Shown here: piece after piece, positions 1 to 64,000 of the stretch
Layout of the letters: every line of letters begins with the position of its first letter
How positions within the stretch are numbered: position 1 is the first letter of the stretch
NCBI GenBank assembly: GCA_964016885.1
Contig: OZ024759.1
Coordinates: forward strand, 11,222,001-11,286,000
Length of the DNA stretch: 64,000 nt
Reading direction: 5' to 3'
Source of the DNA: Eledone cirrhosa
Lineage: Eukaryota
Position numbers and translations under genes: made by a program
Notes under the pieces: model-generated
Database searches by the model: none
What the model saw: the letters and a program-made list of their open reading frames with translations, nothing else
What the model was told of the DNA's origin: nothing

Positions 1-144
1 GATACTTATCATCTATTGACTTTTCAGTCTGATTATTCTGAACGAGACAATAAATTTTCAAATTATTCACTCATAGATTTTTCCATATTTTGGCAAACAA
101 CACTTTTAAGTTCCAGTATTTCCAAATATATTTCTTTCACCGCA

Positions 145-195
145 GGGTCAAAGGTCACCCTGTTGGTCAAAGGTCACCCCATTGGTCAAAGGTGG
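145..195 (+). promoter_or_regulatory. Three tandem DR1-like nuclear receptor sites (19-bp period)
   Basis: GGGTCA-A-AGGTCA, TGGTCA-A-AGGTCA, TGGTCA-A-AGGTGG in otherwise unique sequence. Confidence 0.3.
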
Positions 196-380
196 TCAGT
201 TTTACTCTAACTTTATTTACTTAACTTCTCCAGTGCTGCATTATGATGTTTATAACAGATATTGCTATTGTTTGGTTCTTTTTTTTTTTTTTACATCTTG
301 TCTCACTTCACTCCAGATGTAAAGATGTAGGTCAGTTGTTAGATAGAATACTTTGTGGCATTTCTAACAGCTCTCTCTGC

Positions 381-642
381 TCTTCTTCTTCTTCTTCTTC
401 TTCTTCTTTTTCTTTTTTTTTTCTTTTTTCTTCTTTTTTCCTTTTTTCTTTTTTCTTTTCTTTTTTCTTTCCTTTTTTCTTTCTTTTTTTCTTTTTCTTC
501 CATTTCTTTTTCTTCCATTTCTTTTTCTTCTTTTTCCTCTTTTTCTTCTTTTTCTTCTTTTTCTTCCATTTCTTTTTCTTTTTCCTTTTTCTTTCTCCTT
601 TTTCTTTCTCCTTTCCCCTTCTTTTTTCTTCTGTCTTCTTCT
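381..642. repeat. Polypyrimidine low-complexity tract ((TTC)n/Tn)
   Basis: Almost pure T/C; explains the poly-F/K/E ORFs. Confidence 0.95.
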
Positions 643-663
643 TTGCCACTAATTCCTAAGAAG

Positions 664-896
664 ATCGTTGGGGAGCAGAGTTTTTAAACATGCCTTCCAG
701 TGGGTCCTCTCAGAAGCAACCATCTCCAATTGATCTGGCTGGATCCCCAAGTTAGAGCAACCGAGCTCATGGGTGTTATTGCTCGACAGATTTTACTGGT
801 GAGACTCGGGTAGAACTGGAGCAAGAGGGTTAGATAACATCTCTGTGTTCTCTGATTTCAAATCATACCAAGGTCAACTTTTCTTTTCATCCCTTT
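664..896. repeat. Dispersed repeat: short LINE-like 3' fragment on the minus strand plus a SINE-B fragment
   Basis: Near-identical to 26127-26359, related to 51130-51240 and 51900-52030; minus frame reads GIQPDQLEMVASERTHWKACLKTL, like a LINE C-terminus. Confidence 0.6.
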
Positions 897-1238
897 GGAG
901 GCACATGGCTTAGTGGTTAGAGCATTGGGCTTGCAATCGGAAGGTGGTGAGTTCAACTCTCAGACCGGGTGATGTGTTGTTTCCTTGAGCAAGACACTTT
1001 ATTTCACATTGCTCCAGTTTACTCAGCTGTAGAAATGAGATGATAGGACTGGGGTCCCTATCATTCCACTGCAAAGTGGTCGTGGAGGTGCCACGACAAA
1101 AAAGCACCCAGCACTCACTGTAAATGAGGTTGGTGTTAGGAAGGACATCCAGCTGTAGAAATCAAGCCAGAATCAGTTCCCGTCCCACTCTTGCAAGCAG
1201 GGAAAAGTGGACGTAAAATGATGATGATGATGATGATG
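897..1238 (+). mobile_element. SINE family A (tRNA-derived head, CORE-like body, RTE-derived tail)
   Basis: A box TGGCTTAGTGG, B box GAGTTCAACTC, CCTTGAGCAAGACACTT...CAGCTGTAGAAATG body, tail matching the RTE 3' end plus (ATG)n; nine copies in the window. Confidence 0.9.
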
Positions 1239-1704
1239 TAGTTAGAAGAAAAAAGTATTTGTCTAGTACTGGGGTTGATTCTTCCTCTATATCTCTTTCT
1301 CATTTCCATATTCCTCTCTCTATCCTTTTCTGGAAGGAATCTGCTGTGTTACAACCTGGAGAGAGAGGAGATGTGTTCCATCTGGTTTAAATAAACCCAA
1401 GACACACCATATGTTATGGCAGCACCCCTACAACTTCATCAGGAGTTACGGCTCCATATATATATACACACTTCTTCATAATGTTCGTTTTTTTTCTCAT
1501 TGTTAGCCTTACTTCACCCACTGGTAAATAAGTAAACCATGTGACAATCTGGCAGAGGTCATTAGAGCATCAGATGGAATGTTTTGTGGATTTGTTCTCG
1601 TTGTCTGCTCTCCCTGAGTTCAGATCCTGCTGCAATCAACTTTACATTTCATCCTTTCAGAATCAATGTCTGATGGTTGACTGGGCAGTTGGTTGGTAGA
1701 CATA

Positions 1705-2575
1705 AATGTTTGATGGTTGGCTTAAGCGTTTGATGGTTGGCTTAAGTGTTTGATGGCTGGATTAAATGTTTGATGGCTGGCTTAAGTGTTTGATGGCTGG
1801 CTTAAGTGTTTGATGGCTGGCTTAAGTGTTTGATGGTAGGCTTAAATGTTTGATGGTAGGCTTAAGTGTTTGATGGTAGGCTTAAGTGTTTGATGGTAGG
1901 CTTAAGTGTTTGATGGTAGGCTTAAGTGTTTGATGGTAGGCTTAAGTGTTTGATGGTAGGCTTAAGTGTTTGATGGTAGGCTTAAGTGTTTGACGGTAGG
2001 CTTAAGTGTTTGACGGTAGGCTTAAGTGTTTGACGGTAGACTTAAGTGTTTGACGGTAGGCTTAAGTGTTTGATGGTAGGCTTAAGTGTTTGATGGTAGG
2101 CTTAAGTGTTTGACGGTAGGCTTAAGTGTTTGACGGTAGGCTTAAGTGTTTGATGGTAGGCTTAAGTGTTTGATGGTAGGCTTATGTGTTTGATGGCTGG
2201 CTTAAGTGTTTGATGGCTGGCTTAAGTGTTTGATAGTAGGCTTATGTGTTTGATGGTTGGCTTAAATGTTTGATGGCTGGCTTAAGTGTTTGATGGTTGG
2301 CTTAAGTGTTTGATAGTAGGCTTATGTGTTTGATGGTTGGCTTAAATGTTTGATGGCTGGCTTAAGTGTTTGATGGCTGGCTTAAGTGTTTGATGGCTGG
2401 CTTAAGTGTTTGATGGTAGGCTTAAGTGTTTGATGGTAGGCTTAAGTGTTTGATGGTAGGCTTATGTGTTTGATGGCTGGCTTAAGTGTTTGATGGTAGG
2501 CTTATGTGTTTGATGGCTGGCTTAAGTGTTTGATGGTAGGTTTAAGTGTTTGATGGTAGGCTTGTGTGTTTGATG
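1705..2575. repeat. 20-bp minisatellite CTTAAGTGTTTGATGGTAGG, about 43 copies
   Basis: Direct tandem repetition. Confidence 0.97.
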
Positions 2576-2722
2576 ACAGTTTCATGAGATTTGGAATTCT
2601 ATGTCATGGGACCCCTATATGACTCCTTCAGGAGTAGTAAGGGTCCCATTGTCACATATGGTGGTATTTATACTTGGCAGAGTCCATTCTCTCTCCACGT
2701 CTGAACACTACTGATTTCTTCC

Positions 2723-2757
<35 letters not shown>

Positions 2758-3460
2758 GAAGAATTGATCCCAATACTGGACTAGTAGTAATTTTTTTAAT
2801 GACCCCCCTGAGGTATTTGAACTTGGAGTGCAGAGAGCGAGAATGAATAACCACAAAACATTCTTTCTGATGTTGTAAAGATGACTCTGCCATTTCACTG
2901 CCTTCCTATTGAAAGAGTTAAGTTAACATGAAAGTTATTCCATTGATCAAACAAGCGGAACATTCATCATGAAAACCGATTGAAGTCCTTTGATTTTTAT
3001 TGAAGCATAACCTTCACCATATTTGCCAAAGTATTGATGAGAGGGAGAGAGGGGGGGGGGACGGGCGGGGGGAGAGAGAGAGAGAATCACTAAATATACA
3101 AGATTGTAAACTTGTTGGTGCTAGGAAATAACTAAATCAATGCTACCACCATCACCATCATCATCATCACCACCATCATCATCATCATCATCACTTACAT
3201 ATAAAACAATAAGTAAACCAGTCTTACCATATTTTATGAATGCGGCATTAAATGTATAACTAGAAATAAAATATTATTATTATTATTATTATTATTATTT
3301 AACATCTGTTTCCTCTGCCATCAAGGGGGTTGGATGTGGATAAGTTGTCACAGACTAAGTCAGTACTTTATCAGTGCTGTTGACCTCTCTGGGGGACTTG
3401 AGGCCACGTATTATGCATGCGTATGTTCTCACACCCTAGAGGCTGCACCAGGTGCATAAT

Positions 3461-3711
3461 ACTCACACTCACACACACTCACACACACACTCACACACAC
3501 ACACTCACACACACACTCACACACACACACACTCACACCCACTCACACCCACCCACTCACACACACCCACTCACACCCACCCACTCACACACACACACTC
3601 ACACACACACTCACACACACTCACACACTCACACACACACTCACACTCACACACACACTCACCCACACACACACTCACACCCACTCACACCCACCCACTC
3701 ACACACACCCA

Positions 3712-3754
<43 letters not shown>

Positions 3755-3770
3755 CCCCACACACACACAT
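3461..3770. repeat. (CA)n/(CACT)n microsatellite
   Basis: Direct; explains the poly-HT ORFs. Confidence 0.95.
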
Positions 3771-3997
3771 CAAAAGAGATCAATATGTAATATATAAAGA
3801 TTAGGCAGCTGTATGTGAGAATTAAATCTAAATATTGAAGACGTCGGAGGTTTGCGCCCCATCAATATCAGGAAACCACATGTCTAATATTTTGCAGACA
3901 TCTTAAAATTCTGGAAAAATATCAATTCCTAATGAACAAGAGGCCAGCCATTTCTCAGGCCACGTGTAGAGTAAAAATATGACAAGGTTTGATAGGA

Positions 3998-4412
3998 TCA
4001 TCATCATCATCATCATCATCGTTTAGCGTCCATCTTCCACGTTAGCATGGGCAGGATGGGCTGTCACTTTGTGAGGGATCAGGTTGGGGGACCGTGATTT
4101 GTTGACACAGAACTGATTCTGATTTGGGTTTCTACAGCTGGATGGCCTTCCTAACACCCAACCACATTTACAGTGTGGACTGGGTGCTTTTTTGTCATGA
4201 TACCTACACAACCGCATAGTGTGGATTGGGTACTTTTTGTCGTGACACCTACACAAACATTTTACAGTGTGGACTGGGCGCTTTTTGTCGTGACACCTAC
4301 ACGACCACTTTACAGTGTGGCCTGGGTGCTTTTTGCTGTGTCGCCTACATGACCACTTTACAGCGTGGGCTGGGTGGTTTTTGTTGTAACACCTACATGA
4401 CCACTACAGGGT
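3998..4412 (-). mobile_element. RTE-tailed SINE (family C) with about 5 tandem copies of a 48-bp internal segment
   Basis: (ATC)n tail, TTTCTACAGCTGGATGGCCTTCCTAACACC motif, repeated TTTACAGTGTGGACTGGGTGCTTTTTGTCGTGACACCTACAC. Confidence 0.8.
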
Positions 4413-4684
4413 GAAAGTGGTAATTGGTAACACTAGAAATAGCTCACACACAACTCACAAAAAACTACTCAACCAAGTTAGGAGCATACATATAAAAAAA
4501 CAATCAATATATAATAACTATATGGCTCTATGATAACTCTATGAGAGAATTAGCGCTAAAAATCCAAGACTTCAGAGATTTGCACTCTGCCAATATCATA
4601 GGAAACCATATAACTATTATTTTGCAGAGAATAATCTAATTAGGTTAACAAAATATAGAGACAGAATAGGTAATTATACTTAGA

Positions 4685-5074
4685 CTAGCTGGTCCCGTGC
4701 CATCAAAAATGATGGCTAATTGTAATATCTATACATAATATAAAAAAGAGATGTTTGTTTGCTTGTTGGTTGGTTCCTTCGTGCTCACTCACACAAGTGA
4801 TATAAACATACAGCTGAGACGAATCTTAGAATGCAGAACTTCTATAGTTTCTCACTCCTTCCCTCAGTCATCACATAGATGTGTGTGTATTAGACTCCCC
4901 TTCCTTCCTTAGTTGACGTAATCATCCCTTCCTTTCTCACTCTATGTAATCACCCCTTCCTTCTTCAGTCAACATAATCACCCCTTCTTTCCTCAGTCGA
5001 TGTAATCACCCCTTCCTTCCTCAGTCATCTCTATTGTGTGACGAACAAATACAAAAGGCTTTTATATTAGTAGA
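4685..5074 (-). mobile_element. Non-autonomous Helitron
   Basis: Minus strand 5' A^TCTACTAATATAAAA, subterminal hairpin GCCATCA/TGATGGC, 3' CTAG^T. Confidence 0.6.
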
Positions 5075-5600
5075 TTGCCACTAAGTTTTTACAAGGCCTA
5101 TATGGTACCATTGCATGCAGCAAAAATCATCAATATTTATTATTGACTAACATTGGCAAACAGTGAAGCCACGAGCTACAATCATCAATAGATGTCTAGA
5201 AATTCTAGAAAAATATTAGTTCCTAAAGAATGAGAGGCCAGCCATTGCTCAAGCCATGTGTAGAATAAAATCAAATTATAAGTTGCAAGAAAAGCTGGAT
5301 AAGAGGAATCAGATGTGCTGGAGAGAAGACTGCGCTGGTATGGACATGTGATGTGTTTACATGTTAAATGATGGTTAAAAGACTAAAACACTCGTAAAAG
5401 GTTTAAAATAAAATAACACCATCACATTACAAATGTTTCTCAGACTCTGAGAATACCAAATACTGGGTCACTATGACGTCTGCCTCACTGATTTGTAAAG
5501 TTCTAGAATTTCCTTAAAATAAACACTGACTTATATTTTGTTATTAATAAAACTTCTATAGTTGACCTTCTAGGTTTTTGTGGGATTCTATGTGGGTTAA

Positions 5601-5808
5601 CCCTTTAGCATTTAAGCCGGCCATATCTGGCCAGAATTCTCTCACCACTTGCTGTTCAAACCGGCCAGAACTGGCTGCTCATACTTATGTTAAGGTATTG
5701 TCCTTAAAATATATAATATCAAAATCTAGTAGACTTGGTATTATGTGAGAGATGTGAAGTAGTGTTTACCATGAAAATACAATAGTATATATAGAGTTAT
5801 GTAAAGGG
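5601..5808. mobile_element. piggyBac-like MITE
   Basis: TTAA-CCCTTTA...TAAAGGG-TTAA; related copy at 33294-34959. Confidence 0.8.
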
Positions 5809-6247
5809 TTAATATTATGGTAAACTATTTTTCTAACTAGTTTTGTTTCCCTTTCTCTGTTATAATGTGTAAATCACACAAGAAACCTTGGCTGCTAGAA
5901 GACCAGGTGGCAAGACGACCTTGAGAAAATTAAAAGATTTTGGCCTTAATTGGTTCACGATTGGCAAAGATGGTGCAGTTCAGGGAAGGCCTATGTCCAA
6001 CAACGGACTTTCTCGGCCTGATGATGATGATGAGTTATGGATTATTGTAAGGAATAAATTAAACTTGTATGGGGACTGTGGTTGAAAATATCATCAATGG
6101 CCTTTACATACTGTGTCACCATGGCACCTACCTCACAGATTTGGGCTGTTCGAAAATTTCCTATAAATAAATCGTTTTTTTTTTGTTTTTAAAATATTTA
6201 AAAATAAATTTCACTTTGTTTTATTCAAAACGATGGGGGTGCGATTT

Positions 6248-8418
6248 TATAGGTACAGTATATAACTGTTATAGGTACAGTATATAGCTGTTATAGGTAC
6301 AGTATATAACTGTTATATATACGTACAATATATAACTGTTATAGGTACAATATATAACTGTTATAGGTACAATATATAACTGTTATAGGTACAGTATATA
6401 ACTGTTATAGGTACAGTATATAGTTGTTATAGGTACAGTATATAACTGTTATATATACGTACAATATATAACTGTTATAGGTACAATATATAACTGTTAT
6501 AGGTACAGTATATACCTGTTATAGGTACAGTATATAACTGTTATAGGTACAGTATATACCTGTTATATATAGGTACAGTATATAGCTGTTATAGGTACAG
6601 TATATAACTGTTATAGGTACCGTATATAACTGTTATATATAGGTACAATATATAACTGTTATACAGTATATAGCTGTTATAGGTACAGTATATAACTGTT
6701 ATAGGTACAGTATATAACTGTTATAGGTACCGTATATAACTGTTATATATAGGTACAATATATAACTGTTATACAGTATATAGCTGTTATAGGTACAGTA
6801 TATAACTGTTATAGGTACAGTATATAGCTGTTATAGGTACAGTATATAACTGTTATAGGTACAGTATATAACTGTTATAGGTACAGTATATAGCTGTTAT
6901 AGGTACAGTATATAACTGTTATAGGTACAGTATATAGCTGTTATAGGTACCGTATATAACTGTTATAGGTACCGTATATAACTGTTATATATAGGTACAA
7001 TATATAACTGTTATACAGTATATAGCTGTTATATATAGGTACAGTATATAACTGTTATAGGTACAGTATATAGCTGTTATAGGTACAGTATATAGCTGTT
7101 ATAGGTACAGTATATAGCTGTTATAGGTACAGTATATAACTGTTATAGGTACAGTATATAACTGTTATAGGTACAGTATATAACTGTTATAGGTACAGTA
7201 TATAGCTGTTATAGGTACCGTATATAACTGTTATATATAGGTACAATATATAACTGTTATACAGTATATAGCTGTTATATATAGGTACAGTATATAACTG
7301 TTATAGGTACAGTATATAGCTGTTATAGGTACAGTATATAGCTGTTATAGGTACAGTATATAGCTGTTATAGGTACAGTATATAACTGTTATAGGTACAG
7401 TATATAACTGTTATAGGTACAGTATATAACTGTTATATATAGGTACAGTATATAGCTGTTATAGGTACAGTATATAACTGTTATAGGTACAGTATATAGC
7501 TGTTATAGGTACAGTATATAACTGTTATATATAGGTACAGTATATAGCTGTTATAGGTACAGTATATAACTGTTATAGGTGCAGTATATAACTGTTATAG
7601 GTACAGTATATAGCTGTTATATATAGGTACAGTATATAACTGTTATAGGTACAGTATATAACTGTTATAGGTACAGTATATAACTGTTATATATAGGTAC
7701 AGTATATAACTGTTATAGGTACAGTATATAACTGTTATAGGTACAGTATATAGCTGTTATATATAGGTACAGTATATAACTGTTATAGGTACAGTATATA
7801 ACTGTTATAGGTACAGTATATAGCTGTTATATATAGGTACAGTATATAACTGTTATAGGTACAGTATATAACTGTTATATATAGGTACAGTATATAACTG
7901 TTATAGGTACAGTATATAACTGTTATAGGTACAGTATATAGCTGTTATATATAGGTACAGTATATAACTGTTATAGGTACAGTATATAGCTGTTATATAT
8001 AGGTACAGTATATAACTGTTATAGGTACAGTATATAACTGTTATAAGTACAGTATATAACTGTTATAGGTACAGTATATAGCTGTTATAGGTACAGTATG
8101 TAACTGTTATAGGTACAGTATATAGCTGTTATAGGTACAGTATATAGCTGTTATAGGTACAGTATGTAACTGTTATAGGTACAGTATATAACTGTTATAT
8201 ATAGGTACAGTATATAGCTGTTATAGGTACAGTATATAACTGTTATAGGTACAGTATTTAATTGTTATACAGTATATAGCTGTTATATATAGGTACAGTA
8301 TATAACTGTTATAGGTACACTATATAACTGTTATAGGTACAGTATATAGCTGTTATAGGTACAGTATATAGCTGTTATAGGTACAGTATATAACTGTTAT
8401 ACAGTATATAGCTGTTAT
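6248..8418. repeat. 22/26-bp minisatellite TATAGGTACAGTATATAACTGT, roughly 95 copies
   Basis: Direct tandem repetition with variable TA insertion. Confidence 0.97.
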
Positions 8419-8899
8419 TTTCAACCAGCAATGTCTACCAACCACATAAATACTGCCTGGTGTACTTTGTACATAGAGAACTTCTTAACATGGAAATAGT
8501 CTAATCTTTCTTTTGTTGTTGTTGTTTGTTGTTTTATTTAATCTACCAATTTACTTCTATAATTATCCTATTATCCCTAATCTCTAATCTCTACTACTTT
8601 TACTATACTTATACTCTACTATAGAATTTTCTTAGTCTGAAATTTAGTACAAAGTGTAATTATTGGTATAATCAGATAAAAAAAAATATTACTAAATTGA
8701 GATTATTATATATAATCACGTGATAGTTAAGCTATTTTAAGCTTTTTATGTTTTTTTTTGTCATTCCTTTTTTTCTTATTTTTTTTTCAGTATATTTATT
8801 TAAAACGTTTTCATTACCATATTTCTACTAAAATGTTTTGTCTGATTTTCAAATATTTTTGGAAAACAATGAAAAATTTAGAATAATAATTTAGTAATA

Positions 8900-9057
8900 C
8901 AGGTAAAATTCTGTTATAAATAATACCATTATAACAAATGTTTCAGAATCCCCGGCCACATGCTCGATGTGTTTCAGTCAATTTTCTTATAAAGAATTTT
9001 TCGTTACAACAAATTGTTTTTATGCCTCAGGAATTTTGTTATAATGGAATTTCACTG
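8900..9057. mobile_element. Tc1/mariner (Tigger-like) MITE
   Basis: TA-CAGGTAAAATTCTGTTATAA...TTATAATGGAATTTCACTG-TA imperfect TIRs. Confidence 0.65.
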
Positions 9058-9254
9058 TATAACTTTTCTCATTATTTAGTTGATGTTTGGAACATTATAA
9101 AGGTTTTTACATAAAATTGTGATGGGATGTTTTATGTGTATATATTGATTTTAAAGTGTTGGAGCCCCTCTACTATCCCAGGTATCGAGTACTCTGCTGA
9201 ATAATCATCTTACTAGTTTAAAACCAGTAATTATGATGTTACTCTCTTTCTTTC

Positions 9255-10053
9255 ATCATCATTTTACGTCCACTTTTCCCTGCTTGCAAGAGTGGGACGG
9301 GTCTTATTCAACACAGCATCTCTCCATTTGTCACGGTCCTTCGTCATCTCCTCTGTGAGCTTCAGCGATCTGAGGTCTGCTCTCACCACCTCCGCCCATG
9401 ATTTTCTTCCTCTACTGCGTCTTCCTTCCACCGGGATTTCTTGGCACTTCTTTACCCAGCGGTCATCCTCCATACACATCACATGTCCATACCAACACCG
9501 TCTTCTCTCTCGCACATGAGTTTATCCCTCTTATACACAGTTTCTCTCTCAACTCATTTATGCTTGGTCATTCACGCACATTGACATTGCACATCCATCG
9601 GAGCATGTTTGCTTCATTTCTCTCCAGCCGTCACATATCCTCCACAGTTGCTGCCTATGTCTCACTTCCATGCAACATCGCGCATCTCACACAGGCATCA
9701 TATAACCTGGTTTTTGTTCGTAGGGAGAAACCCTTCTTTGTCAACAGAGGAAGCAGCTCCCTAAACTTCTTCCATCCTGTCCTTATTCTAGATCCTATGG
9801 CCTCGGAGTACCCTCCTCCCTTGCTAATCTGATCACCTAGTTATTGGAAGCTATAACCACTTCTATAGATCCCACCTGCATTTGAAAAATGTATCTATCA
9901 CTGCCACTTCTACTATCAAATTTCCCTGAACATCTATTGCATATGTAGTTTTCCCTACCTGTTAGTTTGCCTGCTATCCCACTATGCCTCTTGTGTACCC
10001 AAGATCTGCATTGTGTACATTCGGTAGAATTTATGCCAAACTCCTCTCCTTTC
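9255..10053 (-). mobile_element. 5'-truncated RTE-clade LINE (PHD-like finger, RT thumb and C-terminus, 3' end)
   Basis: Minus translation CTQCRSWVHKRH...CNRC, then WYGHVMCMEDDRWVKKC...TKDRDKWR; frameshifts and stops; (ATG)n tail. Confidence 0.9.
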
Positions 10054-10060
10054 TATATAT

Positions 10061-10399
10061 CATTTCATCATTTCATTTTACGTCCGCTTTTTCCCTGCTT
10101 GCAAGGGTGGGACGGGAACCGATTCTGGCTTGATTTCTACAGCTGGATGCCCTTCCTAACACCAACCTCATTTACAGTGAGTGCTGGGTGCTTTTTTGTC
10201 GTGGCACCTGCACGACCACTTTGCAGTGGAATGATAGGGACCCCAGTCCCTATCATCTCATTTCTTCAGGTGAGTAAACTGGAGCAATGTGAAATAAAGT
10301 GTTTTGCCCAAGGAAATAACACATCACCCGGTCTGAGAATTGAACTCACAACCTTTCGATTGCAAGGCCAATGCTCCAACCACTAAGCCATGTGCCTCC
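10061..10399 (-). mobile_element. SINE family A
   Basis: Reverse complement of 897-1238. Confidence 0.9.
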
Positions 10400-10500
<101 letters not shown>

Positions 10501-10672
10501 TGGTGTATTATAGTTGATGATTTTGTTTTGTATGATTTGTTAAAAATTTGATATCATTTCTAAAAAAAATATGTAAATGTGTCTGTATGAATATTTTAAA
10601 ATTATTTTCTATATTATTTTGTATATCCAATTTAATAATAGTTTTTCTTTTTTTCTTCCACCCTGCCTCCAG

Positions 10673-10678
10673 GAGGTG
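10673..10678 (+). other. Candidate 6-nt microexon (GAGGTG)
   Basis: Long pyrimidine tract ending ccctgcctccAG, then GAGGTG, then consensus donor GTAAGT; unique flanks. Confidence 0.35.
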
Positions 10679-10844
10679 GTAAGTACATATCTATATTATG
10701 TATCTATCTTTGTTTACTATATTTCACAGCTTTTTGGAAGCACTTTAAAAAAACCTCAAAAAACATAAACAACTGTTCCTGATATCCAATAGGCCTGTAT
10801 TACCGCTAGGAGGCCTGACTGAGGGTGAGGACTAACATGGTTAA

Positions 10845-11066
10845 AACAATTTAGTTAGTACTATTATTAGTATTACCAATACAGTAATACAATACAGTTT
10901 AGTTAGTATTACTATTAGTATTACCAATACAGTAATACAATACAGTTTAGTTAGTATTACCAACACAGTAATACAATACAGTTTAGTTAGTATTACTATT
11001 AGTATTACCAATACAGTAATACAATACAATTTAGTTAGTATTACTATTAGTATTACCAATACAGTC
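10845..11066. repeat. 48-bp minisatellite, about 4.5 copies
   Basis: TAGTTAGTATTACTATTAGTATTACCAATACAGTAATACAATACAGTT repeated. Confidence 0.9.
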
Positions 11067-11349
11067 TATATCAGTAAAATGATGTCAAACTTAAGAGTTT
11101 CTGAAAAAAAACAATGAAATCATTTTAAATAAATTTCTGAAGAAATGTACTAAAATTCTTTTTTTTCAAAATGTCTTTGTAAAACAAGAGGGTAGGGGGG
11201 CGTCTTATATGAAAGGGCGTGCAATAGGCCAGAAAATACGGTAATTATCTTGTTTTATGGATATTTAAATACAAACCCAAACATTTATTTTCTCTTTTTT
11301 ATTTTGTATTTTTTTTTACATTCCTGCATTTGTTATTCATGGACCAAAG

Positions 11350-11464
11350 CAGGGTCATATTTAGACCTCTTATGCCCTGGAGCTGTTGAGGTAGGCCTCT
11401 CATATAACAGCAAACAAATGATGTCCAGAGCATTCACTCAGCCCCTCTGATAAATCTGGCCCCT
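11350..11464. mobile_element. Degenerate hAT-like MITE
   Basis: CAGGGTCATATTTA...TAAATCTGGCCCTA imperfect TIRs. Confidence 0.4.
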
Positions 11465-11477
11465 AATCCAAGCCAAT

Positions 11478-12325
11478 ATAAACCACAATCCTACAATCAG
11501 CCCCTACCTATAAAACCCTACCATAACCATACAATCAGTCCCTACCTATAAAAACCCTAAACATAACCCTACAATCAGCCTCTAGCTATAAAACCCTAAC
11601 CATAACCCTACAATCAGCCTTTACATATAAAACCCTAACCATAACCCTACAATCACCACTACCTATAAAACCCCTAACCATAACCCTACAATCACCCCTA
11701 CCTATAAAAACCCTAACCATAACCCTACAATCACCCCTACCTATAAAAACCCTAACCATAACCCTACAATCACCCCTACCTATAAAAACCCTAACCATGA
11801 CCCTACAATCACCCCTACCTATAAAAACCCTAACCATAACCCTACAATCAGCCCCTACCTATAAAACCCCTAACCATAACCCTACAATCACCCCTACATA
11901 TAAACACCCTCACCATAACCCTACAATCACCCCCTACCTATGAAAACCCTAACCATAACCCTACAATCAGCCCTACCTATAAAAACACTAACCATAACCC
12001 TACAATCAGCCCCTACCTATAAAAACCCTAACCATAACCCCACAATCAGCCCCTACCTATAAAAACCCTACAATCAGCCCCTACCTATAAAACCCTAACC
12101 ATAACCTTACAACTACCCCTACCTATAAAACCCTACCATAACCCTACAATCAGCCCCTACCTATAAAACCCTACCATAACCCTACAATCAGCCCCTACCT
12201 ATAAAACCCTAACCATAACTCTACAATCAGCCCCTACCTATAAAAACCCTACAATCATCCCCTACCTATAAAACCCTACCATAACCCTACAATCACCCCC
12301 TACCTATAAAACCCTACCATACCAC
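11478..12325. repeat. 38-39-bp minisatellite containing CCCTAA
   Basis: AAACCCTAACCATAACCCTACAATCACCCCTACCTATA, about 22 copies. Confidence 0.95.
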
Positions 12326-12751
12326 ATCAGCTGGAAATGAAACATGCCATATATTTTATTTTGCTTTTTCTATTTGGAAGGAGTGTGGGGGGGGGGGGGT
12401 AATTATAATTTGAAAATGGAATTCTTTTTTGTTGCTACAATTTTTTAAAAAAATTAATGATTTGTTAAATTTATATTTTAGTCATATATTTTTATATATT
12501 TCTGTCATTTTGTTGGATATATCGAAAGAATTGTGTCAAAGCTTTTAAAAATTTGAAACAAATTTTACAAGAAACAAAACAAGAACTGTACTCATTAGCT
12601 GATATTTAAAATGAATATATTTTTTAATGAATATATGTTTTAAGTAATTAAAAAATAACTTTACATTGTATCTTATGAATTGAATTTAAAATGGAATAAT
12701 TATTGCAAGACATTCTTCTGTATTTATTTGTTAAAGTTTATGAAAAAAAGA

Positions 12752-13724
12752 CTAACCCTTTTGGTATCAACCCAATTCTGGTTCTATGAAACAAAACCAC
12801 CCATTTTAAAAGGTTCCTTTTTTACCTTTTTTATACCAACACAGCCAAAATTGAATCTGATTCTATGAAACACAACCACCCATTTAACCCCTTTGATATT
12901 AACTTAGCCAAAACCAATTCTGGTTTACTGAAACAAAACCACCCATTTAAAGGGCCCCTATTTAACCCCTTTGATACTAACTTAGCCGAAACCAATTCTG
13001 GTTTTCTGAAACAAAACCACCCATTTAAAGGGCCCCTATTTAACCCCTTTGATACTAACTTAGCCGAAACCAATTCTGGTTTTCTGAAACAAAACCACCC
13101 ATTTAAAGGGCCCCTATTTAACCCCTTTGATACTAACTTAGCCGAAACCAATTCTGGTTTTCTGAAACAAAACCACCCATTTAAAGGGCCCCTATTTAAC
13201 CCCTTTGATACTAACTTAGCCAAAACCAATTCTGGTTTTCTGAAACAAAACCACCCATTTAAAGGGCCCCTATTTAACCCCTTTGATTCTAACTTAGCCA
13301 AAACCAATTCTGGTTTTCTGAAACAAAACCACCCATTTAAAGGGCCCCTATTTAACCCCTTTGATATTAACTTAGCCAAAACCAATTCTGGTTTACTGAA
13401 ACAAAACCACCCATTTAAAGGGCCCCTATTTAACCCCTTTGATACTAACTTAGCCAAAACCAATTCTGGTTTTCTGAAACAAAACCACCCATTTAAAGGG
13501 CCCCTATTTAACCCCTTTGATACTAACTTAGCCAAAACCAATTCTGGTTTTCTGAAACAAAACCACCCATTTAAAGGGCCCCTATTTAACCCCTTTGATA
13601 CTAACTTAGCCAAAACCAATTCTGGTTTTCTGAAACAAAACCACCCATTTAAAGGGCCCCTATTTAACCTCTTTGATACTAACTTAGCCAAAACCAATTC
13701 TGGTTTTCTGAAACAAAACCACCC
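12752..13724. repeat. 78-bp satellite (about 11 copies) built on a TTAA-CCC MITE left end
   Basis: Unit TTTAACCCCTTTGATACTAACTTAGCCAAAACC...GGGCCCCTA; diverged copy starts at 12752. Confidence 0.9.
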
Positions 13725-16700
13725 AACAGATGGACTTGAAGGACATAATCAAAACTATCAAGAATGGCAAACATAGATGGGCTGGCCATGTCCTCGTCTC
13801 AGAGACAACAAGGTCGACTATTAGTGACAGTGGACACCAAGGGGGACTATTAGAGTGACAGTGGACACCAATATGGACTATTATCAGAGACAACAGGTGG
13901 ACTATTAGAGTGACAGGATGGACACCAAAGTGGACTATTATCAGAGACAACAGGTGGACTATTAGAGTGACAGGATGGACACCAAAGTGGACTATTATCA
14001 GAGACAACAGGTGGACTATTAGAGTGACAGGATGGACACCAAGGTGGACTATTATCAGAGACAATAGGGGGACTATTAGAGTGACAGGATGGACACCAAG
14101 GTGGACTATTATCAGAGACAATAGGGGGACTATTAGAGTGACAGGATGGACACCAAGGTGGACTATTATCAAAGACAACAGGGGGACTATTAGAGTGACA
14201 GGATGGACACCAGGGTGGACTATTATCAGAGACAACACATGGACTATTAGAGTGACAGGATGGACACCAAGGTGGACTATTATCAGAGACAATAGGGGGA
14301 CTATTAGAGTGACAGGATGGACACCAAGGTGGACTATTATCAGAGACAACAGGTGGACTATTAGAGTGACAGGATGGACACCAAGGTGGACTATTATCAG
14401 AGACAATAGGGGGACTATTAGAGTGACAGGATGGACACCAAGGTGGACTATTATCAGAGACAATAGGGGGACTATTAGAGTGACAGGATGGACACCAAGG
14501 TGGACTATTATCAGAGACAACAGGTGGACTATTAGAGTGACAGGATGGACACCAAGGTGGACTATTATCAGAGACAACAGGGGGACTATTAGAGTGACAG
14601 GATGGACACCAAAGTGGACTATTATCAGAGACAACAGGTGGACTATTAGAGTGACAGGATGGACACCAAGGTGGACTATTATCAGAGACAACAGGGGGAC
14701 TATTAGAGTGACAGGATGGACACCAAGGTGGACTATTATCAAAGACAACAGGGGGACTATTAGAGTGACAGGATGGACACCAGGGTGGACTATTATCAGA
14801 GACAACACATGGACTATTAGAGTGACAGGATGGACACCAAAGTGGACTATTATCAGAGACAACAGGTGGACTATTAGAGTGACAGGATGGACACCAAGGT
14901 GGACTATTATCAGAGACAATAGGGGGACTATTAGAGTGACAGGATGGACACCAAGGTGGACTATTATCAGAGACAATAGGGGGACTATTAGAGTGACAGG
15001 ATGGACACCAAGGTGGACTATTATCAAAGACAACAGGGGGACTATTAGAGTGACAGGATGGACACCAGGGTGGACTATTATCAGAGACAACACATGGACT
15101 ATTAGAGTGACAGGATGGACACCAAGGTGGACTATTATCAGAGACAATAGGGGGACTATTAGAGTGACAGGATGGACACCAAGGTGGACTATTATCAGAG
15201 ACAACAGGTGGACTATTAGAGTGACAGGATGGACACCAAGGTGGACTATTATCAGAGACAATAGGGGGACTATTAGAGTGACAGGATGGACACCAAGGTG
15301 GACTATTATCAGAGACAATAGGGGGACTATTAGAGTGACAGGATGGACACCAAGGTGGACTATTATCAGAGACAACAGGTGGACTATTAGAGTGACAGGA
15401 TGGACACCAAGGTGGACTATTATCAGAGACAACAGGGGGACTATTAGAGTGACAGGATGGACACCAAAGTGGACTATTATCAGAGACAACAGGTGGACTA
15501 TTAGAGTGACAGGATGGACACCAAGGTGGACTATTATCAGAGACAACAGGGGGACTATTAGAGTGACAGGATGGACACCAAGGTGGACTATTATCAAAGA
15601 CAACAGGGGGACTATTAGAGTGACAGGATGGACACCAGGGTGGACTATTATCAGAGACAACACATGGACTATTAGAGTGACAGGATGGACACCAAAGTGG
15701 ACTATTATCAGAGACAACAGGGGGACTATTAGAGTGACAGGATGGACACCAAGGTGGACTATTATCAAAGACAACAGGGGGACTATTAGAGTGACAGGAT
15801 GGACACCAGGGTGGACTATTATCAGAGACAACACATGGACTATTAGAGTGACAGGATGGACACCAAAGTGGACTATTATCAGAGACAACAGGTGGACTAT
15901 TAGAGTGACAGGATGGACACCAAGGTGGACTATTATCAGAGACAACAGGGGGACTATTAGAGTGACAGGATGGACACCAAGGTGGACTATTATCAAAGAC
16001 AACAGGGGGACTATTAGAGTGACAGGATGGACACCAGGGTGGACTATTATCAGAGACAACACATGGACTATTAGAGTGACAGGATGGACACCAAAGTGGA
16101 CTATTATCAGAGACAACAGGTGGACTATTAGAGTGACAGGATGGACACCAAGGTGGACTATTATCAGAGACAACAGGGGGACTATTAGAGTGACAGGATG
16201 GACACCAAGGTGGACTATTATCAAAGACAACAGGGGGACTATTAGAGTGACAGGATGGACACCAGGGTGGACTATTATCAGAGACAACACATGGACTATT
16301 AGAGTGACAGGATGGACACCAAAGTGGACTATTATCAGAGACAACAGGTGGACTATTAGAGTGACAGGATGGACACCAAGGTGGACTATTATCAGAGACA
16401 ACACATGGACTATTAGAGTGACAGGATGGACACCAAAGTGGACTATTATCAGAGACAACAGGTGGACTATTAGAGTGACAGGATGGACACCAAGGTGGAC
16501 TATTATCAGAGACAACAGGGGGACTATTAGAGTGACAGGATGGACACCAAGGTGGACTATTATCAAAGACAACAGGGGGACTATTAGAGTGACAGGATGG
16601 ACACCAGGGTGGACTATTATCAGAGACAACACATGGACTATTAGAGTGACAGGATGGACACCAAAGTGGACTATTATCAGAGACAACAGGTGGACTATTA

Positions 16701-19700
16701 GAGTGACAGGATGGACACCAAGGTGGACTATTATCAGAGACAACAGGGGGACTATTAGAGTGACATGATGGACACCAAGGTGGACTATTATCAGAGACAA
16801 CATGTGGACTATTAGAGTGACAGGATGGACACCAAGGTGGACTATTATCAGAGACAACAGGTGGACTATTAGAGTGACAGTATGGACACCAAGGTGGACT
16901 ATTATCAGAGACAACAGGGGGACTATTAGAGTGACAAGATGGACACCAAGGTGGACTATTATCAGAGACAACAGGGGGACTATTAGAGTGACATGATGGA
17001 CACCAAGGTGGACTATTATCAGAGACAACAGGGGGACTATTAGAGTGACAGGATGGACACCAAGGTGGACTATTATCAGAGACAACAGGTGGACTATTAG
17101 AGTGACAGGATGGACACCAAGGTGGACTATTATCAGAGACAACACGTGGACTATTAGTGACAGTATGGACACCAAGGTGGACTATTATCAGAGACAACAT
17201 GTGGACTATTAGAGTGACAGGATGGACACCAAGGTGGACTATTATCAGAGACAACATGTGGACTATTAGAGTGACAGGATGGACACCAAGGTGGACTATT
17301 ATCAGAGACAACACGTGGACTATTAGAGTGACAGTATGGACACCAAGGTGGACTATTATCAGAGACAACATGTGGACTATTAGAGTGACAGGATGGACAC
17401 CAAGGTGGACTATTATCAGAGACAACAGGGGGACTATTAGAGTGACAGGATGGACACCAAGGTGGACTATTATCAGAGACAACACGTGGACTATTAGAGT
17501 GACAGGATGGACACCAAGGTGGACTATTATCAGAGACAACAGGGGGACTATTAGAGTGACAGTATGGACACCAAGGTGGACTATTATCAGAGACATGTGG
17601 ACTATTAGAGTGACAGGATGGACACCAAGGTGGACTATTATCAGAGACAACATGTGGACTATTAGAGTGACAGTATGGACACCAAGGTGGACTATTATCA
17701 GAGACAACACGTAGACTATTAGAGTGACAGGATGGACACCAAGGTGGACTATTATCAGAGACAACAGGTGGACTATTAGAGTGACAGGATGGACACCAAG
17801 GTGGACTATTATCAGAGACAACAGGGGGACTATTAGAGTGACAGTATGGACACCAAGGTGGACTATTATCAGAGACAACAGGTGGACTATTAGAGTGACA
17901 GGATGGACACCAAGGTGGACTATTATCAGAGACAACAGGTGGACTATTAGAGTGACAGGATGGACACCAAGGTGGACTATTATCAGAGACAACAGGTGGA
18001 CTATTAGAGTGACAGGATGGACACCAAGGTGGACTATTAGAGTGACAGGATAGACACCAAGGTGGACTATTATCAGAGACAACATGTGGACTATTAGAGT
18101 GACAGTATGGACACCAAGGTGTACTATTATCAGAGACAACAGGGGGACTATTAGAGTGACAGGATGGACACCAAGGTGGACTATTATCAGAGACAACACG
18201 TGGACTATTAGAGTGACAGGATGGACACCAAGGTGGACTATTATCAGAGACAACATGTGGACTATTAGAGTGACAGTATGGACACCAAGGTGGACTATTA
18301 TCAGAGACAACAGGGGGACTATTAGAGTGACAGGATGGACACCAAGGTGAACTATTATCAGAGACAACACGTGGACTACTAGAGTGACAGGATGGACACC
18401 AATGTGGACTATTATCAGAGACAACAGGGGGACTATTAGAGTGACAAGATGGACACCAAGGTGGACTATTATCAAAGACAACAGGTGGACTATTAGAGTG
18501 ACAGGATGGACACCAAGGTGGACTATTATCAAAGAGAACAGGTGGACTATTAGAGTGACAGGATGGACACCAGGGTGGATTATTATCAGAGACAACACAT
18601 GGACTATTAGAGTGACAGGATGGACACCAAGGTGGACTATTATCAGAGACAACAGGTGGACTATTAGAGTGACAGGATGGACACCAAGGTGGACTATTAT
18701 CAGAGACAACAGGTGGACTATTAGAGTGACAGGATGGACACCAAGGTGGACTATTATCAGAGACAACAGGTGGACTATTAGAGTGACAGGATGGACACCA
18801 AGGTGGACTATTATCAGAGACAACAGGTGGACTATTAGAGTGACAGTATGGACACCAAGGTGGACTATTATCAGAGACAACAGGTGGACTATTAGAGTGA
18901 CAGGATGGACACCAAGGTGGACTATTAGAGTGACAGGATAGACACCAAGGTGGACTATTATCAGAGACAACATGCGGACTATTAGAGTGACAGTATGGAC
19001 ACCAAGGTGTACTATTATCAGAGACAACAGGGGGACTATTAGAGTGACAGGATGGACACCAAGGTGGACTATTATCAGAGACAACACGTGGACTATTAGA
19101 GTGACAGGATGGACACCAAGTTGGACTATTATCAGAGACAACATGTGGACTATTAGAGTGACAGTATGGACACCAAGGTGGACTATTATCAGAGACAACA
19201 GGGGGACTATTAGAGTGACAGGATGGACACCAAGGTGGACTATTATCAGAGACAACACGTGGACTATTAGAGTGACAGGATGGACACCAATGTGGACTAT
19301 TATCAGAGACAACAGGGGGACTATTAGAGTGACAAGATGGACACCAAGGTGGACTATTATCAAAGACAACAGGTGGACTATTAGAGTGACAGTATGGACA
19401 CCAAGGTGGACTATTATCAAAGACAACAGGTGGACTATTAGAGTGACAGGATGGACACCAAGGTGGACTATTATCAGAGACAACACGTGGACTATTAGAG
19501 TGACAGGATGGACACCAAGGTGGACTATTATCAGAGACAACAGGTGGACTATTAGAGTGACAGGATGGACACCAAGGTGGACTATTATCAGAGACAACAG
19601 GGGGACTATTAGAGTGACAGGATGGACACCAAGGTGGACTATTATCAGAGACAACAGGGGGACTATTAGAGTGACAGTATGGACACCAAGGTGGACTATT

Positions 19701-20870
19701 ATCAGAGACAACATGTGGACTATTAGAGTGACAGGATGGACACCAAGGTGGACTATTATCAGAGACAACAGGGGGACTATTAGAGTGACAGGATGGACAC
19801 CAAGGCGGACTATTATCAGAGACAACAGGGGGACTATTAGAGTGACAGGATGGACACCAAGGTGGACTATTATCAGAGACAACAGGTGGACTATTAGAGT
19901 GACAGGATGGACACCAAGGTGGATTATTATCAGAGACAACAGGGGGACTATTAGAGTGACAGGATGGACACCAATGTGGACTATTATCAGAGACAACAGG
20001 GGGACTATTAGAGTGACAGGATGGACACCAAGGTGGACAATTATCAGAGACAACAGGTGGACTATTAGAGTGACAGGATGGACACCAAGGTGGATTATTA
20101 TCAGAGACAACAGGGGGACTATTAGAGTGACAGGATGGACACCAATGTGGACTATTATCAGAGACAACAGGGGGACTATTAGAGTGACAGGATGGACACC
20201 AAGGTGGACTATTATCAAAGACAACAGGTGGACTATTAGATTGACAGGATGGACACCAAGGTGGACTATTATCAGAGACAACAGGGGGACTATTAGAGTG
20301 ACAGGATGGACACCAAGGTGGACTATTATCAGAGACAACAGGGGGACTATTAGAGTGACAGGATGGACACCAATGTGGACTATTATCAAAGACAACAGGT
20401 GGACTATTAGAGTGACAGGATGGACACCAAGGTGGACTATTATCAGAGACAACACGTGGACTATTAGAGTGACAGGATGGACACCAAGGTGGACTATTAT
20501 CAAAGACAACAGGTGGACTATTAGAGTGACAGGATGGACACCAAGGTGGACTATTATCAGAGACAACAGGTGGACTATTAGAGTGACAGGATGGACACCA
20601 AGGTGGACTATTATCAGAGACAACAGGTGGACTATTAGAGTGACAGGATGGAGACCAAGGTGGACTATTATCAGAGACAACAGGTGGACTATTAGAGTGA
20701 CAGGATGGACACCAAGGCAGTGGCGAAGAACTAGACGGTAGCCAAAGTCTAGATGGGACAGTGATCTGACCTTATACCTCTTCCCCACATTCTTCAATAT
20801 GGCCAGAGATAGGAAGTGGTGGAGGTTACCCAGGAAAGGGTTCGTCTAACCGGCGTGTGAAGGCCCTGGA
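13725..20870 (+). mobile_element. RTE-clade LINE 3' fragment split by tandem amplification of its own sequence
   Basis: Left flank reads DIIKTIKNGKHRWAGHV; unit reads RDNRWTIRVTGWTPR; right flank continues QWRRTRR*PKSRWDSDL...MARDRKWWR. Confidence 0.8.
13800..20717. repeat. 57-bp satellite, about 120 copies, with higher-order structure
   Basis: GGACTATTATCAGAGACAACAGGTGGACTATTAGAGTGACAGGATGGACACCAAGGT repeated; variant periods of 228, 855 and 888 bp. Confidence 0.98.
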
Positions 20871-20945
20871 TTTTGGATTTAAATTAAAATCTTCCAACAT
20901 GACTTTACATAAGAACCAAATGTTAAGTTACTACCTTAGTATTGA

Positions 20946-21141
20946 AATAATTGTTTCTATTTTAGGCACAAGGCCAGCAATTACCCAGTACATTACTGGT
21001 TCTTTATTTTATCGACCCCGTAAGGATGAAAGGCAGAGTTAACCTTGGCGGGATTTGAACTCAGACTGTAAAGGGACGTAACTCTATGCTTCAAAGCATG
21101 GTGTCCGACTCTCTACCGATACTGCCAATCCACCGCCCTTT
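20946..21141 (-). mobile_element. SINE family B (tRNA-like head, GCCTTTCATCCTT...GTCGATAAAAT body resembling the Meta domain)
   Basis: B box GAGTTCAAATCC; copies or fragments at about 21478-21668, 35605-35680, 37030-37136, 49128-49312, 51650-51842, 53095-53230, 53260-53470. Confidence 0.8.
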
Positions 21142-21709
21142 CAGTATTGAAATAATGAGTAATTTTAGTAAATCTCTCAAATCTTCACTAATTAAGTGAA
21201 ATAATTGGATTTCATTAGAAATAAAGATACAAAGAAATTAATAGGTTCCTGTTTAAATTAAAATCTTCCAATAGAGCCATATGATTAGTTACTTAGTAAT
21301 GAAATAATTAATAATTTTAGTAAATCCGACAAACATCTTCATTAATTGACACAAGATGTCCTATTCTGAAATAGTCTCCTCAACTCTTTCTTTTGGTGAC
21401 AGGATTTTATCTACGGTAACATTCCAACATCTTTATCATTATTTTCTTACATTTAATGTCCTAATTACATTGATGTAATAATTGTTTCTAATTTTGGCAC
21501 AAGGCCAGCAATTATCCCAATGTATTACTGGTGATTTATTTTATCGACCCTGTAAGGATGAAAGGCAATGTTAATTTTGACAGGATTTAGATTCAAAACA
21601 TAAAGGGCCATAATTCTATACTGCAAAGCATGGTGTCTGATGCTCTACCGATTCTGCCAATCTACCGCATTAATGTAATAATAATGATAAACACGCAATT
21701 TTACAATAA

Positions 21710-22888
21710 AGTGTATTTCATTAGAAATATGGTAATGAAAGGGTTAATGACATAGACAGTGTCTTTCATTAGAAATATGGTACTGAAAGGGTTAATGACA
21801 TAGACAGTGTCTTTCATTAGAAATATGGTAATGAAAGGGTTAATGACATAGACAGTGTCTTTCATTAGAAATATGGTAATGAAAGGGTTAATGACATAGG
21901 TAGTTTAATTCATTAGAACTGTGATAATGAAAGGGTTAATGACATAGACAGTGTATTTCATTAGAAATATGGTAATGAAAGGGTTAATGGCATAGTCAGT
22001 GTCTTTCATTAGAAATATGGTAATGAAAGGGTTAATGTCATAGACAGTGTCTTACATTAGAAATATGGTAATGAAAGGGTTAATGACATAGACAGTGTCT
22101 TTCATTAGAAATATGGTAATGAAAGGGTTAATGTCATAGACAGTGTCTTACATTAGAAATATGGTAATGGAAGGGTTAATGACATAGACAGTGTCTTTCA
22201 TTAGAAATATGGTAACGAAAGGGTTAAAGACATAGACAGTGTCTTTCATTAGAAATATGGTAATGAAAGGGTTAATGACATAGACAGTGTCTTTCATTAG
22301 AAATATGGTAATGAAAGGGTTAATGACATAGACAGTGTCTTTCATTAGAAATATGGTAATGAAAGGGTTAATGACATAGACAGTGTCTTTCATTAGAAAT
22401 ATGGTAATGATAGGGTTAAAGACATAGACAGTGTCTTTCATTAGAAATATGGTAATGAAAGGGTTAATGTCATAGACAGTGTCTTTCATTAGAAATATGG
22501 TAATGGAAGGGTTAATGACATATACAGTGTCTTTCATTAGAAATATGGTAATGAAAGGGTTAATGTCATAGACAGTGTCTTTCATTAGAAATATGGTAAT
22601 GGAAGGGTTAATGACATATACAGTGTCTTTCATTAGAAATATGGTAATGAAAGGGTTAATGACATAGACAGTGTCTTTCATTAGAAATATGGTAATGGAA
22701 GGGTTAATGTCATAGACAGTGTCTTTCATTAGAAATATGGTAATGGAAGGGTTAATGACATATACAGTGTCTTTCATTAGAAATATGGTAATGAAAGGGT
22801 TAATGACATATACAGTGTCTTTCATTAGAAATGTGGTAATGGAAGGGTTAATGACATAGACAGTGTCTTTTATTAGAAATACGGTATT
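21710..22888. repeat. 48-bp satellite (about 24 copies) built on a GGG-TTAA MITE right end
   Basis: Unit TTTCATTAGAAATATGGTAATGAAAGGGTTAATGACATAGACAGTGTC. Confidence 0.95.
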
Positions 22889-23137
22889 TTTAAAAATAAA
22901 TTAAAAAATTACTGAATAAATTTAAAAGAAATTAAACATTTTTAGAAAGATTATTAAATAAGTAATAACCATCAAGCCATATAAAATCAATTTTGAATTA
23001 AAATTTTGTTAAAAACTCTCAGAAACTAGAATGAAATAGTAATAAAATGTGGATCACATTAAGATAACATCAGGACCGGCAAATATAATGTCAATATAAG
23101 ACATCAGGGTAAAGTACAGACAACTTGAACCTGTCAA

Positions 23138-25170
<2,033 letters not shown>

Positions 25171-25171
25171 T

Positions 25172-25471
25172 CACCTGGTCTGAGTTCAATTCTCAGACCA
25201 GGTGATGTGTTGTTTCCTTGAGCAAGAGACTTTATTTCACATTGCTCCAGTTTACTCAGCTGTAGAAATGAGATGATAGGGAATGGGGTCTCTATCATTC
25301 CACTGCAAAGTGGTCGTGGAGGTGCCACGGCAAAAAAAGCACCCAGCACTCACTGTAAATGAGGTTGGTGTTAGGAAGGGCATCCAGCTGTAGAAATCAA
25401 GCCAGAATCAGTTCCCGTCCCACCCTTGCAAGCAGGGAAAAGCGGATGTAAAATGAAATGAAATGAAATGA
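25172..25471 (+). mobile_element. SINE family A, 5' truncated
   Basis: Matches 897-1238 from the B box onward. Confidence 0.9.
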
Positions 25472-25495
25472 TATATATATATATACGCACACACA

Positions 25496-25566
25496 CAGTG
25501 TCCCCAAAAATGTATGTACCCTTTGATTAGAATGCTCTTTGTGTGTATACATTTGGGGACGCCCTG
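25496..25566. mobile_element. Tiny Tc1/mariner-like MITE
   Basis: CAGTGTCCCCAAAAATGTA...TACATTTGGGGACGCCCTG. Confidence 0.5.
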
Positions 25567-25611
25567 TTTATATAATCATCATTTAACATCCATTTTCTAC
25601 ACTACCATGGG

Positions 25612-25644
<33 letters not shown>

Positions 25645-25651
25645 AGCCATG

Positions 25652-25692
<41 letters not shown>

Positions 25693-25699
25693 AGCCATG

Positions 25700-25758
<59 letters not shown>

Positions 25759-25765
25759 AGCCATG

Positions 25766-25820
<55 letters not shown>

Positions 25821-25827
25821 AGCCATG

Positions 25828-25892
<65 letters not shown>

Positions 25893-26126
25893 AGCCATGC
25901 TATATATATATAAGTTCCCCAGGATATATGTAAAGACTTTATGCTGAATACAAAGCTACAATTCCACTTACCATTAACAGTGCAAATGGACAATTACAAT
26001 ATGGCTGACAGTTTGTTGCAACTGGAATGGATGATAGTGATAGACTGATGATAACCTTTTATTTTCTAAGTTGATGCATTAAATATTAGACATTCCTGTC
26101 TCTCTCGCTCGCTTTTATATATATAT

Positions 26127-26920
26127 ATCGTTGGGGAGCAGAGTTTTTAAACATGCCTTCCAGTGGGTCCTCTCAGAAGCAACCATCTCCAATTGATCTG
26201 GCTGGATCCCCAAGTTAGAGCAACCGAGCTCATGGGTGTTATTGCTCGACAGATTTTACTGGTGAGACTCGGGTAGAACTGGATCAAGAGGGTTAGATAA
26301 CATCTCTGTGTTCTCTGATTTCAAATCATGCCAAGGTCAACTTTGCTTTTCATCCCTTTGGAGGCTCATGGCTTAGTGGTTAGAGCATTGGGCTTGCAAT
26401 CGAAAGGTTGTGAGTTCAATTTTCAGACCGGGTGATGTGTTGTTTCCTTGAGCAAGACACTTTATTTCACATTGCTCCAGTTTACTCAGCTGTAGAAATG
26501 AGATGATAGGGACTGGGGTCCCTATCATTCCACTGCAAAGTGGTCGTGTAGGTGCCACGGCAAAAAAGCACTCAGCCCACACTGTAAAGTGGTCGTGGAG
26601 GTGCCATGGAAAAAAAAGCACCCGGCACTCACTGTAAATGAGGTTGGTGTTAGGAAGGGCATCCAGCTGTAGAAATCAAGCCAGAATCAGTTCCCGTCCT
26701 ACACTTGCAAGCAGGGAAAAGCGGACGTAAAATGATGATGATGATGATATATATATATATATATATATATATCATGCCAAGGTCAAATTTGCTTTTCATC
26801 CCTTTGGAGGTACATGGCTTAGTGGTTAGAGCATTGGGCTTGCAATCAAAAGGTTGTGAGTTCAATTTTCAGACCTGGTGATGTGTTGTTTCCTTGAGCA
26901 AGACACTTTATTTCACATTG
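26127..26920 (+). mobile_element. Duplicate of composite 664-1238 (SINE A at 26360-26746) plus a partial re-duplication at 26772-26920
   Basis: Same junction CATCCCTTT/GGAGG as at 896. Confidence 0.85.
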
Positions 26921-26982
26921 GATATGTTGATTTAAAACCGCACTATCCACAAGTGTTTTTTAACCTTCATATCATGTCCTCC

Positions 26983-27053
26983 TATTTTATCTGATGAAAA
27001 CATAAATGTTATTGCATGATGATATTTGTTTTTGAAATGTGCATAATAAAATA
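26983..27053 (+). ncRNA. Type I hammerhead ribozyme
   Basis: TATTTTAT-CTGATGA-long stem II-GAAAT-GTGC-ATA-ATAAAATA; 8-bp stem I. Confidence 0.8.
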
Positions 27054-28102
27054 CATGGAAGTCATTTAACCATCTTTTGATCTTATATATTATGTATACT
27101 CCAGTCCTACAAACTGTAGAGTGCTTCTTATCCGATATCTGCATTGCTTTATTGTACTACAATAAAACTCACCTCCTACATTATATATATATATATATAT
27201 ATATACACGTAGCTGATCCCTTGGAGAAGCTAAAGTCAATATAAAGAATGATGTGCTCATACACAGAGATGCTTTAAACTAGGGTTGATTTCTTTTTCTG
27301 CCTTTAAGCGTCTTCAACTTATTCTAAAAGCTATTTTGTAGCATCTCTGCACAAGTTTATATATATGTATATTTATATCTATACTCATCAAAAACAACTT
27401 TTTGTATCTATACTCATTAAAAACAACTATTTGTATATATGTGTGTGTATCGTATATATATATATATATATATACACGATATGGTTGATACGAACAGTTG
27501 ATCAAATATAGTCTATGAATATGAATTCATTAAGACTAATTTACAATCCACTGACCTAACTAACTTAAAACATTCAATATAAACAGTAACTAAAATTTAA
27601 TTCAACATATGTCATGGAAAAGTCTGCAAAAACTGTGTTTCTCAACACGCATTAATTCGAACACCATCAACATCCAACATCCCCCATAGATTCTAATACA
27701 TTAACATATTTGCTTTAACTGCAGTATTTATTCATCTATATATGCATAATAGCTTTGCTTGTCTCCTCCTCATGTATATGACTTACAGTGACAATATCCA
27801 CACGCCTGCATATGAATTGTTATTGCACTCTTCCTCTCTCAAAACTGCTTCCTCAATGCCTCTTTAATATTTGGACTATTCTCTTGTTTTATCTGTTGCA
27901 TGTATTCCACTCCGTGCTTTTGATTTTAATTTAATTTAATTTGAACTTGAATGTTTGTACAATTATTGTACAATTCTCGTAAAATATATGTCACATCCAT
28001 TCCACCTTGTAAATACGAAACTGTTGCTCACAACATCAATTTATATGTATCTATATTATTGTTCAGTTGAATAGGAGGTTAATTATATGTGCAAACATTG
28101 AT

Positions 28103-28154
28103 AATGCTCTGATGACTCCAAACGAGAATTTGGAAGAAACAATTGTCAGCTATT
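28103..28154 (+). ncRNA. Minimal type I hammerhead ribozyme
   Basis: GCT-CTGATGA-C-TCCAAA/TTTGGA-A-GAAAC-AATT-GTC-AGC; palindromic stem III ACAATTGT. Confidence 0.8.
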
Positions 28155-28606
28155 AAATTATTTGAACACAACTTTGATAATTGTATAATGTATTTATTAT
28201 ATATATATATATAGAGAGATTTTTTCCAAATTTAAAAGTTTTTAGGAACTTAACATTTTTTTTATTTTACGTTTTGCCATGTGAAGAGCTCAGGCTGTCA
28301 TAATTGATAATCCTCTGTGAAATATGTATAACAGAGTTTTAAATAAACCTGAATCAACTGAATATAGTCTCCAATCTTTTATTAAACATGGTTGGTGTTA
28401 GGAAGGGCCTCCAGCCGTAGAAAACCTGCCAGACAGCCCTATACGAGCGAGACATGGTCACCTGACCAATCTTGCCTCAAGTAGGACAATTCCCATCTAA
28501 ACCCATGCTAGCGTGGAAGATAGCCGTTAAACAATGATGATGATGATATATATAGATATATGCTGTGTATATATATATGTGCCTCCATATATATATTTAT
28601 CTTTAG

Positions 28607-28833
28607 TAATAATAAATGTGAAGACTAAAATCCAAAGAGGGCTCGATAAGGATAAATATATATCAAATATATAAGAACCCTAGAGCAAATATTTATTAAA
28701 ATAACAGATTAAAGTTTAAGCAAAGAATCGCTGCTTTCACCCTTAACGGGATCTTCTGAAACTCAAAAGATCCCGTTAAGGGTGAAAGCAGCGATCCTTT
28801 GCTTAAACTTTAATCTGTTATTTTAATAAATAT
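28607..28833. mobile_element. Fold-back element, probable inverted Penelope-like pLTR
   Basis: Arms 28689-28755 and 28767-28833; second copy at 42568-42844; flanked by (TA)n. Confidence 0.65.
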
Positions 28834-28925
28834 ATATATTTATTTATATATATATATGTGTGTGTGTCTATACATATATATATATGAGATAGTTTTATTC
28901 GTACATCTTTATTTCATTATCTAAT

Positions 28926-28996
28926 CCAATTATACGCATTTCAAAGATTCTAGGGTGGTTATGTAATAAGCCCCTAGCATGTTTTCATCAGATCAA
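28926..28996 (-). ncRNA. Type I hammerhead ribozyme
   Basis: Minus: TTGAT-CTGATGA-AAA..CTAGGG/CCCTAG..TTT-GAAAT-GCGT-ATA-ATTGG. Confidence 0.7.
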
Positions 28997-29255
28997 TTGA
29001 GATGTGTTTTCCTATCTATTGATATGTTACTGATTTAAGTTGGTGTTAACATCACTGACCAATACTCATATTAATAGTTTTGCTATCATAGCAGTTCTAT
29101 GGAGTGGGAGACAGTATTGTTTCTGGCATTAGTGACTGTAAGTAGGCTACAGTATCAAATTACCAGAGGGGTCATTTATTTTTTAGAATGGCTTGAATGA
29201 ACTATCAGTTTTTTATTTTTTATTTTGTTGATCAATTGCTTATTGATTAGGTGAG

Positions 29256-29368
29256 ACCTACTGATGAAGCCACATGCGCCAATTGTGCATTGTTGCATAA
29301 TAAATGCAGACAGAAGATGCTGTGCACTCTCTTGCTGCATTAAGTGTGGTTGAAACTCTAGTACGGGT
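29256..29368 (+). ncRNA. Type I hammerhead ribozyme with extended stem II
   Basis: ACCTA-CTGATGA-AGCCACA...TGTGGTT-GAAAC-TCTA-GTA-CGGGT. Confidence 0.65.
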
Positions 29369-29514
29369 ATAGATTTATGGTACCCATGTACGTGTGTTGT
29401 ATTGAAGCAAATAACTTTGTGTCTACTCTGGGATTTTTACATAACTTTACCTACTGAGTACGCTGAGATCCAACTGGTACTAGCAGGGAAACCTTATGCT
29501 AATCCCATCAACTT

Positions 29515-29552
<38 letters not shown>

Positions 29553-29579
29553 ATATATATAAGGTGATTCAGTAGATTT

Positions 29580-31590
29580 GTTGTTTACTGAAGAAGGTAT
29601 CAATATTAGCTACTCTATAGCAGCACCTCTGTACAAAGTTTGCACTGTCCTCACAAGCCATTCCTCAACACCTAGTTTCCTTAGGGACCACCAGATGACA
29701 GATTGGGGTACCCTATCAAAGGCCTTCTCTAGGTCAACAAAGGCTAAGTATAGTGGCTTATTCTTCTCTAAGAACCTCTCTTGTCTCATCAAGAAGAGGG
29801 CATCTGTTGTACTTTTTCCAGGCACAAAACCAAACTGCATCTCATCTAGTTTGACCCTTTCTCTAATTAGTTGTGCTAATATCCTTTCTGCCACTTTCAT
29901 AACCTGATCCATCAGTTTTATACCCCTATAATTGCTCCTCTCCAGAGCATCCCCTTTACCTTTGTAGAAATTTATGAGAATACTGCTGCACCAGTCTTTG
30001 GGTATGACACCACCATATATAGCCTGATTGATGATGCGTGCAACCAGTTTAGTGCCTATGTCCCCTGATGCCTTCAGCATCTCAGTAACTAACCCTGATG
30101 GTCCAGCAGCCTTACCATTTTTCATTTCTTTAATCGCCTCTTGGATCCTATATTTGTCAATCTCAATAGCTGGTCCCTCCGTCGGAGCTACTGAGGGTAA
30201 TCTCTCTCTCTCATAATGACATTTTCAGGCCTCCTTTTTCTGATCATTCGTGACACTAAGTACACCGGCATCATTCCGGACACATTTATCTCCAACAACA
30301 TCTTGATCTGCATTGACACATTGCCTTGCAATGTGGAACACCACACGCCTCTGATCTTCCCGTCACAGAACATTGGTAAACCTCCTACTCTCAGCCTCCC
30401 TGCGTGTTAAGTACACTTGACGTCTAGCTTCTCTCTTAGCGGCTGTATATCCTTCTCTACTCCTACCCTTTTTCCAAGCCTTCCATGCTAGTCTTTTGTC
30501 TCTAATGGCCCTATCTACTGTGCTGTTCCACCACCAGGTCACTCTCTGTCTGGTTGGAGCTCTGCTCCAGCCACAAGTTTTATCAGTAGCCTGCAGTAAG
30601 TTGTCACGTAAGAAATTCCAGTTATCTATGTCATACGACTCTAAATCGTCTTCTTTTTCGTCATACACATCTTGAAGGGCTTTCCTATATTTGTATTTTA
30701 GTGAAAGGTCTTTTAGCTTCCAGACCTTTCTTCTTCACACCTTCCTGTATGTCTCATTCCATCTCTTGCTTACTGAGATATCACTAACGACTAACCTATG
30801 CTGTTGTGGACATTCTTCCCCAGGGTATCCCTTGGTATTTGACACCATCTGCCTGTCCCGCTGCCTAACTAGTAAAAAGTCAATCTGGCTTATGTGCTCG
30901 CCTGATTTGTAGGTTATTAGGTGGTTGGCAGGTTTCTGGAAGTTAGTGTTGCAAATAGTCAGTGTACTTGCGTCACAAAATTCAAGAAGTCTCACTCCTT
31001 CATTTCTTGAGCCGTAACCGTGCCCACCATGTACCCCAGTGTAACCATCCTGGAGCTGTCCGACATGACCATTGAAGTCCCCTGCTAGCATAACGATGTC
31101 TCCGTCCTCTGTCATTGCAGCTGTTTGTAAAAGTTGCTCATAAAAGCAGTCTTTCTCATCTTTGCCTCGGCCTGCTTGGGGAGCATAGGCAGAGATGATT
31201 GTCAGTAGTCTCCTGCCTACAACTAATCTAAGCTTAATTATTCGATTACTAACTCAAACTACCTCTATTGTCTTATTGATCCATCTCTCAGCCAGGAAAA
31301 TGCCTGCTGCCCCTAACCCATCATCCTTACATACCCAGAAAAGCTTATAGCTAAGATGTTTGCCTGCGACTAGTCTTGCAGAGGCACCTCTCCATCTCAA
31401 CTCTTGCACGCAGCACACATCCATATACCTTCTCTCCAGCATCTCCGCTATTTCAGCAGATTTACCTGTGAGAGTGCCAACATTAAGTGTTGCAACTCTG
31501 AGATGCGACGTCTTGATATTTTTGTTGTTCCTATATATTTGTTGCTGTGCTCATAATTGTTTTGGCATTGATACACTGGTTGGATGCCCT

Positions 31591-31594
<4 letters not shown>
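29580..31594 (-). pseudogene. Decayed RTE-clade LINE: 5' UTR part, APE endonuclease, N-terminal half of RT
   Basis: VATLNVGTL, CCVQELRW, SAYAPQ, AGDFNGHVG, SQIDFLL; GKAAGPSG, KGKGD...NYRGIKL, QFGFVPGKSTTDA, AFVDLEKAFDRVP; stops and frameshifts; ends before YADD. Confidence 0.93.
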
Positions 31595-31643
<49 letters not shown>

Positions 31644-32199
31644 CCTTTCTGCAGTTTGTGTCTACTGAATTCCACTCAAAAGACATTGGTTAATACAAGG
31701 CTATTTTGTAGAAGACACTTGTCCGAGGTAAACATACCAGAACTGAACCCAGGACCACATATTTGTAAAGAAAACTCATTAATCACTTAGCCAGGTATTG
31801 AAAAAATAAATTCAATATCTATATATGATTGTCCATAAAATTCAATATTTATATATTGTACTTATTGTCGGGCTTGAGTAAATAAGATTTTAGCTCATTG
31901 TTTTCTATTTGTTAAGGTTTGCATTTTCAGGAGGAACCAATTGGTTTGTCTTGTGAGTGAGTGGAAGGCAGCTTCGTTACTCCTTCGTTAGTTCAGCTTT
32001 CATCATTTAGCATTTCAATGGAGATTATTTTATCTTGTCTCATGTCAATAGTGTTGTAAATGGACGAAGGATTGGTCTGCAAGTAGTCAGCTATGAATGT
32101 CAGAAAGATTATTAAATTATCAAGCTCATGGTTTATATCTTCTCGCTGTGGCAATTTAACTACCAGAATTAACAACAATGGTTATCTCAGCATTTCAAT

Positions 32200-32950
32200 G
32201 GCTTCTCTTTCTCTTCCTCACACAATCTCTCCCCCTCTCGCTATCTCTCCCTCTCTCTCTCTCACACTCTCTCTCTCACTCTCTCACACTCTCTCTCTCA
32301 CACTCTCTCTCTCACACTCTCTCTCTCACACTCTCTCTTTCACACTCTCTCTCTCACACTCTCTTTCACACTCTCTCTCTCACACTCTCTCTCTCACACT
32401 CTCTCTCACACACTCTCTCTCTCACACTCTCTCTCACTCACACACACACAGTCTCTCTCTCTTTCTCTCACTCACACAATCTGTTCCTCTCTAGCTATCT
32501 CTCTCTTCCGCACACAATCTCTCCCTTCTCTAGCTCTCTCTCTCTCATTCACTCTCTCTCTCTCTCACTCTCTCTCTCTCTCTCACTCACTCTCTCTCAC
32601 TCACTCTCTCTCTCTCTCTCACACTCTCTCTCTCTCACACTCTCTCTCTCTCACACTCTCTCTCTCTCACTCTCTCTCTCTCACACTCTCTCACACTCTC
32701 TCACTCACACACACTCAGTCTCTCTCTCTTTCTCTCACTCTCACTCACTCTCACACACTCTCTCTCACACACACACTCTCTCTCACTCACACACACTCTC
32801 TCCCTCACTCACACACACTCTCACTCACTCTCTCCCTCACTCACACACACTCAGTCTCTCTCTCTTTCTCTCACTCACACTCACTCTCACACACTCACAC
32901 TCACACACTCTCTCTCTCTCACACACACACTCAGTCTCTCTATCTCTCTC
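32200..32950. repeat. (CT)/(CA) microsatellite
   Basis: Direct. Confidence 0.95.
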
Positions 32951-33299
32951 TGAAGCCTTGTAAGACTACACTAAGTAAATCTGGTATATATCTATAACTG
33001 CCAGGAATTATTAAATGGATGATAGCTTTACCTAAGAATATTTCTGCCATTTAATAGCTTAGGAAAGCTGTTTGGCTTCAGTAGAACCCTTCTATGAGAT
33101 ACAAGAACCCTTCTATGAGATATCACCTCATTGGGAGCCAGATGTAGGGATGAGCTGTAACCCCAAAGTAATTATATTCGTGCCTGGTAGGAGTGGGGTT
33201 CATGTCATTAACTCATTGAAGGCCAGCTAAACCTACAGAGGTATGAACCTTAACAACAATATAATTAGATAGGATGGGGGCTCCTATCATTAACCCTTA

Positions 33300-34480
33300 A
33301 CCATTTACATTACTCTATATATACTATTGTATTGTCACAGTAAAGGCTTTACCTCACATAATACCTCACATAACATTTACATTACTCTATATATACTATT
33401 GTATTGTCACAGTAAAGGCTTTACCTCACATAATATCTCACATAACATTTACATTACTCTATATATACTATTGTATTTTCACAGTAAAGACTTTACCTCA
33501 CATAATATCTCACATAACATTTACATTACTCTATATATACTATTGTATTTTCACAGTAAAGGCTTTTCCTCACATAATATCTCACATAACATTTACATTA
33601 CTCTATATATACTATTGTATTTTCACAGTAAAGGCTTTACCTCACATAATATCTCACATAACATTTACATTACTCTATATATACTATTGTATTTTCACAG
33701 TAAAGTCTTTACCTCACATAATATCTCACATAACATTTACATTACTCTATATATACTATTGTATTTTCACAGTAAAGGCTTTACCTCACATAATATCTCA
33801 CATAACATTTACATTACTCTATATATACTATTATATTTTCACAGTAAAGGCTTTACCTCACATAATATCTCACATAACATTTACATTACTCTATATATAC
33901 TATTATATTTTCACAGTAAAGGCTTTACCTCACATAATATCTCGCATAACATTTACATTACTCTATATATACTATTGTATTGTCACAGTAAAGGCTTTAC
34001 CTCACATAATATCTCACATAACATTTACATTACTCTATATATACTATTGTATTGTCACAGTAAAGGCTTTACCTCACATAATATCTCACATAACATTTAC
34101 ATTACTCTATATATACTATTGTATTGTCACAGTAAAGGCTTTACCTCACATAATATCTCACATGACATTTACATTACTCTATATATACTATTGTATTGTC
34201 ACAGTAAAGACTTTACCTCACATAATATCTCACATAACATTTACATTACTCTATATATACTATTGTATTGTCACAGTAAAGACTTTACCTCACATAATAT
34301 CTCACATAACATTTACATTACTCTATATATACTATTGTATTGTCACAGTAAAGGCTTTACCTCACATAATATCTCACATAACATTTACATTACTCTATAT
34401 ATACTATTGTATTGTCACAGTAAAGACTTTACCTCACATAATATCTCACATAACATTTACATTACTCTATATATACTACT
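33300..34480. repeat. 60-bp satellite, about 20 copies
   Basis: CATTTACATTACTCTATATATACTATTGTATTGTCACAGTAAAGGCTTTACCTCACATAATATCTCACATAA-type unit. Confidence 0.9.
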
Positions 34481-34708
34481 GTAATACAATTGAATATCTG
34501 AGAGGGAAGAACACCGATACAAGTATACATGTGTTCCAATCGTAAATGACCAAGTTAGCAAGGTTGAAAAAATACTAATTTAAAACAATTATTGTTTTAA
34601 ATTAGTATTTTTTCAACCTTGCTAATTTTTTCAACTTGGTCATTTGCAGTTCGAACACATGTATACTTGTATCGGTGTTCATCCTTCTCATATATTCATT
34701 TGTATTAC
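34481..34708. repeat. Imperfect palindrome with arms of about 110 bp
   Basis: GTAATACAA...AATTTAAAACAAT | ATTGTTTTAAATT...TTGTATTAC. Confidence 0.85.
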
Positions 34709-35224
34709 ACGGCTCGGAAAGATTCCCTTCTTTGAGCTATTTAATTGTAAAAGATATTTTGAGTTTCTAACCCAATCTATGATATACTATTGTATAGATT
34801 TTACCTCACATAATTATCTCACATAATATCAAATCTATGAGATTTTGATGTTATTTATTTTGAGAACAAAACCTTAATGTAAGTATGAGTGACCGGTTCC
34901 AGACAGTTTGAACAGTGAGAGAATTCTGGCTGGATATGGCCGGTTTAAATGATAAAGGGTTAAAATGCTCAAGGAACTTCTTAGGTGATATCTCATTGGA
35001 GGTCAGCTAAACCTTCTGAGGTATGAGCTGTCTTCCCACTTATTACTGAGAGGGTTGTGAGGGCAGAGTCCTCCGATATGTTCCCCAGAGTGTCCTACCA
35101 GAAGCATCAGTCACCAAATGGTGAGTATGGTCCCCAAGTGAGGCCAACTGATCTTATAGATGTTACCCAACCATCTCTCTTGTGGTCTACCTCAGAGTCT
35201 GCTACTTTATATGATCTCTTTGGG

Positions 35225-35533
35225 ATATGTGACCTTTGTGGGTGTGACATTAGTGGGTGTGACATTAGTGGGTGTGGCATTTATGGGTGTGGCATTTATG
35301 GGTGTGGCATTAGTGGGTGTGGCATTAGTGGGTGTGGCATTAATGGGTGTGACTTTTGTGGGTGTGACTTTTGTGGGTGTGGCATTAGTGGGTGTGACCT
35401 TTATGGGTGTGGCATTAGTGGGTGTGGCATTTGTGGGTGTGGCATTTGTGGGTGTGACATTTGTGGGTGTGACCTTTGTGGGTGTGGCATTTGTGGGTGT
35501 GGCATTTGTGGGTGTGACATTTGTGGGTGTGAC
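35225..35533. repeat. 15-bp minisatellite TTTGTGGGTGTGGCA, about 20 copies
   Basis: Direct. Confidence 0.95.
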
Positions 35534-35771
35534 CCACATATATATTGTATTGAACTAGACAAATTCAGTTTGTGCTACTATGCTGAAATTTCCCACTCAC
35601 TCATCCTTACGGGGACAATAAAATAAAGTACCAGTAATGTACTGGGGTAATTGCTGGCCTTGTGCCAACAGTAGAAACATTTATTTGGTTACATATTCCT
35701 TGGCGTATATTCCAGTGTACACAGTAAATATATATATGGACTGGGGAGAGATGGGCTCTGCCAAGCTTAAA

Positions 35772-36670
35772 ATATATACACACATATATATATATATACA
35801 CACACATATATAAACACATGTACACACACATATATATATACACACACATATATAAACACGTGTACACACACATATATAAACACATGTACACACATATATA
35901 TATATACACACATATAAACACATGTACACACACATATATATATATACACACACATATATAAACACGTGTACACACTTATATATAAACACATGTACACACA
36001 TATATATAAACACACACATATAAACACATGTACACACACATATATATATATACACACATATATATACACACATATAAACACATGTACACACACACATATA
36101 TAAACACATGTACACACACACACATATATACACACACATATATAAACACATGTACACACACATATATATATATACACACACATATATAAACACATGTACA
36201 CACACATATATATATACACACATATATATAAACACATGTACACACACACATATATATATACACACACATATATAAACACATGTACACACACGTATATATA
36301 TATACACATACATATATAAACACATGTACACACACATATATATATACACACACATATATATATACACACATATAAACACATGTACACACACATATATATA
36401 TACACACACATATATAAACACATGTACACACACATATATATATACACACACATATATAAACACATGTACACACACATATATATATACACACACATATATA
36501 AACACATGTACACACACATATATATATACACACACACATATATAAACACATGTACACACACATATATATACACATGTACACACACATATATATATACACA
36601 CACATATATAAACACATGTACACACACATATATAAACACATGTACACACACACATATATATATGTGTGTG
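35772..36670. repeat. Compound (CA)/(TA) microsatellite with an AAACACATGT unit
   Basis: Direct. Confidence 0.95.
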
Positions 36671-36958
36671 TGCCGTGGTCCGGATTTTACACTCTACATC
36701 TCCCCATGAATTGAGTTCTCCCATATTAGTGGTCTCCTCAGTCTCATCACCACAGACTCCCCCCCCTCTCTCTCTATATATATATATCATCATTATCATC
36801 ATCATCAACGTTTAACGTCCGTGTTCCACGCTTGCATGGGTTTGGACGGGGGTTTTCCCACTTGAGGCAAGAGTGATTGTCTTGCTCGCATAGGACTGTC
36901 TGGCAGGTTTTCTACAGTTGGATGCCCTTCCTAACACCAACCACATTTACAGTGTGGG

Positions 36959-37026
<68 letters not shown>

Positions 37027-37192
37027 CAAATGATTGTTTCTACTTTTTGGCACAAGGCCATCAATTACCCAGTACATTACTAGTACTTTATTTTATCGAC
37101 CCCGTAAGGATGAAAGGCAAAGTTAACCTCGGCGGGTATATATATCAAATAATGGTAGTTAAGACGGGATTGAATCACCATAATTGTTTATT

Positions 37193-37243
37193 GCATAATA
37201 TATATTTCTGTTACATGGTTATTCATGTGACTTCATCAGGTGC
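37193..37243 (-). ncRNA. Minimal type I hammerhead ribozyme
   Basis: Minus: GCAC-CTGATGA-A-GTCACATG/CATGTAAC-A-GAAAT-ATAT-ATT-ATGC, then AATAAA. Confidence 0.65.
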
Positions 37244-37645
37244 TTATGCAATCATAGGTGCAGTTATACAATCATTGAGATATGCCGGTGGCCATGTATG
37301 TCTATCCAGTAGTGAAATGTGTTGTGTATATATATGTGTATATATATATATATATAAATGCATTCAATGTTCAGAGAGTGGGATTGGCCCCGTGCAAAGC
37401 CTTTCTTCACTTAAAAAAGCTTCAAGCAGAGGCACCACTTGATATGTGACATTTTTGTAATGCAAGGCATGGCTGGCCATAGGCAAGTCCCTAGAAACCA
37501 AAAAGCCACGTCCATGATGCCCATGGTTAAGTATCAAGAATGACATTACTCGAAATTGAGTTGCAACCATCATTATATATATCATCATCATTATCATCAT
37601 CATCTTCGTTTAACGTCCATTTTCCACGCTAGCATGGGTTATATA

Positions 37646-37999
37646 TATATTGTTATACTTTGGGAGGGTCATGTTGCCAATAAGAAACACGCGCACCAGT
37701 TGCTTTCACTTCAATTTATTATAATAAATTTATAAATTTAGGAATTTATAAATTTCCGGTTGGAGAGGCACAAAAACAAAGAAAAGAATCCCCAGTCACT
37801 GAAGAGGTCACAGAATGTGTGACGAAAGAACTTTGACAATATATAAACAATCATCTGGTTGTGGAACCAACTAACCAACCAACCAACCGGAAATTTATAA
37901 ATTCCTAAATTTATAAATTTATTATAATAAATTGAAGTGAAAGCAACTGGTGCGAGTGTTTCTTATTGGCAACATGACCCTCCCAAAGTATAACAATAT
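37646..37999 (+). mobile_element. Penelope-like pLTR with inverted copy
   Basis: Inverted arms 37646-37763 and 37883-37999 around a hammerhead; 3' end ATGACCCTCCCAAAGTATAACAAT shared with about 55877-55900. Confidence 0.7.
37795..37837 (+). ncRNA. Minimal type I hammerhead ribozyme
   Basis: GTCA-CTGAAGA-G-GTCACA/TGTGAC-GAAAG-AA-CTT-TGAC. Confidence 0.75.
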
Positions 38000-38071
38000 C
38001 GGTTTCAACACACGTTTTCAGATAAAGAATCTTGCTGAACAAATTCAGAAACGAAATATATATATATGTAT

Positions 38072-38612
38072 AAGTATGAATATTTTCGAAACAGCGAGCG
38101 GGTTTGAAATTATTATAAATGTAAGCTATCGCCGTATTTTGACTAAAGAAATTAAAGAAATTATTTAGCCTGATAGTGGGGTTAAGAACCCTCGGAGAAA
38201 TGGAAAAAAATGAGTATTGACGTACATGGGAGTCGACTCTCCTGTACGCCAATACTCATCTTTTTCCATTTCTCCGAGGGTTCTTAACCCCACTATCAGG
38301 CTAAATAATTTCTTTAGTCAAAATACGGCGATAGCTTATATTTATAATAATTTCAAACCCGCTCGCTGTTTCGAAAATATTCATACTTGACATTACAGTC
38401 GCTAAGTTTATAGCTTCTAATTTGAATGGAAAAAAACGGGTGATGTGTTGGTGTAAATGGTAGCACAGTGGTCTGGATAACCAAAGATGTGGGTTCGACT
38501 CCCATGTACGTCAATACTCATCTTTTTCCATTTCTCTAAGGGTTCTTAACCCCACTATCAGGCTAAGTAATTTCTCTAGTCAAAATACGGCGATAGCTTA
38601 CATTTATAATAA
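38072..38612 (+). mobile_element. Inverted plus tandem (262-bp period) element carrying a tRNA-like gene
   Basis: Palindrome 38072-38388 centred on TCGA at 38233-38236; direct repeat 38233-38350 and 38495-38612; (TA)n on both sides. Confidence 0.75.
38442..38513 (+). tRNA. 72-nt tRNA-like cloverleaf (anticodon position GGA, atypical) with T5 terminator
   Basis: Acceptor GATGTGT/GTACGTC, D GTGT/GCAC, anticodon TGGT-CTGGATA-ACCA, T GTGGG-TTCGACT-CCCAT; TTTTT at 38523. Confidence 0.6.
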
Positions 38613-38628
38613 TAATATATATATATAT

Positions 38629-38968
38629 GGAGGCACATGGCTTAGTGGTTAGAGCATTGGCCTTGCAATCGAAAGGTTGTGAGTTCAATTCTCAGACCGG
38701 TTGATGTGTTGTTTCCTTGAGCAAGACACTTTATTTCACATTGCTCCAGTTTACTCAGCTGTAGAAATGAGATGATAGGGACTGGGGTCCCTATCATTCC
38801 ACTGCAGAGTGGTCGTGTAGGCGCCACGGCAAAAAAGCACCCAGCACTCACTGTAAATGAGGTTGGTGTTAGGAAGGGCATCCAGCTGTAGAAATCAAGC
38901 CAGAATCAGTTCCCGTCCCACCCTTGCAAGCAGGGAAAAGTGGACATAAAATGAAATGATGATGATGA

Positions 38969-38971
<3 letters not shown>
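38629..38971 (+). mobile_element. SINE family A
   Basis: Full-length match to 897-1238. Confidence 0.9.
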
Positions 38972-39015
<44 letters not shown>

Positions 39016-39056
39016 GGGAACAAAGAATCAATATTGCATCATATACATATTTAATG

Positions 39057-39148
39057 ACATATTACAGATGTTTCACTGCTGATCAGCTCAAGGAAGGATC
39101 GAATTATGTTCGTTCCAGACTCTGGAATCGAAAGCTCTTCACATATGT
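39057..39148 (-). ncRNA. Hammerhead-like fold with a C3-to-G core variant
   Basis: Minus: ACATAT-GTGAAGA-branched stem II-GAAAC-ATCT-GTA-ATATGT. Confidence 0.45.
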
Positions 39149-39155
39149 GTTCTCA

Positions 39156-39203
<48 letters not shown>

Positions 39204-39274
39204 TTATATATATTTATATATATATATATATATATATCATCATTTTACGTCCACTTTTCCCTGCTTGCAAGGGT

Positions 39275-39326
<52 letters not shown>

Positions 39327-39511
39327 CTGGACAGGGATGGGCTCTGCCAGGTTTAATATATATATATGTGTGTGTCTTTATATATATATATATATATGTG
39401 TGTGTGTTTGTGTGTATATATATATATATATATATAAATATATATATATATATGTGTGTGTGTTTGTGTATATATATATGTGTGTGTATATATATATATA
39501 TATATACACAA

Positions 39512-39558
<47 letters not shown>

Positions 39559-39973
39559 AACACACACACACACATATATATATACAAACACACACACACA
39601 CACGCTCACACATATACACACACATTTTGCTGTTGTCTTTCCTGATGATTATTCAATCAGATGTTTGTGCTTGGCATTGATTCTTTAATTCATTAGCAGA
39701 GCTTTTAATAATTCTTTCATCTTGATGTGTTGTGTGTTGCAGTAAGAAAGGATAGACTAAATAATAAAAATAACAAAAAAAAGGGAGTTATTTTGAGGTG
39801 TCGATCAATAGGAACATAGACAAATGAAGTTGACATTTACAAACAAAACTGGATAGCAACGGATATAACAACAATAAACAACAACAACAATTGGTAAAAA
39901 CAAACACAAACACAAAATCAAACAACAACAAACAACAACAGCAGCAGAATACATACATACATCTAGTATTCTC

Positions 39974-40817
39974 TGTTGTTGTGGTGGTGGTGGTTGTGGT
40001 TGTGGTTGTGGTGGTTGTGGTTGTGGTGGTTGTGGTAGTTGTGGTGGTGGTGGTAGTTGTGGTGGTTGTGGTGGTGGTGGTAGTTGTGGTGGTTGTGGTT
40101 GTGGTTGTGGTGGTTGTGGTTGTGGTGGTTGTGGTAGTTGTGGTGGTGGTGGTAGTTGTGGTGGTTGTGGTGGTAGTTGTGGTGGTGGTGGTGGTTGTTG
40201 TGGTAGTTGTGGTTGTGGTGGTAGTTGTGGTGGTGGTGGTGGTTGTTGTGGTAGTTGTGGTTGTGGTTGTTGTGGTGGTGGTAGTTGTAGCTGTTATAGT
40301 AGTAGTTGTTGTAGGTATTGTGGTGGTGGTGGTTGTGGTTGTTGTGGTTGTTGTGGTGGTGGTAGTTGTAGTTGTTATAGTAGTAGTAGTAGTTGTTGTT
40401 GTAGGTATTGTGGTGGTGGTGGTAGTTGTTGTAGTAGTATTTGTTGTTGTTGCTGTAATTGTAGTAGTAGTAGTAGTTGTTGTTGTTGTTGTAGTAGTAG
40501 TATTTGTTGTAGTAGTTGTAGTAGTTGCAGTAGTATTTGTTGTAGTAGTTGTTGTTGTAGTAGTAGTAGTTGTAGTAGTAGTAGTTGTTGTAGTAGTAGT
40601 AGTATTTGTTGTAGTAGTTGTTGTAGTAGTAGAAGTAGTAGTTGTTGTAGTAGTAGTTGTAGTAGTTGCTATTGCTGTAGTAGTAGTAGTAGTTGTTATA
40701 GTAGTAGGAGTTGTTGCTGTAGTAGTAGTAGTTGTTGTAGTAGTAGTAGTAGTAGTTGTTATAGTAGTAGTAGTAGTAGTAGTTGTTATAGTAGTAGTAG
40801 TTGTTGCTGTAGTAGTA
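39974..40817. repeat. (GTN)n trinucleotide tract grading from GTG/GTT to GTA
   Basis: Direct; explains the poly-V and poly-T ORFs. Confidence 0.97.
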
Positions 40818-41115
40818 CAGGATAGGTGCACAAAAACGAGAAAAAAATAAAAAATAAAAATGGCAAAAAAACACACCCAAAAATGGAACAACAACCAACA
40901 CTGTTGTTGTTGTTGTTGTTGTACAGGAGAGCTACAACAACCAACACTGGTGTTGTTGTTGTAGTTGTTGTACAGGAGAGCTACAACAAAAGAATCTTTT
41001 AATAAATATCAGAATGTTGATAATTGCATCACAAATGAATTATTTATTAAGCTACAGAGGAAGATAAGTATTTCCTAACATGCAGATCATATTTCCTCAC
41101 AAAGATGATACCTTT

Positions 41116-41186
<71 letters not shown>

Positions 41187-41187
<1 letters not shown>

Positions 41188-42018
41188 TAGCAGCTGAGCC
41201 CAGTTGCACCCGGGGCCACTTTTTATTAAGTTAATAATTTGAAAAATATTAATGAAAATTTATTATAAAGAAGCAGTTTCAGGAAAAAAAATAGAAATAT
41301 GCACTTGGGGCTGGACGGCGTACAATGAGAAGTGGAGGGGCTGGACGGCGTACAATGAGAAGTGGAGGGGCTGGACGGCGTACAATGAGAAGTGGAGCGA
41401 CGTGAAAAGCGTTGTTTATTAACAGCGAAATAGCAATGTCGATGATATGCAATTTGAAAAATACTACTTACTGTTAGTGGTGGTTAACATGTATTAGAAT
41501 TAAAATAAAAACACGCGTCCCTTCTTCGCAATTTAAGGGTTTTATTTCTTTTGATGGAAAACAGTGACCGTACTGCAGAATCGATTTCATAAAACGGTAC
41601 TGTATGATCGTTAAATGTAGAAGGATGATAGTTTATTAACAGCGAAATAGCAATGTCGATGATATGCAAGTTTAAAAATGCATATTATGAAGGTTTGTTT
41701 TCCCGAAACTGCTTCTTTATAATAAACTTTCAATAATATTTTTCAAATTATTGGTACTGTATGTTAACAGCGAAAGAACGTTGATGAGTTTAAAAATTTG
41801 TATGAAATTGTAAATAACTCAGCCAAGTATTAGAACAGGGGGAAATAACTCACCGAACGCGATAGTAAATAGACCGTTTGGAGGCCCTAGGGACCACATT
41901 TTTCAAGTTAGAGATTTTACATAGGTGTGTAAATTTTCATATCCGTCCGACCACGTCTACTACCATTTAACCGTGCACATCTGAATTTCAACCACCACCC
42001 ATTTCACAAATATATATT

Positions 42019-42021
<3 letters not shown>
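41187..42021 (-). mobile_element. Non-autonomous Helitron-like element with an internal inverted repeat and three 30-bp tandem units
   Basis: Minus 5' A^TCTAATATATA, 3' GC-rich hairpin then CTAG^T; inverted repeat about 41234-41290 and 41698-41752. Confidence 0.6.
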
Positions 42022-42056
<35 letters not shown>

Positions 42057-42225
42057 GGGATAACAGATTATTGTTATAGGTAGTCCACTTAGATGTAGTC
42101 CAGTTAGGGTACTCCAGGTAGTGGATGATATCAACGCTTGGCTAAGTTTGACTCAACAAGGCGTTTCCATAGTGATGCTGCGAGTACGCGGTGATTTCTA
42201 TGTTGTTTACACTTGGAGTAATGAT

Positions 42226-42547
42226 AAATCAGGAAAGAAGAGTGACACGGTTTGCTATACAATAAGGGCTTTATTCACATTGCTGACAATTGTTTCTCTG
42301 AACTGGTAGGTCTAGAGATCGCTACTCGCCTGTTTCTGCGTCAATCCATCACCAATTCATAGTTGTAACCAGTCAATTCATCAGAGCTAGCATTCTCGCT
42401 AGCTCTGATGAATTGACTGGTTATAACTATGTATTGGTGATTGATTGACGCAGAAACAGGTGGGTAGCGATCTCTAGACCTACCAGTCAGGAATGTGATT
42501 AAAGCCCTTTTTGTAAAGCAAACCGTGTCACTCTTCTTTCTTGATTT
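42226..42547. mobile_element. Head-to-head inverted Penelope-like pLTRs
   Basis: Palindrome around loop 42392-42397; the left arm holds a complete hammerhead, the right arm lacks GAAACAATTG. Confidence 0.75.
42282..42387 (-). ncRNA. Type I hammerhead ribozyme with extended stem II
   Basis: Minus: GCT-CTGATGA-..TGACTGG...CCAGTTCA..-GAAAC-AATT-GTC-AGC, then AATAAA; same stems I and III as 28103. Confidence 0.75.
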
Positions 42548-42567
42548 CTATATATATATATATATCG

Positions 42568-42844
42568 TAATAATAATAAATTTGAAGACTAAAATCCAAA
42601 GAGGGCTCGATAAGGATAAATATATATCAAATATATAAGAACCGTAGAGCAAATATTTATTAAAATAACAGATTAAAGTTTAAGCAAAGAATCGCTGCTT
42701 TCACCCTTAATGGGATCTTCTGAAACTAACAAAGTCAATCTCTTTTTTGACTTTGAGATTGACTTTGTTAGTTTCAGAAGATCCCGTTAAGGGTGAAAGC
42801 AGCGATTCTTTGCTTAAACTTTAATCTGTTATTTTAATAAATAT
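42568..42844. mobile_element. Fold-back element, second copy of the 28607 family
   Basis: Arms 42653-42742 and 42755-42844; hammerhead-like CAGAAGA-TCCC/GGGT-GAAA. Confidence 0.65.
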
Positions 42845-43365
42845 ATATATATATTTTTTTTTCAGCCCTTTTACCTAAACCTCATTTGCATACTCATCTT
42901 AATAATTTCTTCTCTTATCCCTTCACTATCCAAGGAAAACTTGAACCGTTAAGGTATATTATCCTTTATGTCAAAATTTATAAAACACACTTCGTATTTT
43001 ATCTGATGATAGCGTACCAAAATTTTGGTACTCTTGAAATATAATTATTTCGTCCAAACCGAGGTTTGGAGTCTTCGGAGCAATTTTTCAATGATTGTTT
43101 ACATACATGACCTCCTTTCCAACACAAGAGATATACAGATACATATGTATATATCGATGCACAGTGGGGTGACATCCATTATAATATCTTACTGGTAATA
43201 AGGTAGTAATAAATTACTGTCTTTCACTGTTTAGGGTTTAAAATATATATATAACTATAAAAAGTTTTAGTATATACATAACCATAAATAGTATCCTTAA
43301 TACTATATATATATATATATTTTCCCGGAGAAACTAAGTGCATTCATGTATGTATATAAATATAT

Positions 43366-45312
43366 CATCATCACCGTTTTACATCCATTCTTCTACGCTA
43401 GCATGGGTTAGAGGAATTGTCCTGTATTAGGCAATGTTAGGTCAGGTGACCATGACATGCTCATACAGAACTGATTTTGGCTTGGTTTCTACAGCTGGAT
43501 GGCCTTCCTAATGCCACTGTCATACAATGAGTACTGGGTGCTTTTTGTCGTGACACCTACACAATCACTTTACAGTGAGTACTGGGTGCTTTTTGTCGTG
43601 ACACCTACACAATCACTTTACAGTGAGTACTGGGTGCTTTTTGTCGTGACACCTACACAATCACTTTACAGTGAGTACTGGGTGCTTTTTGTCGTGACAC
43701 CTACACAATCACTTTACAGTGAGTACTGGGTGCTTTTTGTCGTGACACCTACACAATCACTTTACAGTGAGTACTGGGTGCTTTTTGTCGTGACACCTAC
43801 ACAATCACTTTACAGTGAGTACTGGGTGCTTTTTGTCGTGACACCTACACAATCACTTTACAGTGAGTACTGGGTGCTTTTTGTCGTGACACCTACACAA
43901 TCACTTTACAGTGAGTACTGGGTGCTTTTTGTCGTGACACCTACACAATCACTTTACAGTGAGTACTGGGTGCTTTTTGTCGTGACACCTACACAATCAC
44001 TTTACAGTGAGTACTGGGTGCTTTTTGTCGTGACACCTACACAATCACTTTACAGTGTGTACTGGGTGCTTTTTGTCGTGACACCTACACAATCACTTTA
44101 CAGTGAGTACTGGGTGCTTTTTGTCGTGACACCTACACAATCACTTTACAGTGAGTACTGGGTGCTTTTTGTCGTGACACCTACACAACCACTTTACAGT
44201 GAGTACTGGGTGCTTTTTGTCGTGACACCTACACAATCACTTTACAGTGTGTACTGGGTGCTTTTTGTCGTGACACCTACACAATCACTTTACAGTGAGT
44301 ACTGGGTGCTTTTTGTCGTGACACCTACACAATCACTTTACAGTGAGTACTGGGTGCTTTTTGTCGTGACACCTACACAATCACTTTACAGTGAGTACTG
44401 GGTGCTTTTTGTCGTGACACCTACACAATCACTTTACAGTGAGTACTGGGTGCTTTTTGTCGTGACACCTACACAATCACTTTACAGTGAGTACTGGGTG
44501 CTTTTTGTCGTGACACCTACAGAATCACTTTACAGTGAGTACTGGGTGCTTTTTGTCGTGACACCTACACAATCACTTTACAGTGAGTACTGGGTGCTTT
44601 TTGTCGTGACACCTACACAATCACTTTACAGTGAGTACTGGGTGCTTTTTGTCGTGACACCTACACAATCACTTTACAGTGTGTACTGGGTGCTTTTTGT
44701 CGTGACACCTACACAATCACTTTACAGTGAGTACTGGGTGCTTTTTGTCGTGACACCTACACAATCACTTTACAGTGAGTACTGGGTGCTTTTTGTCGTG
44801 ACACCTACACAACCACTTTACAGTGAGTACTGGGTGCTTTTTGTCGTGACACCTACACAATCACTTTACAGTGTGTACTGGGTGCTTTTTGTCGTGACAC
44901 CTACACAATCACTTTACAGTGAGTACTGGGTGCTTTTTGTCGTGACACCTACACAATCACTTTACAGTGAGTACTGGGTGCTTTTTGTCGTGACACCTAC
45001 ACAACCACTTTACAGTGAGTACTGGGTGCTTTTTGTCGTGACACCTACACAACCACTTTACAGTGTGTACTGGGTGCTTTTTGTCGTGACACCTACACAA
45101 TCACTTTACAGTGAGTACTGGGTGCTTTTTGTCGTGACACCTACACAATCACTTTACAGTGAGTACTGGGTGCTTTTTGTCATGATGCCTACACAACCAC
45201 TTTACAGTGAGTACTGGGTGCTTTTTGTCGTGACACCTACACAATCACTTTACAGTGAGTACTGGGTGCTTTTTGTCATGATGCCTACATGGCCACTCTA
45301 CAGGGTGGACTG
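43366..45312 (-). mobile_element. RTE-tailed SINE (family C) carrying a 48-bp satellite of about 37 copies (43520-45300)
   Basis: SINE tail 43366-43515, then GAGTACTGGGTGCTTTTTGTCGTGACACCTACACAATCACTTTACAGT repeated. Confidence 0.92.
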
Positions 45313-45389
45313 AAAATATATATGTATATATATATTTTCCAGATGAAACTAAGTGCATTTATGCATGTATATATATATATATATTTTTT

Positions 45390-45677
45390 TTTACGTCCGC
45401 TTTTACCCTGCTTGCAAGGGTGGGACGGGAACTGATTCTGGCTTGATTTCTACAGCTGGATGCCGTTCCTAACTCCAACCTCATTTACAGTGAGTGCTGG
45501 GTTCTTTTTTGCTGTGGAATGATAGGGACCCCAGTCCTATCATCTCATTTCTACAGCTGAGTAAACTGGAGCAATGTGAAATAAAATGTCTTGCTCAAGG
45601 AAACAACACATCACCTGGTCTGAGAATTGAACTCACAACTTTTGATTGCAAGGCCAATGCTCTAACCACTAAGCCAT
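45390..45677 (-). mobile_element. SINE family A with internal deletion
   Basis: Matches family A. Confidence 0.85.
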
Positions 45678-46202
45678 ATATATATATATGTATATATATG
45701 ACACATACATGCACACAGAGATACATACATATATATATACATACAGAGGATGATATATATATATATATATATATGCACATACAATAAACATATACATACA
45801 GAGAATGAGGTATATATATGTGTGTATGTAAAGCATAAGCAGAGTTTTTCATCCAAAACAAAGCTGGTGAGTGAAAAAAAGATGTCAACACACATCTGAT
45901 GATTTTACCTCAGTAGAGCTTTTTTGAACATTGTCATCTGTTTGAAACTAATAGTAATACACTTTGACAACGATTCCTTGTCTGTTTGTCTGCCTGTCTG
46001 TTAATTAATTTAGGAATGTTTTTTTAAGAGGAGCAGAAAGGAACCACTGCTAAATAAGGTAATCAATACATTGGTAGAGAAAGTAGAAATTTATTTTATA
46101 TCGAAATAACTTCTACAGGTCTAGAACTGTTTCAATCATTTGAAATCAAATGAAACAGTTATAGTCCTGTAGAATCCCTTCCTATATATATATATATATT
46201 AC

Positions 46203-46552
46203 AGTCAGTAGGCATCTCTAACAAAATACCCCCCCCCCCCCATCCACACCGCCCCTTCAATGTATAGTTATGTTGGTGCCACAACATCCAGTCTGAAACA
46301 AATGAGATCGTGTAGGTGTCACGACAAAAAAAAACACACAGTCCACGCTGTAATGTGGCCGTGTAGGTAACACGGTAAAAACCTCCCAGTCCCACACTGT
46401 AAACGTGGTTGGTGTTAGGAAGGGCATCCAGCTGTAGAAAACCCGCCAGACAGTCCTATGCGAGCAAGTCAACCACTCTTGCCTCAAGTGGGAAAACTCC
46501 CGTCCAAACCCATGCAAGCGTGTAACATGGACGTTAAACGATGATGATGATG
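46203..46552 (+). mobile_element. SINE family C (other copies about 28388-28545, 36787-36958, 46936-47104, 56212-56371, 59010-59390)
   Basis: GGTGTTAGGAAGGGCATCCAGCTGTAGAAA...CCCATGCAAGCG...GACGTTAAACG-(ATG)n. Confidence 0.8.
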
Positions 46553-46592
46553 ATATATATATAGAGAGAGACAACAGGAGTAACATAATAGT

Positions 46593-46634
46593 ATCACTGA
46601 TGATGTTGCAGATGTGCAACGAAAGAACTTTGTT
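46593..46634 (+). ncRNA. Minimal type I hammerhead ribozyme
   Basis: ATCA-CTGATGA-T-GTTGCA/TGCAAC-GAAAG-AA-CTT-TGTT; paralogue with C3-to-A at 55655-55696. Confidence 0.65.
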
Positions 46635-48290
46635 AGACTATATATATGTGTTTACATCTATATTATATCTGTATTTTTGACTGTTGGTCAGTCAATGGTA
46701 AACATTGAGGACCAAATGAATTAACTGTGGAGATATAAAAGATAGAAGTGAAAACCATCCAAAGAGTGAGTGTGTTCTCTTATTATTTATGTTATTATTT
46801 CAGTTATTATTTCAGAAGAAAGAATGAGAAATAAAATAGATTGAGGGGACGGGTGGGTTGGAATTGGAAAAAATGTCTTTAGATATATATATATATATAT
46901 ATTCATATATATAAATATATTCATATATATATATACACTGTAAATGTGGTTGGTGTTAGGAAGGGCATCCAGCTGTAGAAAACCCGCCAGACAGTCCTAT
47001 GCGAGCAAGACAACCACTCTTGCCTCAAGTGGGAAAACCCCCGTCCAAACCCATGCAAGCGTGGAACAGGGACGTTAAACGATGAGGATGATGATGATGA
47101 TGATATATATATATAATATGATTGGTGCTAGGAAGGGCATTCATCTGCAGAAACCAAGCCAAAATATAGATCTGTATGAGCATCATGTGATCTCTGGACC
47201 TGACATAACACCAGAACCCATCTAACCCATGCAAGTTTGAAAGAATTACAGCTCACACCTCTGTAAGTTTAGCTAGCCTCTTACAAGGTTGTATCTCACA
47301 GGAGGTTTCTTGGGTATTTTAATAATAGGGATCCTTCTGGGCAGACGCATTCATCACTGGATCTATTTCTGTCACACTTCTCACCCAGTCACATTCATTC
47401 TTCCTCTACATGTGACCAAACCATGTCGTTTAGTGAGGTATAGACTAAACAGCAACAACAGGCATAGAGTTAGATCGACAAGATCTCAGCCCTCACTTGT
47501 TTACCAAGTGGGGTGGAACTTGTCAAATTGGACCAAGGAAACAATGTTCCCATTCATCTTTCCTGACAGAAGAAAGGAGCTGATTGTTAGATTAGACCAA
47601 GGAAACAATATTTCCATTGGTCTTTCCGTTGTTGAATGTCGGATCAAACCAATGAAACAATATTTCCATTGGTCTTTCCGTTGGTGATACTGTCTGATGT
47701 TTTTTTCTTCTCACCCATTCCTATTCATCCTTCCTCCACACATGACCAAACCATGTCATTTAGTGAGGAATGGACTGAACAGCAAGAACAAAGAATTTTT
47801 ATTTTTTATTTTTCCTCTCTCACTCTGGATGTAATATTTCATTAATTAAACCATTCCAGGACTCGTTACAATATATTGGCACCGATTTTTTTACCATTGA
47901 TTTCACTCTGATTAATTATCTTACCATTTGATAATGAAGAAACGAGTTTATGAAGCAACATCTGAAGTGTTTGGGCAATAAATATCAAAGAATGTGTTTA
48001 GAATGTGAGGGTATGGGGTGAGGGGACAGGCAGAATGGGGAATATTTGATGGTAGCAATACTGCTGGGTTCTTGTAGCAATAATTTATTATCTTTAACCA
48101 TCTTGCCTGCCTGCCTGTCTGTCTGTCTGCACGTATGTATGCCTGTCTGTCTGTCTGATTGTATGCCTGTCTGTCTGTCTGATTGTATGTCTGTCTGCCT
48201 GTCTGATTGTATGTCTGTCTGTCTGATTGTATATCTGTCTGATTGTCTGTCTGAACAATGGTCTTACTAGTTTAAAACTGATAAAATCCT

Positions 48291-48373
<83 letters not shown>

Positions 48374-48401
48374 TAGTTCCACAACAATTAATTCACCATT
48401 T

Positions 48402-48442
48402 CTGAGAACAGTTGTTTCACCTTAGTCGGATCCTCAGCTCTG
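48402..48442 (-). ncRNA. Minimal type I hammerhead ribozyme
   Basis: Minus: GAG-CTGAGGA-T-CC-GACTAA-GG-T-GAAAC-AACT-GTT-CTC. Confidence 0.7.
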
Positions 48443-48616
48443 TTTAAATGAGATTATATGGAAAAGGAAAACAATTAAATGAATATACATGTGCAGAAGG
48501 AGTTACTTCCTAAAGGGGATTCAACTCATGTTAGATCGATGCTAGGGAAACAACTGTAAAAACTCTGAATGTAATAGATTATTCATATTATTCAGTCCAG
48601 TGATTACCTTGGGTCG

Positions 48617-48811
48617 TCAGAAAGGACCTTTGAAATTACATAATAGGTGTTTTGAAACGTGTAGACACCGCGAGAAAAATTCATTCCTTTTATTTAGACA
48701 AGTGTTATTACGCAAACTCCTCAGGATATTGATTCTTTCTTCAATGCATAGCCCACAAGACAGATTCCCATTTCTGTAAGGCTTAGACTTAGTAATAACT
48801 TTCCATTGAAT
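48617..48811 (-). pseudogene. C-terminal fragment of a Penelope-like GIY-YIG endonuclease
   Basis: Manual translation IQWKVITKSKPYRNGNLSCGLCIEERINILRSLRNNTCLNKRNEFFSRCLHVSKHLLCNFKGPF*; not listed in the ORF track. Confidence 0.8.
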
Positions 48812-49344
48812 TGTTCTCAGAAATGGTGAATTAACTGTTGTGGAACTACTTCTACCAAACTCATAATATGGACTGAGTGCTCTACTACTACGGATATTAC
48901 CTGTATGTTGGGAGGTGACCAGTCACAAAAGGTACTCAGTACATTAGATTATAAAGGGTGAAAGGATAAAGATCCCATAACTCCTTGTGGAGTCTTAGAG
49001 GCACTGTCATAGAGCATGTCTAGGGCACTTTTAAACCTGGCAGAGCCCAACCCTCTCCAAGTCCAATAGATTATAGGCATATTTATATGAATGAAACAGT
49101 TCTAATCCTGTAGAAATCATCTATATAATAATTGTTTCTACTTTTGGCACAAGGCCAGCAATTATCCCAGTGCATTACTGGTACTTTATTTTATTGACCC
49201 TGTAAGGATGAAAGGCAAAGTTAACCTTGGCAGGATTTGAACTCAGAATAGCAAGGGCTGTAACTATGCGTTAAAGCATGGCGTCCGACCCTCTACCGAT
49301 ACTGCCAATCCAAATAATAACATATAGATATAACAGGAAAAGTA

Positions 49345-49862
49345 TACACACACATAGATACACTCACACACACAGATTCACACACACACACACACACACA
49401 TATATTCATACACACATACACACACACATAGATTCACACACACACACACATATAGATTCACACACATAGATTCACACACACACACATAGATACACACACA
49501 CACACAGATTCATACACACATACACACACACATAGATTCACACACACACACATAGATTCACACACACACATAGATACACTCACACACATAGATTCACACA
49601 CACACACATAGATACACACACACACACACACAGATTCATACACACATACACACACACATAGATTCACACACACATAGATTCATACACACATACACACATA
49701 CCCACATAGATTCACACAGATACACACACACACACAGATTCACACACACAGATTCACACACACACAGATACACACACACACACAGATTCACACACACACA
49801 GATTCACACATGCACACACAGATACACACACACAGATGCAAAAACAGATTCACACACACACA

Positions 49863-49893
<31 letters not shown>

Positions 49894-49920
49894 TCTCTCT
49901 CTCTCTCTCTCTCACACAGA
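49345..49920. repeat. (CA)n compound microsatellite with a TAGATT unit
   Basis: Direct. Confidence 0.95.
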
Positions 49921-51240
49921 TACAGAGACAGGAGAAAAGATTAGTAGTAAAAGATAGCATAAATTCTTCAACATGGCTAAGGTCAGGATTTTACTTTTAG
50001 ACTTTTCTGTGAATAATGGTACATTAATGACTTGAGTATTCTGGGGAACATGGCTACAAATGGAACAAGCAGCACATTCCAGGATCAATAGCAGAATCAT
50101 TAATAAGATTCACTACTTCTCCCCTCCCCCTCTACTTCTCCCTGCCACCATCACCCTCTACTTCTCCCCTTCCCCTCTACTACTCCCTGTCACCATCACC
50201 CTCTACCCCCCATACTCCCCCCTCTACCCCCTACTTTTCCCTGCCGCCACCACCACCCTCGTCTTCCCCCCCCCCCCTCTACTTCTCCCCCCTGTCACCA
50301 TCACCCTCTAATTCACCCCTCCCCCTGCCACATCACCTACTTCTCTCCACCATCACCCTCTACCCCCCCCCGATCACCACCCTCCTCTACTTCACCCCTC
50401 TCCCTGTCACCACCACCCTCTACTTCACCCCCCACCCTTCTAGTTGTTCCCTCACCTCACTCAGCACTTCACGTTTCTCCCCCCCCCTCGACCACCCCCT
50501 TCCTCCAACTAATTTTCCTCTCTCTTCTTCCCTGCTACATTCTCTCTCTCACATACATTTCCTCTCCCTTGACCCCCCCCCCCCCCCCCCACAGTAAGTG
50601 CCAGGCTAGATCAGTTAAAAGTTAGAAGTTTAAAATATGTTTAGTTTCAACAACAGAAAATAGAAAAATAATAATTAAAAACCACATGAAAACAGTGATT
50701 AAAGTTCGTCTGGAAGATCGTTAACGGGGTTTTGTTATTGTCAGAGAATGGAAATATCTTCCATAACAACAGGGTGGAGGTGGAGGGATCAGAGGGTGGA
50801 GGTGGTGAGGAAGAAGGATCGTATCTGACTGGAGGAATAAAATTTATGATCCCTTGTTTTTCCGAGGTTTTTATGGCTTAAGAGATGGGCTGTTTACGAC
50901 TGTTTACGAGACAACCATAGACATAAATAACAGAAGCTAACGGATAACGATTCTTACCGAATCAGGAGGTTTATTTATTTATTTATTATCCATTTAATTA
51001 TTTTATTTATTTAATTTATCTGGAGTTGGCGGAGTGGCAGAGTGGTTAGAACGTCTGATTGAATGCTTTGCGGTATTTGTTCTGTCTCTCTGTGTGCTTT
51101 GAGTTCTTCTTCTTTGCCCACTTATTTCTGAGAGGGTCATAGGGGCAGAGTCCTCAAGCATGCCTTCGAGAGGGTCCTGTCATTAGAAGGAACCATCTCC
51201 AATTGATCCAGGTAGATCTCTAAACAAGACCAACGGAGCC

Positions 51241-51589
51241 CATCATCATCATCATCATCATCATCATCATGTGTCCGCTTTTCCCTGCTTGCAAGGGTGG
51301 GACGGGAACTGATTCTGGCTTGATTTCTACAGCTGGATGCCCTTCCTAACACCAACCTCATTTACAGTGAGTGCTGGGTGCTTTTTTGCCGTGGCACCTC
51401 CACGACCACTTTACAGTGGAATGATAGGGACCCCAGTCCCTATCATCTCATTTCTACAGCTGAGTAAACTGGAGCAATGTGAAATAAAGTGTCTTGCTCA
51501 AGGAAACAACACATCACCCGGTCTGAGAATTGAACTCACAACCTTTCGATTGCAAGGCCAATGCTCTAACCACTAAGCCATGTGCCTCC
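51241..51589 (-). mobile_element. SINE family A
   Basis: Full-length match. Confidence 0.9.
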
Positions 51590-52380
51590 ATGTGCCTATA
51601 TCATATATAATAGTTTATAAGCTGTATATATAAGTTATATTGTATATATATAATTGTTTCTACTTTAGGCACAAGGCCAGCAATTACCCAGTGCATTACT
51701 GGTACTTTATTTTATCGACCCCGTAAGGATGAAAGGCAAAGTCAACCTCGGCGGGATTTGAACTCAGATCGTAAAGGGACGTAACTATGCTGGAAAGCAT
51801 GGCGTCCGACCCTCTACTGATACTGCCAATCCACCACCCTTGTATATATATAATGATATAGATATATATTGTCTTCTATGTCTGCTTTTTCCTAGCAGGA
51901 TCGGGGGATCAGAGTGCTCAAACATTCCTTCTAGTGGGTCCCGTCGGAAGCGATTGTCTCCAATTGATCTGGCTGGATCCCCAAGTGAGACCAGCTGAGT
52001 TCATGGATGTTATCCAACCATGTTGCTCAGGGGTCTACTCCTGGGTCTCCTGCCCTTTGGTTTTGCCTATAAGATCTTGGTCTCCTGCCCTTTGGTTTTG
52101 CCTATAAGATCTTGCCCACCAATTCTTTTCTGAGATATTCTAATCGTATGCCCATAATATTGGAGCTGTGACCTTTGTGTTCAAATCCTGCTGAGACCAA
52201 CTTTGCTTTTCATCATTTTGAGGTCGATAAAAAATAAAAGTACCAGTTGTGTACTGGGATTGACATTCCTCTATATCTCTTTCTCACTTCCTCTCTACCA
52301 CTCTGTAAAGGGGTTGGTGATAGGAAGGGCATCCAGCCATAGAAAACTTGCCAAACAGACAACGGTTGGCTGAAAATCTG

Positions 52381-52783
52381 ATAAGCTGACCAAGATGCTC
52401 TCATGGAATGACCAAATGAGGTTTATTTTACCATATAGTTCCTGGAAAGAAACAATGTAGTTATTAATAAGAGTTGAATTTAATGTATACAAGATTTCAC
52501 AGCTCTAGCATCACTCCTTTATAAGCTGACCAAGATACTCTCATGGAATGACCAAATGAGGTTTATTTTACCATATAGTTCCTGGAAAGAAGAGTTGAAT
52601 TTAATGTATACAAGATTTCACAGCTCTAGCATCACTCCTTTATAAGCTGACCAAGATACTCTCATGGAATGACCAAATGAGGTTTATTTTACCATATAGT
52701 TCCTGGAAAGAAACAATGTAGTTATTAATAAGAAGAGTTGAATTTAATGCATGCAAGATTTCACAGCTCTAGCATCACTCCTT
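52381..52783. repeat. Tandem triplication of about 140 bp
   Basis: ATAAGCTGACCAAGAT...AGCATCACTCCTT three times; middle copy has a deletion. Confidence 0.9.
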
Positions 52784-54070
52784 CATAGTCGGCCTATGAA
52801 CTTTTTAGCCGAGGGTTGAAAGGACACTTCAGCTGTGTCAAGGTCACAACAGCTTCCCTAGTGCTGGTGTCATGTTAACACACACCCAGTACACTCTGTA
52901 AAGTGTAAGAAGTTATGTAAGCAAAAGGCGGACCCCAAACCCATCTAATTGAGTACTGACTTAGTCTGTGACAACCTGTCCAACCCATGCTAGCAAGGAA
53001 AATATGTAAAATGCTGACGATGATGATGATGAGGACAATGATGATGATGATGATGATGATGATGTAACTCCTGTAATGTTCCACTAATATTATAATACGT
53101 CCCTTTACGATCTGAGTTCAAATCCCGCCGAGGTTGACTTTGCCTTTCATCCTTACGGGGTCGATAAAATAAAGTACCAGTAATACACTGGGTAATTGCT
53201 GGCCTTGTGCCTAAAGTAGAAACAATTATAATCACCACGAGGATCCTGTAATGTTCCACCAGGTGGATTGGCAGTACTGGTAGAGCATCGGACAACATGC
53301 TTTGCAGCATAGAGTTACGGCTCTTTACGCTCTGTGCTCAAATCACACTGGGGTTAGCTTTGCCTTTCATCCTTATGGAGTCAATAAAAGTACCAGTGAT
53401 GCACTGGGGTTGATTTAATCAACTTTCCTCTCCCCCAAATTGCTGGCCTTGTGCCTATAGAAATCACTATAACCACCACGTGGCTCCTGTAATGCTCCAC
53501 CAATATTATAACATTTCTATAAATCCTCTTAAATCTGATTTCTCTCCATAAACCAATTTAATCTTCCAAAATAAACATTCAATTTCATTATGGAAACCAT
53601 CTCCTCTCTCTCTCTCTCTCACCCCACTCCCTTTCTCTCTCTCACCCCACTCTCTCACCCCACTCTCTTTCCTCCTTCTCTCTCTCTCACCACACTCTCT
53701 CTCACCACACTCTCTCTCACCCCACTCTCTCTCACCCCACTCTCTCTCTCACCCCACTCTCTCTCTCATCCCACTCTCCCTCTCATCCCACTCTCTCTCT
53801 CATCCCCCTCTCTCATCTTCCTATCTCACCCCCCTCGACCCCCCTTGCGCTCACCCCACTCTCTCACCCCTCTCTTTCCTTCTCTCTTTCCTTCTCTCTT
53901 TCCTTCTCTCTTTCCTTCTCTCTCCTTGCTCTCTCTCTCTGCCCTCATCTTCTCTCATTTTTCCTCTCCCTCTCTCTCACTCTTTGATCTATCTCGCCTA
54001 CTTCTCCCCCCCCCCTCTCTGCTCTCAGGTCTGCCTTTTGTTTGTCATATACATACATATATTCCTTTAC

Positions 54071-54108
<38 letters not shown>

Positions 54109-54155
54109 ATACGATAATTAAATAAATGGAAACTATATTTATAAAACCATATTTA

Positions 54156-54217
54156 TTTCATTATATATATTTCAGGGATATCATATTAACAATATGTTAT
54201 GCCTTCTTCAGACAAAA
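54156..54217 (-). ncRNA. Type I hammerhead ribozyme (mirror of 54236-54297)
   Basis: Reverse complement of the right arm. Confidence 0.75.
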
Positions 54218-54235
54218 TACAATATAGACAGTATA

Positions 54236-54297
54236 TTTTGTCTGAAGAAGGCATAACATATTGTTAATATGATATCCCTGAAATATATATAATGAAA
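54236..54297 (+). ncRNA. Type I hammerhead ribozyme
   Basis: TTTTGT-CTGAAGA-AGG..CATATT/AATATG..CCT-GAAAT-ATAT-ATA-ATGAAA, then AATAAA. Confidence 0.75.
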
Positions 54298-54428
54298 TAA
54301 ATATGGTTTTATAAATATAGTTTCCATTTATTTAATATCGTAAACATACTCCAAATACTTGTTGAGTGCTTTTATATCAGTTATAAATATTTACTCGTTG
54401 TAACCCAACATTTTAAATATAACTTTCC

Positions 54429-54581
<153 letters not shown>

Positions 54582-54590
54582 CATATATAC

Positions 54591-54621
<31 letters not shown>

Positions 54622-54860
54622 CATATACACATACACACGCACATATACATGTGCGTATGGGTTATATCGAACATTAATAATAATATTCGATCTGTTTGGA
54701 AGCAAACAGCCCGATAAAGCTGTGCTGTGCCGATGTCTAATCGTCATCCGTTTCTTCAACACCGGCAGCGAGGAACAATCCACGTGTTTCTGGGTCATTA
54801 CCCTTCATCAAGACTGTTTACCTCTCTGCTAATCTGTTCAATGGTTGAAAATATATAGTA

Positions 54861-55455
54861 CTAGCAGTGGTACCCGGCGTTGCACGGGATAAGGTATTGT
54901 GAAATATATAACCGCCTTAGCTAAGCTTAGTATTGCCACAACCATGGCTGGCAAAGAAGTAAGGGTCTGGTGGTATGTAAGTAAGCAACACTGTGGCTTA
55001 AAACGTGAGGAAGAAGTTGTGTGCACTTACCAACTGTTTGGGGAATGAGTGTGAGATTTGTCTTGAGCAAGGGTGGCAGAATAACTGGAGGCAGCAGACA
55101 GCAAGACATACAGACAGATATTATAAGGGCGCGTTCTGGACGCAGAGTGAATTGTAGGAAGTGACGTAATGCAGACAGCCAGACATACAGACAGATATTA
55201 TAAGGGTGCGACGTTATATTATATATCTATCTAAAAAGAGAAAGACTAAGAATTATAGAGAGAGATCGCTAAATCACCTAATCCAGTACCTAGGGCATTG
55301 AAAATTTGAAATTTTTTTTGCTCAGAACACTCCCTGAAACATAAGTATTACATGTGTAAAGTTTGAAAACAGTCGGTTGGGTGCTTCTCTAGTTTTAGGG
55401 ATTCAAACTCACACACACACACACGGACTGACATCCTCAGTTTTATATATAGAGA
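54861..55455 (-). mobile_element. Non-autonomous Helitron
   Basis: Minus 5' A^TCTCTATATATAAAA, hairpin CCCGTGCAACGCCGGG, 3' CTAG^T. Confidence 0.75.

Positions 55456-64000: not shown

What the first reader, a model, noticed from the sequence alone, without database searches (positions are those of the whole stretch)
38072..38612. Penelope-style inverted and tandem element carrying a tRNA cloverleaf instead of a hammerhead
Seen: a 165-bp inverted arm, then a 262-bp unit that starts in a T-loop and ends in a complete 72-nt cloverleaf (38442-38513), then a further ~118 bp of direct repeat, all between (TA)n tracts. The fold-back apex is the TCGA of the T-loop. The tRNA lies inside a circularly permuted unit rather than at the 5' end as in a SINE. 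It has a GGA anticodon position with U37, a short variable loop and a T5 terminator 10 nt downstream. I found no hammerhead. Inference: a non-autonomous element mobilised by PLE machinery, in which the tRNA-like fold acts as a Pol III promoter or as an RNase P/RNase Z site that cuts multimeric transcripts, the role usually assigned to the hammerhead. I do not recognise this as a described cephalopod family.
Basis: partly seen in the sequence, partly recalled or inferred. Interest (0 to 1): 0.8.

Follow-up and report, generated by a model that had tools for sequence, protein, structure and literature searches.

The report
tRNA-headed Penelope-type hitchhiker retroelement
This 540-base insert is one copy of a multi-copy, non-coding repeat family that carries a tRNA look-alike and no ribozyme, and its back-to-back arms, unequal ends and TA-microsatellite target indicate that Penelope-like retrotransposons likely copied it, which would make it a SINE-like parasite of a retrotransposon class for which my searches found no tRNA-headed parasite in print.

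Summary
There is a 165-bp inverted arm, a 262-bp period, a 119-bp direct repeat (93%), a 72-nt cloverleaf (Rfam 47.1 bits), (TA)n flanks and no hammerhead. Public runs show a multi-copy family: 2,874 contig pieces in one run, 2,847 raw reads in another study, and pieces under two more organism labels. Fold-back junctions recur, mostly in the tRNA's 3' arm. Tandem junctions recur. The window copy's two outward ends differ by 37 nt, matching the published 30-40-bp Penelope 'tail'. Penelope-type mobilisation is therefore likely (about 0.8), but no autonomous partner was found. The 'circular permutation' is better read as a 5'-truncated partial tandem of a leader-tRNA-tail unit. The tRNA is a non-translating mimic (anticodon loop drifts), clamped by a conserved 17-bp leader/trailer helix. 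The end points give little support to RNase P/Z cutting. They fit reverse transcriptase stalling on the folded tRNA, and a recurrent A58-to-T change hints at m1A58 misreading. The most likely role is a leaky Pol III promoter; a conserved T5 argues against it. No RNA data were available. Verdict: new variant of a known kind (non-autonomous Penelope derivatives, retrozymes, Schistosoma Sm-alpha); interest 0.58.

The parts
38055..38071 (.). Left (TA)n target tract; the outer end of the arm is ambiguous by about 6 nt
38072..38236 (-). Inverted, 5'-truncated copy (T-loop to long 3' end) with a 9-bp duplication that is also seen in other copies and organisms
   Evidence: duplication in X1 (6 contigs), X4 and X5, table 4
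38233..38236 (.). Fold-back apex: self-complementary TCGA = T-loop positions 55-58 (A58 = 38236; 38498 in the full copy)
38233..38388 (+). First unit, 5'-truncated in the T-loop: 3' end of the tRNA, trailer and tail
38352..38388 (+). 37-nt optional extension between the short 3' end (offset 119) and the long 3' end (offset 156). It folds as a weak AC-loop hairpin no more stable than shuffles. Candidate Penelope 'tail' between two reverse-transcription start sites (inferred)
   Evidence: z -0.01; X4 records 9 and 10; PMC11167929
38389..38424 (+). Spacer between units, the least represented part of the family; would be copied only from dimeric read-through RNA (inferred)
   Evidence: table 2; X1 records 1 and 2 bridge it
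38425..38441 (+). Leader strand of a 17-bp helix (15 of 17 pairs in this copy; the family majority letters at 38435 and 38437 restore the other two)
   Evidence: searches (320 of 100,000 shuffles; z -2.97), 20 table 3
38442..38513 (+). tRNA-like cloverleaf, 72 nt; A box about 38449-38460, B box 38492-38502; anticodon loop variable across copies
   Evidence: table 3, 54
38516..38532 (+). Trailer strand of the helix, including T5 at 38523-38527 (Pol III terminator-like)
38514..38613 (+). Tail of the second unit, ending at the short 3' end (offset 119)
38614..38628 (.). Right (TA)n target tract, followed by an unrelated ordinary SINE from 38629

Best explanation
The locus is one insertion of a multi-copy, non-coding repeat family with a leader-tRNA-tail unit of about 262 nt, likely copied into (TA)n by the reverse transcriptase/GIY-YIG endonuclease of a Penelope-like element, with the tRNA mimic likely serving as a SINE-type Pol III promoter and as a roadblock that sets the 5' truncation points. 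Steps: (1) Inferred: a tandem source locus is transcribed from the A/B boxes, and a fraction of transcripts reads through T5 into the next unit, giving dimeric RNA. (2) Inferred from the anole PLE in vitro: the PLE protein nicks both strands of a (TA)n target and starts reverse transcription inside the RNA, at one of two sites 37 nt apart. Shown: the two outward ends of this copy differ by 37 nt. (3) Shown: copies are cut short and turned back mostly within the T-arm and acceptor 3' strand. Inferred: reverse transcriptase stalls on the folded, probably m1A58-modified tRNA. (4) Inferred: the stalled cDNA ends are joined through 3-4-nt microhomology, either two cDNAs annealing or one folding back. 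That gives the inverted arm and partial tandem. (5) Inferred: the 17-bp leader/trailer helix shields the tRNA fold from excision by RNase P/Z and does not serve as a cut site. Odds: PLE mobilisation about 0.8; promoter role, given that, about 0.65.
For: Family: X1 2,874 contig records laid on 262 bp (702/800/957/415 at >=99/95-99/90-95/<90%), X11 2,847 raw reads from another study, X4 11 and X5 5 records under other organism labels. Fold-back recurs: of 15 joints shown (5 not shown), 5 change strand. Three lie in the tRNA 3' arm (38497/38513, 38503/38507, 38508/38512), and these three are the only ones with raw-read support (4, 26 and 8 reads; 3, 7 and 6 starts). The period holds 16 self-complementary 4-mers, 4 of them in that arm. 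Tandem recurs: X1 records 1 and 2 bridge tail-spacer-tRNA with 9 and 23 other letters, and X5 record 17 is one diverged period. Two 3' ends: in X4 a depth-22 record stops at 38351 and a depth-5 record runs to 38390 into (TA)n. Published PLE anatomy is a partial tandem, an inverted 5'-truncated copy, a 30-40-bp tail at one end and a (TA)n bias (PMC8557442, passages). The tail lies between two internal RT start sites, and both target strands are extended (PMC11167929, abstract and main text). Neighbours with PLE-type hammerheads show the same layout and orientation (core type as in the Hydra table). tRNA mimic: anticodon-loop 38474 T>C in 343 of 1,147 X11 reads. A58>T appears in 107 X1 contigs at 3.7% depth, against 43 for the adjacent CpG transition.
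Against: No autonomous partner was found. By eye, the ~600-letter ends shown for five cephalopod Naiad consensi, and the start and hammerhead region of Hydra-1_Obim, do not resemble the tail, whereas non-autonomous Chlamys elements generally share 3' ends with their partners. The 100 longest complex ORFs of the window (of 153) hold a LINE but no GIY-YIG hit. T5 is the only T-run of 4 or more in the period and shows no listed variant, and a subfamily appears to have a longer T-run (loose end at 38527, 40 contigs); both argue against efficient Pol III read-through. The left arm and middle copy share a rare letter at 38383 (T in 285 of 290 X11 reads), which also fits a local DNA fold-back. The tail hairpin is not significant. 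A58>T could be an old subfamily marker. X11 is RAD-seq, so its depth is biased; contig depth is no copy number; X1 may be the window's own sample.
Confidence: 0.55

Rival explanations
1. PLE-mobilised as above, but the template is Pol II or host read-through RNA. The tRNA fold is a captured tRNA gene with its own flanks, kept as a passenger or as a stability/localisation module and not as a promoter.
For: T5 is conserved 10 nt behind the tRNA, as in a true tRNA gene, and a longer T-run subfamily has spread (table 7). PLE reverse transcription starts internally, so no defined RNA end is needed. PLE promoters described so far lie in the pLTR, with an intron.
Against: The A and B boxes stay intact while the anticodon loop drifts. 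B-box-breaking A58>T copies are individually low in depth (62 per contig against 360-950 for subfamily markers), as expected if they do not amplify further.
Confidence: 0.2
2. One reading: RNase P and/or RNase Z cut the tRNA fold in multimeric transcripts, as a hammerhead does in retrozymes, giving monomers or circles that a PLE copies.
For: The cloverleaf is intact and the unit size (262 nt) is in the retrozyme range. One X5 contig joins an inverted arm at about 38514, the RNase Z site. One listed joint has an arm starting at 38510-38513, and X11 depth gains about 150 of 1,836 reads between 38511 and 38515.
Against: The listed fold-back points lie mainly 5-16 nt inside the tRNA, beyond where RNase Z would end the template. 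No listed loose end marks G1, and the variant heads clipped at 38456 still carry the leader. Leader and trailer are paired in a 17-bp helix, which from recalled knowledge hinders both enzymes. Cutting by both would excise the tRNA from the unit.
Confidence: 0.12
3. An ordinary LINE-mobilised tRNA SINE whose copies were secondarily duplicated and folded back at the DNA level next to fragile (TA)n tracts.
For: The natural unit is leader-tRNA-tail. The arms share a rare letter at 38383. The window is full of palindromes from other families and holds a LINE remnant.
Against: The same apexes recur across copies and organisms. There are two 3' ends about 37-39 nt apart. The inverted arm duplicates the 3' end, whereas LINE twin priming (recalled) gives non-overlapping pieces. 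The ordinary SINE next door shows no fold-back in 9 window copies.
Confidence: 0.08
4. A non-autonomous rolling-circle DNA element (Helitron/Helentron type, recalled) that captured a tRNA gene; tandem and inverted forms come from rolling-circle read-through and template switching.
For: Short internal hairpins, microsatellite association and tandem forms.
Against: There is no fixed 5' end. The truncation points track the tRNA fold, and the A58>T excess is easier to explain with an RNA template.
Confidence: 0.05

Closest known systems
Penelope-like elements (EN+ clades; Naiad, Hydra and Neptune prefer microsatellites) and their non-autonomous derivatives such as MRC1 (PMC8557442; PMC11167929)
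   Same: Partial tandem, inverted 5'-truncated copy at the 5' end, 30-40-bp tail at one end only, (TA)n target with no discernible TSD. Naiads also lack a canonical hammerhead.
   Different: No ORF, carries a full tRNA-like cloverleaf, and no 3' similarity to an autonomous family was found.
Animal non-LTR retrozymes (PMC7229834; PMC7761336; bioRxiv 10.64898/2026.07.22.740005)
   Same: Short non-coding unit of 150-400 nt in partial or full tandem, proposed to be mobilised by PLEs.
   Different: No hammerhead, which defines retrozymes. It has a tRNA module instead. Circular RNA was not tested.
Schistosoma Sm-alpha/Sj-alpha SINE-like retroposons (as reviewed in PMC6765202, passages; originals not read)
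   Same: Tandem units that appear to be transcribed by Pol III, where the upstream unit is needed to propagate the next.
   Different: Sm-alpha has an active hammerhead. This family has none, and has a complete cloverleaf in a 17-bp clamp with a T5 behind it.
tRNA-derived SINEs (LINE-dependent), for example the family at window 38629-38780
   Same: tRNA-derived head with A and B boxes, a drifting anticodon and a non-tRNA tail.
   Different: About 50 nt of upstream sequence is kept, there is an internal T5, there are two 3' ends, and tandem and fold-back insertions recur.

Membership tests
Penelope-like element (autonomous) | ORF with PLE reverse transcriptase and GIY-YIG endonuclease | tested here: not met
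   No ORF of 120 aa or more within the element; the ORFs overlapping it that were scanned have no Pfam hit
Non-autonomous PLE derivative | Partial tandem (pLTR-like) arrangement | tested here: met
   Window; X1 records 1-2 and X5 record 17
Non-autonomous PLE derivative | Inverted 5'-truncated copy adjoining the 5' end | tested here: met
   Window; 5 strand-changing joints among 15 shown
Non-autonomous PLE derivative | 30-40-bp tail at one end only | tested here: met
   37 nt in the window; X4 records end at 38351 and 38390 (the base after 38351 is not shown)
Non-autonomous PLE derivative | Microsatellite or AT-rich target | tested here: met
   (TA)n on both sides; X4 loose end into (TA)n
Non-autonomous PLE derivative | 3'-end similarity to an autonomous PLE of the same genome | tested here: inconclusive
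   No genome held; by-eye look at the ends of 6 published cephalopod consensi shows no match; other clades and Repbase/Dfam not available
Non-LTR retrozyme | Type I hammerhead in each unit | tested here: not met
   Motif scan of both strands and Rfam; family variants at >=5% do not create a core (15 rows not shown)
Non-LTR retrozyme | Abundant circular monomer RNA | not testable with these tools
   No RNA holder listed
tRNA-derived SINE (LINE-dependent) | tRNA-related head with A and B boxes | tested here: met
tRNA-derived SINE (LINE-dependent) | 5' end at the tRNA start, one fixed 3' end, TSD, monomeric copies | tested here: not met
   Leader kept, two 3' ends, tandem and fold-back forms; TSD not resolvable
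tRNA-derived SINE (LINE-dependent) | Pol III transcription | not testable with these tools
   No RNA or ChIP data; T5 at 38523 argues for early termination
Functional nuclear tRNA gene | Conserved anticodon loop (U33, purine 37) and a body fitting the isotype | tested here: not met
   T37; position 33 is C in 343 of 1,147 reads; GGA anticodon with a 4-nt variable loop

The most novel reading that the evidence does not exclude
Penelope-like retrotransposons have their own class of SINEs: Pol III-driven, ribozyme-free, tRNA-headed units that arose in several animal phyla, need a tandem dimer to pass on their upstream flank, clamp the tRNA fold in a leader/trailer helix to escape RNase P/Z, and record in genomic DNA the stalls and A58-to-T misreads of the Penelope reverse transcriptase on an m1A58-modified template.
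Probability: 0.35. Interest if true: 0.8.

Novelty: new variant of a known kind. Interest (0 to 1): 0.58.

Why it matters
Known SINEs borrow LINE machinery (recalled), and the short Penelope hitchhikers in the papers I read are either hammerhead-bearing or plain derivatives of the autonomous element. A tRNA-headed, hammerhead-free family with full Penelope insertion anatomy would add a third pairing, and would explain some tRNA-like predictions in repeat-rich animal genomes. It is also a small, abundant natural substrate for open questions on Penelope transposition: how the inverted arm forms, what defines the tail, and whether the hammerhead is needed. If the A58 signal is real, the genomic copies preserve a record of an RNA modification.

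Tried and rejected
No whole genome was held, so the genome-wide BLAST table could not be made. No second copy lies in the window. There was no exact match to a 23-nt pattern in viral contigs or in metagenome contigs, and no blastn match in phages. No RNA holder was listed, which says nothing on expression. The joint 'goes back 262' (259 reads in X11) is not evidence of tandems: it only shows the tail continuing across my cut point. The X11 'molecule ends' at 38307/38310, 38349/38352 and 38419/38422 coincide with the three AATT sites, so I read them as a RAD restriction artefact. Rfam hits to snoR125 and miRNA models are far below gathering score and reflect the palindrome. Assembly fold-back artefact was rejected because the arms differ by 5 substitutions and a 9-bp indel and the layout recurs in raw reads. 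Hammerhead-like words on the minus strand lack the G8-A9 core and were rejected. A two-template origin of the arms is undecided: the 9-bp duplication favours it, and the shared rare letter at 38383 argues against it. The source tRNA isotype was not identified. Literature: 10 searches found no paper describing a tRNA-headed PLE-dependent element. The library lacks most subscription papers, Repbase and Dfam could not be checked, and the bioRxiv supplements were closed. Look-ups of earlier findings by sequence and by place gave nothing.

Full report
1. Observation. The coordinates are right. The stretch 38072-38236 is the reverse complement of 38233-38388, with 5 substitutions and a 9-bp duplication in the left arm; the two meet at the self-complementary TCGA. 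38233-38351 recurs at 38495-38613 (119 nt, 93%, spacing 262). 38442-38513 is a 72-nt cloverleaf (Rfam 47.1 bits; ARAGORN tRNA-Ser(GGA)) with T37, a 4-nt variable loop and T5 ten bases downstream. (TA)n tracts flank both ends. A relaxed hammerhead scan of both strands of the window found cores at 37799 and 46597 only, none in the element. Rfam at E<=5 found no ribozyme in 37600-38800, but it also missed the core at 37799.

2. It is a family. No genome was held and the window has no second copy, so I used public runs. Ten runs under seven organism labels hold words of the element, three of them half or more. I laid four of the 13 listed runs on one exact period, 38293-38554, at 80% likeness. X1 gave 2,874 contig records (702 at 99% or more, 800 at 95-99, 957 at 90-95, 415 below 90). 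X11, RAD-seq raw reads from another study with the same species label, gave 2,847 reads. X4 and X5, other organisms, gave 11 and 5 records. Summed contig depth is not a copy number and X1 may be the window's own sample, but a single-copy locus cannot give this spread.

3. The anatomy recurs. Fold-back: of 15 joints shown (5 hidden), five change strand. Three lie in the 3' arm of the tRNA (38497/38513, 38503/38507, 38508/38512), and only these have raw-read support (4, 26 and 8 reads from 3, 7 and 6 starts). The other two are single contigs elsewhere. The period holds 16 self-complementary 4-mers, four of them in that arm. X4 shows the same turn-back at 38503. Tandem: X1 records 1 and 2 bridge tail, spacer and tRNA with 9 and 23 other letters, so they are other copies; X5 record 17 is one diverged period of about 243 nt. 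The joint 'goes back 262' is only the tail crossing my cut and is not used as evidence. Two 3' ends: the window copy's outward ends stop at offsets 156 and 119, 37 nt apart. In X4 a depth-22 record stops at 38351 while a depth-5 record runs to 38390 and then into (TA)n. Depth is lowest at 38392-38418 in X1 and X11. The natural unit is therefore spacer/leader - tRNA - tail, and the window copy is an inverted truncated unit, a truncated unit and a full unit.

4. Comparison with Penelope-like elements. Craig et al. (PMC8557442; passages, section 10 and supplement parts) describe PLE insertions as 5'-truncated partial tandems, often with an inverted 5'-truncated copy at the 5' end, a 30-40-bp tail at one end only, and (TA)n targets that hide TSDs. 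Naiads lack canonical hammerheads, and both Naiad and Hydra families are listed for cephalopods, the Naiads as old remnants. Frangieh et al. (PMC11167929; abstract, main text and part of the methods) show that the anole PLE protein nicks and extends both target strands and starts reverse transcription inside the RNA at two sites in an AC-rich stem-loop. The sequence between those sites is the tail, and hammerhead cleavage is not needed for insertion in vitro. All four insertion features are met here. The window gives an internal control: 37647-37999 has inverted arms around a minimal hammerhead whose 8-nt core resembles those tabulated for Hydra elements, with its 3' ends facing outward. By the same logic the tRNA-sense strand is the RNA strand here. 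What is missing is the partner. The ends shown for five cephalopod Naiads and Hydra-1_Obim do not resemble the tail by eye, and the 100 longest complex ORFs of the window (of 153) contain a LINE but no GIY-YIG hit.

5. The tRNA module. It is not a translating tRNA: position 33 is C in 343 of 1,147 X11 reads and G in others, while the A and B boxes stay largely intact. This copy has 15 of 17 pairs (320 of 100,000 shuffles reach this; z -2.97 for the whole fold). The family's majority letters at 38435 and 38437 restore the other two pairs, and common A-to-G changes at 38432-38433 keep G-U pairs. The cloverleaf thus sits on a conserved clamp with a 3-nt bulge. At A58 (38498), T appears in 107 X1 contigs at 3.7% of depth and in 115 of 1,165 X11 reads from 47 starts. 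That is the second-highest contig count of the 40 rows shown (15 hidden) and the highest for a minority letter; the adjacent CpG transition has 43. Depth per contig (62) is near that of scattered changes (31-36) and far below subfamily markers (360-950) (which tabulates 18 of the 40 rows; none of the omitted minority rows exceeds 87 contigs). m1A58 is known to stall reverse transcriptases and to be misread (recalled; PMC2359750, passage, reports A-to-U reads at this position but doubts the cause). The window's own apex falls on A58, and one recurrent joint ends at 57-59. This suggests the template was RNA, folded and modified as a tRNA, but an old subfamily marker is not excluded.

6. Mechanism. 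Shown: family, recurrent fold-back and tandem forms, unequal ends, (TA)n target, tRNA mimic in a clamp, no hammerhead. Inferred: a tandem source is transcribed from the A/B boxes with leaky read-through of T5. A PLE protein primes both target strands at one of two tail sites. Reverse transcription stalls in the tRNA's 3' arm, and the ends join through 3-4-nt microhomology. The spacer, lying behind the priming site and ahead of the likely start site, can be copied only from dimeric RNA, which fits its low depth and recalls the tandem dependence of Sm-alpha (PMC6765202, passages). Against the promoter role: T5 has no listed variant, and a subfamily with a longer T-run has spread (40 contigs, consensus agreement only 0.65). 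Against RNase P/Z cutting: truncations run 5-16 nt past the RNase Z site, no listed end marks G1, and the clamp would hinder both enzymes (recalled). One X5 contig and a step of about 150 of 1,836 reads near 38514 leave a minor RNase Z route open. Whether the arm comes from a second cDNA or a fold-back of the first is undecided: it carries a family-wide 9-bp duplication that the direct copies lack, but it shares a rare letter at 38383 with the middle copy.

7. Novelty. Non-autonomous PLE derivatives are known: MRC1, short non-autonomous Penelopes in butterflies (PMC6685494, passage) and retrozymes (PMC7229834 and PMC7761336, passages; bioRxiv 10.64898/2026.07.22.740005, first two of five parts and a term search with 0 hits for tRNA). 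Sm-alpha couples Pol III to a tandem ribozyme unit. Ten searches found no description of a tRNA-headed, hammerhead-free PLE-dependent element, but Repbase, Dfam and most subscription papers were not searchable. PMC4209133 and PMC10294476 were seen as passages only and add nothing on this point. Earlier AI notes of this scan describe look-alike elements in other, mostly coral-like genomes. They share no words with this unit, I did not check them, and they are leads only; if right, the design recurs across phyla. Verdict: it works like a non-autonomous Penelope derivative, it is not a retrozyme (no hammerhead) and not an ordinary SINE (ends fail). New variant of a known kind; interest 0.58.

Noticed in passing
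window 37647-37999: 117-bp inverted arms (99%) around a 119-bp core holding a minimal type I hammerhead (core at 37799) of the Hydra-PLE type. It looks like a second, unrelated PLE-type non-autonomous insertion 70 bp from the finding, and could be mistaken for a MITE.
   Followed up: partly
window 46560-46800 and 55620-55905: Two copies of another short family with a related hammerhead (intact core at 46597, first core letter changed near 55657). The 55620 copy ends in (TA)n with nearly the same 3' end as the 37647 element.
   Followed up: partly
window 38629-38780; also 897, 10399, 25181, 26360, 26806, 45677, 51589, 57871: A young ordinary tRNA-headed SINE family: 9 copies in the window at 95-99% identity, one abutting the right (TA)n flank of the finding.
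   Followed up: partly
window 28689-28833, 42653-42844, 34480-34709, 42226-42547, 54110-54342, 56964-57477, 38916-39278: Many further long palindromes next to (TA)n. The 28689 and 42653 copies are one family with different apexes, suggesting several PLE-type families in this genome.
   Followed up: partly
window 29613-31550, minus strand: Broken LINE with apurinic-endonuclease and reverse-transcriptase remains (RVT_1 E 8.7e-12; Exo_endo_phos_2 E 1.8e-5).
   Followed up: no
window 38430-38436 (family variants): Leader A-to-G changes fall inside the 17-bp helix and keep G-U pairs while the partner T-run does not vary. This could be selection on pairing, or fixed A-to-I editing of the RNA template.
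   Followed up: no
window 38442-38456 (loose ends in X11, X4, X5): A subfamily with a different 5' head (purine-rich leader, altered acceptor 5' strand, A box one base shorter) is shared by three organism labels.
   Followed up: no

Follow-up and report, generated by a model that had tools for sequence, protein, structure and literature searches.

The locus studied here joins the end of a GIY-YIG endonuclease (EN) and a hammerhead motif to an inverted copy of its own 3' end, and it raises the question of whether that inverted copy begins at an RNA 5' end made by the ribozyme, as a first-pass annotation had suggested. It lies in a 64,000-nt stretch of DNA (the window) that is AT-rich, microsatellite-rich and animal-like, with repeats of seemingly cephalopod type. 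The copy is 530 bp long, without RT and unable to move by itself, and no second copy of the element was found within the window. In our judgement it is most probably a 5'-truncated Hydra-clade PLE copy whose inverted arm stems from two head-to-head cDNAs of uncleaved RNA. Its parts are listed in Table 1; signed positions are counted from the predicted cut.

Table 1. Features of the window copy and of three related copies that start at +1/+2
Feature	Position	Strand	Remarks
5'-truncated direct copy, PLE (very probably Hydra clade)	48372..48811	-	EN tail, 3' UTR, hammerhead; tail-less 3' end at +35 from cut
GIY-YIG endonuclease, final 64 codons and TGA stop	48617..48811	-	CxxC, E, LNKRNE, CxH
Type I hammerhead	48404..48440	-	core from 48437; predicted cut 48407/48406
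Inversion junction, 3-nt microhomology	48809..48811		common to ORF (Ile codon) and palindromic stem III loop
Inverted arm	48809..48901	+	first base 4-7 nt ahead of cut; 48809-48850 mirrors 3' end
'Tail'	48851-48901	+	present at inverted-arm end only
Tail hairpin, ACTC/GAGT version of GCTC-stem-NN-GAGCACT motif	48859..48881	+	inner stem decayed in window copy
(CT)n microsatellite and TA step at 3' insertion point	48292..48371
Related copy, start +1	G001:C639:9169-9201
Related copy, start +1/+2	G001:C61:10633-10683
Related copy, start +2	G001:C562 (L225)

Endonuclease tail and clade membership

The minus-strand reading of a GIY-YIG C-terminus was confirmed: 64 residues encoded by 48811-48620 show the pattern W..KPY..CGLC..E..LNKRNE..CLH and are followed by TGA at 48619-48617. 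A homology search with this peptide, which the annotation had named as a test, gave 1045 phmmer matches at E≤0.001 among 1.84 billion representative proteins, the top match having an E value of 5e-12 and 56% identity and the best matches being 55-56% identical. Among the best 150 of the 1045 matches, 128 contained the full CxxC-E...N.R.E...CxH pattern, and 97 of these 128 stop no more than 25 residues past it; the median number of residues after CxH was 14 in these homologues, and it is 13 in the window copy. Three long proteins in the same set of 150 (P0021, P0152 and P0158) carry an RT YxDD upstream of the tail and far from it, and all three have the CxCx5-7C linker, which occurred in 28 of the 150 overall; DKT/DKS was present in the two longest RT-bearing ones, P0021 and P0152. 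Two Cys between the GIY-YIG core halves were seen in none of the 30 proteins of this set with both halves; the window copy itself lacks the stretches in which such Cys, the linker and the RT motifs would lie. When the EN tail was compared with A2 by hhalign, the probability was 99.1. Pfam GIY-YIG was not detected for the peptide and was faint in 3 of 10 homologues scanned; the sole Pfam result for the peptide, an EGF match, was spurious. A weak, word-indexed search for longer relatives of the window element found none, nor were relatives found in viral contigs.

According to the parts of Craig 2021 (PMC8557442) used here, CxxC and CxH motifs flanking a conserved E and N mark the Hydra clade, which also has a C-terminal EN, canonical hammerheads, (TA)n targets, DKT/RWK in the RT and a CxCx5C linker, and no CCHH motif. 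Because the window element combines a C-terminal EN bearing the CxxC-E-N-CxH tail with a hammerhead, we are close to certain that it is a member of the Hydra clade of C-terminal EN+ PLEs. Hydra-1_Obim, Hydra-2_Amil and Penelope-x_HM share the C-terminal GIY-YIG with CxxC/CxH around E and N, and the clade further resembles the window copy in its type I hammerhead near the 3' end, its one-sided tail and an inverted 5' copy, which has been noted for Penelope-13_HM; TA-associated ends are likewise a trait of the clade and, in reads, of the window family. By eye, Hydra-1_Obim matches the window peptide at about 24 of 58 residues, and its hammerhead differs. The window family is distinct from these and is known without its RT; it is a new family within a known clade, and the locus is in itself unremarkable, as dead copies of this kind are numerous. 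The main text of PMC13282606 does not mention Hydra, Naiad or hammerhead.

The motif had earlier been assigned to Naiad-clade PLEs, an attribution that has to be given up. Naiads are found in many invertebrates and have inverted ends, a tail and an apparent TA preference in common with the window copy, and 4 of the 10 LNKR matches in the supplement of Craig 2021 (PMC8557442) are Naiad or probable Naiad proteins. In these four, however, LNKR is followed by I or M just past the YxG core of an N-terminal EN, which is a different motif, and the other six matches are Hydra rows. As described in the same source, the EN of Naiads is N-terminal, a CCHH motif is present, a canonical hammerhead is lacking, and Sec codons occur in some; none of these traits was seen in the window copy, in which the EN ends at the stop and a canonical hammerhead comes next. 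Position of the EN and hammerhead together rule out Naiad identity, and we give a Naiad, possibly selenoprotein-coding, a negligible probability. The in-frame UGA that the annotation had wanted checked is missing, every one of the five Cys codons being TGY and the stop being the sole TGA; the Rfam scan gave no SECIS. Since the element is not a Naiad, the question of UGA and SECIS is moot.

Loose read ends behind 48811 extend the ORF (17 contigs in X2, 27 in X4), and the extension shows, by hand translation, the expected Hydra LKD motif. As these ends continue the ORF, the ORF supplies 48809-48811 to the junction and nothing further. A 93-codon open frame across the inverted arm is taken to be a chance one, homology ending at 48811-48814. 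Elsewhere in the window, a 266-codon open frame at 58191-58988 (+) resembles what we take to be the C-terminal part of an RTE-like LINE reverse transcriptase.

Hammerhead, inverted arm and junction

A structural scan also bore out the hammerhead, which had been placed about 175 nt after the frame and lies 180 nt past the stop. Its stems are formed by 48440-48438/48406-48404 (I), 2 bp (II) and 48415-48413/48410-48408 (III), a layout that agrees with the Hydra rows in File S2 of Craig 2021 (PMC8557442). In the family majority in reads, stem III is palindromic with a loop of AT (organism A) or GC (organism B), and position 4 of stem I is a C-G pair. The window copy has A-A at this position and also differs in loop III, and its predicted ribozyme is therefore probably weakened. 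Rfam reported no hammerhead at the gathering threshold or at E≤10. Free folding of the monomer does not yield a hammerhead (z -0.4 to -0.5), as expected of a dimer-type stem III, and says nothing on activity either way. Among the 80 related loci retained from 402 in metagenome contigs, 50 have a hammerhead no more than 700 nt past the stop; many of the remainder break off too early or had no parsed stop. The distance from stop to hammerhead was 32-530 nt with a median of 132 (49 related loci used).

Further hammerhead or core-only motifs of the window are located at 26991, 28109, 28991, 37799, 42384/42405, 43003, 46597, 54211/54242, 56122, 56478, 57388 and 60416, and probably represent 3' termini of further PLE families. 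Two head-to-head pairs, 42226-42547 and 54110-54342, have their starts upstream of the hammerhead core, and inverted arms are also present at 37647-37763/37883-37999 and 56964-57477.

Within the window, the inverted repeat is detected as two arms of 42 nt, 48372-48413 and 48809-48850, with 40 of 42 positions matching (BLAST E 1e-13). The 39-bp inverted copy described before holds as the exact-match part from 48812, but the arm goes past 48850: reads of other copies also cover 48851-48901 and, some 14 bases further on, reach (TA)n, which brings the arm to about 90-93 bp. Loose ends of reads were observed at 48862, 48868 and 48901/2. The ends of the family continue into (TA)n in reads, whereas the outer end of the window copy is without the last ~14 nt and the (TA)n, and may have changed since it was inserted. 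A single TA step next to (CT)n marks one end of the window copy, the other end has no such step, and no target-site duplication is discernible. A 'tail' at one end of insertions has been described in Craig 2021 (PMC8557442), and inverted 5' copies or pLTRs, one-sided tails and microhomology junctions are known from PLEs, including Adineta Penelopes (PMC8557442, PMC3846280).

The match of the arm begins at -7 if position -5 is taken to carry the family allele, and -4 to -1 are necessarily inside it. A start 4 nt before the GUU cut, as first read, is thus right as a minimum, and the microhomology permits up to 7. This position bears on the proposal that the arm was copied from the 3' cleavage product of the ribozyme, ending at the cut RNA 5' end. 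Such a product starts at +1, and as the arm holds -4 to -1 it is not simply a copy of that product: arm bases 48812-48815 lie on the upstream side of the cut, match at 4 of 4 positions and are not derived from the ORF. Hence, of the earlier idea that the inversion starts at or near the ribozyme-made end, 'near' stands, with the start no more than 7 nt from the cut, and 'at' does not. The extra four bases would call for an RT jumping the nick while both cleavage products were still paired, a variant that we regard as improbable. In Frangieh 2024 (PMC11167929), hammerhead mutants of a Poseidon PLE inserted normally in vitro and no RNA-seq reads starting at the cut are reported, which likewise speaks against a need for cleavage. 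The function of the hammerhead in EN+ PLEs is called unclear in Craig 2021 (PMC8557442), and processing by cleavage has been proposed by Cervera and de la Pena (PMC4209133), in the part of that paper used here without in vivo evidence.

We instead favour, at a little better than an even chance, a junction formed from two cDNAs of uncleaved RNA that had been started at the two different 3' sites and were then joined at the microhomology. The GIY-YIG of the element would nick AT-rich DNA beside the microsatellite. A first cDNA would be initiated at the start site ahead of the tail hairpin and end in the EN region at 48811; a second one would begin beyond the hairpin, cross the uncut scissile bond and stop in stem III at -4 to -7, after which the two cDNA ends would anneal at 48809-48811. 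What is directly observed are the EN tail, the hammerhead motif, two different 3' ends (one with and one without the tail), the junction position and the high-copy family. The wide scatter of head-to-head arm starts in related loci and the two RT start sites known from a Poseidon PLE (both below) speak for the proposal. Against it, we infer the order of events, and a single 3-nt microhomology is weak.

The junction could also have arisen at the DNA level, either by an EN nick at ATT in stem III of an existing pLTR or by a later microhomology-mediated deletion in which a longer head-to-head pair was trimmed to the present join. The junction reads ATT in both partners and lies across the symmetry axis of the palindromic stem III; 5'-ATT-3' is the favoured site of the PAc endonuclease, which is able to cleave its own pLTR (PMC11167929), and microhomology deletions are frequent in PLE copies (PMC3846280). 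Other head-to-head junctions, however, lie at scattered positions, and no empty or longer allele was seen among the listed read pieces, none of which spans the locus. We consider an origin of this kind rather unlikely.

Start positions in related copies

Few inverted 3' ends were present in the 80 metagenome loci, and head-to-head arms including the 3' end started at scattered positions from -945 to +81. A first census was overwhelmed by TA repeats and was repeated with masking. Covering all loci, it then yielded 43 rows, of which 31 lay from -100 to +35. After five reciprocal duplicates, five rows from self-inverted references and one row of another family had been dropped and three starts from earlier comparisons added, 23 starts remained in the final census. 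The comparison of inversion starts across copies, suggested by the annotation, had a divided outcome: three starts lie at +1/+2 and 20 elsewhere. Many of the related copies are on long contigs of G001, which is filed as a bacterial bin, and appear to be animal-like DNA within it; the same kind of misfiling is reported in Craig 2021 (PMC8557442). Hydra-type PLEs are contained in four bins filed as bacteria (G001-G004; 27 matches in G001), as probable animal contamination.

The three +1/+2 starts represent three families from the one host bin (Table 1), and two of the positions were hand-corrected for reference differences. The copy in C562 is a mini-insertion that runs from +2 to the tail end, with TA repeats on both sides. 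Under a uniform null over 135 positions, p was 0.005 for +1/+2 and 0.014 for +1..+3, and in wider windows 0.05 for +1..+5 and 0.08 for -3..+3, the +1/+2 width having been fixed after two of the cases were seen. As many as 41% of random draws have three starts in some 2-nt window, and the result counts only because the cut site had been named beforehand. In the window family, one join at exactly +1 leads from 48693 to 48816 (one contig in X1 and one in X2, both from a single sample), with an orientation that appears to be sense-to-sense. These four cases speak for copying from a cleavage product, whereas the 20 starts elsewhere speak against it, and for the arm of the window copy we hold this origin to be improbable. 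The starts of the three related copies are a hint that such ribozymes may well cut in living animals.

Other arm starts readable in the family reads are at about -14, -13, +6 and +48 to +56 (from 15 of 77 joints and 12 of 22 spacers shown). Two further related copies start at -5 and at -7..-10; together with the window start within 7 nt of the cut, they raise the possibility that it is the ribozyme fold, and not chance, that determines where the arm starts. The start at -5, in G001:C628, adjoins an unrelated repeat and not its own ORF, so that this copy does not share the architecture of the window copy. An apparent +8 start was an artefact, its reference being itself inverted. A group of seven starts occupies -47 to -37, close to where the ribozyme begins on its 5' side. 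In five loci (L245, L064, L046, L062 and L121), starts are located 6-15 nt ahead of the hammerhead core, where stem I has its 5' limit; this is possibly a transcription start or RT stop.

Tail hairpin and abundance of the family

The GCTC-stem-NN-GAGCACT motif was found 40-68 nt past the cut in 25 of the 42 sufficiently long loci (hairpin loci among L004-L080) and in 17 of 20 related families, compared with 18 of 8400 shuffles and none of 236 upstream windows. The inner stem covaries: with a 2-nt 3' bulge, 45 of 51 of its cells pair (17 families), other registers giving 5-23, and none of 5000 partner shuffles did as well; all these figures lean to the favourable side, the pattern having been drawn from the same loci and the families being related. 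ACTC/GAGT in the window arm is a double change that preserves pairing. The tail-less copy ends 3-7 nt ahead of the hairpin in nine hand-picked pairs, and the gap is 9 nt in the window. A second hairpin occurs further on in 5 of 17 family representatives. As a genome-wide marker the loose pattern was discarded, since it is unspecific (in G002-G004 controls were about as frequent as matches), and the pattern is therefore meaningful only at its place after the hammerhead.

The hairpin is visible in the consensus sequences of Craig 2021 (PMC8557442), without comment in the part of that paper used here. For the Poseidon PLE, two RT start sites flanking the tail have been shown in vitro in Frangieh 2024 (PMC11167929). 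Poseidon PAc of Anolis resembles the window element, as interpreted here, in its AT-rich targets and in a tail whose two flanking RT start sites lie at a stem-loop 3' of the hammerhead; it belongs to a different clade, and the conserved GCTC/GAGC stem is a feature of the candidate hairpin on the window side. By analogy with PAc, the tail hairpin may act in RT binding or initiation.

Tentatively, and at somewhat less than even chances, Hydra-clade hammerheads could cleave in vivo, with the 3' product being reverse-transcribed and inserted, and the tail hairpin could be what the RT recognises and what fixes both 3' ends. The same reading, held just as guardedly, would include a class of arms and mini-insertions from +1/+2, with further stops in stem III as in the window copy. 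If true, this would be genomic evidence for PLE ribozymes acting during transposition and would name a cis element for the whole clade. Should starts pile up at +1/+2 genome-wide, in vivo cleavage would be readable from assemblies alone, and the tail hairpin is a specific element open to mutation in RT assays. The value of the locus lies in the test that it prompted and in these two modest, testable leads on PLE mechanism. Neither the +1/+2 starts nor the hairpin was found in the literature searched; Arkhipova 2006/2017, Lunse 2017 and the Frangieh supplement may cover them.

Four read runs from two organisms (A and B) were compared at 85% likeness. Family sequence was present in 1356-2166 contigs per run in three runs and in 5322 reads in the fourth; the window family is high-copy in both organisms, read depth as such giving no copy number. 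Depth is greatest at the 3' end of the element. Peaks far above the ORF depth were seen at 48414-48455 and 48876-48896, and a joint 48434/48869 was present in 446 reads of X5; together they point to a very abundant short non-coding derivative with hammerhead core and tail.

Among other repeats of the window, a tandem array with a period of ~96 bp (~43350-45250) is related to an inverted stretch at 46306-46411. Additionally, Rfam revealed tRNA-like heads at 38109-38613 and 26808-26877, the former sitting in a threefold inverted and direct repeat that is probably SINE-derived.
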